Shown: positions 1 to 64,000 of the stretch, piece by piece | Position numbering within the stretch: position 1 is the stretch's first letter | Layout of the letters: each line of letters starts with the position of its first letter | Sequence record: NC_010583.1 | Direction: 5' to 3' (one strand) | Length of the DNA: 64,000 nt | Origin: Escherichia phage Eps7 | Translations under genes and position numbers: made by a program | The notes under the pieces: generated by a model | Told to the model about the DNA's origin: nothing | What the model saw: the letters and a program-made list of their open reading frames with translations, nothing else | Databases searched by the model: none

Positions 1-33
1 CATAATTATGTCCTTTATTGTTGTAGAAAACTA

Positions 34-246
34 TTAAAGAGCTGTCTCTTTAATAGACTCCCACTGTTTGGGGTCTTTCAGAGGAAGTTCCTCTTCTTCA
101 AACAGGTCTGTTCCATTTTCACTAACATCCCAGTTTTCTTCCATGATTTCTTCTAGAAGCTCATGTTTAGAAAGACGAGTGTAGTCTCTAGCAGACTTGT
201 GAGTGCTAGCACGGTTAAAATCATTCTTTGCAACGAAGTTACGCAT
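34..246 (-). CDS. hypothetical protein (70 aa, acidic)
   Basis: ORF followed by a GC hairpin; RBS-like GGAGAAACT upstream of the ATG on the minus strand. Confidence 0.4.
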   Translation of the reverse strand: MRNFVAKNDFNRASTHKSARDYTRLSKHELLEEIMEENWDVSENGTDLFEEEELPLKDPKQWESIKETAL

Positions 247-261
247 AGTTTCTCCAAATAA

Positions 262-279
262 GAGGGGCTTTCGCCCCCT
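262..279 (-). terminator. GGGGC-TTTC-GCCCC hairpin (GAAA tetraloop on the minus-strand RNA) followed by a T-rich tract
   Basis: perfect 5-bp GC stem with tetraloop; the transcript continues UCUUAUUUGG. Confidence 0.5.
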
Positions 280-287
280 GATTTAAA

Positions 288-503
288 TTACTTGCCCAGC
301 AGTTTAAGGATATTTTCCTTAATAGTTTGAGCAGATTTTTCACTCTTATTGGTTTCAGCCAGTTTCAGAGCGAGTTCTTCCTGCTGTTTCTGAATATCAG
401 CAGCAGTTTTCTGGTCAGCTTCAATACGAGCTTGAAGTTCATCAGTAATAGTGGTAAAGGAAGCAACGATTTCAGTAACGGAACGTGGTTTCTTAGAGAA
501 CAT
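288..503 (-). CDS. hypothetical protein (71 aa, coiled-coil-like)
   Basis: ORF with AAGGA RBS upstream; terminator hairpin immediately downstream. Confidence 0.45.
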   Translation of the reverse strand: MFSKKPRSVTEIVASFTTITDELQARIEADQKTAADIQKQQEELALKLAETNKSEKSAQTIKENILKLLGK

Positions 504-540
504 AAAAATATCCTTAATTAGTCAGAGAAAGAGTTAGTAT

Positions 541-557
541 ATGGGGCTTTCGCCCCA
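541..557 (-). terminator. second copy of the GGGGC-TTTC-GCCCC hairpin
   Basis: ATGGGGCTTTCGCCCCAT lies directly 3' of the 565..1080 gene on the minus strand. Confidence 0.4.
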
Positions 558-564
558 TCAATCA

Positions 565-1080
565 TTACTTCGCTTTACGCTTACGAGTAGGTTTAGCGGA
601 TTTACGATCAGAAGCACCAGTAAACTTAATACCGATACCGTAGCACAGAGCGCGAACGTTGTCACGGCTATACTCTACACCGAAAATATTCGGTTTAACG
701 GAGCCAAACTGTCCACGGGATTCACGCATTACGTCAGCCATTGGCTTACGCTTCTGATTGACTGCTTTTTCGTAGTCTTTCAGAGCCATACCGTTGCGGG
801 CGAACATCTCAGCACCGCCGTTAAAGCTCAGAGTTACCGGTACAGACTTATGACCTTCACCCTTGATGAACACAACCTGCTTAGCAGTTGCGCGAGTAGA
901 GTTCTTGGCCTTCGGCTTCTGGCGAACCGGAGCCGCAGACTTCAGGGCAGTCTGAGCCTGAGCATCAGTAGGATGCTTACGCAGATGACGTTCCAGACGA
1001 GCCTTACGATTGGCTTCGGTCTGAGCGAAAGTTTTAACTGCCGGAGCTGCCTGAGTTTTTGCGTTTTTCTGCTTAGCCAT
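565..1080 (-). CDS. basic (Lys/Arg/Ala-rich) protein, probably highly expressed; function unknown, possibly nucleic-acid binding
   Basis: 171-aa ORF with E. coli-optimal codons (CTG, CGT, GGT) and higher GC than neighbours; strong T5-type promoter just upstream. Confidence 0.6.
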   Translation of the reverse strand: MAKQKNAKTQAAPAVKTFAQTEANRKARLERHLRKHPTDAQAQTALKSAAPVRQKPKAKNSTRATAKQVVFIKGEGHKSVPVTLSFNGGAEMFARNGMALKDYEKAVNQKRKPMADVMRESRGQFGSVKPNIFGVEYSRDNVRALCYGIGIKFTGASDRKSAKPTRKRKAK

Positions 1081-1118
1081 TATTTGTTTTCCTTTTTGTT
1101 GATCAATTTATGAGATAT

Positions 1119-1147
1119 ATTATACGAAATTTTGAAGCGTTTAGCAA
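1119..1147 (-). promoter_or_regulatory. sigma70-type promoter (TTGCTA-17-TATAAT) with the T5-like downstream box ATATCTCATAAATTGA
   Basis: read on the minus strand; -35 complement at 1142-1147, -10 complement at 1119-1124. Confidence 0.6.
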
Positions 1148-1163
1148 ATGAATTTTTTAAAAA

Positions 1164-1442
1164 TTATCTGCCGATCATCTTAGCTTGTTCCTCACTGGAA
1201 ACGTACTGATAACCACCCTTATTGTATGCAGGAGCAGTACACAGTTTCTTACGCTCAATTTCTTCTTGAGCCTTGCGTTCCCTTTCGGCTAACTCTTCAT
1301 CTAGGTAAATTAGACGTTGCTCCGGAGGTGGTGGAAGCCTAGTTTCTGGCTCACCAATATTTGCCTTTCTGATCTGACGCGGAGATTGTGCGCGTTTTCT
1401 CAAAGGTTTAAATCCTAATGAATTTGAGTTGTAAATTCGCAT
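1164..1442 (-). CDS. hypothetical protein (92 aa)
   Basis: ORF with GAGGAGGG RBS; promoter TTGCTT-17-TATAAT upstream. Confidence 0.5.
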   Translation of the reverse strand: MRIYNSNSLGFKPLRKRAQSPRQIRKANIGEPETRLPPPPEQRLIYLDEELAERERKAQEEIERKKLCTAPAYNKGGYQYVSSEEQAKMIGR

Positions 1443-1467
1443 AAAGCCCTCCTCACTTTCAATACGA

Positions 1468-1496
1468 ATATTATACTAAATTAGAGGGCTTTAAGC
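1468..1496 (-). promoter_or_regulatory. sigma70-type promoter TTGCTT-17-TATAAT
   Basis: minus strand reads ACTTGCTTAAAGCCCTCTAATTTAGTATAATATTCG. Confidence 0.55.
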
Positions 1497-1518
1497 AAGT
1501 GAATTTTTAATTTATTTA

Positions 1519-2007
1519 TTACATCTCAGCAAGTTCTTGCTCAGTAATTACAGTATTGCATAGAGCATCAACTTCTTCATTACCACGAATACCTGAGTGA
1601 CCTTTAACCTTAACAAAGGTTGGATTGGTATCATGGAAGTTAATATACTGTTGAGTTAGTTTAAATGCTTCTTGCCAGAGTTCTAGATTAAGAGGAGTTT
1701 CACCATCTCCCTTCTTCCAGCCTTTCTTCTGCCAAGACCACATCCAGCTTTCCATACCATTTTTGCAGTAAGCAGAATCAGTGTAGATAATTACTGGACG
1801 ATTATCTTTCTTAGTAGACCAACGAAGAACTTCTACAATTGCAGTAAGTTCCATTTCGTTATTAGTAGTTTTAGGGCTGAAGCCAGATTTAGAGCCAATA
1901 CGATCATCATTATCATTATAGACAACGAATCCCCACGCACCTAAACCAGGATTGCCTTTACATGCACCATCTGTATATATGTGGAAAACCGACATTATTT
2001 GCTCCAA
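1519..2007 (-). CDS. rnh: ribonuclease H (RNase HI family)
   Basis: N-terminal YTDGACKGNPG motif, TNNEMEL, and C-terminal KGHSG..GNE..D motif; 162 aa. Confidence 0.9.
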   Translation of the reverse strand: MEQIMSVFHIYTDGACKGNPGLGAWGFVVYNDNDDRIGSKSGFSPKTTNNEMELTAIVEVLRWSTKKDNRPVIIYTDSAYCKNGMESWMWSWQKKGWKKGDGETPLNLELWQEAFKLTQQYINFHDTNPTFVKVKGHSGIRGNEEVDALCNTVITEQELAEM

Positions 2008-2264
2008 TCAATTTCAAGCCAAAAACCTTCACGCTGTTCATACTTAGCTTCTACAACATAACCTAGTTTGCTAAGTTTTTGCATGACGCTATTTCTAGCG
2101 TTTTCTGAGTATTCAGTTAATCCCTGGATGTGACAGTTAAATTCTTTATCTTTAATAGCTTTGTCAATCTCTACGGCAATAAGTGATTCTAGGTCAATTA
2201 CTTCCTTTTTAATGCTAGCAATAGTATTTTGTTTTGCTTCTAAAGCAGATAAAAGAATAGACAT
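1995..2264 (-). CDS. hypothetical protein (89 aa)
   Basis: ORF overlapping the rnh start by 13 nt (translational coupling). Confidence 0.45.
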   Translation of the reverse strand: MSILLSALEAKQNTIASIKKEVIDLESLIAVEIDKAIKDKEFNCHIQGLTEYSENARNSVMQKLSKLGYVVEAKYEQREGFWLEIDWSK

Positions 2265-2266
2265 AT

Positions 2267-2845
2267 TTATTCTCCAATTACTAAAACATCATGTTGGGAA
2301 GATACACCACACATATAATCTGCACAATGCGTAAAAGCCAGATCAATGATTTCAAATATATCATCTACATCTAAATCTGTGGCTCGACAATCCGCAATAG
2401 CTAAACCTGTACGAATACTGGAAAGTACATCTTCTCCTCCACAGCCTACACCGGCATATTCAACTTCTAGAATAGAAGCATTAGATTGGAAAATAAAGAT
2501 TCTTCCTTTGTAGAGCATAATAAATTGTCCCAGATTAGGTTCAGCATATTTTTCATTTTTCTTTTCGCCAAAATCTTTCTGGTTAAACATATCACGTAAT
2601 TTAGGTACTATTTCCGTATATAAATATTTATCATCGGAAATATCTGCTAAACGTGGTGGTACAGTAAAGCTATGCTCTAGTAATTGTCCCATGTAGAAGG
2701 AACTAGTGTATCCGAAGTACAAATCATCAGAGATTTTGAATACTTTCGGATTTTTAACCAGCAGTTTCGTATAGCCATTAGAACCCATACGATCACCAGC
2801 TAAGTATACTTTATCTTTATATTTAAATGCTACTATGGCTGTCAT
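2267..2845 (-). CDS. HslV/proteasome beta-like Ntn-hydrolase peptidase
   Basis: MTAIVAF..VYLAGDRMGS N-terminus (Thr2 nucleophile, AGD) and GVGCGGED matching the HslV GSGG region; 192 aa. Confidence 0.7.
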   Translation of the reverse strand: MTAIVAFKYKDKVYLAGDRMGSNGYTKLLVKNPKVFKISDDLYFGYTSSFYMGQLLEHSFTVPPRLADISDDKYLYTEIVPKLRDMFNQKDFGEKKNEKYAEPNLGQFIMLYKGRIFIFQSNASILEVEYAGVGCGGEDVLSSIRTGLAIADCRATDLDVDDIFEIIDLAFTHCADYMCGVSSQHDVLVIGE

Positions 2846-2875
2846 TATTAAATCCTTCTGTCAAATTAGAAGTAT

Positions 2876-2904
2876 ATTATATTTGAATTTCACTCAGTAA
2901 GCAA
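2876..2904 (-). promoter_or_regulatory. sigma70-type promoter TTGCTT-17-TATAAT
   Basis: minus strand reads CATTTGCTTACTGAGTGAAATTCAAATATAAT, upstream of an AAGGAT RBS. Confidence 0.55.
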
Positions 2905-2920
2905 ATGAAATTTAAATATA

Positions 2921-2938
2921 ATAGCCCCGAAGGGCTAT
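2921..2938 (-). terminator. hairpin with UUCG tetraloop, followed by a T-rich tract
   Basis: ATAGCCCCGAAGGGCTAT; minus-strand RNA forms C(UUCG)G stem-loop then UUAUAUUU. Confidence 0.5.
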
Positions 2939-2943
2939 TTGAA

Positions 2944-3297
2944 TTAGATTATAATCAAGATTATTAGGGCGTATGTCAGATAATGCAGTAACTGATCAAA
3001 TCCTAAAGCTATCCAAAACTTAGCATCGCTTATAGCATATTTACAGCGTTGTGCTTTCCAATAATCTATAATAAAGTGTAGAATTAATTCCATAATAGCT
3101 AAAGCTATAGACATTCCTGGTGATGTGAATAGGATTAGAATTGCAAATGTTAATCCAGCATGTACTAGCGAATGGGTTAATAATGGAAGTTTCCACCCTA
3201 TTTTATGCGTCTTTCTTAGCATATATGGTGTTTGGAGTGGATAATCGGCCATAAAATGTTTTAGAAAGAATATGACAAATAATAGTATAATTAACAT
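2944..3297 (-). CDS. hypothetical multi-pass membrane protein (His-rich)
   Basis: 117-aa ORF with three or four hydrophobic segments. Confidence 0.5.
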   Translation of the reverse strand: MLIILLFVIFFLKHFMADYPLQTPYMLRKTHKIGWKLPLLTHSLVHAGLTFAILILFTSPGMSIALAIMELILHFIIDYWKAQRCKYAISDAKFWIALGFDQLLHYLTYALIILIII

Positions 3298-3300
3298 ATG

Positions 3301-4155
3301 TTACACCGTAAATGGATATGCAATAGCAGGATGGTGTTCATAGCCACGAACAGTAAAATCATCCTTACTTACCCACGTTAATACATCATCCAAAGTTCTA
3401 ATATTTGGATTGATTTCTAAAGTAGGAGGTGCAAAAGGTTCACGATCGAATTGCTTGTGCTCCATCAGAACATTATACTGATCTTCATAGATATGAAGAT
3501 TAATAATCTTTTGACGAGCAATACCTGGCTTAAGACCTGTAATCTGTGCCATAATAGCTAGAAGTGCATAGCATTGCACCATATTAAATACTTGGCCCAG
3601 CAAGAAATCATTAGACCTCTGGAAAGAGTTTAGGTATAGTGTATCACCTAAAATAGAGAATTGATGGGTATGCATACACGGACGTAGGCATCCTTTACGA
3701 AATTCCCCACGGGTTCCAAAAGTTAAAATTTCTCCACGATCGTCAATCCCTCTTTTCAAATTATGATAGACTTTGGCTAACTGATCAAATACCATACCAT
3801 CAGAATTAGTCCAATGACGTCCTTGAACACCATAGACTCGTCCCATATCATCCTCGCCTTTACGGAATGGATTACCTAGCCAGGCAATATTTTCATTTGC
3901 ATTAGCATTCCATGTATTAACACCAATAGCGCGGAATTGTGCTGCTGAGTCGTACCCACGGAGATATCCGATCATTTCCATTATTGCTTGTTTAGCAAAT
4001 GCTTTACGAGTAGTTACTAGCGGCAGTTCTCCTGCTCCTACGTTAAAGGTAAAGTCTGCATCAATAATGGTTAGGCAACGAACCCCTGTTCTAGGATTCG
4101 TTACCCATACACCCTCTTCAAGAATACGTTTTCCAGTTTCAATATATTGCTTCAT
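3301..4155 (-). CDS. thyA: thymidylate synthase
   Basis: active-site region [10 protein letters not shown] (Cys nucleophile) and overall ThyA-like layout; 284 aa. Confidence 0.95.
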
Positions 4156-4680
4156 TTAAATATCACCAATTCTTGTAAGAATGAAAGCGTTTTATCTGCA
4201 TTCTGTCCTGCCACATAGTCCATTCTAGTTGCCATTGAATTATAAGTAATATGATGATGCAGATGTACATCAGCAGATAATGGTGTGGCTGAAGTAATAG
4301 TAGAGATATACGCCATATCTAGATGATTTTTTGACATACATTTCAAGAAGCAGAGTTGCTCCCCCTAATACTACAGTTACCTCTTCCTTGAGAAAATCAG
4401 GCAGACGGTATCCAATGTTGCTTATGCGTGTAGCTGATCTTATAGAGTTCGGTAGTGGTCTATTTGCATAAATAAATAGGTCAGAATCTCCTAGTATTCT
4501 TTTTTGCAGAGTCTCAGGGAATGCTAACCAAGTTCCTGCTCCTACAATAATATTGTCAGGTGCCAGAGAATCCAATGTAGCATAGAAGATATCTAGTTCT
4601 TCTTTGAAAGAACCCCAGGGGAGCTTACCATTGAGGCCGAACTCCCCATTCGGCCCAGTTGCATAGATTGCTGCTATCAT
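4152..4680 (-). CDS. frd: dihydrofolate reductase, interrupted by a frameshift in a homopolymer
   Basis: N-terminal [22 protein letters not shown] and GGATLL motifs; frame is lost at T6 (4327-4332) and a DHFR-like C-terminus resumes in the overlapping 64-aa ORF; total ~166 aa. Confidence 0.8.
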
Positions 4681-5825
4681 TAGAACATATCCTCAAATTC
4701 GTTGCCAAGATCTTTCAGAGTATCAGCAGATGTTTCTGTTACTTGACCTACACGATACGCTGCGCCAATCTGAATCTCTTGCGGAGCAGGTTGTAAAGAT
4801 GTAGTATCCAACCAGTTCATAATCCACGGAATAGGGTTCTTAGTAATTACAGGTAAGTGGCTTGGCCATTCTACACCAATGTGCATAAATGCGTTACGTC
4901 CTACAAAGTAAAGGTATTCTTCAAGCAGTTCTGCGTTCAAACCAATCAGACTGCGGCCTTTAAAGATAAAGTGGCCCCATTCAATCTCAGTTTTCAGAGT
5001 TTTTAGGAGTTGTGTTGGTGCTTTAGCTAATGCTTCATCTACCAGATCTTTATCAAATTGCTGGAACATAATCTGGATGATAGCTTTAGACATTTGAGTA
5101 TGTAGAGCTTCATCTTTAGCGATTAATTGCAGGTTCTTAGCAATACCTTGCAGAATATCGTTCTCTGCTAGAGCAAAGGTACATGCAAAGGATGCGTAGA
5201 ACTGCATTGCTTCCAGACCGTAGATTGCAAAGTAAGCATCTAACAGCTTAGCCTGAGTTTCACGTTTAACTTCAGGGAACTCAGTTTCTGGATAAGTATT
5301 ATCACCACGATGATCACGTACTGCAAGGAAATACTGACCTAACAGATACAATTCATCAAACAGTTCAACAGAATCTGCGATACGTGCAAATGCTTCTTGG
5401 TTTTTAGTTACAGAATCAATAAATTCTGCTGGATCAGTCAGAACGTTACGAATAATATTACTATACGCACGGCTGTGCAGATCTTCGAAGTAGCTCCACT
5501 GCTTGAGCATACCCTCCAATTCAGGACGGCTTACAAGCGGCATAATAGCTGCTTCAGGAGCACGGCTAATGAAAGAATCTGTTTGGGTCTGCCATGCTAA
5601 GTTCAGGAGAGTAATTTCCTGAATATCACGCGGAAGGTTTGGCCATTGTTTCTTATCGGCTTCCAGACTGATTTCAGTTTCAGTCCAAAATTGAGAACGT
5701 TGCAGAAGTGCTAGACGCTCAAGTTCAGGATGTGCTACACGAACGTAATCTGCGATACCAAGAGAATCGCCCAGGAAAAGGTCAGCGTTAGTATGATCCC
5801 AATTCAGGTTTAGTAAAGTAGTCAT
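4680..5825 (-). CDS. nrdB: ribonucleotide reductase class Ia beta subunit
   Basis: collinear with E. coli NrdB (EDLHSRAYS, FYASFA, AKDEALH iron-ligand regions); 381 aa. Confidence 0.95.
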   Translation of the reverse strand: MTTLLNLNWDHTNADLFLGDSLGIADYVRVAHPELERLALLQRSQFWTETEISLEADKKQWPNLPRDIQEITLLNLAWQTQTDSFISRAPEAAIMPLVSRPELEGMLKQWSYFEDLHSRAYSNIIRNVLTDPAEFIDSVTKNQEAFARIADSVELFDELYLLGQYFLAVRDHRGDNTYPETEFPEVKRETQAKLLDAYFAIYGLEAMQFYASFACTFALAENDILQGIAKNLQLIAKDEALHTQMSKAIIQIMFQQFDKDLVDEALAKAPTQLLKTLKTEIEWGHFIFKGRSLIGLNAELLEEYLYFVGRNAFMHIGVEWPSHLPVITKNPIPWIMNWLDTTSLQPAPQEIQIGAAYRVGQVTETSADTLKDLGNEFEDMF

Positions 5826-5856
5826 TGATTTTCCTCTTTCTCACTATTTCAGGAAT

Positions 5857-5885
5857 ATTATAGCAAATCTGGTAGCGATTAGCAA
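5857..5885 (-). promoter_or_regulatory. sigma70-type promoter TTGCTA-17-TATAAT upstream of nrdB
   Basis: minus strand reads ACTTGCTAATCGCTACCAGATTTGCTATAAT. Confidence 0.55.
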
Positions 5886-5891
5886 GTAAAA

Positions 5892-6374
5892 TTATAAACT
5901 ATCAAGCTCCAATAGTTTAGCATCGCGCCATTCTATAGCATCCTCTAATTCTTTAAATGTTTTAGTATGTTTTACACCTTTCCTAGCTATTTGGACTTGA
6001 TAAGATCCACTTGCTTTTTGGTGTATATTTTTAATACCTAACTTATTGTCCTTATGTGCTCCAACGTTCTTTCCATTACTAAATCTGTTAGAGGCTAGTA
6101 AATTAATTGCTCTATTATCATGACGTATTCTATTATCATGATCTACTTCTTTTGGGATGTACCCATGCGTAATATAGAATGCTAGGATATGTGCGTAGTA
6201 TTTTGTACCTCTTACCTGCATTACTATGTATCCTGAGCATTTTTCCAAAGAGCCTGCCTCTTTGCCTGCAAACTTAGTATTAAATGATTTATCTTCTCTA
6301 GGTTTGTGGGTAAAGATTCCGGTTTCTGGATTATAGTCAAATAACTCAGCTATTTCTTTGTATTTTTCTTCCAT
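5892..6374 (-). CDS. HNH homing endonuclease with AP2-type DNA-binding domain
   Basis: HILAFYITHGYIP..VDHDNRIRHDNRAINL (HNH) plus GVKHTKTFKELEDAIEWRD (AP2-like); sits between nrdA and nrdB. Confidence 0.8.
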   Translation of the reverse strand: MEEKYKEIAELFDYNPETGIFTHKPREDKSFNTKFAGKEAGSLEKCSGYIVMQVRGTKYYAHILAFYITHGYIPKEVDHDNRIRHDNRAINLLASNRFSNGKNVGAHKDNKLGIKNIHQKASGSYQVQIARKGVKHTKTFKELEDAIEWRDAKLLELDSL

Positions 6375-6406
6375 AATCTAAAATTACAGCCATTATAGGC
6401 CTAATA

Positions 6407-6425
6407 AAGGGGCTTTCGCCCCTTA
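6407..6425 (-). terminator. third copy of the GGGGC-TTTC-GCCCC hairpin, T-rich on both sides (possibly bidirectional)
   Basis: AAGGGGCTTTCGCCCCTT directly 3' of nrdA. Confidence 0.55.
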
Positions 6426-6429
6426 TTTA

Positions 6430-8822
6430 TTATAATTGACAACCACCAGATGCGCATCCAGCAGCAGCTTCCTCTCCTGCACCTCCACCATTTTCAGTGT
6501 TGAAGTTTGCATAATAAAAGGTTTTCCAACCGTACTTAACAGCAGTCATAAAGTCACGAACTACTACTGGGCCGGGAATGATTTCATTCTCGAACTTGGT
6601 GTAGTCATAGTACATATTCGTACTGATAGACTGGCTGAAGAATTTCTGCATGGTTGCTACCCATTTGATCCACTCGATACGATCTACATCATAAGCCAGT
6701 TTATAGCTCATTAATGTATCCCAATCAGTTGCACCTGGAGCAATTGCAATTACTTTATTAACTGCACTACCCTTGATAGATACGATCTTACGGGGCGGTT
6801 CGATAGAGTTAGTAACACCTAGCAGTACAGAGGAACTTTCACCTGGCATCTGAGCAGTCAGAACAGAGTTGCGCATACCATATTTCAGAATATCTGCACG
6901 CAGAGATTCCCAATCCATTTCTAGACCTACAGTTACCAGTTCATCAACAGTTTTCTTGTACGTGTCGATTACCAGAGTTCCTTGCGAAGGCTTAGTACGA
7001 TTAAACCAGTCACATGCACCTTGTTCTTTAGCCAGACGTACAGAGGCTTTATGTAGGAAGTAGGACAGCTTTTCAGCTTCACGGTGAATCCAGTTACGTG
7101 CTTCAACACCTTCGTAAGCCAAACCTTCTGCTGCCATTGCACCTGCTGCGTTCATCAGACCAATACCAACGTTACGACGTTTCTTAGCCGTGTACTTCCA
7201 TAGTTGGGAATGGGTAATCCTGAATCTCGATGATTGTATCAACGAATTTCAGAAGGATGTAGCAAGTTTTCTCCCATTCAGCCAGAGATTCCATGCGGCC
7301 TAGTACAACACCACCTAAGTTACACAGAGATACTTCACCAATATCTTCTGGACGCATATCGTCTAACTGATCTTGGGTTTTATACAGTTCCGTAACGTGA
7401 TGGAATGGACGGGTGGCTGAGTAATTCAACACAAAAGGGTTGGTCATACGAATCGGGTCAAGGAAGTTACCATGACGGTTAGATTCACCAATGTGATGAG
7501 CATACATACGCCCTGTTTCCATACGGATACGTAACCAAGTATCTAGGATTTCTTTTGCAGAGATTCTAGGAGCTGCTGGAATTGTTTTTCCTTCGTGGTC
7601 GATCTTTGTAAGAGAAGCCACACGTTTCTCCGCTGCCACGTAGATTTCTTCAAACTTAGCCTCATCTTCACCATAAAACGCTTCATGAACTTCTGGTGCG
7701 TAGAAGTAGGACATTAGCGTAATATCTTCGTTTTTCAGGTAACGTTTTAACAGAAGGTTGTTAAAGCTCAGAGAATAATCCATCTTATCGATTTTATTCT
7801 CGTCTGTAGCACGTTGCTGCTTAACCTGCATCAACTGAATGATTTCAGGATCGAAGTATGGATAAGACACAGTAGCAGAACCGCCACGGGTTTGCTGAGT
7901 GTTAGCTTTTACTGATCGGTCAATGTGTCGATAATATGGCAGTTTTCCGGAATGCGGGAATGCCCCATTTCGCACCGGATCAGCAATTGATCGGCTTTCA
8001 AGATGATACCCGATTCCCGCTCTGGCTGCGACCATTTTGAAGACGATGTGCTCGGCTGTGTCGATTGAATCCAGCGTGTCAGTGGAATCCACGAGACAGC
8101 AACTAGCAAATCCACGGTCACTAGAGCGCAGGCCAACCAGTGGCGGCGTAGGAACGTTGATTTTGTGGAGCGACATTGCATTGTAGAGGTCGATTGCATC
8201 TAGGATTGTCCAGTTAGGTTGAGATAACATCGCCATTGCCATACCCATGTAGGCAAACTGCGGGGTTTCATAAATTTCACCAGTTGCAATATTACGACGA
8301 GAATACTTGTCGAAGAACTGTTTCAGTCCACCACTGGTGAATAAACGATCGCGATCATGATCAATAACTTGGTTCAGAGCGTCAAACTGATCATCGCTAA
8401 TCCATGCACTCATGTCTTCCCAGCGCCAACACGAACCATATGATCGTGGAAGAAACGCAGAGAAGGGGTTCAAAGGAATCATATAGGCGTTTACGCATCT
8501 GCGCAAGACGTAATTCCTTTGCTACAGTATCATATGCTGGGTTGTCTTTGATAAGACCTTCAGCGGCTTTAATTAACACATCTTGGAGGGTATCGGAATC
8601 TACAACACCTTTTGGTAGATTTTTCTGGGCAGACATAACGACGGCAGACCAACTTACGTCAGTTGCTTTACATGCCCATGCAGCCCAATCATTGAGTTTT
8701 TCAGGAGCAAAGTCCTGAACAGTACCGTCACGTTTAATTACTTTTTCAATACTATGGCTCATTGGGGTTTCCTTTTTGTAGTTATCAGGATTTAGGAAAT
8801 ATTCTACTTTGTTTTGGGTCAT
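6430..8822 (-). CDS. nrdA: ribonucleotide reductase class Ia alpha subunit, split over three frames by single-base indels
   Basis: ATP-cone N-terminus (8397..8822), catalytic core (7184..8506) and C-terminus GIGLMN..CASGGCQL (6430..7242) are collinear with E. coli NrdA; frame breaks at G4 (8465-8468), CCC (8419-8421) and about 7181-7190. Confidence 0.9.
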
Positions 8823-8885
8823 TATGCAAGTACAATTTTACAGATAAAAAGAGCCCGGATATTTTCATACCCAGGCTCGTCTGTC

Positions 8886-9128
8886 TTACCATTTAAGTTT
8901 ATCGGTTATATCAATTAGCTTCTGTTGTATTTCTCGGTTGAAGAGAATATCTACAGAAGTACTTAGTTCATTATAGTTGAAAGGCCGATTTGGATTAGAG
9001 GCTACAATTTTCCACGCTAGGGTAGTCTTAGGACTTTCTTCCCCTTCCTTACGTGTAATCATGTTAGCAGCACTCAGTGAAGTACGGTGGATCTTAGTTT
9101 TGCGGTGCAGATGTACGACGTTTCCCAT
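8886..9128 (-). CDS. hypothetical protein (80 aa)
   Basis: start overlaps the stop of the upstream PhoH-like ORF (TAATG coupling). Confidence 0.45.
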   Translation of the reverse strand: MGNVVHLHRKTKIHRTSLSAANMITRKEGEESPKTTLAWKIVASNPNRPFNYNELSTSVDILFNREIQQKLIDITDKLKW

Positions 9129-9129
9129 A

Positions 9130-9429
9130 TTACACCTTCCCCATATCCTTAAAGATATCGTAGAATGCTTTAGACTCCGGTGAGCGAACGTTGTCGATCA
9201 GTTCGATCATAGAGAAAGGAGAGTTTTCGTACTTCTCATAGACTTCCATAAGAAGTGCTAGACCTGAATCACCCTTGATGTCTTTCTGAGCTATATCCCC
9301 ACAGATAATTAAACGACAATCTTGTCCTACACGAGTCAGGAGACAGATCATTGCTTCAACGGAGATATTCTGAGCTTCATCGACAATTACATAGGAGTTG
9401 TTGAATGTTGCCACGCTTTCTTGAACCAT
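9130..9429 (-). CDS. PhoH-like ATPase, C-terminal half only (Walker B onward)
   Basis: VIVDEAQN, LTRVG, GDIAQKD, SGL and VRS motifs; no Walker A upstream; an out-of-frame ATG with AGGAG RBS lies at about 9463. Confidence 0.65.
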   Translation of the reverse strand: MVQESVATFNNSYVIVDEAQNISVEAMICLLTRVGQDCRLIICGDIAQKDIKGDSGLALLMEVYEKYENSPFSMIELIDNVRSPESKAFYDIFKDMGKV

Positions 9430-9536
9430 TGCGGTTCTCTCTTTTTTGACGTGCTTTTCCCATAAATAACACTCCTATAGTGTACTTCGCTAACAGAGGA
9501 TCAACAAAAAGATCTTGTTTATCAACTTACAAATAT

Positions 9537-9565
9537 ATTATACCAATATATGCGGGAGAAAGCAA
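9537..9565 (-). promoter_or_regulatory. sigma70-type promoter TTGCTT-17-TATAAT with downstream ATATTTGTAAGTTGATAAAC box
   Basis: minus-strand reading of the divergent intergenic region. Confidence 0.55.
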
Positions 9566-9756
9566 CTACAATTTTAAATAAGCCTATGATATTGCATTTA
9601 AATAAAAAATTTGCTTGCTTTTATTGGGAGATGTATGGTACTAGATAATCATTTTATATCGCGTACACGGGCGCGTGATTATACTATTTTTAATAGAGGT
9701 TGGCAAATAAAATTTTTTGACCCAGATCAATTTACAGAATGTTATAGTAAAATATT

Positions 9757-9786
9757 GTTGACATCCGCCTTCGAATGAGTTATAAT
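9757..9786 (+). promoter_or_regulatory. sigma70 promoter TTGACA-18-TATAAT for nrdD
   Basis: TTGACATCCGCCTTCGAATGAGTTATAAT, then GAGAAGGAGGG RBS. Confidence 0.6.
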
Positions 9787-9815
9787 AGTAGTCTTAGTTA
9801 GAGAAGGAGGGTATA

Positions 9816-11690
9816 ATGAATCGCAATGAAGAACTAAAATATAAAGGAATGCAGTCCTTAATTCGAAACTGCAAAGAAATTATCGAAGGTTCAGCAGATG
9901 AAGAGCTGCTGTTTAATAATGCCAATAAACCCTCAGAACGTTTCCCTACACAAAGGGATATGCTTGCAGGGGAATTGAGTAAATATCTGATTCTGGAAGA
10001 AATGCCAATACAGATTCGAAATGCTCACATGATTGGTGATATTCACTTCCATGATGCTGATTACGCTGCGTTAGGTATGACTAACTGTTGCCTGGTTGCT
10101 TTGGAAGATATGTTGAAGAATGGTATGAAGGTTGGTAATGCTGAAATCAGTACACCAAACTCTATTACTACTGCGGCTGCTATTACAGCTCAGATTATCA
10201 CTCAAGTTAGCTCCCATCAGTATGGTGGTACTTCTGTAGACCGATTAGATGAAGTATTGGCTCCTTATGTTCGTAAGTCTTACGATAAGAATCATGCGTT
10301 TGCAAAGCGTTGGACTAAGGATGAAGCCAAAGCATCTGTAATGGCTACGGAAATGACTGAGAAAGAAGTGTACGATGCCTGTCAAGGTCTAGAATATGAA
10401 ATCAATACGATGTTCAACTCTAATGGTCAGAGTCCATTTATTACCTTTGGGTTTGGTCTAGGAACTTCTTGGGAAGCACGTCTTGTACAGAAAGCAATCC
10501 TAGAAGTGCGTATGGATGGTTTGGGTATCAATAAACGTACTGCTATCTTCCCTAAACTGGTATTTGTTCTGCGAGATGGCGTAAACATGAAGCCTGGAGA
10601 TGTCAACTACGATATCAAGAAGTTGGCTATGAAGTGTACTGCCGAACGTATGTATCCTGACTATATCAGCTATGATAAGGTTGTAGAAGTTACGGGAGAC
10701 TACAAAGTCTCTATGGGCTGTCGTTCATTCCTGGCTGCTGCGGAAGATGGTGAAACTTCTGGTCGTAACAACTTAGGCGTTGTTTCCGTAAACCTTCCTC
10801 GAATCGCTATCGAAGCGGAAGGAAATATTGATCTATTCTTCGATCTGCTTGAGCTGCGTGTGGATACCGCGTTAAAAGCATTGGAGTGGAGAGTTGATCG
10901 CTTAAAATACATTCAAGCTAACGCTGCGCCCATCCTCTATATGTCAGGAGCCTTTGGATTACGTCTGGGGCCAGATGAATATGTATTTGATCATTTCTAC
11001 AAGCGTGCTTCTGTATCCCTAGGATATATTGGCTGCCACGAAATGTTGCAGCTCATGTTTGGTAAAGATGTTGATACAATGTCTGAGTCTTGTATCAAGT
11101 TCGTTCAACGTGTGTTACAATACATGCGTGATCGTGCTGATCAGAAGAAGGAAGAGACTCAATTAGGGTATAGTCTGTATGCTACACCATCTGAATCTCT
11201 ATGTGATCGCTTCTGTCGTCTAGATCGTGAGTATTTCCCAGAGCATGAAGATATTCTGGCTAAAGGATATTACACTAACTCTCATCACCTTGATGTGGAG
11301 CGTAAGGTTGCTCCAAATGTGAAGTTTGATTATGAGTCTAACTTTACTCCTATTGCTTCTGGTGGGTGCATTTCCTATGTGGAATTACCCGATATGAAAC
11401 GATTCCCAGATGCGCTGGAATGGGTTATTAACTATGCTGCAAGTAAGGTTCATTACTTCGGTATTAATACTCCAGTAGACTCCTGTGGGGAATGTGGGTT
11501 CTTGGGTGAGACTATAGCTTCTGAGGATGGTTTCAAATGCCCTATTTGTGGCAACCATGACCCTGAGACTCTTGAGGTAACTCGTCGAGTTTGTGGATAT
11601 CTTGGAAATCCAGGTGCTCGTCCGTTTAACCCAGGCAAACAGCATGAGGTAATGGGTCGAGTGAAACATCAGGACATTCGCGCTAAATAA
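9816..11690 (+). CDS. nrdD: anaerobic ribonucleoside-triphosphate reductase (class III, glycyl-radical enzyme)
   Basis: C-terminal Zn ribbon CGECGF..CPICG and glycyl-radical motif RVCGYLGNP; 624 aa. Confidence 0.95.
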   Translation: MNRNEELKYKGMQSLIRNCKEIIEGSADEELLFNNANKPSERFPTQRDMLAGELSKYLILEEMPIQIRNAHMIGDIHFHDADYAALGMTNCCLVALEDMLKNGMKVGNAEISTPNSITTAAAITAQIITQVSSHQYGGTSVDRLDEVLAPYVRKSYDKNHAFAKRWTKDEAKASVMATEMTEKEVYDACQGLEYEINTMFNSNGQSPFITFGFGLGTSWEARLVQKAILEVRMDGLGINKRTAIFPKLVFVLRDGVNMKPGDVNYDIKKLAMKCTAERMYPDYISYDKVVEVTGDYKVSMGCRSFLAAAEDGETSGRNNLGVVSVNLPRIAIEAEGNIDLFFDLLELRVDTALKALEWRVDRLKYIQANAAPILYMSGAFGLRLGPDEYVFDHFYKRASVSLGYIGCHEMLQLMFGKDVDTMSESCIKFVQRVLQYMRDRADQKKEETQLGYSLYATPSESLCDRFCRLDREYFPEHEDILAKGYYTNSHHLDVERKVAPNVKFDYESNFTPIASGGCISYVELPDMKRFPDALEWVINYAASKVHYFGINTPVDSCGECGFLGETIASEDGFKCPICGNHDPETLEVTRRVCGYLGNPGARPFNPGKQHEVMGRVKHQDIRAK

Positions 11691-11695
11691 TGAAT

Positions 11696-11729
11696 CAGCC
11701 AGATCGCTAGTCGATCTGGCTTTTATTTT
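11696..11729 (+). terminator. rho-independent terminator
   Basis: GCCAGATCG-CTAG-TCGATCTGGC followed by TTTTATTTT. Confidence 0.7.
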
Positions 11730-11731
11730 AT

Positions 11732-11760
11732 TTGCTTTCGAGCTAAAACTTATGTATAAT
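11732..11760 (+). promoter_or_regulatory. T5-type promoter TTGCTT-17-TATAAT with downstream TGATTTATAAATTTGAGAGGAG box
   Basis: sequence match to the promoter family recurring on this strand. Confidence 0.65.
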
Positions 11761-11789
11761 TGATTTATAAATTTGAGAGGAGAAAGACT

Positions 11790-12071
11790 ATGAGCAAATT
11801 GCTTCCGAAAGTAGATGTTTCCCATCTTGGAGAGCCTAGTGAAGAACGTAAGGCTCTTGATTGGCTAGGTGGATTTGATTATCGTCGTGTTGTTGCAACA
11901 TGGAATACTGGTAAGGTTAAAAAATTTCGTGTGCATTATGTTGGCAAAGATAAGTGGCTCTGGATCGATTATGAAGAATCGAAGGGATCTACTAAGGCTG
12001 TAAAAGTCTATCGTATGAATGGGTATTATTATGCTCATTGTGATAAGAATGAATTTACAGTACAGAACTAA
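11790..12071 (+). CDS. hypothetical protein (93 aa from ATG 11790)
   Basis: GAGAGGAGAAAGACT-ATG RBS; the track ORF extends to 11760. Confidence 0.5.
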   Translation: MSKLLPKVDVSHLGEPSEERKALDWLGGFDYRRVVATWNTGKVKKFRVHYVGKDKWLWIDYEESKGSTKAVKVYRMNGYYYAHCDKNEFTVQN

Positions 12072-12080
12072 GGAACAAGA

Positions 12081-12284
12081 ATGAAGAACGTAAGACATCT
12101 TAAATATCGCTTAATTTACAACGGACGTATGGAAACAGAAGATCTAGCTCAGCTAGCGATCAATTCAGATGAAGTTACGGTTCGTGCTTTATCTATTGAG
12201 AAGCTGCGTGCTTCTTACGAAAATCGTATTATGGAACTGGAGGAGAAACTGTATGGACTTCTTGAATCAGAATCTAAAAAATAA
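12081..12284 (+). CDS. hypothetical protein (67 aa)
   Basis: AAGGAACAAGA-ATG RBS. Confidence 0.45.
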   Translation: MKNVRHLKYRLIYNGRMETEDLAQLAINSDEVTVRALSIEKLRASYENRIMELEEKLYGLLESESKK

Positions 12285-12447
12285 TCTAGAAAACATGCTT
12301 ATGGAGCAGTGGAACTCTGGGTATAATGCTGGGGTGGCTACTTGTATTGCGGGGTTGGATATGCTTATTAAGCAAGAAAAGGTACGTCCAGAAGAAGCAA
12401 TTCTACTCCAAAATATCATCGAAGGATTCAAGCAAGGAATCGTATAA
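12253..12447 (+). CDS. hypothetical protein (64 aa)
   Basis: GGAGGAG RBS 7 nt upstream of ATG 12253; overlaps previous ORF. Confidence 0.4.
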   Translation: MDFLNQNLKNNLENMLMEQWNSGYNAGVATCIAGLDMLIKQEKVRPEEAILLQNIIEGFKQGIV

Positions 12448-13261
12448 TGCGTAGACTAATCGTTGTTAGTGGTGCAGGTTTGAGTGTAGATAGTGGTGTT
12501 CGTGCTTTCCGTACTGATACTGCTAGTGGTAAAGCGTTGTGGGATGATTATGACCTAGAAGAGGTATGTAATATTCATGCCTTTCGTGGTAATTTTACCA
12601 TAAAACTCATATGTTTTACAACAAACGTCGTGAAGAGTTACAAACTGTTGAACCTAACCTAGCTCATTTGCGTATTGGTGAATGGTATAAACGGTATCCA
12701 AATCAAGTGGTAAACCTTACTACCAATGTTGATGATCTAATCGAACGTGCTGGAGTGCCGAGAGAAGATATACTCCATATTCATGGATATCTGAAAGAAA
12801 TTATTGTAGAGCATGCGTTCGACCAGACACGTGATGTTATTGATATTGGGTATAGTTCTATTGATCCAGATGACTTTGATTGGGTTAAACCTAACGTTAT
12901 CTTCTTTGGTGAGGTTGCTCCTGCCTATAAAACAATGTATGAGGTTTTTGATGGTATCACCAGTCATGATATGATCATCATTGTTGGGTGCTCTAACCAA
13001 GTAATTAACTTCTACTGGGAGCTATTTCCTGTTCTGAATCTTACTGCTGCAAAACTTATGGTAGTTAACTATTACGATAGTGCAGTAGCTATGGAACCAG
13101 GCTATCAGGGCATGACTCGTAGTGAAATGTATCAGTTAGAAGAACGTGGTATTCCTTACTGGAGTAAAGGTGCTGTGGATGCCTTTAGTGATCCCGATTT
13201 TATTGCTCGTGTGGAAGCTCATCTAGAAGGTAAACCCTATGTTCAACAAAAGCATGTGTGA
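12447..13261 (+). CDS. Sir2-family NAD-dependent deacetylase / ADP-ribosyltransferase-like protein, frameshifted
   Basis: VVSGAGLSVDSGVRAFR (GAGxS..SG..FR), TTNVDDLIERAG, HG, KPNVIFFGE, IIVGCS motifs; frame break at T4 (12594-12597). Confidence 0.8.
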
Positions 13262-13401
13262 TCTTTTAGTGTGGCCGGATGGTAGTTGGTGCTACCGTTT
13301 CGAATTTGCTACCGATGATTTCTCATGGAAGAGTGATGATTTCTGTGTTATCTATGAAGATACAGCAGAATGGAAAGAGTTCCTTATTAAGGAGGGAGAA
13401 T

Positions 13402-13587
13402 ATGGTGAAGAAGATTTTTAAGGGTATCTGGAAAGGTCTAGTATGGTTTGTCAACCTAATCGGTATGATTACCATTTATTCTCTGTTCCTATCTGTTATG
13501 TGGGGTAAAGGTGAATTGAAGGTTCCAGTTCCTTTTACTGATGAAGTTAAAGTCTGGACGTGGGATGCTACTGGTGGAAATAAGTAA
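13402..13587 (+). CDS. small membrane protein (61 aa)
   Basis: AAGGAGGGAGAAT-ATG RBS; hydrophobic segment GLVWFVNLIGMITIYSLFLSVMW. Confidence 0.4.
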   Translation: MVKKIFKGIWKGLVWFVNLIGMITIYSLFLSVMWGKGELKVPVPFTDEVKVWTWDATGGNK

Positions 13588-14080
13588 TACTCCTATAATT
13601 TTCCTGGATATTGATGGGGTGCTCAATTCGAGCATCTCTCACCATCATGCTCCAGATAGTGAAAAGCTATTCTTTGGTAGTGATTGGGTTTATAAGCCAT
13701 TACTCCAGGCTTTTCAGAACTTCCTTAAACCTTCTCCAATAATGATTGTTGGGGTATCTTCATGGTTTTCTGTACGAAACGAGATGGAGAACGTCCAGAG
13801 TATGACCGGGCTCGGTTTGATCGATCGTTTTCTTGGTACAACAGATTTTACTGGTGGCGGTTTATCTCGTGGTAATTCTGTCTTACGTTTCGTAGAAAAA
13901 CATAAGCTCAAGCATTGGTGCGTCCTAGATGATGCTGGTGCTATGATGTATCAATTTCCTACTGTTATTGTAAATGGCAGGACTGGAATAAACCTTCAAG
14001 ATTTAAATGCTATCAGCTATATGCTGGAGTTTAGTCCAGATCTTGAAATGTGTAAGGCTCTTCAGAAACTCAAGGTGTAA
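13541..14080 (+). CDS. HAD-superfamily phosphatase-like protein
   Basis: IIFLDIDGVLN (DxDG[V/T] motif I); true start may be ATG 13565. Confidence 0.6.
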   Translation: MKLKSGRGMLLVEISNTPIIFLDIDGVLNSSISHHHAPDSEKLFFGSDWVYKPLLQAFQNFLKPSPIMIVGVSSWFSVRNEMENVQSMTGLGLIDRFLGTTDFTGGGLSRGNSVLRFVEKHKLKHWCVLDDAGAMMYQFPTVIVNGRTGINLQDLNAISYMLEFSPDLEMCKALQKLKV

Positions 14081-14082
14081 AT

Positions 14083-14511
14083 ATGTTCGATAATCTTTTC
14101 ATGAAAGAGGTAAACCCTATGCTCCTCAACTTCTGGCGATCTCTCCCTGATGGTATGTATAATGAAACCATCAATCTGCTCAAGATTTGGTGTGAGAATA
14201 ACGATATCTTCTTATCCTTTAAAGGCCCACTAGAGGAAGCTCCGTGTATTGGAGTTAGCGTGGATTTAGGGGAGGGAGTAGAAGAGATTGTAGACTGGAA
14301 AGAACTAGATGAAATGGGTCTGGTTTTTGCCTTGAACCATAAGCTGTTTATGCCTGCAAATCACCGTCTTATTGTAAACTATCGCACTGGTGAAGCTCCT
14401 GCTTTCCAGGTAAATGAACGGGAGGGCTGGTCATATTCGCCCGAAGAAGTAAATGAGGGGATTCAGAAACTTCGTCGTTTCGGGTATATGATCCCAGGTT
14501 TAACTGCTTAA
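14083..14511 (+). CDS. hypothetical protein, tandem paralogue A
   Basis: shares W-EL-EMGL-ALN ... TGE-P ... R-GY-PGL pattern with the next ORF. Confidence 0.55.
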   Translation: MFDNLFMKEVNPMLLNFWRSLPDGMYNETINLLKIWCENNDIFLSFKGPLEEAPCIGVSVDLGEGVEEIVDWKELDEMGLVFALNHKLFMPANHRLIVNYRTGEAPAFQVNEREGWSYSPEEVNEGIQKLRRFGYMIPGLTA

Positions 14512-14520
14512 GGAGGCAGA

Positions 14521-14916
14521 ATGGAACAAGTATTTTGGCGTCAGATAGATCCTAGTTTGGTAGAGCGTGCTGAGGGGCTCCTTGCACGTTGGTTGGGGGT
14601 TGACAAGGTTAGTGTAACATTTCCGTTTACTTCTGTAACAGACCCTAGTGTAGGTGTCTTTGTGGACGAAGATGAAGATGATGGTTGGGAAGCTGACTGG
14701 AATGAATTGTCCAGTATGGGCTTGATTGTTGCCCTCAACTTCTCTATATTCCACCCACGTGGTTTAGCTATTACACGTGATCCCGAAACCGGTGAATCCC
14801 CTTATCTTTTGCAAGTAGAAGATGATATTTGGGAGTACACCGAAGATATTCTCGAAGAAGCTAAAGGTCAATTAAATCGCATTGGGATCTATGTTCCAGG
14901 CCTAAATGATGATTGA
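14521..14916 (+). CDS. hypothetical protein, tandem paralogue B
   Basis: paralogue of 14083..14511; AAGGAGG RBS. Confidence 0.55.
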   Translation: MEQVFWRQIDPSLVERAEGLLARWLGVDKVSVTFPFTSVTDPSVGVFVDEDEDDGWEADWNELSSMGLIVALNFSIFHPRGLAITRDPETGESPYLLQVEDDIWEYTEDILEEAKGQLNRIGIYVPGLNDD

Positions 14917-14939
14917 TTTTCATTAGTCCAATCCTGATT

Positions 14940-14967
14940 ACCGAGTCATTTTGGCTCGGTTTTCTCT
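14940..14967 (+). terminator. rho-independent terminator
   Basis: ACCGAG-TCATTTTGG-CTCGGT followed by TTTCTCT. Confidence 0.6.
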
Positions 14968-15010
14968 GTGCTCAAAGACACTGATAGCACCTTACGGAAA
15001 AATTTTACTT

Positions 15011-15038
15011 GCAGGATGGTCAAAATCTTGATATAATA
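15011..15038 (+). promoter_or_regulatory. T5-type promoter with extended -10 (TGATATAAT) and downstream ATTTATATTGAATTGAGAGAC box
   Basis: sequence match to the promoter family; no ORF follows for ~500 nt. Confidence 0.6.
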
Positions 15039-15533
15039 TTTATATTGAATTGAGAGACATTAGTAAAAATTGATTTTGCTAATTTTTCTTGTTTACAATC
15101 CGCAATACGGAACAGTTAGGCTGCCCCATTAAGGGTTGTTTTAACTATTACTAGTGTTTATACTGCATTAGTTAATTATCAATTAAGTGATCTGCGTACC
15201 CTGAATTCGGAAAGGTAAATCCAAACCGTGCATATTTAGCTCGTTATATAGGCAGAGCTTTATATGGGGGTGCGAACGAAAAGAGCAGCGAATGGTGACA
15301 CGTCCAGTAGCCACCTACCAATAGGATAGTGAGGGCAATCAGAATCGGCTTAGCGGCCAATGACCTAGGTTCTGATCTGGATAAGAGTTAAGAGAGCGCA
15401 GCACTGAGGTATGATAACTTATTCATACTGCTTGATGATGATTAATGTTTGTGTAAATGGTAGTAATAGTTGTTCTATTCTTTTGAATAGTCCTAAAGAA
15501 AGATATTCGAATAACCAACATAGGAGTATTGTT

Positions 15534-18323
15534 GTGTTCTCAATCCTACAAGGTCACGCAGGATTTTCCAGAGATAAAGCTACTGGCATCTGGAAAGAGA
15601 TCAAAGTGGAAGATTACACCTTTGCAAAGCGATTCTCTAAAGAGCATCCAGAAGGTAAACCAGCTTCCATGCCCTTCAAATTTGATGTACTTGAAGAACT
15701 TGACCCGCAAAACCTTGCTGAAATGTTACCTATCATGCGTCGTCTTACCAAAGACCCGCATATTGTAGCTATTCGTGGTAAATGTTTAGCCCCAAAAGAT
15801 AATGTGCGTCGTACCAGGGGAAACTTTAACGTATCCAATCCTAGTCATATTATTGCTATGGACGTGGATGGTATTGTAGATACTGGTGGCTATGACAAGT
15901 TTAATCTTGTTGGCATGGCACGTCATATTATTAAGATGTTGAATAGTATTAGTGAGGATATGTTTCCTCTTGATGCAGGGTTTATTGCCCATGCATCGTC
16001 TTCGGCTGGATTAAAACCAGGTATCCGAATGCACTTAATGCTAGAATCTAATGTCAAGGTAACGCAGGGACAGTTAAAGTTCTTATTTACATCTATCAAT
16101 GATAGTAGTAAGCAAAAGTACGGCTTTGATATTGCTGACTTAGCTTATTATTCTTCTGTTCAGCTTCACTATTTCGCAGATCCCTTATTTGATGATGGTA
16201 TAGTCGATCCGTTTAAAGCGGAGAATAAACCACGTCTTGTGTATGTTAAGGGTTCGAAGGTAAATCTACCTAATAACCTAGTTGACTTTGAAACAACTAG
16301 AGGTGAGTTTAAAGAAGAGTTCTACTCCTTACTTGACCAAATTAAAGGCAAGAAGGCTGCATCTGATAAAGTGGAAGAAACCATCAGCGAACTAGAAGAA
16401 GCTGAGGATGGAGTGTACCTGCGTATTATTCCAAAACTTTATCACAGAGCGTTAGAAGATGGTGTTGACTTTACGTGGTTAGAACGTGAAATTAAACCAG
16501 CTTTATCTGAGTATATTGCGACTAAAGATAATAGTCGTAATATTCAAGATTACTTTAATAACGGTCGTAAGCAGGCTCTCAAAGCCTTTGTAAATAACTC
16601 CAAACGTGAGATTCCACCAAACTTAAAAGGTGTACCATTAAAACGTCTAGACACAGATTCTCCACCAGAAGTTCCATACCTGAAAATTAACATTGTACCA
16701 CCAAAAGGACATTTAACATTTGTTAAGGCAAGTCTTGGTACGGGTAAAACTACCGCAGTAACTAAGTGGCTAGATGCAGGTGTTCTTCCAGGAAACTTTA
16801 TTGCAATCACAAATACTAGGGCACTTGTATCTTCTAACGCGAAGAAATTCGGTGCTGGCCAGTATGATAAGTCAGTTGATATGCTGAACTTCAAACGTGG
16901 TGCCATTGATCGTATGTCTTCAACTATTCACTCTATCCATAAGTTCAAGAGCTTTGTGGGTCAGATTGATACGATCTTTATTGATGAATGTGACGCAGTA
17001 ATGAATGATCTGTTATTCGCTCCGGTTGTTAAAAACCGTCGTGAATGTATTCAGGTTCTTCGTGATATCCTTATTACTGCTAAAACTGTTATCTTATCCG
17101 ATGGTGATATCAGTGCAGAAACGATTGAAGCCTATGGTTCTTTGATTGATTTTGATAAACCAGTCGCATTTTATAATCACCACCGTAAAATGCTGGCGAA
17201 AGCTCATGCTTATGAATTCCCTGATGAATCCAGTATTTGGGTTGCACTTCAAACATCTTTAGAGATGGGGGAGAAATCAATCCTAGTATCTGACTGTGGC
17301 CCGGATGAACTGAATGAGAAGGGAATGGCATTACGTCGTAATACTGGTGCGTTAGTTAAAGAAATTCACTCAAACTCTACGTCTGATGTAGATATCCGAC
17401 GTATTCTGGATTATACAACTAATGAGCTAATTGATCAACAGATTGATTGTTTATTATGTAGTCCATCTGTAACGAGTGGTGTTGACTTTAACTATTTTGA
17501 TAACGTATTCGTAATCACTAGAACCTCAAACCAAGCGCCAAACATGCGTTTTCAAGCAATCAGGCGCGACCGTGGTGCTCAGAACATTTATTATTTTATT
17601 GATAAATCTACGAGTGGATTTTCTGCGGGTTCCGAGCAATATAATATTGACGAAGGTTGGATTGAGTTAGCCCAACAACTGTACGCACGTCGTCGTGAGC
17701 TGGAATCTAGAAACTATACCAGTACTTTGCGGTATTATCTTCTCGATCAAGGTGCAACTATTGATATTTTCAGTGAAAGCTGGGGAACTATCGAAGGTGC
17801 AGGCAAAGAGTATACAGAAGAGCGAATCAAAGCTATTTTGCACTCAACTCCTGAATATTGCGCACCACGTCATGCAGACGCATATGAAGCTAAATTGCTT
17901 CTGGTTCGCTATTATCATCTGGATTCTATCAAAGATGTAACAGTGGAACATGTTGAACAGTATATCAAGGATAAACCGAATGATCGAGCTGCATTTTTCC
18001 ACAAGATGCACGACATGTTCTGGGAAGATATTAAAAAGTGTTCAAACGTAACAATCAAACCGTTTATCGAAGCTCTTAAGAATAAGAAGAAGGATTTCTT
18101 CCTTAAGACAGGTCAGAGCGCTAACCCAAAATATGCTCGTATGTATCTTGGCATGATGGGTATCGGTAAAGATCTGGATACGGAAAAGATTGTGGACTGG
18201 TACAGAACTTACTGTAAGATCGAATGTATGCCGATTCCAGTTAAGTTTATGACAGACGAAGAACGTCAGATGCACGAGGAAGCTCTTGCTGAATTGGGAG
18301 CTAGAAATGACAGTGAAGAATAA
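15534..18323 (+). CDS. replication helicase (SF2 ATPase) with an N-terminal primase-polymerase-like domain
   Basis: Walker A ASLGTGKTT, DExD box FIDECD, motif VI QAIRRDRGAQ, N-terminal AMDVDG; likely start GTG 15534 with AGGAG RBS (track ORF starts 15411). Confidence 0.75.
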   Translation: MFSILQGHAGFSRDKATGIWKEIKVEDYTFAKRFSKEHPEGKPASMPFKFDVLEELDPQNLAEMLPIMRRLTKDPHIVAIRGKCLAPKDNVRRTRGNFNVSNPSHIIAMDVDGIVDTGGYDKFNLVGMARHIIKMLNSISEDMFPLDAGFIAHASSSAGLKPGIRMHLMLESNVKVTQGQLKFLFTSINDSSKQKYGFDIADLAYYSSVQLHYFADPLFDDGIVDPFKAENKPRLVYVKGSKVNLPNNLVDFETTRGEFKEEFYSLLDQIKGKKAASDKVEETISELEEAEDGVYLRIIPKLYHRALEDGVDFTWLEREIKPALSEYIATKDNSRNIQDYFNNGRKQALKAFVNNSKREIPPNLKGVPLKRLDTDSPPEVPYLKINIVPPKGHLTFVKASLGTGKTTAVTKWLDAGVLPGNFIAITNTRALVSSNAKKFGAGQYDKSVDMLNFKRGAIDRMSSTIHSIHKFKSFVGQIDTIFIDECDAVMNDLLFAPVVKNRRECIQVLRDILITAKTVILSDGDISAETIEAYGSLIDFDKPVAFYNHHRKMLAKAHAYEFPDESSIWVALQTSLEMGEKSILVSDCGPDELNEKGMALRRNTGALVKEIHSNSTSDVDIRRILDYTTNELIDQQIDCLLCSPSVTSGVDFNYFDNVFVITRTSNQAPNMRFQAIRRDRGAQNIYYFIDKSTSGFSAGSEQYNIDEGWIELAQQLYARRRELESRNYTSTLRYYLLDQGATIDIFSESWGTIEGAGKEYTEERIKAILHSTPEYCAPRHADAYEAKLLLVRYYHLDSIKDVTVEHVEQYIKDKPNDRAAFFHKMHDMFWEDIKKCSNVTIKPFIEALKNKKKDFFLKTGQSANPKYARMYLGMMGIGKDLDTEKIVDWYRTYCKIECMPIPVKFMTDEERQMHEEALAELGARNDSEE

Positions 18324-18540
18324 AAAGTGGGAAACAAGGAAGTTTCCAGTAAAAGAACGTAAAACTTCTGTTTACGATACTGCGGAGAAACTATGTAGGG
18401 TTGTACCACCTCGTCTCGCTGGCATCCCTAATGTCTCCATATGGTTACTTAAACAACGGAAGACTCGTGTGTCTCTTCGCATTGGCTTTGAGTTAGATAA
18501 AGTCTATGCTGAACTTGCTTCTTTGCTCAAAGAATCATAA
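18307..18540 (+). CDS. hypothetical basic protein (~77 aa)
   Basis: small ORF overlapping the helicase 3' end. Confidence 0.35.
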   Translation: MTVKNKKWETRKFPVKERKTSVYDTAEKLCRVVPPRLAGIPNVSIWLLKQRKTRVSLRIGFELDKVYAELASLLKES

Positions 18541-18549
18541 AAATTTTAT

Positions 18550-18578
18550 TTGCTTTCAGGAAAAATTTTCTGTATAAT
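18550..18578 (+). promoter_or_regulatory. T5 PN25-type strong early promoter
   Basis: ATTTGCTTTCAGGAAAAATTTTCTGTATAATAGATTCATAAATTTGAGAGAGGAGTT matches the PN25 sequence as I recall it. Confidence 0.85.
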
Positions 18579-18609
18579 AGATTCATAAATTTGAGAGAGG
18601 AGTTTAAAT

Positions 18610-19314
18610 ATGGCTGGTTCTCGTAGAAAGAAACTTATCCATGAAATCCCTGATGAAACCTTTAAAAAGGTTATTGAACATCTGGAGAATGGTGGTACTA
18701 AGAAAGCAGCCTGTGAGATGCTCGGTGTTTCTTCTAACCCAACTATGGAACGAATGATCGAGGAATGGAGAGATCGTCAGGTTCAAGTTGCGGAAATGAA
18801 AAAGAAGAAGCGCGGAACACTAATTGAAGGTGTTGAGCTTGCAAACGTAATTGAACAGTATCTTTCTGGTGATTCTTTTGAAGAAATCGCAGATCGTAAC
18901 TATCGTTCTGTAGCGATGATTAAATCTGTTCTGGAACGTTATGGTGCTCTGCTTCGTTTAAACGATATTGTTGATCCATTGAATCCTCCATTGATTCCTG
19001 ATGATGCAATGGCAGAAGAATTTGAAGTTGGCGAACTTGTTTGGGTTCCCGGCTACCAGTGTATTGGTGAAATCAAGAAAGCAATGACTAACCCAGTTGG
19101 CTGCTACCGTGTTTGGTTGTTATCAGAAGGTAAACAACAGAACGTTCACTATATGCACTACGAATTAGCTTCTGTTAAACATCTGGAAAAGCTGGGAGTT
19201 GATGTTAAAGCTCTGGGCTTTAAATGGAGCCGTGAAGAAGTTATCACGTTGGTTAATGAAGCTGTTAAAGCCGCCCTGAAACTCGATAAAGAGAAAGGAA
19301 AACGTCGTGAGTAA
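18610..19314 (+). CDS. putative HTH DNA-binding protein
   Basis: N-terminal HTH-like GGTKKAACEMLGVS; 234 aa, directly downstream of the PN25-like promoter. Confidence 0.55.
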   Translation: MAGSRRKKLIHEIPDETFKKVIEHLENGGTKKAACEMLGVSSNPTMERMIEEWRDRQVQVAEMKKKKRGTLIEGVELANVIEQYLSGDSFEEIADRNYRSVAMIKSVLERYGALLRLNDIVDPLNPPLIPDDAMAEEFEVGELVWVPGYQCIGEIKKAMTNPVGCYRVWLLSEGKQQNVHYMHYELASVKHLEKLGVDVKALGFKWSREEVITLVNEAVKAALKLDKEKGKRRE

Positions 19315-19540
19315 ACTAACTGATCTGTTAAAAGCTGGAGACGTGAAATATCTCCAGCGAGATAGCTGGAAGAACACCCGAGACTTTACATTCTTGTTAA
19401 AATTTGATGTAGATAGTGACACTGTTAAGCTATATGAGTGGCCTAGTATACACTGCGTACGCCCGATAGTAACAGTAGTTAATCTTAGTCTAGAAGAAGC
19501 TCTGGCCGACGATTGGGAGATCGTTGAACTAGATGTGTAG
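19307..19540 (+). CDS. hypothetical protein (77 aa)
   Basis: overlaps the preceding stop. Confidence 0.4.
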   Translation: MSKLTDLLKAGDVKYLQRDSWKNTRDFTFLLKFDVDSDTVKLYEWPSIHCVRPIVTVVNLSLEEALADDWEIVELDV

Positions 19541-19560
19541 CAGTTACTGAAAAATTTCAG

Positions 19561-19589
19561 TTGCTTAATCCTGTAATTCTTGATATAAT
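19561..19589 (+). promoter_or_regulatory. sigma70 promoter TTGCTT-17-TATAAT
   Basis: TTGCTTAATCCTGTAATTCTTGATATAAT. Confidence 0.6.
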
Positions 19590-19647
19590 ATTCTCATAGT
19601 TTGAAAGAACTATTCTGTTTAATTCTTAATTAAGGAAATCGAAAAAT

Positions 19648-20058
19648 ATGACTACTCCAACTCAGTGGACTGATGAACTGTTCGAAAAAATGTCTTCCGA
19701 CTACGTTGCTCGTATGGAGCAATTCCCAGAAGATGAGCGTCCGGGCGTTAGCATGGAAATTGTTAGCGAAATTGCTCAGGAAAATGGTGTAACTCCGAAC
19801 GGTTTCCGTATGAAGCTGACCAAAGCAGGTCTGTATATCAAGAAAGCTGCTGGCTCTACTTCTAAATCAAGCGCATCTACTGGAGAAAAAGCTTCTGGTG
19901 GTTCTCGTACTTCCAAAGCTCAGGCGCACTCCGATCTTCGCTCTGCATTCTCTGATGCTGGCTTAGCACCGGACTTCCTGGACGACGCAATCATCGACAA
20001 GCTGACCGGTAAAGCAGCTGCTCATCTGGCAGAAGCTATCCGAGCTATCACTAAGTAA
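19648..20058 (+). CDS. hypothetical protein (136 aa), probably highly expressed
   Basis: strongly E. coli-optimal codon usage. Confidence 0.55.
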   Translation: MTTPTQWTDELFEKMSSDYVARMEQFPEDERPGVSMEIVSEIAQENGVTPNGFRMKLTKAGLYIKKAAGSTSKSSASTGEKASGGSRTSKAQAHSDLRSAFSDAGLAPDFLDDAIIDKLTGKAAAHLAEAIRAITK

Positions 20059-20094
20059 TTCTTAGATAAATCCACCAACACAAGGAATACAGTT

Positions 20095-20391
20095 ATGAAT
20101 AAAGCTGAAATTATTGCTCAATGCGAAAAATTTGGTGAGTTTTATCTTCATTACGAAAAACTTCGTCAGAAAGGAACCACGTACCTTCAGGGTACGATGG
20201 AGTTTGATCCAGCTCAGGATAAATACCTGGCTGAGCGTATTAAACGTGAGCGCATCCGTAAGCCGAAAGAAGATGAAATCCTAGTTTTCTCTCGTACTAA
20301 CGATAGCTTCCGTTTCATTCCTGTTGTGAAAGTTCGCCGTGTGACGAGCCTCCAGTCAGAGTTAGATCGTGCTTCTCCAGTAGGCCGATAA
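20095..20391 (+). CDS. hypothetical protein (98 aa)
   Basis: ORF followed by terminator. Confidence 0.5.
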   Translation: MNKAEIIAQCEKFGEFYLHYEKLRQKGTTYLQGTMEFDPAQDKYLAERIKRERIRKPKEDEILVFSRTNDSFRFIPVVKVRRVTSLQSELDRASPVGR

Positions 20392-20401
20392 GAAACCAAT
20401 T

Positions 20402-20423
20402 AGCCCCTATATGGGGCTTTTTG
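20402..20423 (+). terminator. rho-independent terminator
   Basis: GCCCC-TATAT-GGGGC followed by TTTTTG. Confidence 0.7.
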
Positions 20424-20441
20424 TGTATTTGGGATATGTAA

Positions 20442-20750
20442 ATGAGCGATCAGGTAAATCAAAACTATGAAGGACACATTGACGACCAGTCCATCATGCT
20501 TTGGGAGAAGGACGGGGAACAAGTAAGACTAACCGTATCTGAATTTCGTGGGAATCTATACATGGGAATTCGTTACTGGCTCCAAGATATTACTGGAGAG
20601 TGGTTTCCAACGAAATCCGGCTTCTCTTTTCCTTATACCCTAGAAACTACATCACAGCTATTTTACGCTTTTACGCAAATCCTCAGTGAATCCGAGGTCT
20701 TGCATGAAGTACAGAAACGAGCTGAAGAACTCAAAGCCAAGAATGCCTAG
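20442..20750 (+). CDS. hypothetical protein (102 aa)
   Basis: ORF between terminator and next promoter. Confidence 0.5.
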   Translation: MSDQVNQNYEGHIDDQSIMLWEKDGEQVRLTVSEFRGNLYMGIRYWLQDITGEWFPTKSGFSFPYTLETTSQLFYAFTQILSESEVLHEVQKRAEELKAKNA

Positions 20751-20777
20751 TTCTTGGCTTTTTCTTTATAAATGTAC

Positions 20778-20806
20778 TTGCTTTCGACTCAGTTTTGTTA
20801 TATAAT
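20778..20806 (+). promoter_or_regulatory. T5-type promoter TTGCTT-17-TATAAT with downstream ATTTATATAAATTGATGAGAGA box
   Basis: sequence match to the promoter family. Confidence 0.65.
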
Positions 20807-20837
20807 ATTTATATAAATTGATGAGAGATATAAATAA

Positions 20838-21809
20838 ATGACTAATGTAAAAGAATTTATTAAACGCTGTCAAGAAGCATATTATCAAGGTATGTCTTTA
20901 ATCTCTGACGAAGAATATGATCGTCTGATTAAAAGATTCCCACTAGAGGAAGAAATCGGACCGAAAGGTGATATTCCTCATTTGTATCGTATGTATTCTT
21001 TGCAGAAAGTCTATTACGGTCGCGGTGATAAAGCTCCATTCAATCCATTAGGTCAGGTTGAAACTGATAAGTTAGATGGTTGTGCGATTTCTCTATTATA
21101 TATTAATGGTGAATTTGTTCAAGCGTTAACTCGTGGTAACGGTATTCTAGGGAATGATGTAACGCATAATGTTAAAATGCTGAACATCCCCAAAACTATT
21201 TCCCAAAAAGTACCAACTCAAATCACTGGTGAAGTTCTCATTACTAAAGAAGTAGAGAACAAACGTAACTACGCTTCGGGTGCTATTAACCTGAAAGACA
21301 GCGATGATTTCATCCAACGTATTGGTGAAGGTGGTTTAATCTTCGTTGCATACGGTATCCAGTGTTCAGCGGAAACAGTCGGTATTACAGAAGCCTATTT
21401 AAAAGATATGCTTTGGCTAGAGAATGAGAACTTCTTGACAGTTGTTAATGTTCGTTCCTTTTTTAAATGGATTCCGACGGACGGTAAAGTTGTTCGTATT
21501 AACGACAACAATAAATTCTTCCGTGAAGGTTGGACTAATAAATTTCCTCGTGGTGCATTTGCTATTAAAGAGGATGAAGAAGGCGAAATTACCACACTTG
21601 TTAAAGTTGAATGGCAAGTAGGGGCTTCTGGTAAAGTAACTCCAGTTGGTTATTTCGAACCGGTGATTATTGATGATGCCACAATCGTTAAAGCAACTCT
21701 TAATAACGTTGATTATATTAACGCTCTCGATTTAGAGATCGGTTGCCAGATTCGAGTGATTCGTGCTGGTGGTGTAATCCCTTGTATAGTAGAGCGAGTA
21801 TACGACTAA
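20838..21809 (+). CDS. ligA: NAD-dependent DNA ligase, subunit A (adenylation domain)
   Basis: EYDRL N-terminal motif, KLDG adenylation lysine, TRGNG motif; 323 aa. Confidence 0.9.
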   Translation: MTNVKEFIKRCQEAYYQGMSLISDEEYDRLIKRFPLEEEIGPKGDIPHLYRMYSLQKVYYGRGDKAPFNPLGQVETDKLDGCAISLLYINGEFVQALTRGNGILGNDVTHNVKMLNIPKTISQKVPTQITGEVLITKEVENKRNYASGAINLKDSDDFIQRIGEGGLIFVAYGIQCSAETVGITEAYLKDMLWLENENFLTVVNVRSFFKWIPTDGKVVRINDNNKFFREGWTNKFPRGAFAIKEDEEGEITTLVKVEWQVGASGKVTPVGYFEPVIIDDATIVKATLNNVDYINALDLEIGCQIRVIRAGGVIPCIVERVYD

Positions 21810-21862
21810 TTCGTAACCCTTTGCTACCCGTTTACCATGTCGGAATTATAAAGTGGTTATTG

Positions 21863-21891
21863 ACATTTTCGCCGCTTAGGTATATACTATT
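21863..21891 (+). promoter_or_regulatory. sigma70 promoter TTGACA-17-TATACT
   Basis: in the spacer between the two ligase halves. Confidence 0.5.
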
Positions 21892-21953
21892 ATCATTCAG
21901 TTGAGGGATAGAAAGTTATGGCGAGGGTAAGCAAAGTTAGTTAAAATTGTAGT

Positions 21954-21981
21954 TGCTAAATGCTTAAATACTTGCTATAAT
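21954..21981 (+). promoter_or_regulatory. T5-type promoter with downstream ATTTATATAAATTGATAAGGAAG box
   Basis: TTGCTA-16-TATAAT. Confidence 0.6.
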
Positions 21982-22008
21982 ATTTATATAAATTGATAAG
22001 GAAGAAAT

Positions 22009-22790
22009 TTGATGAAAATCGAAATTCCAACACAATGTCCCTCTTGTGGTTCTAAGCTAGATCTTGTCAACGGGCAATTATTCTGTAGGAATAAGTCCAA
22101 CTGTCCAGCGCAATCAAGTAAGTTAATCGAGAACTTCTGCACAAAAATGAAGTTAAAGGGCTTTGGCCCGAAAACTATTGAGAAGCTGGAGCTGACTAAG
22201 ATCTCAGAACTGTTTTACCTGACCGAAGAAGATTTGGTCGGAGCTGTGGGTAGCAAGGTTGCCGCTAAATTGATTAGCGAGTTAAATACAAGGTTCGCGG
22301 AGACATTGACTTTGGTTCAGTTCTCGGTTCTTTAGGAATTCCTCTTATTGGAGAGGTTGCAGCAAAGAAACTGTCCCAAAATTGCACTAGCTTCCACGAT
22401 GTGAAGGCTGACGGCAAGGCTGGAGAAAATTACAAAACCTGGCTAAATTCCCCACAAGGCAAGGATGTTATTGAATTACCGTGGAAATTCTCAACTGGTA
22501 TCCGAGGTGCTAAAGCTGACATCATCATTACAGATGATTTAGTTGCCCAGCCAAATGGAATCACGGTCTGTATTACCGGATCTTTGCAAGATTTTGCAAA
22601 TCGAACGGATGCAACAAACTATTTAGAAAGTCTAGGGTATACGGTTAAGAAGTCCGTTACCAAAGACGTCAAATACCTAATCTGTGAGGATGAATCAAAA
22701 CGTTCTTCCTCATCTTATAAGAAAGCCGAAACGAATGGGATAGAAATCCTGTCGATTAAAGAACTATTGGAGAAAAATAATAATGTCTAA
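22009..22790 (+). CDS. ligB: NAD-dependent DNA ligase, subunit B (Zn finger, HhH, BRCT), frameshifted
   Basis: [15 protein letters not shown] Zn finger, [10 protein letters not shown] Hh[19 protein letters not shown]; frame break about 22303-22312. Confidence 0.85.
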
Positions 22791-23550
22791 ACTGAACTGG
22801 AACGTAGAAGGTGTAACCGAGTCTCTGAAAGCAAAAGCCACTGCTCTGGGTGTTGCTGTAATCTCTCAAGAACAAGTAGCTGCTATCGCTGCTGAACTGG
22901 CTACCGAGACTGGTAAAGACGTTACCGCTCGCTCTGTTGGCTCTAAGCTGCGTAAAGAAGGTTTCGAAGTACAGAAAGCTAACGAAGTACAGAAATCCCC
23001 GTGGACTCCTGAGCAGGAAGCTGAACTGGTTGATTTCCTGAACGCTCATGCGGGTCAGTATACTTACGCTGAAATCGCTGCTGCTGTAGCTGGTGGTCAG
23101 TTCGGTGCTAAGCAGGTTCAGGGTAAGATCCTGAGTCTGGAAATGACTGCTTCTGTTAAGCCAACCGAAAAAGCTGCTGCTGTTCGTTCCTTCACTCCTG
23201 ACGAAGAAACTGATTTCGTTAATCAGGTTGTTGCTGGTGCTACTATTGAAGCTATCGCTGCTCACTTCGGTCGCAATATTAAGCAGATCCGTGGTAAAGC
23301 TCTGAGTCTGCTTCGTGAAGGTCGTATCGCTGCTATGCCGGTACAGGAAACTTCAAGTGCTAAAACTCGTGAAGATCTGTTAGAAGGTCTGGATCTGGCT
23401 AACATGACTGTTGCTGAGATCGCTGAGAAAACTGGTAAGTCTGAGCGCGGTGTTAAATCTATGCTGTCTCGTCGTGGTCTGGTTGCTAAGGACTATGATG
23501 GTGCCGCTAAGCGTGCTAAACTGGATGCAAAAGCTGCGGCTGCTGAATAA
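22783..23550 (+). CDS. Ala-rich protein with four internal HTH-like repeats, putative DNA-binding protein
   Basis: repeated ..EIAA..G...V.(S/G)K..SL.. modules; optimal codon usage; 255 aa. Confidence 0.55.
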   Translation: MSKLNWNVEGVTESLKAKATALGVAVISQEQVAAIAAELATETGKDVTARSVGSKLRKEGFEVQKANEVQKSPWTPEQEAELVDFLNAHAGQYTYAEIAAAVAGGQFGAKQVQGKILSLEMTASVKPTEKAAAVRSFTPDEETDFVNQVVAGATIEAIAAHFGRNIKQIRGKALSLLREGRIAAMPVQETSSAKTREDLLEGLDLANMTVAEIAEKTGKSERGVKSMLSRRGLVAKDYDGAAKRAKLDAKAAAAE

Positions 23551-23567
23551 TCTGGTAAATTAAACCT

Positions 23568-23599
23568 AAGGGGAGGGGGCTATGCTCCTTCCCCTTTTT
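23568..23599 (+). terminator. rho-independent terminator
   Basis: AAGGGGAGG...CCTTCCCCTT followed by TTTTG. Confidence 0.7.
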
Positions 23600-23620
23600 G
23601 CATTTAGAAGGCACGAAAGC

Positions 23621-25105
23621 GTGCAAAGGAGAATGACCTTGTTTAACGTGCAAGCTGTAGTGTTGAAGATGCTTCTCGCTTCTGAACAGAAGCAAATAGC
23701 ATTGGAAACATTCTCAAAACTGCATAAAGATCATTTTAATGACGCTTTCTCCTCAATTTACCAAGCCGTCCAGAATTATTATAAGAAATATAACGCAATG
23801 CCGTCCATTGACGCACTGATGCTTGAGGCCAATAGGAACGCCCGCCTTTCTCAAGCTCTTGTCGTCTTAGCTAACACTCAAATTCCAGAAGTGAGCATGG
23901 AACAGGCGCTTGAAGTCCTAGAAGCCGAATATACACAGGATCTATTCCTGAAACTTCTAGAAACAGACGTGCTTCAAGATTTAACAATGCTGGATCAGGG
24001 AGAAATTCTCAACCGAGTTGCCTCCCTTCACTTAAAATTAGAAGAGAAAGTAACGAATACTGGAAAGGTATTCAACGCAGACACAATGCGTATTTTCCAG
24101 AGAGAAGAAGATACCAAACTGAACTTGATCGCTCTTGGTATTTGTAATGAGTTCGACGCTCAAATTGGTTTAGCTCGCACAGAAACGTTACTGCTTGGTG
24201 GTTGGCGTGGTACTGGTAAATCCATTATCTGTTCAAACATACAGGTTCAGCAATATTTGAATGGAGACATTGCTCCATATTTCTCAATTGAGATGAAGGA
24301 GCACGAAGTGTTTAGACGTAATCTGGCTATGTTAGCTGGAGTATCTGCATTAGCAATGCGTAATAACACTCTTGAAGGTGCTGCTCTGTTGAGATTAGCC
24401 AGAACTAGGGCTAGAATGTTTAATGGTGGTGAAGAGCTTTTCGATAACTTCGTTAAGCAATACACTATGGCTAAAATGAGTGACTTCTATGATATGGAAA
24501 GTAAACTCCTTGAAGGCTATGAGCTTCACACTCCTATGATCATCGTTTACGATCCTGAACTGTCTATTACGACGGTTGACGTAGAATTAAATAAACTAGT
24601 TGCTAAATATGGTGATAAGGTTACTGTAGCTCTTCTAGACTATATTAACCAAACAAGACTTCCAGATTCAAAGACCATTGACATGTATGACTGGAAAGAA
24701 CAGATGGTTGTTAGTTCATCTTTCAAATCTATCTGCCAGAAACATAACGTGGCTGGTGTTGCCCCTTACCAGATTGACCAAGATGGTAGAACGCGTATGT
24801 CTAAAGGGATTCTTGATTCCGCAGATATGGCTGCTAATCTTAACGCTGCAAAAGCTGATAATGGTCAAGGTGCTATTATGTTTGATTTCGTTAAGACTCG
24901 TTCCTCTGATAGTGTGAAGTTTATGCCTAAGATGAACTGGGAAACTCTACGAATGGATAACACTACCAACCTAGCAATGGAAGATATTGCGCAAATGGAA
25001 GCTGAGTTCGTTATTCCTATTGAAAAGGATAAACCAGCTCAACCTAAACGTGCTAAGAAAGACAAAGCTGAAAATTCAACAGGTGAACAGGCCAGCGATA
25101 TATGA
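23621..25105 (+). CDS. replicative helicase (DnaB-like / RecA-fold ATPase)
   Basis: Walker A LGGWRGTGKS and RecA-like core; start taken as GTG 23621 (track ORF starts inside the terminator). Confidence 0.75.
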   Translation: MQRRMTLFNVQAVVLKMLLASEQKQIALETFSKLHKDHFNDAFSSIYQAVQNYYKKYNAMPSIDALMLEANRNARLSQALVVLANTQIPEVSMEQALEVLEAEYTQDLFLKLLETDVLQDLTMLDQGEILNRVASLHLKLEEKVTNTGKVFNADTMRIFQREEDTKLNLIALGICNEFDAQIGLARTETLLLGGWRGTGKSIICSNIQVQQYLNGDIAPYFSIEMKEHEVFRRNLAMLAGVSALAMRNNTLEGAALLRLARTRARMFNGGEELFDNFVKQYTMAKMSDFYDMESKLLEGYELHTPMIIVYDPELSITTVDVELNKLVAKYGDKVTVALLDYINQTRLPDSKTIDMYDWKEQMVVSSSFKSICQKHNVAGVAPYQIDQDGRTRMSKGILDSADMAANLNAAKADNGQGAIMFDFVKTRSSDSVKFMPKMNWETLRMDNTTNLAMEDIAQMEAEFVIPIEKDKPAQPKRAKKDKAENSTGEQASDI

Positions 25106-25992
25106 GTAGAATAACAGAACTACTTGATCTGAAAGGCATTGAATACAAAGACACAGGTGGGGATATCCTCATCTGTTGTCTCAATCCAGATCATGATGAT
25201 AAACACCCAAGCTTGCGTATTGACCCTGAATCAGGTATTATGCATTGCTTGAGCTGTGGCTTCGGTAGAGGAATACCGAGCATTTACCATTATTTTAATG
25301 AGACTCAGTACAGACAGTCACCAAGATTGTCACAAGTACGTAAAAAGATTTCAGAGATTAGGAATGGATCTACGAATCTTGCAATTCCTGAATCTGCTTA
25401 CCTTTTCGAAGGTGATTTCCGAGGTATCAGTTCTAAGACCTTGAAGAAATATTTTGCTTTCCAACATCAAGCAGACTGGGAAGGCAGAATTGTATTCCCA
25501 ATAACAGATGCTGTTGGACGCAATATCCTATTCTTGGGACGTTCTATAAACAGTTCTGCCCCTCCTAAATACTTAGTAAAACCAAAACAAGTTTCACCAC
25601 CGATTTTCCCTGTACGATATAATACACCAGTTCTTATTCTAGTTGAAGGTATCTTTGATATGTTAAATCTAGAAGATAACGGTGTGGATTATGCTTCTTG
25701 CTGCTTTGGTACACATCAGTTTACATCTGATAACATTGCCGATAAGTTCAGTCCTTACATTATTGCTGGAGTAAGAGTAGTAGTTATCCTATTAGATAAT
25801 GATGCCTCTGGTAATAAAGCTGCGCAAGCATTGGCGAAGCTAATTCGTACAAAAACACGTTTAACACCTGTAATTGGTAACTTCCTTCTTCCAGAAGGCA
25901 AAGACCCAGGTGATTTAAATAAAGAAGAGATCGATATGTTGGCTCAACGTATTGAAATTTTAGTTGCCGAATCGCTCAAAGATTTGGTATAA
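25102..25992 (+). CDS. DNA primase (DnaG-like: zinc-binding domain plus TOPRIM)
   Basis: CLNPDHDDKHPSL..HCLSCGFG Zn motif; TOPRIM LVEGIFD and LLDNDASG. Confidence 0.85.
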   Translation: MSRITELLDLKGIEYKDTGGDILICCLNPDHDDKHPSLRIDPESGIMHCLSCGFGRGIPSIYHYFNETQYRQSPRLSQVRKKISEIRNGSTNLAIPESAYLFEGDFRGISSKTLKKYFAFQHQADWEGRIVFPITDAVGRNILFLGRSINSSAPPKYLVKPKQVSPPIFPVRYNTPVLILVEGIFDMLNLEDNGVDYASCCFGTHQFTSDNIADKFSPYIIAGVRVVVILLDNDASGNKAAQALAKLIRTKTRLTPVIGNFLLPEGKDPGDLNKEEIDMLAQRIEILVAESLKDLV

Positions 25993-25993
25993 T
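25985..25993 (+). promoter_or_regulatory. extended -10 element (TGGTATAAT) upstream of the polymerase gene
   Basis: lies inside the primase 3' end. Confidence 0.35.
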
Positions 25994-26054
25994 ATATTGG
26001 TAAGTTAGAGAAGAAACACTGAAGTTATACTTACTTACCAAAAGAAGACTAAAT

Positions 26055-28622
26055 TTGAAAATTGCAGTAGTTGATAAAGCTCTAAATAACACTCGTTATG
26101 ATAAACACTTCCAGCTTTATGGTGAGGAAGTTGATGTATTCCATATGTGTAACGAGAAGTTATCTGGCCGTTTGCTGAAAAAGCATATTACAATCGGAAC
26201 TCCAGATAACCCGTTCGATCCGAACGATTACGATTTTGTTGTACTAGTTGGTGCTGAACCTTTCCTGTATTTCGCAGGTAAGAAAGGTATCGGTGATTAT
26301 ACTGGTAAACGTGTAGAGCATGGCGGCTATGCCAATTGGATTGCAAGTATTAGTCCAGCTCAGTTACACTTTAAACCTGAAATGAAACCAGTTTTCGATG
26401 CAACTGTAGAAAGTATTCACGATATTATTAATGGTCGTGAGAAGATTGCAAAAGCTGGTGATTATCGTCCTATTACTGATCCAGATGAAGCTGAAGAATA
26501 CATCAAGATGGTATATAACATGGTTATCGGTCCTATCGCATTCGACTCCGAAACCTCAGCTTTGTACGCTCGTGATGGTTATCTGCTTGGTGTTTCTATG
26601 TCTCACCAAGAGTACCAGGGTGTTTATATTGACTCTGACAGCATCACCGAAGTAGCTGTACATTATCTCCAGAAAATTCTGGATAGCAAGAATCATCAGA
26701 TCGTTTTTCATAACTTGAAGTTTGATATGCACTTTTATTCCTATCATCTAGGACTTTCCTTTGAGAAAGCACATAAAGAGCGTAGACTTCACGATACCAT
26801 GTTACAACACTATGTTCTTGATGAACGTCGTGGTACTCACGGCCTGAAATCTCTGGCTATGAAGTATACTGACATGGGTGATTATGACTTTGAACTGGAT
26901 AAGTTCAAGGAGGATTATTGCAAAGCACATAAGATCAAGAAAGAAGATTTCAGCTATGATCTGATTCCATTTGATATTATGTGGCCTTATGCTGCAAAAG
27001 ATACCGATGCTACTCTGCGTCTGCATAACTTCTTCTTACCGAAAATTGAGAAGAATGAAAAGCTTTGCAGTCTATACTATGACGTTCTGATGCCTGGTTG
27101 TGTATTCTTGCAACGTGTTGAAGATCGTGGTGTACCAATTTCTGTTGATCGCTTGAAAGAAGCTCAGTATCAGTTAACTCACAACCTGAACAAGGCTCGT
27201 GAAAAGCTGTATACTTATCCAGAAGTCGTTCAGCTAGAGAAAGACCAGAACGAAGCATTTAACCCTAACTCTGTTAAGCAGCTCCGTGTTCTTTTATTTG
27301 ATTATGTTGGTCTGACTCCAACTGGTAAGCTGACAGATACAGGTGCAGATTCTACAAACGCAGAAGCTCTGAACGAACTGGCTACTCAGCATCCAATTGC
27401 TAAGACTCTGCTAGAGATTCGTAAGCTGACTAAGCTGATCTCTACTTATGTTGAGAAGATTCTTCTGAGCATTGATGCAGATGGTTGCATTCGTACTGGT
27501 TTCCATGAACACATGACTACTTCTGGTCGTCTGAGTTCTTCTGGTAAGCTGAACCTGCAACAGTTACCACGTGATGAATCTATTATCAAGGGTTGTGTAG
27601 TAGCTCCCCCTGGATATCGTGTAATCGCATGGGACTTAACAACTGCGGAAGTTTATTACGCTGCTGTACTGTCTGGTGACAGAAACATGCAACAAGTATT
27701 TATCAACATGAAGAATGAGCCAGATAAATATCCTGACTTCCACTCAAACATCGCACACATGGTATTTAAACTGACCTGTGAACCGCGTGATGTTAAGAAG
27801 TTGTTCCCAGCTCTGCGTCAGGCTGCTAAGGCAATTACCTTCGGTATTCTGTACGGTTCTGGCCCAGCTAAAGTAGCTCATTCTGTTAACGAAGCTCTTC
27901 TGGAACAGGCCGCTAAGACAGGCGAACCGTTTGTTGAATGTACCGTTGCAGATGCGAAGGACTATATCGAAACTTACTTCGGTCAATTCCCTCAGCTTAA
28001 GCGTTGGATTGATAAGTGCCACGATCAGATCAAGAACTTTGGATTCATCTACAGTCACTTTGGTCGTAAGCGTCGTCTGCACAATATCCATTCTGAAGAT
28101 CGTGGTGTTCAGGGTGAGGAAATCCGTTCTGGATTTAACGCAATCATTCAGTCTGCATCTTCGGATAGCCTGTTATTAGGTGCTATTGATGCTGATGAAG
28201 AAATCCTGTCCCTGGGTCTAGGAAAAGAGATGAAGATCGTCATGTTGGTTCACGACTCCGTGGTTGCCATTGTACGTGAAGATCTGATTGATCAGTATAA
28301 TGAGATTCTGATTCGTAACATCCAGAAGGATCGTGGTATTAGTATCCCTGGCTGCCCAATCGGTATTGATTCTGATTCTGAGAAAGGTGGTTCTCGTGAC
28401 TACTCTTGTGGTAAGATGAAGAAACAGCACCCATCAATCGCTTGTATTGATGATGATGAGTATACTCGTTATGTTAAAGGTGTATTACTCGATGCAGATT
28501 TCGAGTATAAGAAGTTAGCTGCAATGGATAAAGAGCATCCAGACCACAGCAAATACAAGGATGATAAGTTTATTGCTGTATGTAAAGATCTGGATAATGT
28601 GAAAAGGATTTTAGGTGCTTGA
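26055..28622 (+). CDS. DNA polymerase, family A with 3'-5' exonuclease domain (T5-type, 855 aa)
   Basis: TTG start; exo motifs IAFDSETS, Pol A motifs; length and N-terminus match T5 polymerase as I recall it. Confidence 0.97.
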   Translation: MKIAVVDKALNNTRYDKHFQLYGEEVDVFHMCNEKLSGRLLKKHITIGTPDNPFDPNDYDFVVLVGAEPFLYFAGKKGIGDYTGKRVEHGGYANWIASISPAQLHFKPEMKPVFDATVESIHDIINGREKIAKAGDYRPITDPDEAEEYIKMVYNMVIGPIAFDSETSALYARDGYLLGVSMSHQEYQGVYIDSDSITEVAVHYLQKILDSKNHQIVFHNLKFDMHFYSYHLGLSFEKAHKERRLHDTMLQHYVLDERRGTHGLKSLAMKYTDMGDYDFELDKFKEDYCKAHKIKKEDFSYDLIPFDIMWPYAAKDTDATLRLHNFFLPKIEKNEKLCSLYYDVLMPGCVFLQRVEDRGVPISVDRLKEAQYQLTHNLNKAREKLYTYPEVVQLEKDQNEAFNPNSVKQLRVLLFDYVGLTPTGKLTDTGADSTNAEALNELATQHPIAKTLLEIRKLTKLISTYVEKILLSIDADGCIRTGFHEHMTTSGRLSSSGKLNLQQLPRDESIIKGCVVAPPGYRVIAWDLTTAEVYYAAVLSGDRNMQQVFINMKNEPDKYPDFHSNIAHMVFKLTCEPRDVKKLFPALRQAAKAITFGILYGSGPAKVAHSVNEALLEQAAKTGEPFVECTVADAKDYIETYFGQFPQLKRWIDKCHDQIKNFGFIYSHFGRKRRLHNIHSEDRGVQGEEIRSGFNAIIQSASSDSLLLGAIDADEEILSLGLGKEMKIVMLVHDSVVAIVREDLIDQYNEILIRNIQKDRGISIPGCPIGIDSDSEKGGSRDYSCGKMKKQHPSIACIDDDEYTRYVKGVLLDADFEYKKLAAMDKEHPDHSKYKDDKFIAVCKDLDNVKRILGA

Positions 28623-29112
28623 TTTCAAATTGCCCGTATATGCTTTACGGGCATTTGTATCAATTGAGCAGGAAGGTGATTATTCCGTAATTACAACAAA
28701 ATATAATAAATATGTGCTAGATAACAGGAAGTTGCCCGGCACATTCTCCCAACGTAGGTTAGCCCTATTTGAGAAGCGGAAAGAATTACCGTATAAGCTC
28801 TATCCTATTCGTGGTAGAATATCAATGTTGTCCCAATTAGTAGGGTCAAAGCGTAGCCAGTTTATAGATTCTGATGGAAATCTTATTAACTGGAAGAAAA
28901 CTACGTTCTATGATGTTATCACATCTAAAGTTCTGCATTCTGCAAGAATTTATAATGGAAAGTATCAATGTTATGTGGCTAAAGTCCCATATCCATTCGT
29001 GCTATCCTATGTTCCAGCTTATATAAGCTATATTCTGGTAAATAATAGCCCTGTTATTTATCAAGTCCATCAAGAGGAGCCTGAAATTCCTAGACTTAGA
29101 ATAAAATTATGA
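28615..29112 (+). CDS. hypothetical protein (165 aa)
   Basis: ORF coupled between the polymerase and helicase genes. Confidence 0.5.
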   Translation: MLDFKLPVYALRAFVSIEQEGDYSVITTKYNKYVLDNRKLPGTFSQRRLALFEKRKELPYKLYPIRGRISMLSQLVGSKRSQFIDSDGNLINWKKTTFYDVITSKVLHSARIYNGKYQCYVAKVPYPFVLSYVPAYISYILVNNSPVIYQVHQEEPEIPRLRIKL

Positions 29113-30461
29113 AGGTTGTTATATCTAATAAAGCCTATTTCAAGCCCGATGATGAACTCTGGGATTACTGTAGTAAGCAAACCACTTATCACATCGAGAC
29201 AATGACTAGTAAATACCCTATTATGTATAAGAATAGTGGTGTTGTTGCTAAAGAGATTAAGTGGATTCCTATTACGCGTCTGGATTTACTAGATGCTAAG
29301 GGAGTAAAGTACGAATTAGTTGATAAACGTACGTTAGCTCCGGTAGAAATACCAGAACCTCAGTTCAAACTGCGTGAAGAAGATCAGCTTCCTATATATG
29401 AAGAGTGTGATGATACTTGTATTATCAATGGTAAGCCTGGGTTTGGTAAAACTATCCTAGCTCTTGCTCTTGCATATAAGTTTGGCCAGAAAACTCTGGT
29501 AATCTGCACCAACACATCCATTCGTGAAATGTGGGCTGCAGAAGTTCGTAAATGGTTTGGGTTTGAACCTGGTATTATTGGCTCTGGGAAGTATAATATT
29601 GATCCACCAATCGTGGTCAGTAATATACAAACAGTGAATAAACATGCGAATAATCTTTCTAAAGTGTTCGGTACTGTTATAGTTGATGAAGTACACCACT
29701 GTGTGGCTACAACTTTCACTAATTTCCTAGAGATCTCATGTGCTCACTATAAGATTGGTCTATCTGGTACGTTAAAGCGTAAGGATGGCCTGCAAGTTAT
29801 GTTCAAAGACTTCTTCGGATATAAGATCTTTAGTCCACCCGTTAATAATACTGTTCCACCTACAATCCATAGGTACTCCGTGCCTGTTGAGTTATCAGGT
29901 AACCAAAACGTACCCTGGGCATTACGTGCTAACGATGTGTATAATCATCCTGAATATCGAGAAACTATTATAAACCTAGCGCATTTATATGTGTCTATGG
30001 GACATAAGGTTCTCTTTGTAAGTGATAGGACGGAACTAATCCAAACAATACTAGAAGCTCTCGCACAACGTGGTGTTACAACCTATGAGATTATAGGTGC
30101 AACTCCTTTGGATGATCGATTGAGAATCCAGAAAGATGTAGCGGAGGGCGGACCTTGTGTACTTGCAGCAGCTCAGAGTATCTTCTCAGAAGGTATTTCT
30201 CTTAACGAGCTGTCTTGTTTAATAATGGGAAGTCTCATTAATAATGAATCTCTCATAGAACAGTTAGCAGGCCGCGTTCAACGTATTGTTGACGGAAAGC
30301 TAGATCCGATTGTTGTAGATTTAATTATGAAAGGAGGTACTGGTTTAAGACAGGCTTCTGGACGTATGGCCGTGTATCGCAATAATGCATGGAAAACTAT
30401 TACTATGACTCCGGAGAAAGCAGTACAATTAGCTAAAATTGCATTTGGCAACTGCTCATAA
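29109..30461 (+). CDS. ATP-dependent DNA helicase, SF2 (T5 D10-like)
   Basis: Walker A GKPGFGKT, DEVH box VIVDEVHH; 450 aa. Confidence 0.85.
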   Translation: MKVVISNKAYFKPDDELWDYCSKQTTYHIETMTSKYPIMYKNSGVVAKEIKWIPITRLDLLDAKGVKYELVDKRTLAPVEIPEPQFKLREEDQLPIYEECDDTCIINGKPGFGKTILALALAYKFGQKTLVICTNTSIREMWAAEVRKWFGFEPGIIGSGKYNIDPPIVVSNIQTVNKHANNLSKVFGTVIVDEVHHCVATTFTNFLEISCAHYKIGLSGTLKRKDGLQVMFKDFFGYKIFSPPVNNTVPPTIHRYSVPVELSGNQNVPWALRANDVYNHPEYRETIINLAHLYVSMGHKVLFVSDRTELIQTILEALAQRGVTTYEIIGATPLDDRLRIQKDVAEGGPCVLAAAQSIFSEGISLNELSCLIMGSLINNESLIEQLAGRVQRIVDGKLDPIVVDLIMKGGTGLRQASGRMAVYRNNAWKTITMTPEKAVQLAKIAFGNCS

Positions 30462-30473
30462 TTATTGTATAAT
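30445..30473 (+). promoter_or_regulatory. T5-type promoter TTGGCA-17-TATAAT with downstream ACACATAAATTTGAGAGAGAAAG box
   Basis: first of two tandem promoters. Confidence 0.6.
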
Positions 30474-30545
30474 ATACACATAAATTTGAGAGAGAAAGTT
30501 TCGGATTGATAAGAAAGTCCGAAGCAGAAAAAATAAAAATTGTAC

Positions 30546-30575
30546 TTGTCAAATCCTCCCGATTTAATGTATAAT
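30546..30575 (+). promoter_or_regulatory. T5-type promoter TTGTCA-18-TATAAT with downstream ATACATAAATTGATGAGAGAC box
   Basis: second tandem promoter. Confidence 0.6.
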
Positions 30576-30602
30576 ATATACATAAATTGATGAGAGACAA
30601 AA

Positions 30603-30965
30603 ATGAAATTCTTTGATTACGAGAGAATTTACCTCTTAGCTAGAGGAAACTCCGACCTGATTGTCAAGCTATTTAATAGAATGCTTGCAGAGCCTGATGC
30701 TCACCAGTTACTGGTCGGTTCTTCATTCATCTTGAATGAATCAACTATTGTTGATAACCCTTACAAATTGTCTAATAGACAACTGGCAGAATATCTAGGA
30801 ATTCTAAGTCTACGAAATTATGCCGAATATAAGTTTACAAACGATCCGAGTTTGGACATGCAATATGTTCCCATATGGATACCACGTTCTGTAATCGACA
30901 CTAACCCACTAATTGCAATCAATAAATCGAAGATAATCTTTAAAGAGGAAATAAAATATGGCTAA
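30603..30965 (+). CDS. hypothetical protein (120 aa)
   Basis: ORF downstream of tandem promoters. Confidence 0.5.
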   Translation: MKFFDYERIYLLARGNSDLIVKLFNRMLAEPDAHQLLVGSSFILNESTIVDNPYKLSNRQLAEYLGILSLRNYAEYKFTNDPSLDMQYVPIWIPRSVIDTNPLIAINKSKIIFKEEIKYG

Positions 30966-31731
30966 GTCTTGGGGCGAAACTACTGGCGGTTCTAACGATA
31001 AAATCGACTTCCTGAAATTCAACAACGGTGTAACTCGTGTTCGTATCGTTTCTGGTGTTCTTCCACGTTATGTCTACTGGCTGACTAACAAAGATGGTAA
31101 TGCAGCTCCGTTTGAGTGCCTGCGTTTCAACCGTACTAAAGAGAGCTTCGTTCGCGGTAAAGCTGACCCGATTCACGAAATGGGCTTCTTCGAGAAAGAG
31201 CTGGACAAAGATGGTAATCGTGTTCCGCTGAAACCGAAGAAAAACTACATCGCTTTCGTTATCGACCGTTCTGATAACAAACTGAAAGTTATGGAAGTTA
31301 AAGCTACTATCCTGAAAGGCATCCAGTCTATCATGAAGCAGCTTGAATTGGCAGATCCATTCGATATCGATATTTCTATCGAGAAGAAAGGTAAAGGCTT
31401 CGATACTGAGTACGATGTACAGCAGATCGCAGCAATGCAGTTCCAGATGAAACTGAAAGATCCTACCAGTGCTGAATCAAAACTGCACGCCGCAGATACT
31501 GATATTCTCGGTGAAGCACTGAGTGATGAAAATGGCGATTTCCTGAAGTTCGAAAAAGTTCCTTCTCTGGAAGAAACCTATCCGGTTCCGTCCTACGAAG
31601 AGCAGAAAGAAGCTATTCTCGCCTTCATGGAAGGTCGTGAGAAGCAAGACGGCGGTGACGCTAAGTCTGGTGGTGATGCTGGTTCTCAGAAAGGCATCGA
31701 CGCTGAAGCTGCTAGCGATCTGGACGACTAA
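30958..31731 (+). CDS. putative single-stranded DNA-binding protein (acidic C-terminal tail)
   Basis: optimal codon usage; acidic tail ending DLDD; function inferred only. Confidence 0.45.
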   Translation: MAKSWGETTGGSNDKIDFLKFNNGVTRVRIVSGVLPRYVYWLTNKDGNAAPFECLRFNRTKESFVRGKADPIHEMGFFEKELDKDGNRVPLKPKKNYIAFVIDRSDNKLKVMEVKATILKGIQSIMKQLELADPFDIDISIEKKGKGFDTEYDVQQIAAMQFQMKLKDPTSAESKLHAADTDILGEALSDENGDFLKFEKVPSLEETYPVPSYEEQKEAILAFMEGREKQDGGDAKSGGDAGSQKGIDAEAASDLDD

Positions 31732-31737
31732 TAAACC

Positions 31738-31765
31738 AAGGGGAGCTACGGCTCCCTTTCTTTTT
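31738..31765 (+). terminator. rho-independent terminator
   Basis: AAGGGGAGC-TAC-GGCTCCCTT followed by TCTTTTT. Confidence 0.7.
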
Positions 31766-31770
31766 AACTT

Positions 31771-32748
31771 ATGAGAATACTATTTAGTGCTGATCATCAT
31801 ATCAAACTAGGACAAGATAAAGTTCCAAAGGAATGGCAGAAGCGTCGCTTCCTGATGCTAGGAGAACGGTTAAATGACATATTCCATAATCATAACTGTG
31901 ATCTGCATATTGCTGGTGGTGATATTCTTGATGTTGCCGACCCATCGTCGGAAGAAATAGAACTTCTTGAGCAGTTCATGTCAAGACTTGATCATCCAGG
32001 CAAGATCTTCACTGGGAACCATGAAATGTTAACTAAAACTATTTCATGCCTGTATCATTATGCAGGGGTTATTAACAAAGTAACAAACGGAAATTGGGAA
32101 GTCATTACTAAACCATATCGTTCTCCTGAATTTGATATTATCCCTTACGATGAAATTCACAAACCAAAGTGGAAACCCTCTGAATCAAAATTATGTTTCA
32201 CGCATGTTCGTGGTGAAATCCCTCCACATGTAAAACCAGAGATTGATCTAACGAGGTATAACTGTTACGACACTGTAATTGCTGGCGATTTACATTCTTA
32301 TACTAATAGTCAAACTGTTGGTTCTACTAGACTTCTTTATCCAGGATCTCCATTAACTACATCGTTCCATAGAGAACGCACAAAAGGTACAAATGGTTGT
32401 TTTATCATTGATACCGACACATTAAAAGTAGAATGGATTGAACTTGGTGACTTACCACAACTGATTCGTAAAACAATCGGAGTCGGTGAGGAAATGGAGC
32501 CTAGTGACTATGACCGTGTAATTTATGAAGTCACTGGTGACGTCGTTCAGTTAAAGTCTATTAAAGATTCCGATCTCCTAGATAAAAAGATTAACCATCG
32601 AGTTACTAAAGATGCTAAGTTAAATCTTGTCGATCTTGATATGTTAGGCGAGCTTGAGCTTTACTTCCGTGAAGTTGAAAAGCTGTCTCAAGGCGACATT
32701 GATAGAATCTTAGCTAGAGCTGCTAAATATGTCAAAGATTACAATTAA
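31771..32748 (+). CDS. SbcD/Mre11-like nuclease (T5 D12-like)
   Basis: calcineurin-like phosphoesterase motifs SADHH, GGDILD, GNHE. Confidence 0.9.
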   Translation: MRILFSADHHIKLGQDKVPKEWQKRRFLMLGERLNDIFHNHNCDLHIAGGDILDVADPSSEEIELLEQFMSRLDHPGKIFTGNHEMLTKTISCLYHYAGVINKVTNGNWEVITKPYRSPEFDIIPYDEIHKPKWKPSESKLCFTHVRGEIPPHVKPEIDLTRYNCYDTVIAGDLHSYTNSQTVGSTRLLYPGSPLTTSFHRERTKGTNGCFIIDTDTLKVEWIELGDLPQLIRKTIGVGEEMEPSDYDRVIYEVTGDVVQLKSIKDSDLLDKKINHRVTKDAKLNLVDLDMLGELELYFREVEKLSQGDIDRILARAAKYVKDYN

Positions 32749-34567
32749 GACACTAAAATTCAGCAACGTTATGTCTTACGGTAAGGATATCGTAATTCAT
32801 TTCGATAAGAATCCAGTTACTCAGTTAATTGGAGGAAATGGTCTAGGGAAGTCCACTATTGCTACTGTTATTGAGGAATTGTTTTATAACAAGAACTCAC
32901 GTGGTATCAAGAAGGACGCCCTATTCTCTTGGGGTTCTCCGAAGAAAGAGTATGATATGCACGCTTACTTCTCGAAAGATGAAGATGAGTATGAATTGCA
33001 TAAAGTAGTTAAATCAACTGCTAAGGTTACGCTGATTAAGAACGGGGAAGATATCAGTGGGCACACAGCAACTCAAACGTACAAGATGATTGAAGAGATT
33101 ATGGGTGGTGACTTCCAAACATTCACTAAACTGATCTATCAATCTGTTGGTTCCAATCTAGACTTCCTCAAAGCAACTGATGCAACACGTAAAGCTTTTC
33201 TTGTTAATCTGTTCAATCAGGAACAGTATAAAGAGATGTCAGAAACTATTAAGGCTGATCGTAAAGAAGTGGCAAGTACGTTAAGTAACTTGCAAGGCCA
33301 GATGGCCGTAATTACGAAGATCCTCAATGGAAAAGGTAATCTCGGAAGTTTACAAGAACCAGTTGAAGTTCCAGAGTTTGATGAAGAACCGTTAGCACAA
33401 GAACTTACTGAATCGAAAATTAAGGCGGCATTAGCCAAGTCACAAGAGGCTAATATTACTAAACTCCGTAATTTGGACAAAGCTGTACAAGTTGCCGAAC
33501 AATCTTTCGAGCCTTTCAAAAATTTCCCTGCGCCCACTGACCAATCTGAAGAGATCTCAAGTGTTACGCGTGACCTAACGATCGTTACCTCACGTGCGGG
33601 AGAAGTCAAGAAACGTTATCAGAAGTTCAAGCAAGAGGCTTCAAATACTGAATGTCCTACTTGTGGCACTCACCTTGATACAACTGCTGCTCAAAAAGCC
33701 ATGGATATGGCTAGAACAGAATATGATCCTCTGTTTAAAGAGAAACAATCTCTTGAAGCTACATTGGAGCAGTTGAAGAAAGAACAAGTCGAGTACACTG
33801 CGTATACTAGAGCTAAGGATGCTTTGGATAAGGCAGTAGCAGCTAGAGACGAATTCAAAAATTCAATGAGTGATTCTTCTTTTGAAGAACTCAATGTGCA
33901 AATCCTACAGGTGCAAATCCGACAATTAGAACAGGAAATCGCAGATGGACGTTCTAAAGTTGCAATTGCCAAAGAACATAATGCAAATGTCGAATTAGCC
34001 AATGCAAAGTATAAAGCGAAACTAGAACAGATTGAGAAAGCTGAGGCAGAAATGTCTGAGATAACGTCCAAACTGGAAGGAGTATCAGAAGCTGTTGCTG
34101 ATCTTGATATTCTGATCGCTGCATTGAAAAATCTGGTAGGATATAAACTAGAGCATAGTGTGAAAGTATTTGAGGAATTAATTAATAAATATCTTTCTAT
34201 TATGACTGGTGGTAAGTTCGCACTTGGATTTGAACTTGATGAAACTAAATTACAAGTAGTAATCTTCAATGATGGAAATCGTACTAGTATGGAGAACTGC
34301 TCCACTGGTCAGCAAAGTAGAATTAATTTAGCAACTCTGTTAGCTATTCGAATGCTGTTAACATCTATCAGCAAAGTTAATATTAATCTTCTGTTCCTTG
34401 ACGAAGTTATTAGCTTTATTGATACGAAAGGACTTGATACTCTCGTTGAATTATTAAATGAGGAAGATAGTCTAAACTCTATCATTGTTTCTCATGGGCA
34501 TACGCATCCATTAGCCCATAAGATTACTGTCAAAAAAGATGCAGAAGGATTTTCCTACTTAGAATAA
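32729..34567 (+). CDS. SbcC/Rad50-like ATPase (T5 D13-like)
   Basis: Walker A GGNGLGKST, long coiled coil with CPTCG zinc hook, Walker B LLFLDEV. Confidence 0.9.
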   Translation: MSKITIKTLKFSNVMSYGKDIVIHFDKNPVTQLIGGNGLGKSTIATVIEELFYNKNSRGIKKDALFSWGSPKKEYDMHAYFSKDEDEYELHKVVKSTAKVTLIKNGEDISGHTATQTYKMIEEIMGGDFQTFTKLIYQSVGSNLDFLKATDATRKAFLVNLFNQEQYKEMSETIKADRKEVASTLSNLQGQMAVITKILNGKGNLGSLQEPVEVPEFDEEPLAQELTESKIKAALAKSQEANITKLRNLDKAVQVAEQSFEPFKNFPAPTDQSEEISSVTRDLTIVTSRAGEVKKRYQKFKQEASNTECPTCGTHLDTTAAQKAMDMARTEYDPLFKEKQSLEATLEQLKKEQVEYTAYTRAKDALDKAVAARDEFKNSMSDSSFEELNVQILQVQIRQLEQEIADGRSKVAIAKEHNANVELANAKYKAKLEQIEKAEAEMSEITSKLEGVSEAVADLDILIAALKNLVGYKLEHSVKVFEELINKYLSIMTGGKFALGFELDETKLQVVIFNDGNRTSMENCSTGQQSRINLATLLAIRMLLTSISKVNINLLFLDEVISFIDTKGLDTLVELLNEEDSLNSIIVSHGHTHPLAHKITVKKDAEGFSYLE

Positions 34568-34570
34568 AAC

Positions 34571-35053
34571 ATGGCCGTAGATAGTAGAGAGAAAGGTAAA
34601 CGTGGTGAATATCAGGTAAGAGATATACTGCGTGAACGTACAGGTCTTGAGTGGGAACGTGTTCCAGGCTCTGGTGCTTTTGGCCAGAGCCATGGACTGA
34701 AGGGTGACATCTACCTCCCACCACAAAGCGGACACATTAGTAAATACTGCTTCGAAGTTAAGTGGTATAAAGATGATAACATATCAAGTAATTTATTTAA
34801 CGTTGGTGAATCCACTCTAGAGAAGTGGTGGCAGCAGTGTTCCCGTGAAGGTGAACAGATGAACTCCAAACCAGCCTTAATATTCAAGAAAGACAGAGGA
34901 CAGTGGTTAATTGCTTTGGATAGCTCAGACCCGATGGTTGACAACTTAATGAGTCGTACCCATATGGTGTTAAATAAGAAAGACATGGAAATCGTAATAG
35001 GGTTATTCGAACCGTGGTTACATCACGCATCTGTTGAGGACTTAATTAAATAA
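34571..35053 (+). CDS. PD-(D/E)xK nuclease, Holliday-junction-resolvase-like (T5 D14-like)
   Basis: KGKRGEYQVRDIL, GDIY, FEVK motifs. Confidence 0.6.
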   Translation: MAVDSREKGKRGEYQVRDILRERTGLEWERVPGSGAFGQSHGLKGDIYLPPQSGHISKYCFEVKWYKDDNISSNLFNVGESTLEKWWQQCSREGEQMNSKPALIFKKDRGQWLIALDSSDPMVDNLMSRTHMVLNKKDMEIVIGLFEPWLHHASVEDLIK

Positions 35054-35928
35054 TGAGTAAATCCTGGGGAAAATTTATTGAAGAGGAAGAAGCTGAGCTG
35101 GCTTCTCGTCGCAACCTAATGATTGTTGACGGAACTAACTTAGGCTTCCGCTTTAAGCATAATAACAGTAAGAAACCTTTTGCTTCTAGTTATGTATCAA
35201 CGATTCAATCTTTAGCGAAATCTTACTCTGCTAGAACTACGATCGTCCTTGGTGATAAAGGGAAGTCTGTGTTCCGTCTTGAACATCTTCCTGATTATAA
35301 AGGCAATCGTGATGAAAAGTATGCACAACGTACAGAAGAAGAGAAAGCTCTAGATGAGCAGTTCTTTGAGTATCTTCGTGACGCTTTCGAGTTGTGTGAA
35401 ACTACATTTCCAACCTTCACTATTCGCGGTGTAGAAGCAGATGATATGGCAGCTTATATTGTTAAGCTCATTGGTCACTTATATGATCACGTTTGGCTGA
35501 TCTCTACTGATGGTGACTGGGATACTTTATTAACTGATCGAGTTTCTCGCTTCTCCTTTACCACACGTCGTGAATACCATCTTCGTGATATGTATGAACA
35601 CCATAACGTTGATGATGTTGACCAGTTTATCTCTCTGAAAGCAATCATGGGAGATCTTGGTGATAACATTCGTGGTGTTGAGGGCATTGGTGCAAAACGT
35701 GGTTATAATATTATACGTGAATTTGGTAATGTTCTGGATATTATTGATCAACTCCCGTTGCCTGGGAAACAGAAATATATACAGAATCTGAACGCATCGG
35801 AGGAGTTGCTTTTCCGAAACTTGATTCTGGTTGATTTACCGACCTATTGTGTAGATGCTATTGCTGCTGTAGGTCAAGACGTATTAGATAAGTTTACGAA
35901 AGATATTTTGGAGATCGCAGGACAATGA
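35053..35928 (+). CDS. D15: 5'-3' exonuclease / flap endonuclease (T5 D15)
   Basis: 291 aa; N-terminus MSKSWGKFIEEEEAELASRRNLMIVDGTNLGFRF matches T5 D15 as I recall it. Confidence 0.95.
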   Translation: MSKSWGKFIEEEEAELASRRNLMIVDGTNLGFRFKHNNSKKPFASSYVSTIQSLAKSYSARTTIVLGDKGKSVFRLEHLPDYKGNRDEKYAQRTEEEKALDEQFFEYLRDAFELCETTFPTFTIRGVEADDMAAYIVKLIGHLYDHVWLISTDGDWDTLLTDRVSRFSFTTRREYHLRDMYEHHNVDDVDQFISLKAIMGDLGDNIRGVEGIGAKRGYNIIREFGNVLDIIDQLPLPGKQKYIQNLNASEELLFRNLILVDLPTYCVDAIAAVGQDVLDKFTKDILEIAGQ

Positions 35929-36371
35929 TTAAAATTAAACTAACTCATCCAGATTGCATGCCGAAGATTGGTTCTGATGATGCCGCAGGTATGGATCTGC
36001 GTGCATTCTTCGGTACTAACCTTGCAGCAGATTTACGTGCTATTGCACCAGGCAAATCCCTTATGATTGACACCGGTGTCGCGGTGGAAATTCCGCGAGG
36101 TTGGTTTGGTTTGGTAGTTCCTCGCAGCTCTTTAGGTAAGCGTAAACTGATGATCGCAAACACCGCAGGAGTGATCGACTCAGACTACCGTGGTACTATT
36201 AAGATGAACCTTTATAACTACGGTTCTGAAATGCAAACTCTGGAGAATTTCGAGAGACTTTGTCAGCTAGTGGTACTACCACACTATTCAACCCATCATT
36301 TTGAAATCGTTGACGAACTAGAGGAGACTGATCGTGGAGAAGGCGGCTTTGGAAGCTCAGGAAGTAAATAA
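35925..36371 (+). CDS. dut: dUTPase
   Basis: AAGMDLRA, PRSSLG, GVIDSDYRG motifs; 148 aa. Confidence 0.95.
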   Translation: MIKIKLTHPDCMPKIGSDDAAGMDLRAFFGTNLAADLRAIAPGKSLMIDTGVAVEIPRGWFGLVVPRSSLGKRKLMIANTAGVIDSDYRGTIKMNLYNYGSEMQTLENFERLCQLVVLPHYSTHHFEIVDELEETDRGEGGFGSSGSK

Positions 36372-36600
36372 TTTTGCTGATCCTAATATGGTAGGGGTAG
36401 ATGTAGACCAACCTAATTTTTGCAAGATTGATATTAAATACGTTGAACCTGAGAAAATAGTATTGAGGGTTGATGTATCTGGTGTAGTAGAACAGTGGGA
36501 TGAAGAAGGATTTATCGCACTTTGCACTGAATCTCAAGATCATATGCTTAAAGCCATGCTAGCAGTATATAACTTAGGTAGTATTGCAGGTAGTAGATAA
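36334..36600 (+). CDS. hypothetical protein (88 aa), GTG start overlapping the dut 3' end
   Basis: GAGGAG RBS 7 nt upstream of GTG 36334. Confidence 0.4.
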   Translation: MEKAALEAQEVNNFADPNMVGVDVDQPNFCKIDIKYVEPEKIVLRVDVSGVVEQWDEEGFIALCTESQDHMLKAMLAVYNLGSIAGSR

Positions 36601-36606
36601 TAATAA

Positions 36607-36640
36607 ACCCCAGTGGACAATCCACTGGGGTTTTCTCTTA
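36607..36640 (+). terminator. rho-independent terminator closing the rightward early block
   Basis: CCCCAGTGGA-CAA-TCCACTGGGG followed by TTTTCTCTT. Confidence 0.75.
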
Positions 36641-36718
36641 TTTAGTAAGGAGTTGTTTTACTAATTCCTTTATTTTATTAATCTTTTTTTTTTTGAAAGG
36701 GTGCAAAACGAACCTCTT

Positions 36719-36748
36719 GCATTTTGCATTTTGCATTTTGCGTTTTCA
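36719..36748. repeat. tandem heptamer (GCATTTT) x4 next to a T11 tract at the convergent early/late junction
   Basis: TTGCATTTTGCATTTTGCATTTTGCGTTTTC; T11 run at about 36684-36694. Confidence 0.6.
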
Positions 36749-36882
36749 TATTGTACATAAGAACAGCCTAAGAATCAGCGAACTGTTAACATAGCAGAAC
36801 ACGCGTTGCGTTGCTAGGATAATCAATGTTCAGGCTTGTTTCGCAGCAATATTTTTCAGTGACAGATTGCACTCCACTTATA

Positions 36883-39833
36883 TTATGGTAGTTCTGTAAT
36901 TGTTGGAGCATTTCCGTTAAGCATTGATTTTACAAGGTTTTTCAGTTCATATAACTCATTGCGTAATACGTTAATTTCCTCCTGTTGATTATCAATCTTT
37001 GCTTTTTGCTCTTTGAATGCGTTAACAAGAAGTGCGACAACACCATTATAGTTAATGCCTTTGATTGCCTCGCCTTTTGGGTCTAGCTGACCATCGTTAT
37101 TCAAAGAATGAACCGCTTCCGGCAAAACCCTTTCAACATCTTGTGCGATCAATCCAGCCTCAATACTATAAACGCTGTTTTCATCTTCAATTAGATTGTT
37201 GCGCTTGTAGTAAGTATAACCAGTTAGATAATCAATTTTGTCGGATGCCGTTTCGATCTCTTTTAGATGTGCTTTTAATCTAATGTCAGACCTGCTAACC
37301 CAATTTGATGCGCTACCATTTCCAGCACTATCAAAAATAAAGTCAGCGCCCTTAACATAAAGATGTGTTTCAGCGCCGCCAGAAGTCCACGGAACAACAT
37401 CCATGCCAGCTATCCAATCTTTCCCCAATAAACAGATTTAAATATGGCAACCGCAGAATCAAATCCAATGTGCTCAACAAGCAATCCAGACGCACGACTA
37501 CGCCAGTCGGCAAATGAACCACCCTCAACTTGACCAGCAATAAGAGCGTTTGGATCACCGCGCCTAACTCCATTTACATACATACCCCTTGCGTTATCAT
37601 CAACATAAGATGATATGACCCTGTAAGTGTTTATTCCTGATGGAGTCCATGCAAATATTCTCGCTGAATCAGCAAACGCGCTTATGTGACCATCACGATC
37701 CCATTTAAGACCTGAATCATGATCCCCAATTGCTATAGAGTAATCACCAAGAGCCGATTGAGCATCCGGACTTAATAACATCAATTGCCTATCAGATCTT
37801 GCTATCCTGTACCATCCACCCCAAGAGCCAGCACTGCAAATGATACCCCATTTATTACCGTTCATTGCGGTTGCAACAATATTTCCATACTCAACATGAC
37901 CGTTTGCATTTTTACCGTGAACATGCAATTCATACATCCACCAACCAGAGGCTTCAGGTGGTTGATATGTAACAAGTTCTCCGCTTGAGTAATAACCGCT
38001 TTCTGCGTATGTTGACATAAACCCAAGAATGTTTGAATTATTAGGAATAATAATTGCTTGACCACCAACAGGAGTATTTAAGTTCTTTCTTGCTCCAACT
38101 TCAGTATTAGATCCAGTGCCGCCAGCATCAATTGAAAGAGGAATCCATCTTCCAGTTTCATCAGTCCAAACACCCCACGCCGCATCAGGTCTAATTGTGA
38201 TTCGATAAGGTGAGTTACTCCCTGGTGCATACATCATAGTTTCTGTTTCTGTTTGCTTTAAACGATCAATGCCAAAGTTTATTTTTGCGCCCTCAACGTT
38301 TTCAGCACCAGTACCGCCAGCACCAATAGAAAGCGCAGATGTGCTGTTATTGTCATTACGCGCAACGCGCCATTCCCCATTGTTAGCGATCCGTAATTCA
38401 TAAGTCCATGCAGGATTACGAAAAGAATTATAAGCGCCAGCATATTGATCTTTTACAGAATTAACAGCCTCAACTTTTAGCGCCTCCCTTGCAAGGTCTT
38501 TGTTTGCAAGATCATTAAGGTTCTGATCCTTCTTTAACGACGCTTGCATAACCTGTTCTGCTGATGCAGCCGCTGTCTCCGCTCTATCTGCTGCACTGGT
38601 GGCATTAGTAGCTTTCTCTCCTGCTATTGTAGCGCTACCAGCGGCCTCCAGGGCCTTGTCTGTTGCTGTCGTTGCAGCAGTAGTGGCGGTATTTTTAAAT
38701 ACCTCTGCTTCGTCTCTGTAGCCTTTGGTTGTGGTCATCGCTTGCGTAGCTGTATTCGCACTACCTGATGCACTTTGCTGAGCTAGCTTAGCAGCGTCTT
38801 CACTAGCTTTTGAGTTAATTTCACTAGTCTTTGTATTAGTTTCTGAGTTTTTTGCTGCTAATGCTGATGTGGAGGCTTGTGCAGCGAATGCTTCTGCTTC
38901 ATCCCTGAATCCTTTGGAGTCAGAAGCAGAGGCAGCGGAATCAGCAGCATTAGTCTCACTAGTTTTTGCTGCTGCTGCATATGCTGCTGCATTAGTCTCA
39001 CTAGTTTTTGCATTAGTCTCACTAGTTTTTGCATTAATCTCACTAGTTTTTGCTGCAGCTGATGATTCTATAGCAGTAGTTTCACTAATTTTTGCTGCAG
39101 CTGATGATTCTGCAGCTTTAGTAGCGGATGCAGCAGATTGAGAAGCAGAAATAGCAGACTGAGAAGCAGAAGCTTCAGAAGCTTCAGCAGAAATAGCAGA
39201 TTCATTCTCAGAATTCTTAGCATTAAGTTCTGAAGTCTTAGCAGCTATCTCGGAGTCTTTTGCAGTAGTAGCGTATTCTCCCGCCTCTGTAGCAGAACCA
39301 GCAGCAGCAATAGCCTGATTGGTAGACTCAGTAGCAGATGTAGCAGCATTTTGCTCAGAAGTAGCAGCAGCAGTCTTAGCAGCCTCAGCGTCCTTCTTAG
39401 CTTGTTCAGCTAATAGACGACTCTGTTCAGCATTTTGTGCAGCAAGTTCAGCAGAATCACGGAATCCTTTGGATTCCTCAGCTGACGTAGCAGAGGCATC
39501 AGCACTATCTTTAGATAAACCAGCTTGTCTCTCCGCTTCAGTAGCAGAAGCAGCAGATTGAGTTGCAGAAGTTTCTGAAGAGTTAGCGTAAATTGCAGCT
39601 AGGTTCTCCGAGTCCTTAGCATTTGTTTCAGATTCTTTTGCTGCAATTTCAGAATCTTTTGCTGCCGCAGCAGAAGCAGCAGAGGCCTCAACAGCCCCTG
39701 TTAGTTCACTAGCAGTAATAGAACTAATAGAAGTACCTAAAACTACCGTATACTTAGGATATTTACTAGCAGTAGTTGTAGTGTCATCTATGTTCAGAAT
39801 CTGCTGTACAATAATTTTAGTTTTAAGTGCCAT
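36883..39833 (-). CDS. ltf: L-shaped tail fibre (pb1-like) with C-terminal intramolecular chaperone domain, frameshifted
   Basis: Ala/Ser/Thr-rich fibrous repeats, then a Gly-rich globular domain, then chaperone motif IEAGLIAQDVERVLPEAV; frame break at C4/G4 (37423-37426). Confidence 0.8.
38947..39115. repeat. 21-bp tandem repeats inside the tail fibre gene (encoding KTSETNA heptads)
   Basis: ATTAGTCTCACTAGTTTTTGC x3 in tandem at 38990-39052 plus further partial copies. Confidence 0.7.
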
Positions 39834-40255
39834 TATTGAGTTACTCCATCGCTGATGTATACTTTACCTTCCATAATACGGAAAGAATTGACTTCAGAGC
39901 CAATTACATCACGAGTCATTAGGATATCATAATAACCAGCAAAACGTTGTCTTGGGTTATACTTATCACGTTCTTTAGATGCTTTTTCACCAATATTAGT
40001 AGTGTCTGCAATGGAAAGACTAATTGCAGCAGCACCTTGAGCAGCATCAATAACATGAGTTTTAAAATTAGCTAGAACCTCGGCGTTCTCATCTAAACTA
40101 GATTTAATAGTTCCTCTGAGTGAATACCCTGTCAAGTTAACAGGAAATTCTGTTGGCGGATATACGCTATCATCAACATCCATAAATTGCATGATAAGAC
40201 TATAAGGCACTTTCTCATCAACAACAATATCAATAACTCGGTTTTCTGTACTCAT
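39833..40255 (-). CDS. collar protein (T5 p132-like)
   Basis: 140 aa; position between pb4 and the tail fibre gene. Confidence 0.55.
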
Positions 40256-40260
40256 TATAA

Positions 40261-42319
40261 TTACCTTATATGGATATACCCACTATTTAGGTCTATCTTC
40301 ATCTTGTAGTATGCTTCAGGGTTTCCTGATAACGCAGCATTTCTATCGTAGATTATATTAACACCTATTTGTGATAAGAAGGCATTTCCTGCCACAATCT
40401 TATCAGCAGTTACAGTTCCATTAACAATCATGTTGCCATGAAGAACCATTGCAGGGTTAATCCATCCAGCCCCGTTCCATTGACGGGTAAATGCTGTTTG
40501 TGGAGCATTACTGTTAAATTGTGTTAGAACATCGTATTTAACCGGAGGTTTTCCAAAGTTATTTTGAAAGAATGCGTTAGCTTGTCCATCATCCCAACCG
40601 CCTAATCCAGGAATACCCATGGAGTACATCCCAGGACCACGCTGTCCATCATGTCCTATAGTACCTTCAGTACCACTCCATTGAACTACATCAGACCAGC
40701 TAGTACCTTCAAGAAGTTTGTTAGTAACTGGATCAAGTGTACCTGTAGTCGCATAGATATTTTGTGTCATATCTGTACGATTAGGTGGAGTTTTTGACCA
40801 ACCAGGAGGTGGATAATCTTGTTCTAACGGTTTGGCCGGTAAAGATGTTGCTAACTTATAAACAAATACTGTTTGCTTACCTTGTAAACCAGTTCCAATA
40901 TCTACGTCACCATTTGGTGTTCCAATTACTACACCACTAGAAATACGCAGAGTAGTACCATCATAACGTATCCATTGTGTAGCATTACCAATGTCTAACT
41001 TAGCTTTGGCAGAGGTATTATCCATACCCATCCAAATACCAGAGTTATTATCTCCCCAAGATTTACCTTGAGTATAAATTGCTGGATTATCTTTACCAGA
41101 TAAGTTAGTCATGATAAAGTTCGCAGCATTAATATCTCTAGTAATTACTTTACCATCGACGTTAACAACACGATTTATAGGGTCGAAAGAAATAGGTGCT
41201 TTTCCTTCTTCATCTAGCAGACCAATGTTAATAGCACCAGTAGCTGCATCAATTAAGAATGTCTGTCTCCAGATTTCTCCATCTTTCATACTACCCTTAA
41301 TAAAGGCATAGTTAACATCAATACCAGTCTCATTGACAAAACTATTATCTAGAGGAGTATCTTCATTCAATATAAATGTTACAGGAGCTGATTCTGTTAT
41401 ATCTTGCTTATTTGGTCCCCAGGCAATTGATGAAACCTTAAAGGTATGTTCAACTTTCCATGGGAATGATATAATCGTTGCAGCTCTAGCAGCACCCACG
41501 TTTATCTTTTGAGCTTTAGCCCATCCGGTTTTAGCGTATTCCTCGGAGTTTATATAAGTAACCAAGAACTCACGAACGTTAGCACCAGCACCACGTTCCC
41601 ATTCCCACTCAATTCTAACATCATATCGTTCTTTACCATCAGCAATTCGTGCAGCTTTAAAAACAATATCGATAGGTGCAGTAGGTGGAACAAAGTTATA
41701 AGCTACAGTTAGAATATTAGGAAACTCGTAGTATCCTGAAGAATCAACTGTAACACCATCAGGCATAGTTACTTGACCAGATATTCTGATCTTATAGTCT
41801 CCGATAGGAACTCCACCAAATTTAATAGTAGAACCTAAAGCCCCAATATAATATTTAGTCCAAGGACTGTCTTCAGTGGCTGTACTTTTTAACTCAATAG
41901 TACAGTAACTTGCTTCACCAGTTGTTTCCACAACAACTATCGGTGCGCCCACCCCAACATCCACAGGTTCTGACTCAGATCTTGCTGCGACAATTATTGG
42001 CTTCTCTTTTGTTTTAAAGTTAGTTTCATTAGAGAGGTTAATACCAATTTTTGCATTTAAAAGTTCTGAGTCAATAATCGAGTCATAAAAAAGCTCCCTG
42101 AACCTGATAGGTAGTTGAGGGAGTTAAATTATTGATCATAACAAAGAAAGTGTCGATTCCAGTGAAATCTCTTCTATCCACTTCTTCGCCAAGTTTAAGC
42201 CAGAATGATCTACCGATAACATCGTAGTCGGTATAGATAGAATGCTGGATATACGCCATCGTATACCCAGTCATAATACTATTTAAGACCATCTTGGCTG
42301 GTGCATTATTCGAAATCAT
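40261..42319 (-). CDS. baseplate/tail-tip protein pb4-like, frameshifted
   Basis: 78-aa and 567-aa ORFs join into ~686 aa if the A6 run (42087-42092) is read as A5. Confidence 0.7.
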
Positions 42320-45169
42320 TTAAATAGATGCCCAATCCACAGATTGCTCGCCATTATCACCTTCTGCTCTTATACGGAAGCGTAACTTCCTATTAATACC
42401 CAGAGCATCCTCATTATGAAGAGCATAGTCTGCCTTATTGTATATCAGTAGATAATCGTAGACATACTGATCTTCAATTCGTACACTTCTTAATAAACGA
42501 TCTAGGTTATCGTAGATTTCGAGAGTGTAGAAGATTCCATCAATGATATCTTCTTCTGGAATTCTATCCCAGGCCAATTTAACGTCTGGTCCTACAAACT
42601 CCGAAGCATCTCCTGAAGCTGTATTAGTAACCCTGAAGTTACTAACGACGCTTAAGTTTTTAGCAGAGTTAAGTTCTACTGATAATGTTACAGGAGAACT
42701 TCGTCTACCATTAATATCTACAGCTCTAATCTCAAAGACTGCTAAACCAGCAGGTTCTCCAATAATTTCTTGGATCATTCGTAGATTTGGATTAGTTTCT
42801 AGTTGCTGTACGATATAAGGATCAGCATGTCCAGAATGAACGATGGAGTAATAAACAACGTTATTAGTTAAGCTAGGAAGCCAAGATAGCTCACCATTCT
42901 TACCAATAGACCCTACTTGTCCACCTGGTGTTGGTGTATACATAAAGTCTCTAGGAGGCAGTACGTTATTACTAACATCAGGGATATCGTTACCACTATT
43001 ATCAACCTGCTCGGAGTTAATGAATACATCCTCACCATACTCTTGCAGTGTAATATTAATCTTACCTTCTCTAGAGTTTTCAACTTCATCAACTAGGAAG
43101 TATTTCTTATCCCAACCATAACGACCATATGTAAAAGCAACCGGATCGTTAGGCTCAATACCTATGAAATGATATGGTAATGAGAATGTGAGAGTTCGTG
43201 AGTAACGAGATTTTTTCAGTTCTCTATCTGCAAAGCTACGTGCAGTATAATAGTTAGTGATGTTTGCAAAAGAAAGCTGAAGTTTTTTATCTAATCCTTT
43301 ATCTTGTTCTTTAAATATAGAGTTAAAGAATGTAATGGAGTTAGTTTTCCAGCTTAATGCGGGATCTAGTATAGAGGCCTGTACTGAGTTGAATTTATTT
43401 CTGCCAGTAGTATCTGACAATTCCAGATCACCATAGGTATCTAAGAAGTCAATCTCCAGTGGAGTATTCGAGAACTTCTCAACAGTTATTCTATACTGAC
43501 CAGATAAGTTGTTGATAGCACCCCCATAAGACTCTATTAATCCCTGCACGTTTTTAAATACTGACTCAGAGGTATCGAGAATAGTGTTCATTTGAACTAT
43601 TTGTCTATTCTCTCCTACAGCATCAGTCCATCCAACGTATCTCCAGTAGGGTTGCCAAGAAACCTGATAGGATTCATCAATTATATCCAGAATAGCTGCT
43701 TCTTGAATAAGTTGCTGGAGAGGGAACTGATCAATAGTGATATTAGCACCATAGCGATCAGAGGTTAGGTAGTCCAGAGTTTGCCAGATACCATTTAAGC
43801 TAGTCTTATCAGCAGTTACTCTACCATCTGAATGATAGATCTTAATCTTCTTACCTTGAACTTCAGCGCTAACTTCTGGAATTTCTGTTCTGTTTTCATT
43901 AATAGTAAAGCGAACAATAGCGTAAGCAGTATCTAACAGTTTATAACGAGAGTCCCAGTATTCTGGTCCATTCTCATTCATGTTCTGTAGGTAGAAACCT
44001 TTCTCTTTTGCAATGTTAACTAGAACATCCGCAGCAGATTGGTCTGCTTTACCATGATAAGTCCAGATACGTATATCGCCATTACCATCGTTATACCTAT
44101 ATTCCTGTCCATGAACAGAGGGTTCAGAGCTTGATTGACCAGAAGCAATACGTTGCATGGTATCTCCAGCTACTTTCTTAGTACCAAAGCAAGTACGAGA
44201 CTTACTATCGTTAGGATCAATACAGATCATTGGTACATCACCAAAGTAGAAATCTAGAAATCCATCAATCTCACCCTCACAGAAGGCATATACTATATAT
44301 ACGATATTAGGGTTATGCAGCTCAGTATCCGCAAATACGGGGATTCCAGGGATTTTCTGAGTTCCATACACTACTGGAAGGAACTTAGCCGCTAAGTTAA
44401 AATCGATGTCAACTTCCTTAGTCACAGTCTCATAGTATTTCTTTAGGCTATAGCTTCTAGAAAGACCAAATAACTTTTTCTTAGACTGTAACTTGTAACG
44501 TTCTTCCTGAACCTGATACTTAGCGAGAATAGAAATACTTTTATTAGCATGGAAGAATCCGTAGTCCTCTTGATACTCAGGTCGCTTAGCACCATTAGAT
44601 GGAACTAATTGGCCAGCAACAATCTCAAGTCCCCTATGGTCAGCATCGTCTGTGAAACGTCCGTTTACTCTATCAAAGTCGTAAAACTGGTTCGAACAGT
44701 TCCATGTGATAGTGGATGTGCTAATTCCAGAAGTACCAATGTTATCCTTAATACCACCACCAGTGATTTTACCACGGAAGTAAAGTAAAGGACCATTAGT
44801 GTCTGGATCCACAGGAAGAATGTTACCTTCTTCATCAATAACCGCTTGATGGATTGAGATGGATCTATCTAGGAATGATACACCATTTTGGACTAGTTTT
44901 AATACTTCATCCTCAGCAGTACCTGTGATAGTAAAAGAAAGACTACCAATGGAAAGATCTCTATTTTGTTTATGTGTTGTTATAGACTTAACCTTACCGG
45001 ATGTATAAAGAATCCCATTATATCTTACATCTCTAAAATAATCTGTAAGATATATGTAGGCAGAACTTGATCCAGTAGAGCTTGGCAATTCAAGAGTAAT
45101 AAGGCATGCAGTTTTTATTTTATTATTAGTTCTTAAATACTCTCTTGCACTGTCAAGAATTTTCTTCAT
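42320..45169 (-). CDS. baseplate hub protein (pb3-like)
   Basis: 949 aa, immediately downstream of the distal tail protein. Confidence 0.75.
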   Translation of the reverse strand: MKKILDSAREYLRTNNKIKTACLITLELPSSTGSSSAYIYLTDYFRDVRYNGILYTSGKVKSITTHKQNRDLSIGSLSFTITGTAEDEVLKLVQNGVSFLDRSISIHQAVIDEEGNILPVDPDTNGPLLYFRGKITGGGIKDNIGTSGISTSTITWNCSNQFYDFDRVNGRFTDDADHRGLEIVAGQLVPSNGAKRPEYQEDYGFFHANKSISILAKYQVQEERYKLQSKKKLFGLSRSYSLKKYYETVTKEVDIDFNLAAKFLPVVYGTQKIPGIPVFADTELHNPNIVYIVYAFCEGEIDGFLDFYFGDVPMICIDPNDSKSRTCFGTKKVAGDTMQRIASGQSSSEPSVHGQEYRYNDGNGDIRIWTYHGKADQSAADVLVNIAKEKGFYLQNMNENGPEYWDSRYKLLDTAYAIVRFTINENRTEIPEVSAEVQGKKIKIYHSDGRVTADKTSLNGIWQTLDYLTSDRYGANITIDQFPLQQLIQEAAILDIIDESYQVSWQPYWRYVGWTDAVGENRQIVQMNTILDTSESVFKNVQGLIESYGGAINNLSGQYRITVEKFSNTPLEIDFLDTYGDLELSDTTGRNKFNSVQASILDPALSWKTNSITFFNSIFKEQDKGLDKKLQLSFANITNYYTARSFADRELKKSRYSRTLTFSLPYHFIGIEPNDPVAFTYGRYGWDKKYFLVDEVENSREGKINITLQEYGEDVFINSEQVDNSGNDIPDVSNNVLPPRDFMYTPTPGGQVGSIGKNGELSWLPSLTNNVVYYSIVHSGHADPYIVQQLETNPNLRMIQEIIGEPAGLAVFEIRAVDINGRRSSPVTLSVELNSAKNLSVVSNFRVTNTASGDASEFVGPDVKLAWDRIPEEDIIDGIFYTLEIYDNLDRLLRSVRIEDQYVYDYLLIYNKADYALHNEDALGINRKLRFRIRAEGDNGEQSVDWASI

Positions 45170-45780
45170 AGACTTTCCCTCAAGGAAAGTGAAATACCAG
45201 TATATGTACCATTGCTATTTAACGTAGAGCCGAAGCTGTCTCCATTCATTAATTTAGTTCTAAATAGAATACCATTAAATACCGGTTTCTCACTACCCGT
45301 AGTAGTAATGAATAGATCAGGATAAACACTTATATTCCAAGTATTTCCTGCTGTGTTGATAGAAGTGATTTTATACACTTTTGGATGATTGGACAACTTA
45401 AATAAATCTCCTGGTTTAGGCAGTCCACGAAGTGTACCTTTAGTGTCCATAATAACTGTTGAACCTTTTTGTCCAGCAGGAATATTTACAGCACTAGTAT
45501 CACCACGAACTCGGAAAGCCTCATATTGTGGTAATAACACATCAATATAGCTACCTGTTCTTTTATAATCTAGGATGAATGAGTCTAATTTAGCAAATTC
45601 ATCTGGGAATAATTCTGGATAAGAGATATTAATACCCCAATATTGAGCAGACACCTTAACCTCCCTAACTTTACCATTAGGTAATTCATCACGAATCATA
45701 GGGTCATTGTCTACTAAGTTAACGCTTTCAAAACCTAACCCTGATAGCTCTGGGTTCGTGTATGGGTCTGGTAGTCTCAT
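45166..45780 (-). CDS. distal tail protein (Dit, pb9-like)
   Basis: 204 aa, directly downstream of the tape measure; AGAGGAG RBS. Confidence 0.65.
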   Translation of the reverse strand: MRLPDPYTNPELSGLGFESVNLVDNDPMIRDELPNGKVREVKVSAQYWGINISYPELFPDEFAKLDSFILDYKRTGSYIDVLLPQYEAFRVRGDTSAVNIPAGQKGSTVIMDTKGTLRGLPKPGDLFKLSNHPKVYKITSINTAGNTWNISVYPDLFITTTGSEKPVFNGILFRTKLMNGDSFGSTLNSNGTYTGISLSLRESL

Positions 45781-45844
45781 AGTTAATTTCTCCTCTTAAT
45801 AACAATATTATAATAGGATTGGAAAATTTTATCAAGAAATTTTT

Positions 45845-45882
45845 ATTTTTCCATAAAGAAAGGAGGACATAAAGTCCTCCTC
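45845..45882 (-). terminator. rho-independent terminator after the tape measure gene
   Basis: AGGAGGAC-UUUA-GUCCUCCU followed by a U-rich tract on the minus strand. Confidence 0.6.
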
Positions 45883-45887
45883 CAGTA

Positions 45888-48800
45888 TTAAGAATTACCA
45901 AGTGATTTCAGGGTGGTTCCATTCTCATTAAGAGCCTGTTCCACGGCATCCCTGAAAGCAGCACTGTTACTCGAAGCAAAGTCTCGGAAGCTAGCCGCAT
46001 CCATCGTACTGATGTTCAGCACAATAGGCCTACCCGATGTACCCTTTGAAGATCCTTTGAGTTCATCAGTAGGAGTAGCCTTCATCGGAACCATAGGAGT
46101 GATTACTTCGGTACCATGCTCACCCATCTGGTAACTAACTCCAGGGTACATATTACCACCTTCTGCACGAGGTACGAAAGAGTTCGCATTACCAATCCCT
46201 TGATCTCCTCGAATATAAGAAAGTTCTCCTGCGTTAGCCGACATAGAAACGTCTACGTTCTTCTGGCGCTCTCCAAGAGACAAGTATTGAGCTGTCTCAG
46301 TACCCGAGTCTCCAATAGAAGACATACCAGATGCAGAGGATGCTTGTGCAAGAGACAATGCACCTGCAACACCTGCTGCAATCATAAGAGGGATAGACCA
46401 CGGGTAAGGAACAGCTGTTGCTGCTTGCATCACCGCTACTGCCGTCTGAATTATGATCTGCTTCTTAGCTGCGTCTTGCTGGATCTTAACCTTTTCCGCT
46501 TCCAGTTTCTTGAGCTTAGCTTTAGATGCTTCGGATTTACCGTCACGTTTTTGCTCTGCTGCAATAGCCTGGTCAATAGCTGATACTTGATTACTTACTC
46601 CCATAGCAATCATTGAAGAAACCATCTGCATACCTGCCGCCACAGTGCTAACAGTATCTAAAGATCCCTGAGAGAACTGCATCATGGCATTAGTAAGATT
46701 TCCCATACTCTGGCCAACTTCCGTTGCTTGGCTATTTAATGCTCCAAGTTTAGAAATAGCTTCGTCGTAAGAGGCCATCTGGTTCTGCATATCAGCATAC
46801 TTCTTATCATCCCCAGATAAACCAGTCGTAGGAGTATAAGTAGCTCCAACAGAAGAACCTACCTGTTGCTGCATCTGAGCATTACGTTGTGCTGTTAAAG
46901 CCGACATCTGAGCCCTTGTCTTGGCTATTTCAGCATTCCAGCGCATTTGCTCGTTAGCATTACCTTTGGTAAGTTCTTTCATCTTGGTATAAAAATCTAA
47001 CTGCATTTCCATTTTTTTGCATTTCCCCTGCCAGAGGGAACATGGAAGTTAGAGTATTTTCAAAGGCTTCTTGCCTTTTACTGGTCATTTCAGCTTGCTG
47101 GTCTTGGCGGAATTTCCAGATTTCACGCCCTATCTGTGCTTGAGCACGTCTTGATTGTTCAGCTTCTTTCTGCTTATCAGCTTGTTTTGTATACCATTCG
47201 TACTTCTCTTTTTCAATAGTCAATTCAAGATTTAACTGTGCTAGACGATACTGAGTATCTGTCATAGTACGGTTATTTAAGAGAGCTATTTCACGATCAA
47301 CACCAAGAATCTTATCCGTATAGTCCTTAACTTTCTTCTGAGCTTCCATGTCCTGGTTAGTAATTTTGATACGTTCTAACTGAACCTTAGCTATTTCATT
47401 CTCAATTGCCTTGTTACCTTTGTTAGTTTCTAGGACACGCTTAAGAGCTGCTTCCTGTTCTTCTAACTGTTGGATTTCTAGACGTCTACCCGCTTCCTGT
47501 GCTTTCTCTTTATCCTTGGTCTGGTTGTACACTTCGGCAATCTTTTGCTGAACTTCTAGCTGATTTTTAGTCTCATTACTAGTTAATTTTACATAACCAG
47601 CAAGAGCTTGTGAGGCAGTCTTCATCTCACTAAGAGTATTATACCCTAAGTTCAGACTCTTAACATACTCATCAGCATTTTTACCAGTGCCGGCAGATAG
47701 AGACTCAATAGTCTTAATCGTATCCGATAGGGATGCACTAGTTTTAGCCGCAGTATTAGTATTTTCGGCAATGTTCTGGATATCGTTAGCTAAATCACTA
47801 GCAGTTTTCTTAGCCTGATCATATGCTTTCTGCTGTTCCGTCAGTCCTTTCAGAGTTGCGGAGTTAAAGTCATAAACCGCATCAGGGTCATTCATATCCT
47901 TCTGCAGATTAATCTGCTTCTGAAATTCTGGATTAGTCTTAGCAGCCGCAGCACCAGCAGCTTGATACGCAGATTTCCAAGCATTAAGGTTTTCAGTAGA
48001 GTCATCAACTTCTTTACCTAACCTTGCTACCTGTAGTCCCATAGCTGCGGTTTCTTCTACAAACTTTTTGTTAGCTTCGGAAGAACCTATGCGCACTCCC
48101 CCTACTTCAAATCCCCCAGCAGCTAATCCAACAGGCATTCCCTCACCCACTAATCTAATAGCGGCAGCAGTACTAGCATCTGCTTGGGACATACGTTTAT
48201 CAAACTCAGTCTTTAGTTTATTACGCTTATCCAGAGACTCTTTATACATATCAAGAGCTTTATTATATCCTTCCTCGGAAGCGGAAAGACTTAAAGCTAC
48301 AGCACCAACGTTAGTTGGGTCAATCTGACGGTTAGTTTCTTCTTGTGCTCTAGCAGCAGAAGCCGAGATAGATGCTTGAGAAGTATAGAATACTGCGTTA
48401 ATAGAATCAATTACCGGCCCTAAATACTTAGCAGCAGCCTGTTGAACCTTTCTTAGTGCAGCATCAGCGTTAGCAGCAAACTGTTCCCATGGAGTTGCAC
48501 GGAGTACGTCATCCAAGTAGCCGAAACGTTTAGTAGATTCAGCAATTACTGCGTTAGCATATGCTTGTTGCTTTTGGAAAGTGGAAAGACTATTGACGTT
48601 ATATGTGATACCTGTGTTAGCAGCATTTAACTGTTTAACGTAGTCAGCGTAAGCATCATTAAGACGAATAGTAACACCAAGTTCGTCCAGAAGTTCGATT
48701 TCTTGTTTAGATACACCTTTGATTACACGGTTAAGTGCATCAGTCATATCAACACCAAGAACAGCAGCAGCACGACGGGCTACTAGACCAAATTTATTAA

Positions 48801-49599
48801 GTTGTTCAGCATCGAATCCATATGCAGAAGCAGAGGATGCCTGTCTCATTGCTTCTTCGAAGGAGATTGCATAACCAGCAGCCTCTTGTAGAGATCTAGC
48901 TAGAGTTTGTACCGGAGTACCTGTTTGAGTACCTACAATAGTACCGAACTTCTCCAGACGGTTTAACTGGTCACCCATCTTAAGTTGTTCGAATGCAGAT
49001 TGTAGAACGAACACGTTAGATGCGATAGCAGCATACATAAGAGGTAGAGAACCACCAACTTTAGCCATTGCTGCGAAGTCACGAGTAGCACCACGTGCAG
49101 AACCAGAGGTATTACCTAGAGCACGACTAGCACGACCTGCGGATGTGGTAGTATCATTGAAGCCTCTAGTAGTACCCGACAAAACACGGTTTGTATCATA
49201 TAATCTATCTTGAACTTTTTCAGTTGCAGCAGCTACATCGTTACCCATCGCCTTAACAGATTTACCAACATGTGTAAATCCAGACTCTAGCTTATCGGAT
49301 ACCTCAATCATAGCAATAGCAAGGTCATCTAACTTAGCACCAATACTATCCATAGATTTGGTGATACCCATCATACCTCTGCTAGCCTGCATTTTTGTTA
49401 GACTTTTAGCTGCTCTATCCGCCGCCCTCTCAATGGAGTAAAGAGTTTTGGGCATTTTTCCCAACTGCTCGTTAGTCAGTTCGGAAGCGGCAGCAGCATT
49501 TTCTAACGCATCGGAAACGTTCTCAATAGATTTTGCAGTACGGGTTGCCCCTTTCTGCTTTACATCTATAAGTAGTTCTCGTATTAGCTTATCAGTCAT
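45888..49599 (-). CDS. tail tape measure protein (pb2-like), frameshifted
   Basis: long coiled-coil protein; 879-aa and 374-aa ORFs join (~1236 aa) if the T7 run (47013-47019) is read as T6. Confidence 0.9.
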
Positions 49600-49610
49600 T
49601 TATTTTTCCC

Positions 49611-49645
49611 AATAAAAAAAGGCTCTGGGCAAATCACCCAGAGCC
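49611..49645 (-). terminator. rho-independent terminator immediately upstream of the tape measure start
   Basis: GGCUCUGGG-UGAUUUG-CCCAGAGCC followed by U7. Confidence 0.7.
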
Positions 49646-49680
49646 AAGCCTCATCGTGGAACGCCCATTGGAGGAAACTT

Positions 49681-50049
49681 TTACTGAGCTCGAGATCTAG
49701 CATGCGGTTTAATGTTCGGAGTACGACCATTAGGTTTACTATGCTTCTCGGCTCTCTTACGAGCTGCATCTACAGCTTTCGAATCAAATATATTGATGAT
49801 GTGTAGAACAAACTCTTTTTCTATAGGATCAGTAACCCCATAGATATCAAATAAAACACCTAGTGCACTTTTATCTTTTCCTATAAAGATAGGAAAGTCA
49901 CCTGGTATGAAACAGTCAATAAGGCTGTTATAAATATTCATACTAGTAGATACAATAGGTGGAAAATCTTCGAGTTCAACAGGCATTGCCTTAGGATCAG
50001 GTTCAATACCTAGTGAATCACAAAGCATTAAATATTGTTGTTTTGTCAT
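49681..50049 (-). CDS. putative tail assembly chaperone
   Basis: 122-aa ORF directly upstream of the tape measure. Confidence 0.45.
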   Translation of the reverse strand: MTKQQYLMLCDSLGIEPDPKAMPVELEDFPPIVSTSMNIYNSLIDCFIPGDFPIFIGKDKSALGVLFDIYGVTDPIEKEFVLHIINIFDSKAVDAARKRAEKHSKPNGRTPNIKPHARSRAQ

Positions 50050-50110
50050 TTTAGACGCTGAGGATTTAATACATTTATCTGCAAAATCGGCAACAGCATC
50101 TAGTAACTGC

Positions 50111-50515
50111 TTACGCTTTTGAGCTACGAAAAGTGTCTAAGTGGAACACTGTCTGGTTGATCCAAGAATCAAACGCAGCAGAGTTCTGCATAAGCATGAT
50201 AGCGTTATCGCGACTAAATGGAACTTCAGTAGTAGGATCAGCTTCAGTTTCGATAAGCATCAGCTTCTCAACATCTCCAATCGTCAAGCCAGTCCAGCCA
50301 GCAATTGCAGTGTCAACGAAAGCTTCAATAAACTTATCATCGTCCTGAACTTGAATCATAGTACCGTTAACCCACTCATCACGCTTAGCGGAAGAGATAA
50401 CACGCTTAGATGCAGCACGAGACATGTAGTTTAGTTGCAGCTTGAAGTTAGGCATACCTGGGTAAGCCAGCTCAATAGTACGAGTTTCAAGGGTAATATC
50501 TTTTAAATTGATCAT
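50111..50515 (-). CDS. putative tail assembly chaperone
   Basis: 134-aa acidic ORF upstream of the tape measure. Confidence 0.45.
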   Translation of the reverse strand: MINLKDITLETRTIELAYPGMPNFKLQLNYMSRAASKRVISSAKRDEWVNGTMIQVQDDDKFIEAFVDTAIAGWTGLTIGDVEKLMLIETEADPTTEVPFSRDNAIMLMQNSAAFDSWINQTVFHLDTFRSSKA

Positions 50516-51410
50516 TTCTTTATTTCTCCAAAGAAGTCGATTCTTACCGGATCAGAGTCTGCAGTAGGGATTACATCCCATTCAACTCTGTATATATCCG
50601 AGAATTGTAGGCGTTTTGTTATACGTGCTGAAGGAAAATCAATCGAAATATGTTCATTTCGGATGGTTAATGGTATGTCAGTTTCGGGTTCAATATTATA
50701 AAACATATCACCAGCAAATCGCTTGGTGTAGTAAAATGCAATTGTTGCCGAAGCATTCATCTCATTAACATAAGCTCTCTTATTATTATATATTTTGTTT
50801 ATGTCAAATACGCTTTTATCTTCTCTCCAAGAACATTGTTGCTGGAATGACATAGAAGCGGATAAAAGAGCCGGTAAAACGTTACTGTTAGTAGATACTC
50901 TAGGAGGACTATATGACATAACTTCACCCTGAATAATAGAACCAGCAGGAGTAAAAGTAGACACCTCAGAGAACTTACCAGATTCAATTCCTACGTTTAG
51001 AATAGGAACGCTTTTATCTAGAGAAAAGTCTACAGTAGATACATAGCAATTCTCAAAATACACACAGTTATTATCTTTATTAACTATGTATATATTAAAC
51101 ATTATTGGCTCAATATTTGTACTATAAAGTGGTAGTAGGAATGTGTTACCCCCTCGGTCAAAGCCCATCCATTCAAAGAAGTTAGCTTCAGTAAGGGTAT
51201 TATAAAATTTATAGCCAGCGATATTGAAGATGGAGTTTGTGCATTAATAATAGAGTCAGCATAGTTGGTTCTACGATGTATAGTCCTACGAAGAGTTTTA
51301 AATTCCTCATAGGACGTATTTATATCATAGTTTGACAGGGCATCAAAATGATAAGCCCTGCCATCGTACTCAACTATAACTTTTGACTCTCGCATTAGAG
51401 AGTAGTACAT
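50512..51410 (-). CDS. tail protein (~300 aa), frameshifted
   Basis: 102-aa and 218-aa ORFs overlap out of frame at 51102-51168; the upstream reading frame of the 218-aa ORF encodes plausible protein back to about 51235. Confidence 0.45.
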
Positions 51411-51414
51411 TTAA

Positions 51415-52824
51415 TTAGCCACCAGAAGCAGTAACTGTAATGCTCTTAGTACCTTCTACACCAGAACCATCTTTAGCTACGGCTTTTACAGTAACTGCAC
51501 CAGTCTTAGAAGCATCAGCGGTCAGTAAACCAGAAGTTGCATCAATAGTAGCAGCAGTACCAGAGGAAATAGACCAAGTTACTTCCTTATTAGTAGCTTC
51601 AGCAGGCAAAACATCTACAGTCATCTGAAGAGTTGCGCTATTCTCAACGGAAGTTGCATCACCCGCAGATTTAACAGTAATACCTGTTACCTTAACAGGA
51701 GCTGCTTTACCACCATCACCAGTTGCAATCAGATTTGCAATAGTAGTTTTAGTATACTTATTAGAGAAACCAAGATAACCTTCATCACCAGTATCCAGAT
51801 CAGTAGGAATTGCTTTGAACTCTACAGAAGTACCAAGTACATCGTCAGTCTCAATAGTTGGGATGTTTACGTGAGCTTGCTTAGCAACCAGAACAGCAGC
51901 AGGGCGCTCATCATCATATTCACCACCAAGTACTAGAGCGATTTCGAAACGGTTAACTACTTTCAGGGTCTTAATTAGATCTTTGTACAGATCCATAGAA
52001 CCTAGAGCTTTATCGTTAAGATAAGCAGTTAGAGAACCAGTTAATTCGAATGCACCAGTAAATGAACCGATTGGGATGTTAACACGGGACATGACGTTCG
52101 GAGTCAGATAGGTGATGTTGTTGTTGATTGTAAAGCTACCACCAGTGATCGGAATGTCATACGCCTTACCAGTATCCATATCCTTAATTTTGAGGATAGT
52201 CAGTTTGTTCTTGATGTAAGAACCCTGGATAGTCATGTAAGTTTCATCATCAATACCTACAGTATCAGGATCAAATGGGGCAGCATCCAGAGGGATTAGC
52301 TGGTTACCATTACCTGACCAAGTTACACGACCGATATCTTCGATATCAACGTTTACTTCAGCCTGGTTGATCTGGCAGGAATCGATGTAGCTCCATGCTT
52401 TATCAGTAAGGATGTAAATATGTAGCATTGCCAGTTCGTGGTATGCGTTATCCTTAAAGTTAACCATGAAGTTAGTTTCGTTAGTGTGTGCACCTGTATC
52501 ACCATCTAGGTTAATAGGTTTACCGCTAGAAAGAGCATGCCACAGCATGTAGTCCGGAACGATCTGCTTACTAGTAGTCTTATCTAAGTAAGGCAGGATG
52601 TAAGTAGAGAAACTCCACTCAGCTGCGTTCAGGGAGTCGTTGAAACGTTTTGAACCACGAGTTGGACGCGGACCAGCTTCGTTAACAGTAATATCGGTTG
52701 AGTTACTGTCCTGACCCCAAGAAATATCATCTTGAACTAGAATCTCTTGCGTGTTGGTCTTATCGTGACCAGTCTTAACCGTAGACACGAAGATTCGAGT
52801 ATTACGTAATAGTTGTAAAGACAT
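51415..52824 (-). CDS. major tail tube protein (pb6-like) with C-terminal Ig-like domain
   Basis: 469 aa; C-terminal Ig-like region TVKAVAKDGSG..TKSITV. Confidence 0.85.
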   Translation of the reverse strand: MSLQLLRNTRIFVSTVKTGHDKTNTQEILVQDDISWGQDSNSTDITVNEAGPRPTRGSKRFNDSLNAAEWSFSTYILPYLDKTTSKQIVPDYMLWHALSSGKPINLDGDTGAHTNETNFMVNFKDNAYHELAMLHIYILTDKAWSYIDSCQINQAEVNVDIEDIGRVTWSGNGNQLIPLDAAPFDPDTVGIDDETYMTIQGSYIKNKLTILKIKDMDTGKAYDIPITGGSFTINNNITYLTPNVMSRVNIPIGSFTGAFELTGSLTAYLNDKALGSMDLYKDLIKTLKVVNRFEIALVLGGEYDDERPAAVLVAKQAHVNIPTIETDDVLGTSVEFKAIPTDLDTGDEGYLGFSNKYTKTTIANLIATGDGGKAAPVKVTGITVKSAGDATSVENSATLQMTVDVLPAEATNKEVTWSISSGTAATIDATSGLLTADASKTGAVTVKAVAKDGSGVEGTKSITVTASGG

Positions 52825-52850
52825 TTATTTATATTCTCCTAATCTGTAAC

Positions 52851-53337
52851 TTATCTGCGAAGTGCCCTACGAGGTGGCTGATACCTCACTGTTACATTTA
52901 TTTCCGCTAAACCATATGGGGCCAGTAGACCTTCATCTGTAGCTACTGAGGTAATGCTCATATCAGTTGCCTCACATGGGAAGGTCGATCCATTAGGTTT
53001 ACTAACAGTATATTCTAAATTTCCACCTGTGTCAATGACGGTTTTTTATGTCAGCTACGAGTTTTTCAAGTTGCTCTTGAATATCTGTTTTCTCTTTGTC
53101 ATACACGAAGATTGGAAGTTCTAAAAACATCCACTGTTGGCCTGAAGGAAGATACTGCCCAGTTTCAGTTCCGATATGGACTGCCACATAAGGAAATTCT
53201 CGGATTTCCTCAAATTTATAAGTTTGACGAGAAACGTTTCCATAAAGGTTATTGAAATACTCGTCAGGTTGTGAACCATCCATTTGTGTGGCGATTCGGT
53301 CAACCACTGCTTGTGCAATACTTGTTCTGTGATCCAT
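52851..53337 (-). CDS. neck/tail-terminator protein candidate, probably frameshifted
   Basis: 101-aa ORF continues 58 codons to the pb6 RBS if the T6 run (53042-53047) is read as T5. Confidence 0.4.
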
Positions 53338-53340
53338 TTA

Positions 53341-54108
53341 TTAGGTTCCTTGATTAACCTTGATTTTATATCTAGAGTGAATCAGGTCTCTTGCAGCTTT
53401 TGCGATTGCTTCCCCAATAAGTTTTTGAGGGTTTCGAGCGCCAGGGTAAGGTCGTAGAGAAAGTCTTCGATATGTAGAAACTGCGGGGTTGAACACAGAA
53501 TAAGGACGAACCATATAATTATACGTCACATTCAGCTCTGAAGCACCTTTACTAGTTTCTGCATCACGTAGCATAACGTCTTTAATCTTTAAGGAGTTAG
53601 CAAAGCGACCAGTTCTGAACTTCAATGGTGCTCCTGCTTTTTTCATATCCTTGATTAAGTATTCCTTAGCTACTATCTCAAGAATAGCACGCATGTTACT
53701 ATTCGATACGAAACGACCGGAAGCACCTGTTACTGCACCAGAATAGCCATCTTCAGTATCTCTAGGATCTCCAAAGTTTACCTGAACTCTACCGGTAGAA
53801 CGTTTTTTACCAACAGCAGAACGTTTACCTGCGGTTGCTTGAATTAGATTCTCTAGAGCACCTAAATCACCAGAAAGATCTAAGTTAGAAGAGACGGCCT
53901 TCAATATAGATGCTGTCCTAACATTTAATAAGTCTTGAGATACTGGTTTTGAGAATTTGAAAGATACCTGTGCAACTGTACCATCTCTTGTAGGATCTTT
54001 CAAACCTGTCTCAACTGTATACACAACAGTATTCTTATTATTCTCAGATCGTCCTGCAGTATCTAGCTGCTCTTTAATAATTTGTCTAGCTAGATCAGAA
54101 AGAGCCAT
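53341..54108 (-). CDS. structural protein (255 aa), neck or tail completion candidate
   Basis: position between head and tail genes. Confidence 0.45.
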   Translation of the reverse strand: MALSDLARQIIKEQLDTAGRSENNKNTVVYTVETGLKDPTRDGTVAQVSFKFSKPVSQDLLNVRTASILKAVSSNLDLSGDLGALENLIQATAGKRSAVGKKRSTGRVQVNFGDPRDTEDGYSGAVTGASGRFVSNSNMRAILEIVAKEYLIKDMKKAGAPLKFRTGRFANSLKIKDVMLRDAETSKGASELNVTYNYMVRPYSVFNPAVSTYRRLSLRPYPGARNPQKLIGEAIAKAARDLIHSRYKIKVNQGT

Positions 54109-54620
54109 TATACTCTCCTATAGACTTCGATGATTGTACGAATATGCTCTGGAATACCAGACTTAGTATTGTTAAACGTAACTGTCTCACCACCAATAGT
54201 CTTGGCTTGACGATAATCTTGCTTATGCCAGTGATCTACTAACAGACATGCCGCCAGTTTAAGATCTTCAGGCATTGGATTGAAACCACCTTGAGTATAC
54301 TCTACATCCATGTATCCTTCAGGAGGATTAAACTTAAGGAGAATAACACCATCAGGATACAGTTTAAACTGTTCCGGGTCTATTTCATTCTCGTTAATAG
54401 TCATCTTTGTAATAGATGTGGCTGAGGGAGAACTCAGGAAATATTTCCTACGGCTAGGTTTAGTAGTGATTAATTGATCTACCGCATCCGCGTCGTCCAT
54501 ACCTAAAAGGCTAGTAATCAGCGTATTGGCAGATTTAATCATCATATCTACTTGAGTTTCAATTTCAGGACGTTTTGCGTTAGCATATAGTCTGTAATCT
54601 TCAACAGTGATGATTTGCAT
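54108..54620 (-). CDS. head completion / head-tail connector candidate (170 aa)
   Basis: immediately downstream of the capsid gene. Confidence 0.45.
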   Translation of the reverse strand: MQIITVEDYRLYANAKRPEIETQVDMMIKSANTLITSLLGMDDADAVDQLITTKPSRRKYFLSSPSATSITKMTINENEIDPEQFKLYPDGVILLKFNPPEGYMDVEYTQGGFNPMPEDLKLAACLLVDHWHKQDYRQAKTIGGETVTFNNTKSGIPEHIRTIIEVYRRV

Positions 54621-54632
54621 TTATTTTTCCCA

Positions 54633-54660
54633 ATAAAAAAGGAGAGCCGAAGCTCTCCTT
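54633..54660 (-). terminator. rho-independent terminator after the capsid gene (UUCG tetraloop)
   Basis: AAGGAGAGC-UUCG-GCUCUCCUU followed by U6. Confidence 0.7.
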
Positions 54661-54679
54661 ATCGGCTGAAAAGCCTGTA

Positions 54680-56056
54680 TTAAGCGGCAGCGTAAGCACC
54701 AGATACAACGCCGTTCTCGAAGTAACGTTGCAGGTTAACACGCTGAGTAACGTAGTATGCGTCACGCTGTTTGCCAGCTTGGCGCTCACGTTCAACAGTA
54801 ACAGCACGCTGACGCGGCATTACGAAGTTATCTTTATAAACAATAACTGCGAATTCTGCAGAAGCAGCTTTAGCTGGGAAATACTCAGAAACTACAACCG
54901 GCAGACCGTAAATACGACCAACCTGACCTTGCAGTTTAACAGCATCGTTACCAACCTGGGCAACATCCTGCCATTCTTCATCTTCCAGCAGATCGTAGTA
55001 AGCATCCATAGATACGATCAGTACCAGTTTGCTCAGTTTCAGACCATGACGGCCCAGTTTACGACGCAGCTTGGAGATAGTCTTAGCAGTTACCAGAACA
55101 GAACCGTCAGCTTTAGCTTCGGTAACAACCTTAGCACCATCATCAGCAGCCAGTTTCAGCAGACCCTTAGGCTGACCAGTACCATTACCAGACATGAAAG
55201 CTTCTTCGATAGAAACAGCGTGTGCTTCGATCAGACGCTTACGCAGCAGAGGCAGCAGGGAGAAGATTGCATCTTCTTCAGTTTCATCAGTGATGAAGGA
55301 TTTAGCAGCCAGCTTGTAAGTTTTGAAGCTGATTTCAGTCAGTTGACCTTTAACTTCGTCACCAACAGTTTCGTCAGTACCGAATTTGGAAGCATCTACC
55401 CAAGTAGCGCGACCAGCTTCTGGTTCAACGAGCATAGTAAGGATTTTGCTGGACATTGGCAGTTCATCGAACAGTGCACCAACTACCAGTTCCTTCTGCA
55501 GGTCACGAATAATACGGGTAGAGAAGATAGTTTCGTATGCTTCGCTAGACATGGAAACGGAAGAAGAACCGTTAACAGCTTTAATGTGAGCCTTACCATG
55601 TTCAGTTTCGAATACGTCTTTCTCCATCATATAAGACAGAAGAACCAGTTTCTCAACTTCATCTTCGAAAGCATCCTGAGTGCCATAAAGAGCTTTAGCT
55701 ACGCTATCACCAACGAAGGAACGACCTTCACGAGCTGCCAACAGAGACTTGATTTCGTCCTGAAGACCAACGATGGTTTCCTGTTGCTTTTCTACAGTCT
55801 GTGCAAACAGTTCTGCGCTCTTCTTAGACTTCTCATCCAGGTTCTTAACCAGATCCAGAGCTTCTTCCAGACGCTTACGGTCTTCACCAACAGCTTTAGA
55901 TACTAGGTCGTTCATACGAGCCAGTTCTTTTTCTTCCTGCTCTTCACGCAGACGCTTAGCTTCCGCAGCTTTCTGAGCAGCGGTCAGACCTTCCAGAGAT
56001 TTAGCCAGATCACCCAGACCAAGTTCTTCCTTCAGCTTATTAATATCAATAGTCAT
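54680..56056 (-). CDS. major capsid protein precursor (pb8-like, HK97 fold, with N-terminal scaffold/delta domain)
   Basis: 458 aa; coiled-coil N-terminal ~160 aa then capsid core; optimal codon usage. Confidence 0.9.
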   Translation of the reverse strand: MTIDINKLKEELGLGDLAKSLEGLTAAQKAAEAKRLREEQEEKELARMNDLVSKAVGEDRKRLEEALDLVKNLDEKSKKSAELFAQTVEKQQETIVGLQDEIKSLLAAREGRSFVGDSVAKALYGTQDAFEDEVEKLVLLSYMMEKDVFETEHGKAHIKAVNGSSSVSMSSEAYETIFSTRIIRDLQKELVVGALFDELPMSSKILTMLVEPEAGRATWVDASKFGTDETVGDEVKGQLTEISFKTYKLAAKSFITDETEEDAIFSLLPLLRKRLIEAHAVSIEEAFMSGNGTGQPKGLLKLAADDGAKVVTEAKADGSVLVTAKTISKLRRKLGRHGLKLSKLVLIVSMDAYYDLLEDEEWQDVAQVGNDAVKLQGQVGRIYGLPVVVSEYFPAKAASAEFAVIVYKDNFVMPRQRAVTVERERQAGKQRDAYYVTQRVNLQRYFENGVVSGAYAAA

Positions 56057-56073
56057 TTTTAAATAATTCTCCG

Positions 56074-56706
56074 TTATTCTTTAACGTAGCCTAAAGCTAT
56101 CGCAAGTTTTTCTAGTTCAGAAAGATTACGTTCTTGAGCTGGGACAGCCTTAGAACTTGTTGCAGTAAAAGATTTGCGCCATTCAGTGTAATCGTGGCCA
56201 TTCATACTCTTAGCGAGGTTGAACGTTGAGTCCTGATTACAGGGTACAGAAACTACCGAAACTTCGTATAGTTCTAAATCTTTAATAATAAATATGTCAG
56301 TAGCTTCATCCCATTCTGCGTCTAGGCAGCGGAATCCGATACTGAAGGTTTTCAGTACACCGTTTTTAATTAGTGAGAAGATAGCTGGATCAGAACTTTC
56401 ATAAATCTCGCATTCAATTTCGAGACCCATTTCAGTAGGGTTAAGATCAATACACTTGCCGATTGGACGACGATGGTCGTGGCCGAAAAGAATAATCGGG
56501 TTTTTCATGTAGTTAGCAAGTGCATTAGACGTTTTCCATGCCGAAGCAGGAATTACGTCACCAGCGCGATCTTTACTAATTGTATTAGCGAATCCACGGA
56601 TTTTTACAACACCCTCTTTGGATTCGCTATCAATAGACTTAATGTAAGCGTCTAAATGAACCGGTGCTGATTTTAACTTGTTATAGTCAATAGCAGCATT
56701 TGTCAT
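56074..56706 (-). CDS. prohead protease (HK97-type serine protease)
   Basis: GHDH and SIGF motifs; 210 aa. Confidence 0.8.
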   Translation of the reverse strand: MTNAAIDYNKLKSAPVHLDAYIKSIDSESKEGVVKIRGFANTISKDRAGDVIPASAWKTSNALANYMKNPIILFGHDHRRPIGKCIDLNPTEMGLEIECEIYESSDPAIFSLIKNGVLKTFSIGFRCLDAEWDEATDIFIIKDLELYEVSVVSVPCNQDSTFNLAKSMNGHDYTEWRKSFTATSSKAVPAQERNLSELEKLAIALGYVKE

Positions 56707-56709
56707 TTA

Positions 56710-57192
56710 TTAAGCCTCCGGCGCAGGGTTGATAGTTGTTACGCACTCGTTAGAAGTAATAGAAGTAGATTTACTATCCGTTACAACAACTTTGTAAGTA
56801 CCAGCATCTTCTGCAGCAGCTGTAGCTTTGTTGAAATTAGGACCAGTAACACCACTAAGTGGAGAACCGTCTTTAGTCCAAGCATAAGTATATGGTGCAG
56901 TACCACCAGTAACTGTTACGCCCAGATTAATTGCTGCACCAGTATCAACAGCTAGAGTTTTAGCCAGATTCTTCGTGAAAGCTAGAGCCGGAACAACCGG
57001 AGCAGTAACTTCGTATACTTCTTTGAACTTATTCCAAACCTTGCGGTTGGTATGTGCAGTGGTCATTCCAAACTCTTTACGTAGAGTAGCGTAGTTTGGA
57101 ACGAACTTGTGTGCTGCAACCGTAGCAAAGAAGATATGAGATTCTGGCAGCTTTTCACCAAAAATGGCCTTTAGACCATCATAATCAATCAT
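56710..57192 (-). CDS. capsid decoration protein candidate with C-terminal Ig-like domain (pb10-like)
   Basis: 160 aa; C-terminal Ig-like region GTYKVVVTDS. Confidence 0.55.
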   Translation of the reverse strand: MIDYDGLKAIFGEKLPESHIFFATVAAHKFVPNYATLRKEFGMTTAHTNRKVWNKFKEVYEVTAPVVPALAFTKNLAKTLAVDTGAAINLGVTVTGGTAPYTYAWTKDGSPLSGVTGPNFNKATAAAEDAGTYKVVVTDSKSTSITSNECVTTINPAPEA

Positions 57193-58406
57193 TCTTTATC
57201 CCCATCGGCAGTGCCTTGCGGTCTACCACCTTCTTGACCAGATACACCTGTTGCAGAACCAGCAACGTTAGCAGGAATACGAATCTTATTCATCTGCTCA
57301 TCATCTAAAGGTTCAAGGTTAAGCTCTTCACGAGCTTCGTTACCAGTCATGATACCGTTATTAACCAAAGAGGTTAAATGTTTAGCCTCAGCTTCTTTAT
57401 CTGGCGTCAGTGCAGCTACTTCCTTAGTATTAGGAGTAACCTTGTAGCCAAAGAAGAAAGTAAGAGAACTAGTCAGCTTGTTCAGCATAGGAATGATAGT
57501 CATGTAATAGAACAATTCGATGTTTGGTCGAATGTTAGCGTTATTACCACCATCAAGTAGCACTTGCGGAACACCAAAGGCAAGACAGATGGATTTATTA
57601 AATCCTTCGATATCTTCCTTGAAGTCTAGATCTTTAAAAGAGGATATTTGGGAGTACGGTTTTGCTTTCATACCACCATCTAGAATCAGGACAGTAGACT
57701 GACCCGTACTAGGATTATAATCGAGTTGTAATTCTTCTTGTTTACGCTCACGCAATTTCTTGTTCAGGATTTCATCCGTCTCAAGAATAAGACCAATCAC
57801 AGTGCCGTTATCGAGGAATTTCTCTTTAAAGTTAAGCATTTTAGAACGCTTCTCAAGAGAGTCAATAACTGTAGCAACACGAGATTGTCCAGAAATTTGG
57901 GAGTTTGTGCCACACACGTAACTGTTATCCTTTATAAAGATAATCTCATCTACGCGATAGTCTATCTGGTTATTAAATATGAATTTTTTGATAAACTTAT
58001 TGGCATCTGCCTCTACTTGCATTAGTGCAGCAGGGACATGGTAAAGTGCTGTGCCATCCCAATAGATGTATGCACAACCCTCAAAAAGTAGGTCAGTGAC
58101 TACAAGTCTACGGAATGTGCTTATATCCATGAATGGATTAGGTCGTACATTTAAGAGAGTGTCTAGAGTCTTTGCCTTGACGCCATTAGCGTACGTGACA
58201 ATATTATATTTATCTCCGACAGTATAAGAACACTCAGCCGCACTATCAATAACCATGTTAGCAGTTCGGTTGAGAATCTCAATCTTACTGTAGGCTTGTC
58301 CAGTGGTAAATGGCTTACGGTTAGTACGATGACTAACTGGTTCCATGTCTCTTATAATACGTTGACCCGGATTTAGCTTTTCAGTAATCCAGCTTTTTAA
58401 ACCCAT
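57189..58406 (-). CDS. portal protein
   Basis: 405 aa, between terminase and protease; acidic/Gly-rich C-terminus. Confidence 0.8.
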   Translation of the reverse strand: MGLKSWITEKLNPGQRIIRDMEPVSHRTNRKPFTTGQAYSKIEILNRTANMVIDSAAECSYTVGDKYNIVTYANGVKAKTLDTLLNVRPNPFMDISTFRRLVVTDLLFEGCAYIYWDGTALYHVPAALMQVEADANKFIKKFIFNNQIDYRVDEIIFIKDNSYVCGTNSQISGQSRVATVIDSLEKRSKMLNFKEKFLDNGTVIGLILETDEILNKKLRERKQEELQLDYNPSTGQSTVLILDGGMKAKPYSQISSFKDLDFKEDIEGFNKSICLAFGVPQVLLDGGNNANIRPNIELFYYMTIIPMLNKLTSSLTFFFGYKVTPNTKEVAALTPDKEAEAKHLTSLVNNGIMTGNEAREELNLEPLDDEQMNKIRIPANVAGSATGVSGQEGGRPQGTADGDKE

Positions 58407-58946
58407 TATAAGAACCTTGCGAATCCTGATTTAGTTTCAGTCTTGACTTGTGTCTTTTCTTGAGGATTCTGTAGCTTTTCCTTTTGTTTAAGAACCCATG
58501 CCTTCTGCTTATTAGCAGAGAAAAGGGGAGGTTCTTTAGTGTACACCTTATGTAATAGTTGGTGATGGTGGACACAAAGGGTAACAGTGTCATCTACTAG
58601 CTCATGCCTATATCTTTCATAGAATGCCGTCCTATTTGAGAGGACTGTTTCTTCGTCAGTGAAATCCAACTGGAGTTCTTTAGCAAATTTTTTAACTAGT
58701 AGAGACACTGTATGGTAATGATGAAGCTCTAATTCTTCACCACAACCACAGATTTCGCAGCGATCGGCTTTTTTTATATTGACTTTTTATACCGTCTCGC
58801 ATGAGTGATATAGCATCACGTTTATATTTTACATTTCCTGCCACAGTATTCTCCTCAACTGTATGAATATAGTATACATAATCATGTCGAATTTGTAAAG
58901 GGATTTTAAAATGCAGGAATGGGATACCAACTGAGTAGTATCCCAT
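58406..58946 (-). CDS. HNH endonuclease, frameshifted
   Basis: CEICGCGEELELHHYH ... LCVHHHQLLH motifs restored if the T7 run (58769-58775) is read as T6. Confidence 0.65.
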
Positions 58947-58957
58947 CCTATACTTAT

Positions 58958-60274
58958 TTATTTCCCACGGGAAATTGAGTAAATTCCATAACGCAGTGCG
59001 TCACAAAGGTGAGAGTTCGCATCATGACGTGGTTTTTCACGTGATAATTTCTCTTCGCCTTCCTGGAAGTCCCACTTGTAGTTCGCTAGGGCGTGGATCA
59101 ATGAGGTACATGAAGCATCTACGATGATCTTGCCTTGCTGGAACAGTGCTTGTAGACATGCCAAACCATCTAGGACAGATTTCTTAGCAGGTGCAGAAGC
59201 GATTTCATGTTCATATGCTAAGTCTTGACGGAACTGAGCAGCAGCGGAGTCTACAAATATACGATCAACATTATAACGATCTATGCAGTGTTGGATATAA
59301 GTAGCGTGTTGAGCTGTAGTCTTTTCAGCTTGCTGATATTCTTCCAGTACGTAATAAACATCAGTATCATAGTGATACTTGATAGTAAGAACTGCTGTAG
59401 GGTCACGATAACCAACGTCGATACCAAGTAGTGTTTCGAAAGCCTCATCATCTTTAAAGAAGTGGCGCATACCTTTGAGGTCTTTAACATGTTCGATAGC
59501 ATTGAAGGTGTCAAAGATCTGACCTTCGAATACAGAGAAGTCAGCCTCATATTCTTGACGGAAGTAGTTTTTACTAACAGTACGACGCGCTTCTTCGATA
59601 TCGTTCAGATCAGCACGTGGGTTATCACGATATGTACCATGAATAGATACCCAGTTAGGTAGAGTTTCGTTAAATCCTTTCTCATAGAACTCTTTAAACC
59701 AGTTACCACCACGAGGTGTGGAAATAAACAGAGCTTTAGAGTTTGGCTTATCTAGAGTAGGACGTAACTGAATATCGAAAGCTGCACCACCAACGTCGGA
59801 AATCGCTGCTTCGTCAAAAATGATGAAGTCATATGAACGACCAACCGCGGAGTCAGCCTGCGCCGCAGAAGCCAGCTTAAAGAGAGAACCATTCGCTAGT
59901 TCAATCTCTTTATCTTTTGCGTTCTCACGTTCAGTCTGTAATCCATACTTCTTAATAAGACCACGAATCTGTGACCAACCTATGTTAGCCAGTGAGTAGT
60001 TAGGTGCAACTACCAGCACCTTCACATTGGGTTCCAGAAGTTTTAGGAACCCAAGTGTATATGCGATGAATGACTTACCTACACGACGTGATACACATGC
60101 AGTCACGAAGCGGTGTCTTGGGTCTTCCAGCGCATTAATGATTGCAATCTGAGGGGCATTAGGTGTAATTCCCTCTTGAGCTAGAATGCTAGAGACTGGC
60201 AGACGGAAGAATCGTTTGTCAATACCAAAGTCAATAACATCTGTGGTGTTAATATAGTCTCTAGAGACTTTCAT
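58958..60274 (-). CDS. terminase large subunit
   Basis: Walker A-like RRVGKSF, Walker B FIIFDEAA, C-terminal nuclease domain; 438 aa. Confidence 0.9.
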   Translation of the reverse strand: MKVSRDYINTTDVIDFGIDKRFFRLPVSSILAQEGITPNAPQIAIINALEDPRHRFVTACVSRRVGKSFIAYTLGFLKLLEPNVKVLVVAPNYSLANIGWSQIRGLIKKYGLQTERENAKDKEIELANGSLFKLASAAQADSAVGRSYDFIIFDEAAISDVGGAAFDIQLRPTLDKPNSKALFISTPRGGNWFKEFYEKGFNETLPNWVSIHGTYRDNPRADLNDIEEARRTVSKNYFRQEYEADFSVFEGQIFDTFNAIEHVKDLKGMRHFFKDDEAFETLLGIDVGYRDPTAVLTIKYHYDTDVYYVLEEYQQAEKTTAQHATYIQHCIDRYNVDRIFVDSAAAQFRQDLAYEHEIASAPAKKSVLDGLACLQALFQQGKIIVDASCTSLIHALANYKWDFQEGEEKLSREKPRHDANSHLCDALRYGIYSISRGK

Positions 60275-60756
60275 TATCTCTTACCTCCTCCTGCTAGAGC
60301 GGTAATAAGATTCATATAGTTTTCGTCACCACTTCCAGCAATAATATTATTCTGAATATTAGTCTGGTTAGCCGGAGTACGGGCTGCTGCCTTCACTTTC
60401 TCCAGTTCTACCATCATTTTCATTTCTTCCATCTTCATCTTGTGCGCCTTCCAGAGAATATCCATGATATCCTGGTCAGAACCCATGCCAGTTTCTTCGA
60501 GTTCTTCCAACTTGCGCTTGATAACTTCATCAAGAACTCCGAATAAGCGGTCACGATTACGGAAGCCGCTTTCCATAAAGATATCGTTAAGATAGTTTTT
60601 AACTTCCCCACGATTCATTATATCACGGAATGCAATCTCGGACATCCCAAGACTACGAGCAGCGGCAGGAACATCACTACCGCACTGTAAATAGGCTTCA
60701 ATAACATCCATGCCTTCGGGAGACATGAGATCGGGAACTAATACATCATTTGCCAT
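60274..60756 (-). CDS. terminase small subunit candidate (HTH)
   Basis: 160 aa immediately upstream of TerL; HTH-like [14 protein letters not shown]. Confidence 0.55.
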
Positions 60757-60860
60757 ATATCCTCCTTTAGGTTAGGCGTTGAACTGTTACACGTAGTCTT
60801 GGCAAGAAAACAGCTGCCGCTTCTGCAGCGTGAATGATAACACCCAACTCAACGTTGCCA

Positions 60861-62548
60861 TTACCAAGGTTTTTTATTATAAATATATCCATTTCTACGA
60901 AAAGCCATCTCATCAGGTCTACTAGCCCACGTTTGGGTATAGCTATATGAAGTTGTACTGTGATATGGTACTAGATAGCCAGGTGGCAGAGTAAGAATCT
61001 GATGAAATACACCATCACCAGCTGTATAACTTTGTTGACGTCTACCTTGTACCTGCCAAGCACTACCACCGTAAGTACGTACAGGCATACCAGCAGTATT
61101 AAGATTACCCATAATAACTTCAGTAGTTAATATAACAGTAGAGTGAGCATTTGGTAATCCCAACCAAACTGTAGCCAAAGGTGTGTAGAAGTCACCAGCA
61201 CCAGGGTAGGATGGAGTTATATCATCCCCAACATAAGTACTCGCAACGTTGCCTGGGAATAATCTAAGTGGTACGGTACTAGGACTCCATACAGGGCCAT
61301 GCTCATTACCTATAGAGTTGGTATTAGTATCTACATACCACTGTTTACCAACACCAAATTTATAAAGGCTAATTTGAGAAGCAGCACCCCCATAGTTAAC
61401 AGGAGACCACAAACCCCCATTACTAGAGCCGATAAATTCACATCGTGCAGTATTATCACCAAAAACTCCGGTATACGCGGTATTATTACCAACATACTCC
61501 ATATCAGGGCGATAACCTAAGTTTCCAAAAGCATTCTGGTTAATAAATTTATAGCCTGAGTTGGGTAAGCTAACACCTTTAATAGTAAAGTTAGATGGAG
61601 ATATCAGGATATCTGAACCAGTAAATGGATTACCAGAAATCCCCATACTACCATTAGAATAGCGTAGATTTAGCACATACCAAATAACTTTAGTAGGTGT
61701 AACATTATACCAGTCTTGCACATATACCTTTCTAGCTGACTGAGCAGCCATATTAGAAGTAGAACCTCTACAAACATATATTTTTTCTGGGTATGCAGGA
61801 GATTGGTAAAGAACGTTTACGTTATCTGGTAGTACTACCTTTTTTTACCGGCAAAGCCACGAATATTGGAACTACAAACGTAAAACCAATCATGACCTCT
61901 ACCAGCAGACCCGATAGGCGCTTGCCAGTTAGGCTCCCAATAGTCTGCATTACCACCATCTATAGGAACTGTAGATACACCCGTTGGAAAGCCCATTAAT
62001 CCCCAGGCTCTAGAAATAGCTTCACCAGCAGAAACACCACCAGGTCTAAAGATCTGGAAACCGGAAGATTGTAGCAAAGTACCGCCAGTTCCTTGTCTAG
62101 CAATAGATTCCTCATGACCTAGGCTACCATTATAAATATAGGTACCATGAGCTAAACTATCACCGATTGCAAAGGCAGATGTTATTGCCAATTCAGCACC
62201 AGCACGTGGTTGGTCTTCAAAGAATGTTAAAAACTGGCCAACCTGAGATTGTGTACCATTAAGGAAACCCCTATGAGTACCGTTTATCTCAATAGCAGTT
62301 AATATAACTCTACCAGGATCATTGGATTTAATGTTTATAATATCCCAAGGCATCTGAGTAACAAAATACCCATTACCTGCATCACCTAGAGCAGCCTCGT
62401 AAGTCCCATCAACTAGGACAAATGGCATATCTGAGTGGAAGATACTATTAGTATTTGGAGAGTAGTGCTGATTTATATCACCACCATTAGCAGCGTTTAG
62501 AGATAATACAGTTTTACCATCACTAAATTTTCCTGCGAAAAAACTCAT
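60861..62548 (-). CDS. receptor-binding tail protein (functional analogue of T5 pb5/Oad), frameshifted
   Basis: 237-aa and 296-aa ORFs join (~560 aa) if the T7 run (61840-61846) is read as T8; divergent from an Llp-like lipoprotein gene. Confidence 0.6.
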
Positions 62549-62573
62549 ACAATCTCCTTCTTTAAAAATGTAT

Positions 62574-62602
62574 TTGCTTAGATCCCTCTATTTTGCTATA
62601 AT
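62574..62602 (+). promoter_or_regulatory. T5-type early promoter TTGCTT-17-TATAAT with downstream ATTTATAAATTAAACAGAGGAACG box
   Basis: sequence match to the promoter family. Confidence 0.65.
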
Positions 62603-62631
62603 ATATTTATAAATTAAACAGAGGAACGATT

Positions 62632-62901
62632 ATGAAAAAGTTACTAGCCATCGTAGTTGCAGCAGCAGTAGTGTTGACGGGTTGTGTACCAGCTCCCGAG
62701 CCATTCTGTAAGGCATACGTGAAGTCTTATGGTCATGTTGGTGAAGAACACTATGCTTTAGATATTCGAGAAGCACGTACTGTGGGCTACCGATTCCCTA
62801 AAACTCAGTTACGCACTAAGTTTGGGTGGTGGGATTTGTCACAGTTTGCTCTCAAATATGGCGATTGCAAATTTAAACTAGAACAATCTGGTCACTTGTA
62901 A
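62632..62901 (+). CDS. llp: Llp-like lipoprotein (putative receptor-blocking superinfection-exclusion protein)
   Basis: signal peptide MKKLLAIVVAAAVVLTGC with LTGC lipobox; 89 aa; divergent from the receptor-binding protein gene. Confidence 0.75.
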   Translation: MKKLLAIVVAAAVVLTGCVPAPEPFCKAYVKSYGHVGEEHYALDIREARTVGYRFPKTQLRTKFGWWDLSQFALKYGDCKFKLEQSGHL

Positions 62902-62975
62902 TTAGTATAAAGTAAAAAGATCTCGAAGTAAACAAAAATTTTTATTTCTGGGATGAGGTACAGGTAGCAAACACA

Positions 62976-63290
62976 ATGCAAGATGAAGAAAAGTCCTTTC
63001 AGGAACCTGTTAACTTTGAAATAGATCCCAGGACTAAAGCAATACATGATGCAATTAACGAAATCATTCAAGACGTCATAGAAGATACAATAGAAGACGT
63101 GATGAGAACATCCTTCTTACTAGAAGAGTCCGGCTTCGACGAAGTAATGGATCTAATCGGGACAGTCGTAATGGTTCGTGCAATTGCTAGGATATTCCAA
63201 ATACCGGGCTTACAGGAGAAGCAAAGAGATGTCAGACGACAACAGAAGAAAGAACAGACGCGGGGAAGTGTACGAAAGTTGGATAAATAG
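62976..63290 (+). CDS. hypothetical acidic protein (104 aa)
   Basis: ORF with weak RBS. Confidence 0.35.
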   Translation: MQDEEKSFQEPVNFEIDPRTKAIHDAINEIIQDVIEDTIEDVMRTSFLLEESGFDEVMDLIGTVVMVRAIARIFQIPGLQEKQRDVRRQQKKEQTRGSVRKLDK

Positions 63291-63363
63291 TTTCGGATTC
63301 GGAACTGTATTATTCTTTATCTTTGTACTCTTTTGGTTAGCAGCTATGGCGGGGTGGTTATAA
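63239..63363 (+). CDS. small membrane protein (41 aa)
   Basis: AGGAGA RBS; basic N-terminus plus C-terminal TM segment. Confidence 0.3.
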
Positions 63364-63467
63364 TGGAAGTAGTGATTATTGCTTTACTAGTTGTGGTAAT
63401 TATCGGACAGTGCATTCTAGATAACCACTTAGCTCGTATAGAATGTAAGCTGCGGGGAGATAAATAA
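63363..63467 (+). CDS. small membrane protein (34 aa)
   Basis: TAATG coupling; TM segment VVIIALLVVVIIG. Confidence 0.3.
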   Translation: MEVVIIALLVVVIIGQCILDNHLARIECKLRGDK

Positions 63468-63661
63468 TGGATTGGCTAGGACTTATTACACTTGTAGTAT
63501 GGCTTGTCTGGATTGTTGGATATATGACGTCACATCGTAATCGTATACAGCGGCTAGAGGATAAAGTCACCCAACTGAACATTAATATGGATAAGTTACT
63601 GGACTCCCAACGTAATGATCGGGCACGTATTCACCAACTTGAGAGGGAATTAGATGTTTAG
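63467..63661 (+). CDS. small membrane protein with N-terminal TM and coiled coil (64 aa)
   Basis: GGGGAGATAAATA-ATG RBS; LITLVVWLVWIVGY. Confidence 0.45.
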   Translation: MDWLGLITLVVWLVWIVGYMTSHRNRIQRLEDKVTQLNINMDKLLDSQRNDRARIHQLERELDV

Positions 63662-63881
63662 TTTTGTAGCTATCTTCATTATCGGGGTGCTTGCGGGAAT
63701 CTTCGGAACACTCGGGGCGATTAATAAGCATCGTGAATATATTGCGGGAGTATCGCGGGAGCTTTCGGAAAGGGAGCGGAAGTTTGCGGAGAAACGTGCG
63801 GAGTTTGAGCGAGAGTGGTCGGAGGGATCTCGGGCGTCGCGGCGGAGATTTCGGGCTGATTCCGTGAGTTCCCCTAAATAG
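63654..63881 (+). CDS. small membrane protein with N-terminal TM and charged C-terminus (75 aa)
   Basis: overlaps the preceding stop; FVAIFIIGVLAGIFGTLGA. Confidence 0.45.
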   Translation: MFSFVAIFIIGVLAGIFGTLGAINKHREYIAGVSRELSERERKFAEKRAEFEREWSEGSRASRRRFRADSVSSPK

Positions 63882-64000
63882 CGCTAATTTGACTTTTGCC
63901 AAATCTCATAAGATTACACATGAAGGTGTGCCCAGAGGTTCCCTAGATGAGAATGAGTCTCATTACCGCCCCGGTACTTAGCAAGCTAATAGTCACGGCA

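What the first reader, a model, noticed from the sequence alone, without database searches (positions are those of the whole stretch)
30474..30545. Short hairpin-containing segment between two tandem promoters
Promoter 30445-30473 is followed by a stem-loop (TTCGGA-loop-TCCGAA, 30501-30526) and an A-rich tract before the second promoter. The first promoter may produce a short non-coding transcript or an attenuator.
Basis: seen in the sequence. Interest (0 to 1): 0.35.

Follow-up and report, generated by a model that had tools for sequence, protein, structure and literature searches.

The report
Conserved stem-loop between tandem T5 promoters
Between two back-to-back strong early promoters of a T5-like phage lies a small, conserved, never-annotated RNA hairpin that lacks what a transcription stop signal needs, so it is probably a minor mRNA leader element and not a separate small RNA or attenuator.

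Summary
The window is a T5-like Epseptimavirus. After the D10 helicase stop codon there are two sigma-70 promoters of the T5 early type: P1 (-35 at 30445, -10 at 30468, start about 30480) and P2 (-35 at 30546, -10 at 30570, start about 30582). Between them lies a stem-loop whose core is 30500-30523 and whose full 10-bp stem spans 30498-30525.

As + strand RNA it folds at -14 kcal/mol (z = -6.7); the minus strand folds at only -5.3. The 62 nt from the P1 start to the A-tract show no substitution between this phage and T5, although neutral sites in the flanking genes differ by 16-29%. The stem is kept in Klebsiella T5-like phages, where the loop shrinks from 12 to 3 nt, and in weaker form in Serratia phages.

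The hairpin is followed by A's, not U's, so it is not an intrinsic terminator. The A-tract matches the upstream A/T block (UP-element position) of P2. No leader ORF is conserved, and Rfam has no match.

Most likely, tandem promoters boost a short operon (a 120-aa protein plus the D11 single-strand DNA-binding protein), and the hairpin is a non-terminating RNA element in the P1 and read-through leader. Its exact role (stability or processing) is inferred. No compensatory covariation was found. The finding is modestly interesting.

The parts
29109..30461 (+). D10 helicase gene. Its last codons (KIAFGNCS*) contain the upstream A/T block, the -35 and part of the spacer of P1.
   Evidence: ORF list. 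96% amino-acid identity to T5 D10.
30435..30473 (+). Promoter P1: AAAATTG block 30435-30441, -35 TTGGCA 30445-30450, 17-nt spacer, -10 TATAAT 30468-30473. Inferred start at A30480.
   Evidence: As similar to the other T5-type promoters of the window (0.55-0.69) as to P2 (0.62). The start site is inferred by homology to the PN25-type promoter (my knowledge).
30480..30497 (+). P1 initial transcribed region ATAAATTTGAGAGAGAAA. This motif is shared by T5 early promoters and contains a Shine-Dalgarno-like GAGAGAG with no conserved start codon after it.
   Evidence: T5 record AY587007 labels the equivalent 29 nt 'repeat c copy 7'.
30498..30525 (+). Stem-loop: 5' arm 30498-30507, loop 30508-30515, 3' arm 30516-30525. 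It has 10 bp including two G.U pairs. Position is +19 to +46 of P1 and -84 to -57 of P2.
   Evidence: fold, z = -6.65; minus strand -5.3. (conservation).
30526..30541 (+). A-rich tract AGAAAAAATAAAAATT, at -56 to -41 of P2. Proposed UP element / upstream A/T block of P2.
   Evidence: Position read. The same AAAAWTT block lies upstream of the -35 in most of the other T5-type promoters of the window. No substitution against T5 apart from an A-run indel.
30546..30575 (+). Promoter P2: -35 TTGTCA 30546-30551, 18-nt spacer, -10 TATAAT 30570-30575. Inferred start at A30582.
   Evidence: The T5 records annotate the equivalent site as a putative (early) promoter, T5P38.
30592..30965 (+). Shine-Dalgarno GAGAGA (30592-30597) and the 120-aa ORF (30603-30965), homolog of T5p123 / 'D10 3' region', function unknown.
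   Evidence: phrog_4258 matches over its full length, 1-120.
30958..31731 (+). D11, a single-strand DNA-binding protein homolog. Its start overlaps the stop of the 120-aa ORF.
   Evidence: phrog_1607, E = 5e-103. Annotations.
31738..31759 (+). Canonical intrinsic terminator (9-bp stem, 5 G-C pairs, T-run) that closes the P1/P2 operon.

Best explanation
P1 and P2 are two co-directional T5-type early sigma-70 promoters 102 nt apart. Together they drive a short, presumably highly expressed operon: the 120-aa ORF plus the D11 single-strand DNA-binding protein, closed by the terminator at 31738-31759.

The 66 nt between them have three parts:
1. The conserved initial transcribed region of P1 (ATAAATTTGAGAGAG...).
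2. A conserved + strand RNA stem-loop (30498-30525).
3. The A/T-rich UP-type upstream block of P2 (30526-30541).

The stem-loop is not an intrinsic terminator, so P1 transcripts and read-through transcripts from the polymerase-helicase genes continue into the operon.

Its most likely role is as a cis-acting RNA structure. It sits just before the very A/U-rich, RNase-sensitive stretch that P2's own DNA signals impose on the longer transcripts. There it could act as a barrier to 5'-end-dependent RNase E scanning. After cleavage in the A-tract it could also serve as a 3' protective hairpin for the upstream helicase mRNA.

Shown here: the promoters by consensus, the fold, the strand asymmetry, the conservation, the absence of a U-tract, and the absence of a conserved ORF.
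Inferred: actual use of P1, UP-element function, and the RNA-stability role.
For: Promoters:
- Both promoters match 11/12. There are 7 such sites in the window against 2.1 expected.
- P1 shares the whole T5 early-promoter architecture with the other promoters of the window, including a PN25-like one at 18573.
- In two other T5-family (Demerecviridae-like) contigs (L044, L052) the same helicase-embedded promoter directly drives the 120-aa ORF. P1 is therefore a functional promoter type at this locus.

Hairpin:
- It folds at -14 kcal/mol, z = -6.65, on the + strand, against -5.3, z = -2.5, on the minus strand. The difference comes from two G.U pairs.
- Window versus T5: there are 0 substitutions in 30480-30541. 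Four-fold degenerate sites in the flanking genes differ by 16-29%, and the P1 spacer and P2 region differ by about 23%. At 16-25% divergence, 0 changes in 62 nt has a probability of 2e-5 to 2e-8 (my calculation).
- The stem is retained in Klebsiella T5-like phages, where the loop is cut from 12 to 3 nt. This argues against both a coding role and a fixed-spacing DNA operator.
- Six pairs are kept in register in Serratia phages Kamaji and Slocum, through a U-A to U.G change.
- The hairpin lies 19 nt upstream of the P2 -35 in T5, Roth37 and Kamaji.

Context:
- Clear terminators in the window (e.g. 8851, 11697, 14940, 31738, 36605, 49621) have G+C-rich stems with T-runs; this hairpin has neither.
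- The operon encodes a single-strand DNA-binding protein homolog, which would be needed in quantity (the inference is mine).
- Tandem or triple promoters recur at this locus in Klebsiella and Proteus phages and in other T5-family contigs.
Against: - No compensatory (double-sided) substitution was seen. Among close relatives, 4 stem changes keep pairing through wobble and 5-6 break it. Recent variation therefore shows no clear selection for pairing, and viable isolates carry a mismatch in the middle of the stem.
- The Serratia version is weak (-5.9 kcal/mol, z = -1.2), and the covariance model does not detect it.
- Two inter-promoter segments in other lineages have no structure at all (z = +0.8 and +0.9), so tandem promoters do not generally require a hairpin.
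- The hairpin starts 18 nt from the predicted P1 5' end. That is too far for the classical 5'-terminal stabiliser (my knowledge of Emory, Bouvet and Belasco 1992).
- No RNA data exist for this locus in the searchable literature. Both T5 GenBank records annotate only P2 as a promoter, so use of P1 in vivo is unproven.
Confidence: 0.5

Rival explanations
1. First reader's view. P1 makes a discrete short non-coding RNA, or the hairpin attenuates P1 and read-through transcription before P2. Possible mechanisms are weak non-canonical termination on the rA:dT hybrid, hairpin-induced pausing, or collision with RNA polymerase bound at the strong P2. Attenuation would also shield P2 from promoter occlusion.
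For: - The hairpin is stable and conserved, and it lies at a constant 19 nt upstream of the P2 -35 in three lineages.
- Elsewhere in the window the usual module is terminator hairpin, then T-tract, then promoter (for example 11697-11760). A hairpin directly upstream of a promoter is therefore where insulators sit in this genome.
- Structured inter-promoter segments also occur in Proteus phages and in contig L054 (z = -4.5 and -2.9).
Against: - There is no U-tract (1 U in 9 nt), and the terminator scan does not call it.
- The stem has only 4 G-C pairs out of 10.
- No leader peptide is conserved and no alternative fold is conserved.
- Rfam has no match.
- The A-tract is already explained as the upstream block of P2.
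Confidence: 0.15
2. Evolutionary relic. The region between the helicase and the 120-aa gene is an insertion and deletion hotspot. On this view the inter-promoter segment is what remains after loss of a small gene cassette that P1 once drove, or a leftover of a promoter duplication. The hairpin would have little or no present function.
For: - Vibrio phage Ceto has a 135-aa gene between the P1 and P2 equivalents. Other relatives carry unrelated inserts at the same position, and L044 and L052 have a single promoter.
- P1 carries a Shine-Dalgarno-like GAGAGAG with no gene behind it.
- Natural isolates tolerate mismatches in the stem.
- No compensatory covariation was found.
Against: - There are 0 substitutions in 62 nt between two genera whose neutral sites differ by 16-29%. 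The adjacent P1 spacer and P2 region do diverge.
- The stem persists in Klebsiella phages whose helicase is only 68% identical.
- The segment shows no detectable similarity to the 5' end of the ORF (1829 of 2000 shuffles score as well), so a duplication remnant is not demonstrable.
Confidence: 0.15
3. DNA-level site. The inverted repeat TTCGGA/TCCGAA, centred about -70 from P2 and +32 from P1, is an operator for a phage or host DNA-binding protein. That protein would tune P1 and/or P2, for example during shut-off of early genes.
For: - The palindrome is perfect and its sequence, including the loop, is conserved between genera.
- Its distance to P2 is fixed.
- The position is compatible with an upstream activator or a roadblock repressor (inference).
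Against: - Half-site spacing changes from 12 to 3 bp in Klebsiella phages.
- The Serratia version changes the half-site sequences but keeps complementarity through G.U pairs.
- The extra pairs that extend the stem are G.U pairs, which have meaning only in + strand RNA.
- The motif occurs once per genome, so no regulon is visible.
Confidence: 0.1
4. Replication-origin-like element. Tandem strong promoters followed by an A+T-rich stretch lie inside the replication gene cluster and would prime DNA synthesis by transcription, as at the T7 primary origin. The hairpin would be a single-strand DNA or RNA landmark.
For: - The layout resembles the T7 origin (tandem promoters 1.1A and 1.1B plus an AT-rich region; my knowledge).
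- The site lies between a helicase gene and a single-strand DNA-binding protein gene.
- T5 origins have not been mapped at the sequence level (my knowledge).
Against: - Cumulative GC skew has no extremum near 30.5 kb. Its extremes, at about 7.4 kb and 36.9 kb, follow gene orientation.
- The A+T-rich stretch is only about 15 nt and is already explained as P2's upstream block.
- There are no iterons or other repeats.
- There is no experimental link.
Confidence: 0.04

Closest known systems
T5 early promoters (the PN25, P25-P28 and D/E20 class; 'putative early promoter T5P38' and 'repeat c' in the T5 GenBank records)
   Same: P1 and P2 both have a TTGnnA -35, a TATAAT -10, an AAAAWTT block near -43 and the transcribed motif ATAAATT(T)GAGAGAG. 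P2 is the annotated T5P38. The -10 and leader of P1 are annotated as 'repeat c copy 7'.
   Different: P1 is not annotated as a promoter in either T5 record. Unlike the other promoters of the window, it is followed by a hairpin and a second promoter, not by a ribosome-binding site and start codon within about 30 nt (or about 60-70 nt for P19584 and P25988).
Tandem promoters with UP elements upstream of highly expressed operons (for example E. coli rrn P1-P2, about 120 bp apart; my knowledge)
   Same: Two co-directional sigma-70 promoters about 100 bp apart, with an A/T-rich block at -40 to -60 of the downstream one. They feed a short operon whose product, a single-strand DNA-binding protein homolog, is probably needed in quantity.
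   Different: No growth-rate control is implied. A conserved hairpin sits between the promoters. Promoter use and additivity are untested.
Intrinsic terminators and attenuators
   Same: A stable stem-loop lies in an intergenic leader directly upstream of a promoter. That is the position terminators occupy elsewhere in this genome.
   Different: The hairpin is followed by A's rather than U's, its stem is only moderately G+C-rich, and there is no leader peptide or antiterminator alternative.
Structured 5'-UTR and intercistronic stabiliser hairpins (ompA 5' stem-loop; obstacles to RNase E scanning; 3' protective hairpins; my knowledge of Belasco-lab work)
   Same: A + strand RNA hairpin without termination signals, placed in front of an A/U-rich, potentially RNase E-sensitive stretch, and conserved across genera.
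   Different: It lies 18 nt from the predicted 5' end rather than at it. No half-life data exist, and covariation does not prove the structure.
T4 gene 32 translational operator (a 5' structure followed by an unstructured A/U-rich leader, bound by the single-strand DNA-binding protein; my knowledge)
   Same: A structured element followed by about 77 nt of A/U-rich leader, upstream of an operon that encodes a single-strand DNA-binding protein homolog.
   Different: The structure is a simple hairpin, not a pseudoknot. D11 shows no detected homology to gp32 (Pfam and PDB searches empty). The first gene of the operon is not the DNA-binding protein gene. P2 transcripts lack the element. This is a resemblance only.

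Membership tests
Sigma-70 T5-type early promoter (P1 and P2) | -35 and -10 hexamers close to consensus, with a 16-18 nt spacer | tested here: met
   Both match 11/12, with spacers of 17 and 18 nt. There are 7 such sites in the window against 2.1 expected.
Sigma-70 T5-type early promoter (P1 and P2) | Family-specific blocks: AAAAWTT near -43 and the transcribed motif ATAAATT(T)GAGAGAG | tested here: met
   Alignment with 7 other promoters of the window. P1 is 0.55-0.69 identical to them and 0.62 to P2.
Sigma-70 T5-type early promoter (P1 and P2) | Transcription start observed in vivo or in vitro | not testable with these tools
   No RNA-end data were found. Only P2 is annotated as putative in the T5 records.
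Intrinsic (Rho-independent) terminator | G+C-rich stem-loop | tested here: inconclusive
   The stem has 10 bp, of which only 4 are G-C and 2 are G.U. It folds at -14 kcal/mol in a 46-nt context.
Intrinsic (Rho-independent) terminator | A run of U (at least 5 of 8 nt) directly after the stem | tested here: not met
   The tail is AGAAAAAAUAAA, with 1 T in 9 nt. The scan does not list it, whereas the 31738-31759 terminator is listed.
Leader-peptide or alternative-structure attenuator | Conserved leader ORF and mutually exclusive terminator and antiterminator folds | tested here: not met
   The TTG-initiated ORF has 22 codons here and 9 in relatives (A-run indel). It is shifted in GSW6 and absent in Roth37. 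Only the hairpin recurs in folds of relatives.
Trans-acting small RNA | Own promoter plus a defined 3' end (terminator or processing site) | tested here: not met
   A promoter is present, but there is no terminator before the operon terminator at 31738. Processing cannot be assessed.
Trans-acting small RNA | Membership of a described RNA family | tested here: not met
   Rfam 15 gave no match at E up to 10 in 29500-31500. No similarity was found in E. coli genomes.
UP element of P2 | A/T-rich sequence at about -59 to -38 of the promoter | tested here: met
   The A-tract lies at -56 to -41 of P2. The same kind of block precedes the other T5-type promoters. There is no substitution against T5 apart from the A-run indel.
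UP element of P2 | Stimulation dependent on the RNA polymerase alpha C-terminal domain | not testable with these tools
   Requires transcription assays.
Conserved cis-acting RNA stem-loop | Fold significantly more stable than shuffled sequence, and strand-specific | tested here: met
   z = -6.65 on the + strand against -2.48 on the minus strand.
Conserved cis-acting RNA stem-loop | Retention across diverged lineages | tested here: met
   Present in Tequintavirus, Epseptimavirus and Klebsiella T5-like phages (29 bits), and in a weaker Serratia version.
Conserved cis-acting RNA stem-loop | Compensatory base-pair covariation | tested here: not met
   0 pairs show changes on both sides. There are 4 one-sided wobble changes and 5 unpaired cells. 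The shuffle control is uninformative.
Transcription-primed replication origin (T7-like) | Strand-composition switch or a mapped initiation site | tested here: not met
   There is no GC-skew extremum near 30.5 kb.

The most novel reading that the evidence does not exclude
The stem-loop plus the long A/U-rich leader present only on P1 and read-through transcripts could be a regulatory RNA operator. A phage protein would bind it, for example the D11 single-strand DNA-binding protein or the 120-aa protein encoded just downstream. Transcripts from P1 and P2 would then be translated or degraded differently, giving T5-like phages an autoregulatory circuit for their DNA-binding protein analogous to T4 gene 32. 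A second possibility is that the hairpin works co-transcriptionally as an insulator that lets two very strong promoters add up rather than occlude each other.
Probability: 0.1. Interest if true: 0.5.

Novelty: new member of a known kind. Interest (0 to 1): 0.3.

Why it matters
T5 promoters are classic tools (PN25 in expression vectors), yet the transcript architecture of T5-like phages is poorly mapped.

This locus shows that a promoter hidden in the last codons of the helicase gene is conserved across the T5 family. In T5 proper it is followed by a frozen 62-nt leader containing a hairpin that no genome record annotates.

If the hairpin modulates mRNA fate or insulates tandem promoters, it would be a compact, portable part for expression design. 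It would also be a first cis-RNA element described for T5 early genes. If it is inert, the locus is still a clean example of how promoter signals shape non-coding conservation.

Tried and rejected
1. Micro-ORF / leader peptide (TTG at 30506, 22 codons). Rejected: relatives have a 1-nt A-run difference giving 9 codons, GSW6 shifts the start, and Roth37 lacks it.

2. Pseudoknot between the loop UUGAUAAG and the P2 -35 region CUUGUCAA. It is possible in this window, but the loop is identical in T5, where the -35 region differs, and the loop is deleted in Roth37. There is no covariation, so it was rejected (reading).

3. Anti-Shine-Dalgarno structure in P1 transcripts. It is not conserved in folds of relatives.

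4. Homing-endonuclease co-conversion as the cause of the conservation. Rejected because the P1 spacer, which lies between the endonuclease insertion site and the hairpin, carries fixed differences between the genera.

5. Inter-promoter segment as a decayed copy of the 5' end of the ORF (a 101-nt tandem duplication). No significant similarity was found. The P1-P2 similarity is no higher than similarity within the promoter family.

6. Known RNA family or host mimic. Rfam was empty and E. coli genomes gave no match.

7. Repeated element. It is single-copy in the window and in 517 phage records.

8. Looking for more stem variants with an exact-pattern scan of viral contigs (GCAGAAAAATAAAAA). This returned mostly chance hits and only one further T5-like variant, which breaks a pair.

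9. Literature. No transcript map or mention of this sequence was found.

10. Replication origin by GC skew. No signal.

11. Structure homologs of D11 and the 120-aa protein in the PDB or Pfam. None found.

Full report
**Identity of the window and locus**

Megablast of 30300-30750 finds 428 phage records. The best (Salmonella phages HMD-P2 and LVR16A, genus Epseptimavirus) are 99.8% identical, and T5 and other Tequintavirus are about 86% identical.

The finding lies between two genes:
- the D10 helicase gene (29109-30461);
- a 120-aa ORF (30603-30965, phrog_4258, function unknown).

The 120-aa ORF overlaps D11 (30958-31731, phrog_1607, a single-strand DNA-binding protein homolog). A canonical terminator follows at 31738-31759.

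**Check of the observation**

The promoter scan gives TTGGCA-17-TATAAT (30445-30473) and TTGTCA-18-TATAAT (30546-30575). Both match 11/12 and are the best two sites in 3 kb. The whole window has 7 sites of that quality, against 2.1 in Markov simulations.

It is unique in the window, against 0.01 expected.

As + strand RNA the stem extends to 10 bp (30498-30507 with 30516-30525, 8-nt loop):
- energy -14 kcal/mol, z = -6.65;
- the minus strand reaches only -5.3 kcal/mol (z = -2.5), because two of the pairs are G.U.

The A-rich tract is 30526-30541.

**What the flanking pieces are**

Nine promoters of the T5 early type can be aligned in the window. Most share an AAAAWTT block just upstream of the -35, TATAAT, and the transcribed motif ATAAATT(T)GAGAGAG. 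One of them, at 18573, is nearly the classical PN25 sequence (the PN25 sequence is from my own knowledge).

P1 is as similar to those promoters (0.55-0.69) as it is to P2 (0.62). The 34-nt and 23-nt 'direct repeats' between P1 and P2 therefore reflect the promoter family consensus rather than a demonstrable local duplication. The segment after the repeats shows no similarity to the 5' end of the ORF.

The A-tract lies at -56 to -41 of P2. That is where UP elements lie, and it continues into the family's AAAAWTT block. Most of the 'A-rich tract' is thus part of P2.

Seven of the other promoters are followed by a ribosome-binding site and start codon: within about 30 nt for most, and about 60-70 nt for P19584 and P25988. 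P1 alone is followed by a hairpin and another promoter.

The T5 GenBank records annotate only P2 ('putative promoter'; 'putative early promoter T5P38'). The -10 and leader of P1 appear only as 'repeat c copy 7'. None of the 517 records that contain the segment annotates the hairpin.

**Conservation**

Between this phage and T5, four-fold degenerate sites differ as follows:
- 27% in the helicase gene;
- 16% in the 120-aa ORF;
- 22% in D11.

In the non-coding region the pattern is uneven:
- the 17-nt P1 spacer has 4 differences;
- the 61 nt around P2 have about 14 differences;
- the 62 nt from the P1 start through the hairpin and A-tract (30480-30541) have no substitution, only a one-base difference in an A-run.

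With 16-25% neutral divergence, the chance of no change in 62 nt is 2e-5 to 2e-8 (my calculation).

A homing-endonuclease gene is inserted in some relatives just upstream, at the end of the helicase gene. Co-conversion during homing could in principle homogenise its flanks. However, the diverged P1 spacer lies between that insertion site and the frozen block, which argues for selection on the block itself.

**Deeper relatives**

Helicase homologs were collected from viral contigs and phage records. Five points emerge.

- The promoter embedded in the helicase C-terminal codons (...KIAFG...) is present in most of the closer T5-family lineages examined.
- In contigs L044 and L052 it is the only promoter, and it drives the 120-aa ORF directly.
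- Vibrio phage Ceto has a 135-aa gene between the two promoters. Other contigs carry unrelated inserts there, so the site is an insertion hotspot.
- Klebsiella T5-like phages (helicase 68% identical) have three tandem promoters. They keep the hairpin as CUUCGGA-AAG-UCCGAAG, followed by the same GCAGAAAAAUAAAAA and a nearly identical P2 -35 and spacer. The covariance model built from T5-like sequences scores it at 29 bits. The loop has shrunk from 12 to 3 nt, which removes the TTG codon and changes the half-site spacing.
- Serratia phages Kamaji and Slocum keep six pairs in the same register (GUUUCG/CGGAGC, with one U-A changed to U.G). This fold is weak (-5.9 kcal/mol, z = -1.2), and the model does not detect it.

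In all three lineages the hairpin ends 19 nt before the P2 -35 (20 nt in this window). Its distance from the P1 start varies (19, 27 and 29 nt).

**Limits of the structural evidence**

Among nine distinct T5-like variants there is no pair with changes on both sides. There are four one-sided changes that keep pairing through wobble and five cells that break it, and the shuffle control is uninformative.

More singletons break the central C-G pair: L017, CitS1 and L136. The structure is therefore supported by four things: stability, strand asymmetry, persistence despite the loop deletion, and the Serratia wobble change. Covariation statistics do not support it, and phage isolates tolerate a weakened stem.

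**What it is not**

- Not an intrinsic terminator. The tail is AGAAAAAAUAAA and the scan does not call it. The clear terminators of the window (8851, 11697, 14940, 31738, 36605, 49621) have G+C-rich stems and T-runs, and those T-runs often double as the upstream block of the next promoter.
- Not a leader-peptide attenuator. The only ORF (TTG at 30506) is 22 codons here, 9 in relatives, shifted in GSW6 and absent in Klebsiella phages. Only the hairpin recurs in folds of relatives.
- Not a known RNA family. Rfam gave no match at E up to 10.
- Not similar to host DNA.
- Not a repeated element.
- No GC-skew sign of a replication origin.

**Most likely mechanism**

P1 and P2 act as tandem early promoters. 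They raise transcription of a short operon that ends at 31738-31759 and encodes a single-strand DNA-binding protein homolog. That tandem or triple promoters recur at this locus in several lineages fits a demand for high expression.

P1 transcripts and read-through transcripts from the polymerase-helicase genes carry a leader that P2 transcripts lack. It consists of the purine-rich start, the stem-loop, and about 77 nt of very A/U-rich RNA imposed by P2's own DNA signals.

I infer that the stem-loop is a cis-acting RNA element protecting these longer transcripts. It could obstruct 5'-end-dependent RNase E scanning into the A/U-rich stretch. After cleavage there, it could cap the 3' end of the upstream helicase message. 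This step is inference from position and from general knowledge of mRNA decay in E. coli; nothing here measures it.

**Rivals and their weights**

| Explanation | Weight |
|---|---|
| Attenuator or short RNA | 0.15 |
| Relic of cassette loss | 0.15 |
| DNA operator | 0.10 |
| Origin-like element | 0.04 |
| Cis-RNA reading, including its well-supported parts | about 0.5 |

The most novel reading not excluded is a protein-binding RNA operator, analogous to the T4 gene 32 leader, or a tandem-promoter insulator. I give it about 0.1.

**Verdict**

This is a real, conserved and unannotated feature, built from ordinary parts: T5-type promoters, a UP-type A-tract, and a small non-terminating hairpin. 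The proposed short transcript or attenuator is not supported by the sequence but remains testable. Interest is modest (0.3).

Noticed in passing
Window about 30431-30434 (insertion point); L001 758-1288; L002 757-1287: Relatives IrmaTschudi, cott162, L034 and L036 carry a 531-nt homing-endonuclease gene inserted at the very end of the helicase gene. It replaces the last helicase codons and leaves a duplicated remnant, AAAATTGCATTTGGCAACTGCTCATAA, that keeps P1 intact. This window lacks the insert.
   Followed up: partly
Window 30603-30683; L010 about 2996-3076: The 120-aa ORF starts with ATG here, but the homologous codon is ATT in T5 and other Tequintavirus. T5 records annotate a 94-aa product from an internal ATG, although the 26 upstream codons are conserved as protein and phrog_4258 covers residues 1-120. 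This suggests either a non-canonical ATT start or mis-annotation.
   Followed up: partly
L009 (Yersinia phage phiR2-01), about 1150-1200: About 28 nt of the P2 leader are missing, so the 120-aa ORF homolog would be nearly leaderless with a TTG start. The gene is not annotated in that record.
   Followed up: no
Window 30528-30533: The A-run has 6 A here but 5 A in all 36 aligned relatives. No phage record matches the 75-nt query at 99% or more. This is either a private variant or a homopolymer sequencing error. It moves the hairpin 1 nt away from P2.
   Followed up: partly
L011 and L041 (Klebsiella phages), about 2840-3060; L054, about 3500-3800: Three tandem T5-type promoters lie between the helicase gene and the 120-aa gene homolog. 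Two of the four inter-promoter segments show no RNA structure (z = +0.8 and +0.9).
   Followed up: partly
L049 and L050 (Proteus phages); L054; L011; window 19539-19565: The inter-promoter or upstream segment carries an inverted copy of the downstream promoter's -35 and upstream block. Examples are AATCTGCAAGTGAAGTT...AATTTTATTTGCAGATT and CAGTAAAGCAATT...AATTGCTTTACTG. In read-through RNA this gives long hairpins (z = -4.5 and -2.9). The meaning is unknown.
   Followed up: no
Window 25988-26057: The leader of the DNA polymerase gene (TTG start at 26055) has a 5'-proximal inverted repeat, TTGGTAAGT...ACTTACTTACCAA, directly after its promoter. It could be a 5' stem-loop of the polymerase mRNA.
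   Followed up: no
Window 11697-11760 and 20751-20837: Terminator hairpins whose T-runs run straight into the -35 of the next T5-type promoter. The same T-tract probably serves as both the terminator tail and the promoter's upstream block.
   Followed up: no
Window 18528-18600: A promoter nearly identical to the classical T5 PN25 sequence used in expression vectors: TCATAAAAATTTTATTTGCTTTCAGGAAAAATTTTCTGTATAATAGATTCATAAATTTGAGAGAGGAG.
   Followed up: no

What the first reader, a model, noticed from the sequence alone, without database searches (positions are those of the whole stretch)
36883..39833. L-shaped tail fibre gene with frameshift before the chaperone domain and internal 21-bp tandem repeats
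The fibre body and the C-terminal intramolecular chaperone (IEAGLIAQDVERVLPEAV) are in different frames, separated at a G4 run (37423-37426). Three or more tandem 21-bp units at 38990-39052 encode KTSETNA heptads, a candidate site for repeat-number variation. The assembled protein (~985 aa) is shorter than T5 pb1.
Basis: partly seen in the sequence, partly recalled or inferred. Interest (0 to 1): 0.45.

Follow-up and report, generated by a model that had tools for sequence, protein, structure and literature searches.

The report
Broken tail-fibre gene, probably a sequencing error
This is the side tail-fibre gene of a T5-like Salmonella/E. coli phage (the EPS7 reference sequence), split in two by one missing G that every related phage has, most likely a sequencing error and otherwise an ordinary fibre-loss mutation, not a designed feature.

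Summary
On the minus strand, an 807-aa ORF (39833-37410) and a 181-aa ORF carrying a Peptidase_S74 chaperone (37428-36883) lie in different frames and meet at a G4 run (37423-37426). Three tandem 21-bp KTSE(I/T)NA units lie at 38988-39050.

The frameshift is not a feature of the gene. All 55 related phage records have one more base there (G5, or GGGGT/GGGGA) and one continuous ORF of about 983 aa. Adding one G gives a protein 99.5-99.9% identical to intact orthologues.

The truncated protein is exactly GenBank's EPS7 tail fibre, so the window is very probably the 2008 EPS7 record. In this window at least ten other conserved genes are also broken by 1-2-nt indels, mostly at homopolymers. They include the tape measure, pb4, the receptor-binding protein and nrdA. 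A sequencing error is therefore the best reading (about 0.7).

A real fibre-loss mutation stays plausible (about 0.2). A different phage in a Salmonella Derby assembly has lost one A in the same G5A3 tract, and spontaneous LTF-less mutants are documented in T5-like phages. The G4 allele also creates G_GGA_AAG, lambda's -1 slippery heptamer, and a -1 slip would restore the wild-type protein.

Repeat number does vary among relatives (969, 983, 990 and 1016 aa). Interest is low.

The parts
36883..39833 (-). Lateral (L-shaped) tail-fibre gene. It is a single 2952-nt, 983-aa ORF in relatives. Here it is 2951 nt and frame-broken.
37410..39833 (-). 5' ORF of 807 aa, identical to GenBank ACB97589.1 / YP_001837069.1 'tail fiber protein [Escherichia phage Eps7]'. 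It contains the N-terminal collar-attachment region, the Ala/Ser/Thr/Glu-rich repeat shaft and most of the distal domain. It ends ...YWGK-IG*.
36883..37428 (-). 3' ORF in the other frame: 181 aa from TTG at 37428, or 173 aa from ATG at 37404. It holds the last 43 residues of the mature fibre tip plus the chaperone.
37420..37426 (-). G4A3 tract. Relatives have G5A3 (or GGGGT/GGGGA plus a variable codon). One base is missing here.
37419..37425 (-). G_GGA_AAG in frame 0, a canonical X_XXY_YYZ -1 slippery heptamer created by the deletion. A -1 slip gives exactly the wild-type protein. The frame-0 stop TAG lies two codons downstream (37412-37410).
   Evidence: lambda G/GT heptamer GGGAAAG in PMC3296357
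37108..37290 (-). Peptidase_S74 (intramolecular chaperone) core. The predicted scissile Ser849 is at 37290-37288, in the motif SDIRLK with Lys854.
   Evidence: T5 Ser1264/Lys1269 in PMC4690869
38988..39050 (-). Three tandem 21-bp units encoding KTSEINA, KTSETNA and KTSETNA.
38944..39122 (-). Wider degenerate repeat array (period 21/42). It includes a fourth KTSETNA at 38946-38966. This is where relatives differ in length.
39833..40255 (-). Upstream gene for the LtfC/p132-like collar protein that anchors the fibre. Its stop overlaps the fibre gene's start.
36605..36633 (.). Bidirectional hairpin terminator with a 13-bp stem, between the convergent fibre gene and the dut operon.
   Evidence: equivalent feature annotated in T5 and Seafire

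Best explanation
The locus is the lateral tail-fibre gene of an Epseptimavirus, very probably the EPS7 reference record. In the real phage it is one 983-aa protein.

Its N-terminal 200 or so residues are homologous to T5 pb1 and DT57C LtfA, and attach it to the LtfC/p132 collar. A long Ala/Ser/Thr/Glu-rich shaft follows, built of heptad-like K-x-S-E-x-N-A repeats. Then comes a distal receptor-binding region unrelated to pb1's, and finally a 135-residue Peptidase_S74 intramolecular chaperone (Ser849/Lys854). That chaperone helps the trimer fold and then cuts itself off.

The apparent frameshift is a single missing G in a G5 run. It is most likely a base-calling or assembly error in a record that carries many such homopolymer errors.

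Shown here: the missing base, its uniqueness, the intact orthologues, the error load of the window and the domain matches. Inferred: that this particular indel is technical rather than biological, the fibre's function, and the cleavage site.
For: - **One more base in every relative:** all 55 related phage records (many are GenBank/RefSeq pairs) have one more base at the tract and a continuous ORF. More distant relatives vary the Gly third position and the next codon (GGG AAA, GGT AAG, GGA CAA, GGT GAT, GGT AAT) while keeping the length. That is the pattern of a frame read straight through.
- **Repair restores an intact orthologue:** adding one G gives 983 aa, 981-982/983 identical to phages 3-29 and Seafire.
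- **Family profiles span the junction:** PHROG fibre profiles align across it in one stretch (phrog_5481 covers 383-976, phrog_14572 covers 422-966).
- **Error load of the window:** in the same window nrdA, SIR2, ligB, pb4, the tape measure, the minor tail protein, the tail terminator, an endonuclease and the receptor-binding protein are also broken by uncompensated 1-2-nt indels. Several of these are essential, so a viable phage cannot carry them all.
- **Control:** two good relatives at the same divergence, PSa2 and BSP22A, show no frame-breaking indel in any CDS when compared with each other.
- **Technical signature:** the rate of homopolymer length changes rises with run length. It is A/T4 0.7%, A/T5 3-4%, A/T6 19%, and 1 of 8 for G/C5.
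- **Source:** the 807-aa product equals the deposited EPS7 protein exactly.
Against: - A Salmonella Derby assembly carries a different phage whose LTF differs from the window's at 9 nt. It has lost one A in the same G5A3 tract, giving the same ...YWGKIG* end. Every other gene on that 15-kb contig is intact, and two independent assemblies of the sample agree.
- A third sample, with an LTF identical to the Derby phage's, has its 112.8-kb phage contig broken so that 41 nt around the tract are missing. The tract may therefore be a genuine deletion hot spot.
- Spontaneous LTF-less mutants are reported to arise very often in T5-like phages grown on rough hosts (PMC4728585).
- G5 is the longest G/C run in the gene.
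- I could not read the raw EPS7 data or the EPS7 paper.
Confidence: 0.7

Rival explanations
1. The deletion is real. The sequenced EPS7 stock carried a spontaneous G5-to-G4 slippage mutation that truncates the fibre after residue 805. This removes the last 43 residues of the tip and the whole chaperone, so trimers cannot fold. The phage would be fibre-less or fibre-poor, like T5-hd1. It could still infect through its central-fibre receptor-binding protein on hosts whose O-antigen does not shield the receptor.

Because the deletion creates G_GGA_AAG in frame, a few per cent of ribosomes might slip -1 and make the wild-type protein. That would leave a leaky phenotype.
For: - There is an independent one-base loss in the same tract in another phage, on an otherwise clean contig. 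Distances show that EPS7 and that phage are each closer to intact 3-29 than to each other (3 and 6 against 9 nt), so two separate events are favoured.
- A third sample has an assembly break flanking the tract.
- Fibre-less T5-hd1 carries a truncating pb1 mutation (PMC10038345).
- The -1 product is identical to the repaired protein. The heptamer equals lambda's G/GT site, where frame 0 is kept about 96% of the time (PMC3296357).
Against: - The same record has at least ten other broken genes that cannot all be real, so an error inside the 2.95-kb fibre gene is expected by chance.
- No other G4 allele was found in 55 phage records, IMG/VR or JGI metagenomes.
- There is no RNA structure downstream of the heptamer beyond shuffled controls (z = -0.06).
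Confidence: 0.22
2. The G5A3 tract is a contingency (phase-variation) site. Reversible one-base slippage would switch fibre production off and on, so that populations hold both fibred and fibre-less particles.
For: Two different one-base losses occur in the same 8-nt tract, and a third sample's assembly breaks around it. G5 is the longest G/C run in the gene.
Against: - A 5-nt run is short for a contingency tract.
- Several relatives replace it with GGGGT or GGGGA without consequence, so the run itself is not conserved.
- 55 of 55 phage records are in the ON state.
- No reads were available to show mixed alleles.
Confidence: 0.05
3. The split is a designed arrangement. Either a programmed frameshift is involved, or a separately translated chaperone restarts at ATG 37404, five bases after the TAG, and acts in trans.
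For: There is a canonical heptamer in frame, with a stop two codons later. A possible restart ATG lies close to the stop.
Against: - The two-frame layout is absent from every relative.
- The downstream ORF would carry 38-43 residues of the mature tip, not only the chaperone.
- The S74 domain is by definition the covalently linked C-terminus of the protein it folds (PMC4690869).
- The heptamer exists only because of the deletion.
Confidence: 0.02

Closest known systems
Intact lateral tail-fibre proteins of Epseptimaviruses (Salmonella phages 3-29, Seafire, BSP22A; Escherichia phage SuperGirl/Bas29), 983 aa
   Same: 99.5-99.9% identical once one G is restored. Same neighbours (pb3, pb4, LtfC upstream; terminator and dut/flap downstream) and same repeat number.
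   Different: They have G5 at the tract and one continuous ORF.
Bacteriophage T5 pb1 (Ltf, 1396 aa; PDB 4UW7/4UW8/5AQ5)
   Same: Same genomic position. The N-terminal 211 residues are 53% identical. It has the same AKTSETNA-type repeats, and a C-terminal self-cleaving chaperone with a Ser...Lys pair five residues apart.
   Different: It is 413 residues longer. The distal receptor-binding region shows no detectable sequence similarity, and pb1's C-terminal structures were not hit by phmmer. Receptor specificity is therefore not expected to be polymannose.
DT57C LtfA (PDB 8HQZ chain d, 1076 aa)
   Same: Residues 1-205 align at E=1e-62. It is the closest solved relative of the attachment end.
   Different: DT57C has a two-protein branched fibre (LtfA plus LtfB). 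This phage has a single fibre gene.
Phage S16 gp37 distal fibre with its chaperone (PDB 6F45)
   Same: Residues 848-971 align to its C-terminal chaperone, including SD-R-K. Residues 692-736 align to a distal fibre motif.
   Different: It belongs to a myovirus long tail fibre. Only these segments are shared.
T5-hd1 and spontaneous LTF-less mutants of DT57C/DT571/2
   Same: Truncating or inactivating fibre mutations give viable fibre-less phages on permissive hosts. This is what the window's allele would be if real.
   Different: Those are experimentally verified. Here the mutation itself is unverified.
Lambda G/GT -1 frameshift site (GGGAAAG)
   Same: Identical heptamer in the same register, encoding Gly-Lys in both frames, with a frame-0 stop just downstream.
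   Different: Lambda's site is conserved and functional. This one exists only in the deleted allele and is not conserved in any relative.

Membership tests
T5-type lateral (L-shaped) tail fibre, pb1/LtfA | N-terminal collar-attachment region homologous to pb1/LtfA | tested here: met
   53% identity to T5 pb1 over residues 1-211. DT57C LtfA 8HQZ aligns at E=8e-64. phrog_24369 (profile length 1396) matches 3-211.
T5-type lateral (L-shaped) tail fibre, pb1/LtfA | Position after pb3, pb4 and the LtfC/p132 collar gene, convergent with dut/flap | tested here: met
   The LtfC Pfam hit is in the upstream gene. The gene order matches relatives and T5.
T5-type lateral (L-shaped) tail fibre, pb1/LtfA | One continuous reading frame from attachment end to chaperone | tested here: not met
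   Broken at 37423-37426 in the window. It is met in all 55 related records, so the failure is of this sequence, not of the gene family.
T5-type lateral (L-shaped) tail fibre, pb1/LtfA | Distal receptor-binding domain of the pb1 'bullet' type | tested here: not met
   There is no similarity to pb1 beyond the N-terminal region and repeats. pb1's C-terminal chains were not hit in the PDB.
T5-type lateral (L-shaped) tail fibre, pb1/LtfA | Reversible binding to host O-antigen | not testable with these tools
   Inferred only from T5, DT57C and BASEL literature.
Peptidase_S74 intramolecular chaperone | Pfam PF13884 match above the gathering score | tested here: met
   46.6 bits against a cut-off of 22, E=4e-12, covering profile positions 1-58 of 58.
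Peptidase_S74 intramolecular chaperone | Scissile Ser with Lys five residues later, at the start of the domain | tested here: met
   SDIRLK gives Ser849/Lys854. It aligns to SDRRIK of S16 gp37. The spacing matches T5 Ser1264/Lys1269.
Peptidase_S74 intramolecular chaperone | C-terminal, about 130 residues, covalently joined to the fibre it folds | tested here: inconclusive
   The domain is 135 residues at the C-terminus, against 133 in pb1. It is joined to the fibre in every relative but lies in another frame in the window.
Peptidase_S74 intramolecular chaperone | Autoproteolytic release after trimer folding | not testable with these tools
   Needs protein expression.
Programmed -1 ribosomal frameshift site | X_XXY_YYZ heptamer in frame 0, with a long ORF in the -1 frame | tested here: met
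   G_GGA_AAG lies at 37425-37419. The -1 product equals the repaired 983-aa protein.
Programmed -1 ribosomal frameshift site | Conservation of the heptamer and the two-frame layout in relatives | tested here: not met
   0 of 55 records have it, and relatives read straight through.
Programmed -1 ribosomal frameshift site | Downstream stimulatory RNA structure | tested here: not met
   The MFE is -22.1 kcal/mol against a shuffle mean of -21.9, z = -0.06.
Homopolymer contingency (phase-variable) locus | Tract-length polymorphism among or within populations, with both states recoverable | tested here: inconclusive
   Alleles G4A3 (window) and G5A2 (Derby contig) exist, and one assembly breaks at the tract. 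All 55 phage records are in frame, and no reads were available.

The most novel reading that the evidence does not exclude
The G5A3 tract near the 3' end of the Epseptimavirus fibre gene is a recurrent slippage hot spot that repeatedly produces fibre-off variants. The G4 allele is not fully off: it happens to form lambda's -1 slippery heptamer G_GGA_AAG in register, with a stop two codons later. A few per cent of ribosomes would then restore the exact wild-type fibre. This would be an accidental, self-correcting frameshift that gives a low-fibre rather than no-fibre phage.
Probability: 0.08. Interest if true: 0.45.

Novelty: already known. Interest (0 to 1): 0.15.

Why it matters
The practical value is as a warning. 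The window is very probably the EPS7 record, and EPS7 names the species in which close relative PSa2 is filed within Epseptimavirus. In this window, at least eleven genes, including the tail fibre, tape measure, pb4 and the receptor-binding protein, look split by single-base indels. Annotations copied from this record, such as an 807-aa 'tail fiber protein' or a stand-alone chaperone ORF, would mislead comparative work and host-range prediction.

The biology of the gene itself is ordinary: an N-terminal anchor, a repeat shaft of variable length, an exchangeable tip and a self-cleaving chaperone.

One mildly interesting lead remains. The same 8-nt tract has lost a base independently in another phage, which could mark a preferred route to the fibre loss that T5-like phages are known to undergo in culture.

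Tried and rejected
- **More alleles of the tract:** scans of IMG/VR and JGI metagenomes found only one G5 contig (the SH9 genome) and one unrelated chance match.
- **More truncated alleles in the protein database:** searches with the C-terminal ORF and with residues 562-807 returned few clusters and could not be used to count alleles.
- **Intact Derby-lineage protein and EPS7 contig:** exact look-ups found nothing.
- **Source material:** the EPS7 record (NC_010583) and the EPS7 paper (PMC9021807) are not held. I could not learn the sequencing method or the propagation host.
- **Frameshift-stimulating RNA structure:** folding the 100 nt from the heptamer downstream gave no signal.
- **Programmed frameshift or separate chaperone gene:** rejected because no relative has the two-frame layout.
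- **Shared ancestry of the EPS7 and Derby alleles** (one deletion followed by an A-to-G change): this costs as many events as two independent deletions, but it is disfavoured because each phage's LTF is closer to intact 3-29 than to the other.
- **Plus-strand ORFs inside the gene** (90 aa or shorter): these are low-complexity mirror images of the repeats and were not pursued.
- **thyA and dhfr:** their apparent breaks in my mapping are alignment-edge effects or ambiguous, so I did not count them.
- **Structure prediction:** not run, because sequence evidence already settled the domain assignments.
Full report
**What is in the sequence.** The finding's coordinates bound one gene on the minus strand. 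An ATG at 39833 overlaps the stop of the upstream LtfC-like collar gene (39833-40255; Pfam LtfC). The last stop is at 36885-36883. Read from the ATG, the frame closes after 807 codons (...SVYWGKIG, TAG at 37412-37410). A second frame is open from 37428 to 36883. It holds SIEAGLIAQDVERVLPEAV and a full-length Peptidase_S74 match (46.6 bits against a cut-off of 22). Tandem Repeats Finder reports a period-21 array (38947-39053, score 126) and a period-42 array (38944-39122, score 179). In the protein these are KTSEINA-KTSETNA-KTSETNA at residues 262-282 (38988-39050), with another KTSETNA at 290-296.

**The frameshift is private to this sequence.** Megablast of the locus finds 369 related T5-like phage records. 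The best are 99.7-99.9% identical and always one base longer. In phages 3-29, Seafire and SuperGirl the gene is annotated as a single 2952-nt CDS of 983 aa. Alignment places the extra base in the run: relatives have GGGGG where the window has GGGG. A 191-nt query across the junction matches 55 records, and every one spans one base more than the query. Many of those records are GenBank/RefSeq pairs. More distant relatives read TAT TGG GGT AAG GAT, GGA CAA GAT, GGT GAT GAT or GGT AAT GAT. They vary the third position and the next codon but never the length, as expected for a frame translated straight through. Inserting one G gives a 983-aa protein 981/983 and 982/983 identical to 3-29 and Seafire. 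PHROG tail-fibre profiles align across the junction as single stretches.

**What the gene is.** Residues 1-211 are 53% identical to T5 pb1. Residues 1-205 match DT57C LtfA in the solved tail structure 8HQZ (E=1e-62). This is the end that threads into the p132/LtfC collar in T5 (PMC10038345). Residues of about 45-430 are 31% Ala, 15% Ser, 11% Thr and 11% Glu, and are built of K-x-S-E-x-N/T-A-like heptads. T5 pb1 has the same AKTSETNA motifs. The distal 400 residues have no detectable similarity to pb1's receptor-binding domain. They share segments with phage S16 gp37 and with 'long tail fiber distal subunit' PHROGs. The S74 domain starts at SDIRLK (Ser849, Lys854). This aligns to SDRRIK of S16 gp37 and has the same Ser-to-Lys spacing as the catalytic Ser1264/Lys1269 of pb1. 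By analogy, the last 135 residues fold the trimer and then cleave themselves off. This step is inferred, not shown. T5 pb1 is 1396 aa, so 'shorter than pb1' is correct. The break falls after codon 805, 44 residues before Ser849. The truncated product would therefore lack part of the mature tip as well as the chaperone.

**Why I think the missing base is an error.** The 807-aa product is exactly ACB97589.1 / YP_001837069.1, 'tail fiber protein [Escherichia phage Eps7]', from a 111,382-bp contig. The window is therefore very probably the EPS7 record, which is absent from the phage collection I could search.
- I mapped every annotated CDS of BSP22A, PSa2 and PMBT27 onto the window. Uncompensated 1-2-nt indels break nrdA, SIR2, ligase subunit B, the fibre, pb4, the tape measure, the minor tail protein, the tail terminator, an endonuclease and the receptor-binding protein.
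- ORF listings confirm the splits. The tape measure is 879 + 374 aa instead of 1236. The receptor-binding protein is 237 + 296 aa instead of 593. pb4 is 567 aa instead of 685.
- Several of these genes are indispensable, so they cannot all be genuine in a phage that forms plaques.
- As a control, PSa2 against BSP22A, equally divergent (97.5%), shows no frame-breaking indel in any CDS.
- Length changes concentrate in homopolymers and rise with run length: 0.7% of A/T4, 3-4% of A/T5, 19% of A/T6, and 1 of 8 G/C5 runs, that one being the fibre's.
- With roughly 15 or more such events in 64 kb, about 0.7 are expected in a 2.95-kb gene by chance.

**Why a real mutation cannot be dismissed.** The same 90% protein cluster contains another 807-aa protein, from a Salmonella Derby genome assembly.
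- Its contig, assembled independently by the submitter and by Logan from SRR3182272, reads TATTGGGGGAAGATTGG, that is G5A2. One A is lost in the same tract, giving the same ...YWGKIG* end followed by a 173-aa S74 ORF. Every other gene on the 15-kb contig has the normal length.
- That phage's fibre gene differs from the window's at 9 positions. Each is closer to intact 3-29 (6 and 3 differences), so two separate deletions are the simpler history.
- A third sample (GCA_019385035.1) has a fibre gene identical to the Derby phage's. Its 112.8-kb phage contig ends 14 nt before the G run and restarts 19 nt after the A run, so 41 nt are missing. An assembler would do this at an unresolved fork. That points to mixed alleles, but this is an inference.
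- G5 is the longest G/C run in the gene.
- For DT57C and DT571/2, LTFs were dispensable on hosts without a protective O-antigen. [quoted passage not shown] Fibre-less T5-hd1 carries a truncating pb1 mutation (PMC4728585; PMC10038345).
- Other public records also have split fibre genes at other positions: KKP_3822, STyj5-1 and GRNsp8.

**A curiosity of the G4 allele.** In frame 0 the window reads U-GG GGA AAG AUU GGA UAG. G_GGA_AAG is a canonical X_XXY_YYZ -1 slippery heptamer, identical to lambda's G/GT site, where about 4% of ribosomes shift (PMC3296357). A -1 slip there gives ...YWGK-DWIAGMD..., which is letter for letter the repaired wild-type protein. There is no stimulatory RNA structure downstream (z = -0.06), and the heptamer exists in no relative. 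This is an accident of the deletion, not a programmed site. If the deletion is real, it would make the defect leaky.

**Repeats.** Among relatives at 99% identity or more the array length is constant. More distant relatives differ in multiples of seven residues within the array. MET_P1_137_112 has a fourth tandem KTSExNA (990 aa). Phagemcphageface and falkor lack 14 residues (969 aa). Shin27 has a 33-residue duplication (1016 aa). This is usual for fibre shafts.

**Verdict.** This is an ordinary, already annotated lateral tail-fibre gene. Its apparent frameshift is most probably a homopolymer error in an error-rich reference record (about 0.7). The alternative is a trivial fibre-loss mutation (about 0.2). 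A designed two-frame arrangement is excluded by comparison with relatives. The only lead worth a small follow-up is the recurrent base loss in the G5A3 tract.

Noticed in passing
window 7196, 8422, 8467 (nrdA); 12593 (SIR2); 22290 (ligase B); 42087 (pb4); 47014 (tape measure); 51203 (minor tail); 53042 (tail terminator); 58769 (endonuclease); 60877 and 61836-61840 (receptor-binding protein): At least ten other conserved genes in the window are frame-broken by 1-2-nt indels relative to all relatives, mostly at A/T runs one base too long. A control pair of relatives shows none. The window appears to be an error-rich reference record (EPS7).
   Followed up: yes
L016 8380-8400 and L017 8349-8369 (Salmonella Derby, SRR3182272 / GCA_008843455.1): A different T5-like phage found in a bacterial genome assembly has G5A2 instead of G5A3 at the same tract. 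This gives the same truncated 807-aa fibre plus a 173-aa S74 ORF. All its other genes are intact.
   Followed up: yes
L018 end (12393) and L027 start (1), contig ABBNMR010000014.1 of GCA_019385035.1: A 112.8-kb phage contig has a fibre gene identical to the Derby phage's. It is broken so that 41 nt around the G5A3 tract are missing, which hints at mixed alleles in that sample's reads.
   Followed up: partly
L013 (KKP_3822) about 98 nt downstream of the tract; L009 (STyj5-1) in the repeat array; GRNsp8 (P0014): Other deposited Epseptimavirus genomes also have fibre genes split by single-base indels at other positions. Split fibre ORFs in this group are common and should not be read as architecture.
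   Followed up: partly
window 36717-36746: An intergenic 7-bp tandem repeat TTGCATT (4.3 copies) lies downstream of the fibre gene. PSa2 has one unit fewer, and SB10 and fuchur also match 7 nt shorter over the locus. Function unknown.
   Followed up: partly
window 36684-36694: An intergenic poly-T run whose length differs among relatives (10 in BSP22A, 15 in PSa2).
   Followed up: no
window 36605-36633: A perfect 13-bp-stem hairpin acts as a bidirectional terminator between the convergent dut operon and the fibre gene. The same feature is annotated in T5 and Seafire.
   Followed up: partly
L019-L025 (S. Typhi pHCM2/SSU5-like phage-plasmids, protein P0010): These 106-107-kb elements carry a stand-alone 170-aa S74 ORF. 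The fibre-body ORF upstream overlaps it by 22 nt in some contigs and is missing or degraded in others. This could be a decayed or frame-split fibre gene in that lineage.
   Followed up: no
window about 9406-9463: Relative to phage PMBT27, the window lacks about 420 bp in the phoH region. I did not examine whether this is a real deletion or different gene content.
   Followed up: no
P0015 (Escherichia phage Shin27 fibre, 1016 aa): A 33-residue duplication within the KTSExNA array is the largest repeat-length variant seen.
   Followed up: partly

Follow-up and report, generated by a model that had tools for sequence, protein, structure and literature searches.

The tail-tip gene block of phage EPS7 raises the question of why a structural gene appears there in two pieces. 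Between the genes for the baseplate hub and the collar, on the minus strand of the 64-kb stretch of genome analyzed here (the window), a 78-aa open reading frame (ORF) is followed by a 567-aa ORF in another frame, and the pair might represent two genes, one gene expressed by recoding, one gene broken by a real mutation, or one gene broken only in the deposited sequence. The pb4 stretch measures 2059 nt here, compared with 2058 nt for the coding sequence (CDS) of its relatives. The plus strand around the A6 run reads GTCATAAAAAAGCTCC; at the break itself it is GTCAT-AAAAAA-GCTCC, which corresponds to CAG GGA GCT TTT TTA TGA on the coding strand. When one base of the run is dropped, translation gives a single open frame of 685 codons plus stop, which fits the product of about 686 aa that the first-pass annotation had proposed for the two ORFs joined without a stop at a run of A5. 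The stop-to-stop frames place the opening of the downstream frame already at 42123, and this frame therefore overlaps the 3′ end of the 78-aa ORF across the run. The GTG start of the 567-aa ORF is codon Val119 of pb4 and lies within Fn3-II; in the two-ORF version of pb4, residues 78-118 would not be made and two domains would be cut. The features of the locus and the frame breaks found elsewhere in the window are collected in Table 1.

Table 1. Features of the pb4 locus and positions of frame breaks in the EPS7 window (one strand numbered 5′ to 3′; "-" is the minus strand)
Feature	Position	Strand	Remark
pb4 (central straight fiber), whole gene	40261..42319	-	685 codons + stop only after dropping one base at 42087-42092
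pb4 5′ fragment (78-aa ORF, ATG start)	42083..42319	-	authentic codons 1-77, then Leu and a frameshift-made TGA
A6 run (T6 on coding strand)	42087..42092	.	the frame breaks here; one base fewer in all relatives examined
pb4 3′ part, +1 frame	40261..42086	-	authentic codons 78-685 + stop
567-aa ORF as deposited, GTG start	40261..41964	-	ACB97591.1 / YP_001837071.1, "straight fibre tail protein", Eps7
Fn3-I (PF24169), residues 10-97 of repaired protein	42028..42292	-	cut at residue 77/78; coordinates from repaired translation
Baseplate hub protein pb3, 949 aa	42320..45169	-	upstream neighbor, intact; stop abuts pb4 start codon
Collar protein, p132/LtfC-like, 140 aa	39833..40255	-	downstream neighbor, intact; PF23926 LtfC
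Lateral (L-shaped) tail-fiber gene, split	36883-39833	-	C4 at 37423-37426
Break in dhfr	4327		compared with BSP22A only
Breaks in nrdA	7195, 8422, 8467		compared with BSP22A only
Break in ligase B	22290		four relatives agree against EPS7
Break in lateral fiber	37423
Break in pb4	42087
Break in tape measure pb2	about 47012		three relatives agree against EPS7
Break in p140-like minor tail protein	51203		four relatives agree against EPS7
Break in tail terminator	53042		four relatives agree against EPS7
Break in nicking endonuclease	58769		four relatives agree against EPS7
Breaks in receptor-binding protein pb5	60878, 61836-61840		2-3 breaks; two relatives agree against EPS7

To characterize the gene, the repaired translation was used as query, and all four pb4 Pfam domains are recovered from it far above their curated cut-offs, in the order Fn3-I (PF24169, residues 10-97), Fn3-II (PF24170, 103-196), Fn3-III (PF24171, 211-335) and PB4_spike (PF24168, 350-664). 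Residues 1-685 align gaplessly and end to end with chain A of PDB entry 8hre ("Central straight fiber", 685 aa; 1460 bits), and over the full length with residues 1-688 of T5 pb4 (7zlv, 7zn2, 7zn4 and 7zqb; 1221 bits); the ordered domains and the full-length match to a solved pb4 bear out the earlier description of a pb4-like gene split at the A6 run. The residues across the junction, from QGAF onward, are the conserved sequence of the solved 8hre protein. In the comparison with the single pb4 protein of BSP22A, residues 1-77 are 100% identical and the remainder 98.5% identical, and because both parts match one and the same protein, the 78-aa and 567-aa ORFs are not a chance pairing. The position of the gene in the tail-tip block is also the expected one, with the hub pb3 on one side, the collar p132/LtfC on the other and the lateral fiber gene farther downstream. 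By homology, the gene at 40261-42319 is the ordinary pb4 central straight fiber of EPS7, a T5-like Salmonella/E. coli phage of the genus Epseptimavirus.

The state of the site in related phages was assessed in 100 rows listed among the roughly 400 phage records that matched, in three IMG/VR contigs and in three contigs from Salmonella assemblies, and every relative examined has one base fewer at the run and a single pb4 gene. A megablast search with the 2059-nt query matched 412 phage records, and the best 40 of the 412 all span 2058 nt and carry one pb4 or straight-fiber feature each. A 200-nt query centered on the run matched 375 records; among 60 evenly spread rows, 58 fall short of the query part by one base and another, a partial match, by two, and the one exception is BUCT632, a 77%-identical partial match whose pb4 CDS is intact. 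These 60 rows, too, each give one feature name under the match. The phage collection was searched without EPS7's own records (NC_010583 and CP000917), and their absence from it accounts for the lack of a 100% match with A6 in that collection. In seven relatives pb4 is annotated as a single uninterrupted CDS, and the run was compared in an alignment of all seven: the epseptimaviruses BSP22A, S116, SuperGirl and PSa2 read GCT TTT TAT, the tequintaviruses T5_ev212, OSYSP and BUCT632 read GCT TTC TAT and thus have no run, and GCT TTT T-TA is found only in the EPS7 sequence. Exact matches to the sequence context in IMG/VR number three for A5 and zero for A6, and the three contigs from Salmonella assemblies with related phages carry A5 and an intact pb4. 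JGI metagenome contigs scanned for the A5 or A6 allele matched neither and are hence uninformative. A single uninterrupted frame of about 685-688 codons is therefore present in every relative examined and missing from pb4 in the EPS7 record, and the interruption is attributed to a fault of the record, not of the gene.

The protein collections were searched for both products of the two-ORF version. The exact 78-aa product has no match in public protein collections, and an exact protein look-up places the 567-aa product on one contig only, the EPS7 genome (111,382 bp). The cluster of this latter product comprises 358 members; 40 of them were read, and those other than the EPS7 product are either 685 aa long or 665 aa long with a later start called. 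A functional division of pb4 into two genes was considered and rejected: the break falls within Fn3-I and the 567-aa ORF begins within Fn3-II, so that the split is not modular, and no relative examined is divided in this way. The conserved two-ORF layout that would speak against an interrupted gene, a point raised by the first-pass annotation, was not found, the relatives examined having A5 or TTC and one CDS.

Further frame breaks were sought along the record by comparing the 64 kb with BSP22A and about 41-45 kb with S116, SuperGirl and PSa2; breaks were located by translated searches with BSP22A proteins, and each was confirmed by stop-to-stop frames. Relative to the other phages the indels are of a single base, except for one of two bases at 60878, and at those outside the lateral fiber the deposited EPS7 sequence is probably in error. 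The lengths of the homopolymer runs were compared as well. The 7-base A/T runs in the window (47012, 49614, 58769 and 61840) are one base longer than in relatives in all four cases, as are four of 25 six-base runs (4327, 30528, 42087 and 53042), and such a systematic surplus of one base in the longest runs is characteristic of homopolymer over-calling. Since several indels (22290, 51203, 8422 and 8467) are located outside homopolymers, the error process would not be purely one of homopolymer miscalling.

Other differences from the relatives were observed along the same comparison. A T11 run at 36684-36694, where the early and late gene blocks converge, is about T10 in BSP22A and 4-6 bases longer than in the window in PSa2, S116 and SuperGirl; a 39-aa ORF is annotated across it in BSP22A and small "tail fiber" ORFs lie nearby in SuperGirl, and the region is probably non-coding. 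In the thymidylate synthase gene on the minus strand, compensating one-base indels relative to BSP22A occur 8 nt apart at 3710 and 3718, with the frame restored after about three codons, reflecting either local low-quality sequence or real micro-variation. Compared with BSP22A, the PhoH-like gene at 9130-9470 (minus strand) is short of about 139 internal codons, with matches restricted to residues 1-19 and 159-250, which lie in different frames; the gap stems either from a deletion or from collapse of the assembly. The Sir2-like gene at 12447-13258 (plus strand) shows 82% and then 52% identity to BSP22A with a change of frame, among neighbors of more than 95% identity; allele replacement or mosaicism may account for this divergence. 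Two small minus-strand ORFs ahead of the tape measure gene (49684-50028 and 50114-50515) correspond to the annotation "putative tape measure chaperone" in PSa2; in siphophages, a conserved -1 frameshift (G/GT-like) is usual at this place.

The lateral tail-fiber gene presents a separate case. In EPS7 it consists of an 807-aa ORF (37410-39833) and, six bases on, an ORF of about 173 aa (about 36883-37404) that bears a Peptidase_S74 intramolecular-chaperone domain, compared with C5 and one 983-aa lateral-fiber gene in four close relatives. An independent assembly (SRR3182272, Logan / GCA_008843455.1) shows the C4 split as well, and the same independent contig has A5 and an intact 685-aa pb4. The lateral-fiber split may thus be a real variant that parts the chaperone domain from the fiber, which fits the dispensability of the L-shaped fibers in T5 (PMC10038345). 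The supposition that every indel relative to the four close relatives is an error was dropped because this split recurs in the independent assembly, and, for the same reason, a difference from the four relatives is by itself no proof of error.

The extra A might also be genuine, as a frameshift fixed or in the majority in the sequenced EPS7 stock, with pb4 coming from a subpopulation of wild-type phages or from rare, spontaneous +1 slippage. Replication slippage has natural hot spots in homopolymer runs, the nearby lateral-fiber split (37423-37426) is common to the independent assembly and so probably real, and just three pb4 chains are needed per virion, the T5 protein being a trimer present once per tail (PMC10038345). 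This explanation is nevertheless unlikely: pb4 links the hub pb3 to pb5 (PMC10038345), so that a null allele should end infectivity, unlike the loss of the dispensable lateral fibers, the A6 allele occurs in no other sequence examined, and the dozen or more further breaks that the record shows in indispensable genes cannot all be genuine. A version in which A6 is real and full-length pb4 arises through low-level +1 slippage of tRNA-Phe on U6, aided by the GGGAG 2 nt upstream and the weak UGA-C two codons downstream, is highly improbable; low-level slippage would suffice because the virion needs only three pb4 chains, and, were this reading true, it would represent a newly arisen dependence on recoding in an essential tail gene.

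Programmed recoding, in the form of a +1 ribosomal frameshift on U UUU UUA UGA or of transcriptional slippage on the T6/A6 run, would yield the 78-aa product and full-length pb4 in a set ratio. It is extremely improbable, given that neither the shift site nor the two-frame layout is conserved, the relatives examined having one frame and the tequintaviruses no run. Individual elements of the site are compatible with a ribosomal shift, namely the perfect re-pairing of tRNA-Phe in the +1 frame on U6, as read from the sequence, and the Shine-Dalgarno-like GGGAG located 2 nt before UUU; the latter, however, is no more than the conserved codons for Gly and Ala, UUU is followed by UUA, which is not a stop codon and not evidently a slow one, and at the stop a P-site UUA would be unable to re-pair on UAU. 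In the zero frame the stop codon stands as UGA-C, the same weak context as in prfB. The 78-aa product would end within a domain, and the run of six is short for transcriptional slippage, which generally needs runs of roughly 8-9 bases to be efficient. A programmed -1 frameshift on T TTT TTA was rejected: the heptamer stands in the right register for it, but a TAA closes the -1 frame after nine codons, and joining the two ORFs needs +1.

A homopolymer-length error of sequencing or assembly in the deposited EPS7 genome is, on the sequence comparisons, very probably the origin of the extra A in pb4. The true T5 of the coding strand (GCT TTT TAT, encoding Ala-Phe-Tyr) would have been recorded as T6, and the additional base would shift the frame after codon 77 into an immediate TGA, while the real phage would make pb4 in one piece, of 685 aa. 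To judge by its T5 homolog, the three N-terminal Fn3 domains of this protein would continue the pb3 fiber, and its trimeric β-helix spike would carry pb5. The break shows the hallmarks of a homopolymer error, being an indel unique to one record and situated in a mononucleotide run, and further unique frame-breaking indels lie in indispensable genes of the same record (pb2, pb5, p140-like, tail terminator, ligase B, dhfr and nrdA). Sequence error is the best explanation because many like single-base frame breaks occur in the EPS7 window, and these cannot all be real because a viable phage could not carry them all. The literature deals with EPS7 as a functional phage with BtuB as its receptor (10.1101/866236), a status with which truly broken tape-measure, receptor-binding, tail-tube-associated and pb4 genes are incompatible. 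We infer that an error, rather than a real mutation, is the source of the extra base, and the most plausible reading of the pb4 split is as one among at least a dozen sequence errors in the EPS7 record. A literature search for comments on frameshifts in the EPS7 genome found nothing specific.

The biological weight of this result is small, as pb4 is well characterized and its split most likely reflects an error in a single genome record. Its practical value lies in curation: the public 567-aa entry of EPS7 (ACB97591.1 / YP_001837071.1 / UniProt B2I4I6) is without the first 118 residues of the protein, and EPS7 is the namesake of the genus Epseptimavirus and of the species Epseptimavirus EPS7. 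Because several more genes look frame-broken, among them those for the tape measure, receptor-binding protein, minor tail protein, tail terminator, ligase B, dhfr and nrdA, comparative studies should rely on the EPS7 record only with care.

In comparison with known systems, the repaired EPS7 pb4 closely resembles its homologs. T5 pb4, like the EPS7 protein, is composed of three Fn3-like domains and a β-helix spike (7zlv, 7zn2, 7zn4, 7zqb; Linares et al. 2023, PMC10038345), and the T5 gene order pb3-pb4-p132/LtfC-lateral fiber is the same as in EPS7. In the case of T5, the three N-terminal FNIII domains of pb4 continue the two FNIII domains of pb3, the contact between the two proteins is made by the pb4 N terminus and the first FNIII, and the β-helix spike carries the receptor-binding protein pb5 (PMC10038345). 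By analogy with the T5 cryo-EM structures (PMC10038345), we infer that EPS7 pb4 would be a trimeric fiber joining pb3 to pb5 in the virion. At the codon in question, T5-type phages have TTC without a homopolymer, whereas in the EPS7 record the frame is broken after codon 77. Chain A of 8hre has the same 685-aa length as the repaired EPS7 pb4 and, apart from the frameshift in the DNA, differs by scattered substitutions only. The pb4 genes of the closest epseptimaviruses, BSP22A (ARM69814.1), S116 (AXC40572.1), SuperGirl (QXV84574.1) and PSa2 (UIR90719.1), are 99.4-100% identical to that of EPS7 at the DNA level bar the one-base gap, and they share with EPS7 identical flanking genes as well as the same start and stop positions; in these four the coding-strand run is T5 and there is one CDS of 2058 nt, in contrast to T6, 2059 nt and two ORFs in EPS7. 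The error itself also has parallels in other records. Homopolymer-length errors that interrupt deposited CDSs are exemplified by the M. smegmatis ICDS study (PMC1852416) and by the homopolymer indels of pyrosequencing (PMC3115854); the EPS7 pb4 break resembles such errors as a one-base run indel, found in this record alone, that breaks a conserved gene and stands amid many such breaks in one record.

What the first reader, a model, noticed from the sequence alone, without database searches (positions are those of the whole stretch)
45888..49599. Tape measure gene split at a T7 run
The 879-aa and 374-aa ORFs fuse into one ~1236-aa protein if the run at 47013-47019 is T6. Tape measure length sets tail length, so this must be intact in a viable phage.
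Basis: seen in the sequence. Interest (0 to 1): 0.4.

Follow-up and report, generated by a model that had tools for sequence, protein, structure and literature searches.

The report
Tape measure gene split by sequencing error
The tail tape measure gene of this T5-like Salmonella phage looks split only because the assembly has one extra T in a homopolymer run, and at least ten other genes in the window are broken the same way, so this is a sequencing artefact and not biology.

Summary
Two minus-strand ORFs, 46960..49599 (879 aa) and 45888..47012 (374 aa), overlap at a T7 run. The run lies at 47012-47018, one base off the stated coordinates. Removing one T gives a 3711-nt, 1236-aa ORF.

The window is a T5-like Epseptimavirus. 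The three closest relatives (99.0-99.3% identical) have T6 here and one 1236-aa CDS. The repaired gene aligns with theirs without gaps, and differences are almost all synonymous on both sides of the run. The repaired protein matches T5 pb2 (1219 aa) end to end.

The split is not special to this gene. Ten other real genes in the window are frame-broken by 1-2-nt indels against relatives. All five mononucleotide runs of 7 or more in the window are one base longer than in relatives. A relative of similar divergence has no frameshifting indels inside genes. The exact T7 sequence was found nowhere else.

Conclusion: a homopolymer over-call in an error-prone assembly. Programmed recoding is very unlikely, because more distant relatives do not keep the run (CAAAAG). 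Interest is low.

The parts
47012..47018 (-). T7 on the + strand, A7 on the coding strand. This is the homopolymer with one extra base that breaks the reading frame between codons 862 and 863.
   Evidence: Bastian, PMBT27 and 8sent65 have T6. BSP22A and 1-29 have TCTTTT, which is CAAAAG on the coding strand.
46960..49599 (-). 5' fragment of the tape measure gene: residues 1-862 of the true protein plus 17 out-of-frame residues (NGNAVRFLYQDERTYQR) before a stop.
   Evidence: PHROG 3779 positions 1-865 of 1225.
45888..47012 (-). 3' fragment of the tape measure gene, corresponding to residues 863-1236 of the repaired protein.
   Evidence: PHROG 3779 positions 854-1225. Aligns without gaps to T5 pb2 residues 850-1219.
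49354..49599 (-). Tape measure N-terminal domain (Pfam TMP_N PF24164, residues 1-82).
   Evidence: E = 1.9e-37.
46341..46457 (-). Hydrophobic stretch (IIIQTAVAVMQAATAVPYPWSIPLMIAAGVAGALSLAQA). [quoted passage not shown]
   Evidence: Near-identical to T5 pb2 in the alignment. Function taken from PMC10038345.
46167..46169 (-). Arg codon homologous to T5 pb2 R1127 (FVPR|AEGG), the maturation cleavage site ahead of the muralytic C-terminal peptide.
   Evidence: Gapless alignment offset. Cleavage site from PMC10038345.
45897..46004 (-). Tape measure C-terminal motif (Pfam TMP_C PF24165, repaired residues 1199-1234). In T5 this is the helix that sits in the baseplate-hub cup.
   Evidence: E = 1.1e-20..
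49681..50515 (-). Two tail assembly chaperone ORFs (134 aa and 122 aa) directly upstream of the tape measure gene.
   Evidence: PHROG 313 and 3914..
45166..45780 (-). Distal tail protein (pb9-like), directly downstream.
   Evidence: PHROG 1302.
42320..45169 (-). Baseplate hub protein (pb3-like, 949 aa). Some relatives mislabel it as the tape measure protein.

Best explanation
The window carries an ordinary, single pb2-type tape measure gene of 3711 nt (1236 aa) from a T5-like Salmonella phage (Epseptimavirus). The apparent split into 879-aa and 374-aa ORFs comes from a one-base over-call of an A6/T6 homopolymer (read as 7) in an assembly with a generally high indel error rate. In the real phage the protein is made as one chain. 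By homology with T5 pb2, it fills the tail tube as a trimer and sets tail length. During infection it is expelled to form the envelope channel and to release a muralytic C-terminal peptide. Shown here: the run length difference, the exact repair, the homology, and the window-wide excess of frameshifting indels. Inferred: that the cause is sequencing or assembly error, since no reads are available, and the protein's function, which rests on T5 work.
For: (1) The three closest relatives (99.0-99.3% over 45800-49700) have T6 and one 3711-nt CDS. All 25 listed records matching the 151-nt segment around the run span 150 bases, one fewer than the query, and none of the 33 matching records reaches 100% identity.
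(2) After deleting one T, the gene aligns without gaps to those relatives. Differences from bastian are 12 synonymous to 1 nonsynonymous upstream of the run and 7 to 1 downstream, so the downstream part is under purifying selection in the fused frame.
(3) The repaired protein aligns 1-1236 to T5 pb2 1-1219 and to a 1227-aa relative, identically across the junction (LTSMFPLAGEMQKMEMQLDFYT). Pfam TMP_N and TMP_C sit at the two ends.
(4) Of the 70 BSP22A CDSs that align over more than 80% of their length, 11 have premature stops in the window. Ten are real genes: DHFR, RNR large subunit, ligase B, a 983-aa tail fibre, pb4, pb2, a minor tail protein, two structural-module hypotheticals and the receptor-binding protein. 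The controls show only 2 (bastian) and 1 (1-29), all in tiny or dubious ORFs. A Sir2-like gene is also split. In pb4 the inserted A is the only difference in 2058 nt.
(5) Isolated indels not divisible by 3: 9 of 17 lie inside CDSs in the window, against 0 of 10 in the two control genomes (Fisher p = 0.009).
(6) All five mononucleotide runs of 7 or more in the window are one base longer than in relatives. Run-length changes rise with run length: 1/313, 5/106 and 2/16 for runs of 4, 5 and 6. The controls show 1/329 and 2/605.
(7) The exact T7 sequence is absent from IMG/VR and from the metagenome collection, while the T6 version occurs in 4 IMG/VR contigs.
Against: No reads or quality values are available, so error is inferred rather than observed. 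Several of the other indels (22290, 51203, 8466) are not in homopolymers, so the error process is not purely homopolymer miscalling. The source record could not be identified, so the sequencing platform is unknown.
Confidence: 0.93

Rival explanations
1. The extra base is real. The sequenced DNA carries a genuine +1 insertion in the tape measure gene, for example a defective variant in the stock or a non-viable genome recovered from an environmental sample.
For: Homopolymer runs are natural hotspots for polymerase slippage. The sequence as given does contain T7.
Against: The same genome would also need inactivating frameshifts in the receptor-binding protein, pb4, a minor tail protein, a tail fibre, ligase B, the RNR large subunit and DHFR. 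No phage could propagate with all of these. The downstream ORF shows no decay: it has no stops, and 7 of 8 differing codons are synonymous. The variant was not seen in any other record or contig.
Confidence: 0.04
2. Programmed recoding. The A7 run is a slippery site where RNA polymerase slippage (loss of one A) or +1 ribosomal frameshifting makes full-length pb2 alongside a truncated 879-aa form.
For: A7 tracts can support low-level transcriptional slippage (general knowledge, not tested here). Only three pb2 copies are needed per tail, so a low yield could in principle suffice.
Against: Every relative examined encodes the protein in one frame, with A6 or with the run interrupted as CAAAAG, so neither a two-ORF layout nor a slippery run is conserved. 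The shift needed is +1, and the next 0-frame codon is an ordinary AAU, not a stop. The other broken genes show the same kind of lesion with no plausible recoding role.
Confidence: 0.02
3. The phage truly makes two separate functional polypeptides: a coiled-coil ruler (879 aa) and a separately initiated membrane and muralytic C-terminal protein (374 aa).
For: The downstream ORF starts with ATG directly after the run. T5 pb2 is naturally cleaved into two pieces, but at R1127, far from this position.
Against: That ATG is simply Met863 of the intact protein in relatives. The break falls about 280 residues upstream of the natural cleavage site. No relative has this arrangement. The window-wide frameshift pattern explains the split more simply.
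Confidence: 0.01

Closest known systems
Bacteriophage T5 tape measure / pore-forming tail tip protein pb2 (1219 aa; PDB 7ZHJ, 7ZN2, 7ZQB, 7ZQP)
   Same: The repaired protein aligns end to end with it (1-1236 vs 1-1219, E = 0). The C-terminal 370 residues align without gaps. This stretch includes the hydrophobic segment, the FVPR|AEGG cleavage site and the C-terminal helix. The gene order is the same: chaperones, tape measure, pb9, pb3, pb4.
   Different: It is 17 residues longer, and the central coiled-coil part is diverged (for example a 9-residue insertion near residue 496 relative to the 1227-aa homologue). As written in the window, the gene is interrupted by one extra base.
Tape measure proteins of Epseptimavirus phages bastian, PMBT27, 8sent65 and ende (1236 aa, annotated as 'pore-forming tail tip protein' or 'tail length tape measure protein')
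   Same: Same length after repair (3711 nt), 99.0-99.3% nucleotide identity, and only 2-3 amino-acid differences.
   Different: They carry T6 where the window has T7.
Error-split tape measure genes in public records, e.g. Salmonella phage MET_P1-197_46 (PV804859.1)
   Same: An Epseptimavirus record whose tape measure gene is annotated as four consecutive CDSs and whose hub protein is also in pieces. It is the same kind of artefact.
   Different: The break points differ from the window's. It is a different genome.
Programmed frameshifts in phage tail genes (lambda G/GT-type tail assembly chaperones)
   Same: A tail-module gene pair joined by a frame change. The chaperone pair just upstream in this window (49681..50515) may be a true example.
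   Different: Real programmed shifts are conserved among relatives. The tape measure split is unique to this sequence, and its run is not conserved.

Membership tests
T5 pb2-type tape measure protein (Pfam TMP_N PF24164 + TMP_C PF24165; PHROG 3779) | N-terminal TMP_N domain | tested here: met
   residues 1-82, E = 1.9e-37, 128 bits against a cutoff of 27.
T5 pb2-type tape measure protein (Pfam TMP_N PF24164 + TMP_C PF24165; PHROG 3779) | C-terminal TMP_C motif on the same polypeptide | tested here: inconclusive
   The motif is present (residues 1199-1234 of the repaired protein, E = 1.1e-20). In the sequence as given it lies in the second ORF. It joins TMP_N on one chain only after the 1-nt repair, which relatives support.
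T5 pb2-type tape measure protein (Pfam TMP_N PF24164 + TMP_C PF24165; PHROG 3779) | Full-length colinear similarity to T5 pb2 | tested here: met
   1-1236 vs 1-1219, 1566-1570 bits; the two ORFs cover PHROG 3779 positions 1-865 and 854-1225.
T5 pb2-type tape measure protein (Pfam TMP_N PF24164 + TMP_C PF24165; PHROG 3779) | C-terminal hydrophobic segment, maturation cleavage site (T5 R1127) and muralytic region | tested here: met
   The sequences are conserved in the gapless alignment. Their functions come from PMC10038345 and were not tested here.
T5 pb2-type tape measure protein (Pfam TMP_N PF24164 + TMP_C PF24165; PHROG 3779) | Position between the tail assembly chaperones and the distal tail / baseplate hub genes | tested here: met
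   Same order in BSP22A, 1-29 and bastian.
T5 pb2-type tape measure protein (Pfam TMP_N PF24164 + TMP_C PF24165; PHROG 3779) | Determines tail length; trimer inside the tail tube | not testable with these tools
   Known for T5. Testing it here would need virions.
Programmed ribosomal frameshift or transcriptional slippage site | Two-frame architecture and slippery run conserved among relatives | tested here: not met
   Relatives have one ORF, with A6 or CAAAAG at the site.
Programmed ribosomal frameshift or transcriptional slippage site | Stimulatory context for the required +1 shift (a stop or another slowly decoded codon in the A site) | tested here: not met
   The context is GAA AUG CAA AAA AAU GGA, and the 0-frame codon after the run is AAU, not a stop. 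Codon usage and upstream stimulatory elements were not examined.
Programmed ribosomal frameshift or transcriptional slippage site | Frame-shifted product detected | not testable with these tools
   Needs RNA-seq or proteomics.
Sequencing or assembly indel artefact | Lesion unique to this sequence and absent from near-identical relatives | tested here: met
Sequencing or assembly indel artefact | Similar frame-breaking indels spread over many unrelated essential genes of the same assembly, enriched in homopolymers | tested here: met
Sequencing or assembly indel artefact | Read-level evidence (mixed or low-quality calls at the run) | not testable with these tools
   No reads are available and the source record was not identified.

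The most novel reading that the evidence does not exclude
The A7 tract is real, and full-length pb2 is restored at low frequency by RNA polymerase slippage or +1 ribosomal frameshifting. The phage would then make a truncated 879-aa coiled-coil form plus a small amount of full-length tape measure protein, giving a slippage-dependent (phase-variable) tail gene.
Probability: 0.02. Interest if true: 0.5.

Novelty: not a real feature. Interest (0 to 1): 0.05.

Why it matters
For biology it matters little: the gene is a standard pb2-type tape measure protein that has already been solved structurally. In practice it matters for annotation. The window's assembly should be treated as carrying indel errors, roughly one isolated frameshifting indel per 3-4 kb. 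Any split gene, pseudogene or frameshift-site finding from this window (receptor-binding protein, pb4, RNR, ligase B, DHFR, Sir2-like and others) should be discounted until resequenced. The tape measure gene should be annotated as one 1236-aa CDS with a note on the frameshift.

Tried and rejected
- I looked for the source record or any independent T7 carrier, and found none. The checks were megablast of the gene, of a 25-kb block and of a 151-nt junction segment against GenBank phages, exact-pattern scans of IMG/VR and the metagenome collection, and exact-protein look-ups of both ORFs and of the repaired protein. The best whole-block identity is 97.2%, so the window's genome is not in these collections.
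- My first whole-window alignment used lenient gap penalties and produced many spurious compensating gaps. I replaced it with per-CDS and stricter alignments.
- Phage 1-29 turned out too close to BSP22A to be a fair control (164 mismatches). I added bastian, which is more diverged from BSP22A than the window is.
- I considered programmed recoding and two-polypeptide readings and rejected them, because the site is not conserved and because of the window-wide frameshift pattern.
- I did not run structure prediction or large protein-database searches. Homology to solved T5 pb2 is already end to end.

Full report
**Observation.** On the minus strand the window has an 879-aa ORF (46960..49599) and a 374-aa ORF (45888..47012) that overlap by 53 nt. 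A run of seven T (A7 on the coding strand) lies at 47012-47018. The last A of the coding-strand run is the A of the downstream ORF's ATG. Deleting one T gives a 3711-nt ORF of 1236 aa with no internal stop and the junction …PLAGEMQK-MEMQLDFYTK….

**What the gene is.** The window is a T5-like phage of the genus Epseptimavirus (Demerecviridae). The gene region is 99.0-99.3% identical to Salmonella phages bastian, PMBT27, 8sent65 and ende. A 25-kb block is at best 97.2% identical to any GenBank phage in the collection, so the source genome itself is not there.

- The two ORFs hit consecutive parts of one family, PHROG 3779 'tail length tape measure protein': positions 1-865 and 854-1225 of 1225.
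- The repaired protein has Pfam TMP_N at residues 1-82 and TMP_C at 1199-1234.
- It aligns from first to last residue with the solved T5 pb2 (1219 aa; 7ZHJ, 7ZQP) and with a 1227-aa homologue (8HQO), with identical sequence across the junction.
- The 374-aa part aligns without gaps to T5 pb2 residues 850-1219. That stretch includes the hydrophobic segment, the FVPR|AEGG maturation site (T5 R1127) and the C-terminal helix.
- According to Linares et al. 2023 (PMC10038345), those C-terminal elements insert into the outer membrane, release the muralytic peptide and dock in the baseplate-hub cup. An 879-aa product would lack all of them.
- Gene order matches T5: chaperones, tape measure, pb9, pb3, pb4.

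**Is the split real?** The three closest relatives have T6 at the site and a single 3711-nt CDS.

- All 25 listed GenBank records matching a 151-nt segment around the run span 150 bases, and none of the 33 matching records reaches 100% identity.
- The exact T7 string is absent from IMG/VR and from the metagenome collection, while the T6 string occurs in four IMG/VR contigs.
- After repair, the gene aligns gap-free to the relatives. Codon differences from bastian are 12 synonymous to 1 nonsynonymous upstream of the run and 7 to 1 downstream. The downstream part has therefore been evolving as the continuation of the same reading frame.
- More distant relatives (BSP22A, 1-29) have CAAAAGATG instead of CAAAAAATG. 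The homopolymer itself is not conserved, which argues against a programmed slippery site.

**The decisive context.** The tape measure gene is not the only broken gene.

- I compared BSP22A's annotated CDSs with the window. Of the 70 that align over more than 80% of their length, 11 run into premature stops in the reference frame. They are DHFR, the RNR large subunit (three pieces), ligase B, a 983-aa tail fibre protein, pb4, pb2, a minor tail protein, two structural-module hypotheticals, the receptor-binding protein (three pieces) and one dubious 39-aa ORF.
- The same test gives 2 broken CDSs for phage bastian and 1 for phage 1-29, all of them tiny or dubious ORFs. Bastian is more diverged from BSP22A than the window is.
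- A Sir2-like gene is also split, into 71 aa and 216 aa, covering Pfam SIR2 positions 1-37 and 48-178.
- In pb4 the single inserted A (A5 to A6) is the only difference in 2058 nt.
- Isolated indels with lengths not divisible by 3, in clean context: 9 of 17 lie inside CDSs in the window, against 0 of 10 in the two controls (Fisher p = 0.009).
- Every mononucleotide run of 7 or more in the window (36684 T11, 47012 T7, 49614 A7, 58769 T7, 61840 T7) is one base longer than in relatives.
- Run-length discrepancies rise with run length: 1/313 for runs of 4, 5/106 for runs of 5 and 2/16 for runs of 6. The controls show 1/329 and 2/605.
- A few indels are single-base losses outside homopolymers (22290, 51203), so the error process is not purely homopolymer miscalling.
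- No phage could be viable with its receptor-binding protein, pb4, tape measure and minor tail genes all frameshifted. The simplest reading is an error-prone assembly.
- There is a public precedent: GenBank PV804859.1, another Epseptimavirus, has its tape measure gene annotated in four pieces.

**Rivals.**

- A genuine mutation in a defective genome (about 4%) would need the whole set of lethal lesions to coexist, and the gene shows no decay.
- Programmed recoding at A7 (about 2%) would need a +1 shift in an unremarkable context (…CAA AAA AAU GGA…). It has no support from conservation.
- Two separate functional polypeptides (about 1%) is contradicted by every relative. The natural cleavage site also lies about 280 residues further downstream.

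**Comparison and novelty.** The gene is a regular member of the T5 pb2 tape measure family. The only unmet criterion, a single ORF, is met after the 1-nt repair that all near relatives support. The split is not a real feature. Interest is low (0.05). The practical value is a warning that other frameshift-type observations from this window are probably artefacts too.

**Limits.** No reads or quality data were available and the source record was not found, so 'sequencing error' remains an inference, although a strong one. Resequencing across 46990-47040 and the other listed sites would settle it.

Noticed in passing
window 4327-4332; 6430-8822; 12447-13261; 22290; 37423; 42087; 51203; 53042; 58769; 60875-61846: At least ten other genes are frame-broken by 1-2-nt indels relative to BSP22A, 1-29 and bastian. 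They are DHFR (T5 to T6), RNR large subunit (three pieces), Sir2-like (71 + 216 aa), ligase B (T lost), a 983-aa tail fibre (C5 to C4), pb4 (A5 to A6, the only difference in 2058 nt), a minor tail protein (C lost), a 161-aa ORF (T5 to T6), a 145-aa ORF (T6 to T7) and the receptor-binding protein (three pieces).
   Followed up: yes
window 36684-36694, 47012-47018, 49614-49620, 58769-58775, 61840-61846: All five mononucleotide runs of 7 or more in the window are one base longer than the same runs in relatives. This points to a systematic homopolymer over-call.
   Followed up: yes
window ~9406-9415 (ORF 9130..9429, minus strand): The PhoH-like gene lacks about 408 nt present in BSP22A and 1-29. 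Only Pfam PhoH positions 117-204 remain, and the two alignment blocks overlap by 10 nt at the junction. This is either a real deletion or a misassembly.
   Followed up: partly
window 49681..50049 (-) and 50111..50515 (-): The downstream ORF's frame in the tail assembly chaperone pair is already open from about 50135, in the +1 frame, overlapping the end of the upstream ORF. PHROG 313 (258 positions) covers both ORFs (12-141 and 170-255). This suggests a conserved G/GT-like fused chaperone made by a +1 or -2 shift. Relatives have the same layout.
   Followed up: partly
window 2267..2845 (-): A 192-aa ORF matches Pfam Proteasome subunit PF00227 over its whole length (E = 1.2e-9). Bastian has an annotated hypothetical protein of the same length (192 aa) at the corresponding position. 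A proteasome/HslV-like protein in a T5-like phage is unexplained.
   Followed up: no
window 5892..6374 (-): An HNH endonuclease ORF (Pfam HNH_3) sits between the RNR small and large subunit genes. This slot holds different inserts in BSP22A, 1-29 and bastian, so it is probably a homing-endonuclease hotspot.
   Followed up: no
L014 (PV804859.1) 1590-5293; L001 1-870: Two annotation problems in public relatives. PV804859.1 has its tape measure gene in four CDS pieces, which looks like the same kind of artefact. Bastian labels the pb3-like baseplate hub (949 aa) as 'tail length tape-measure protein'.
   Followed up: partly
window 36684-36694: An intergenic poly-T tract between the early/replication and tail-fibre modules varies in length among relatives: T10 in BSP22A, T11 here and T18 in 1-29. 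A 39-aa ORF annotated over it in BSP22A is probably spurious.
   Followed up: no
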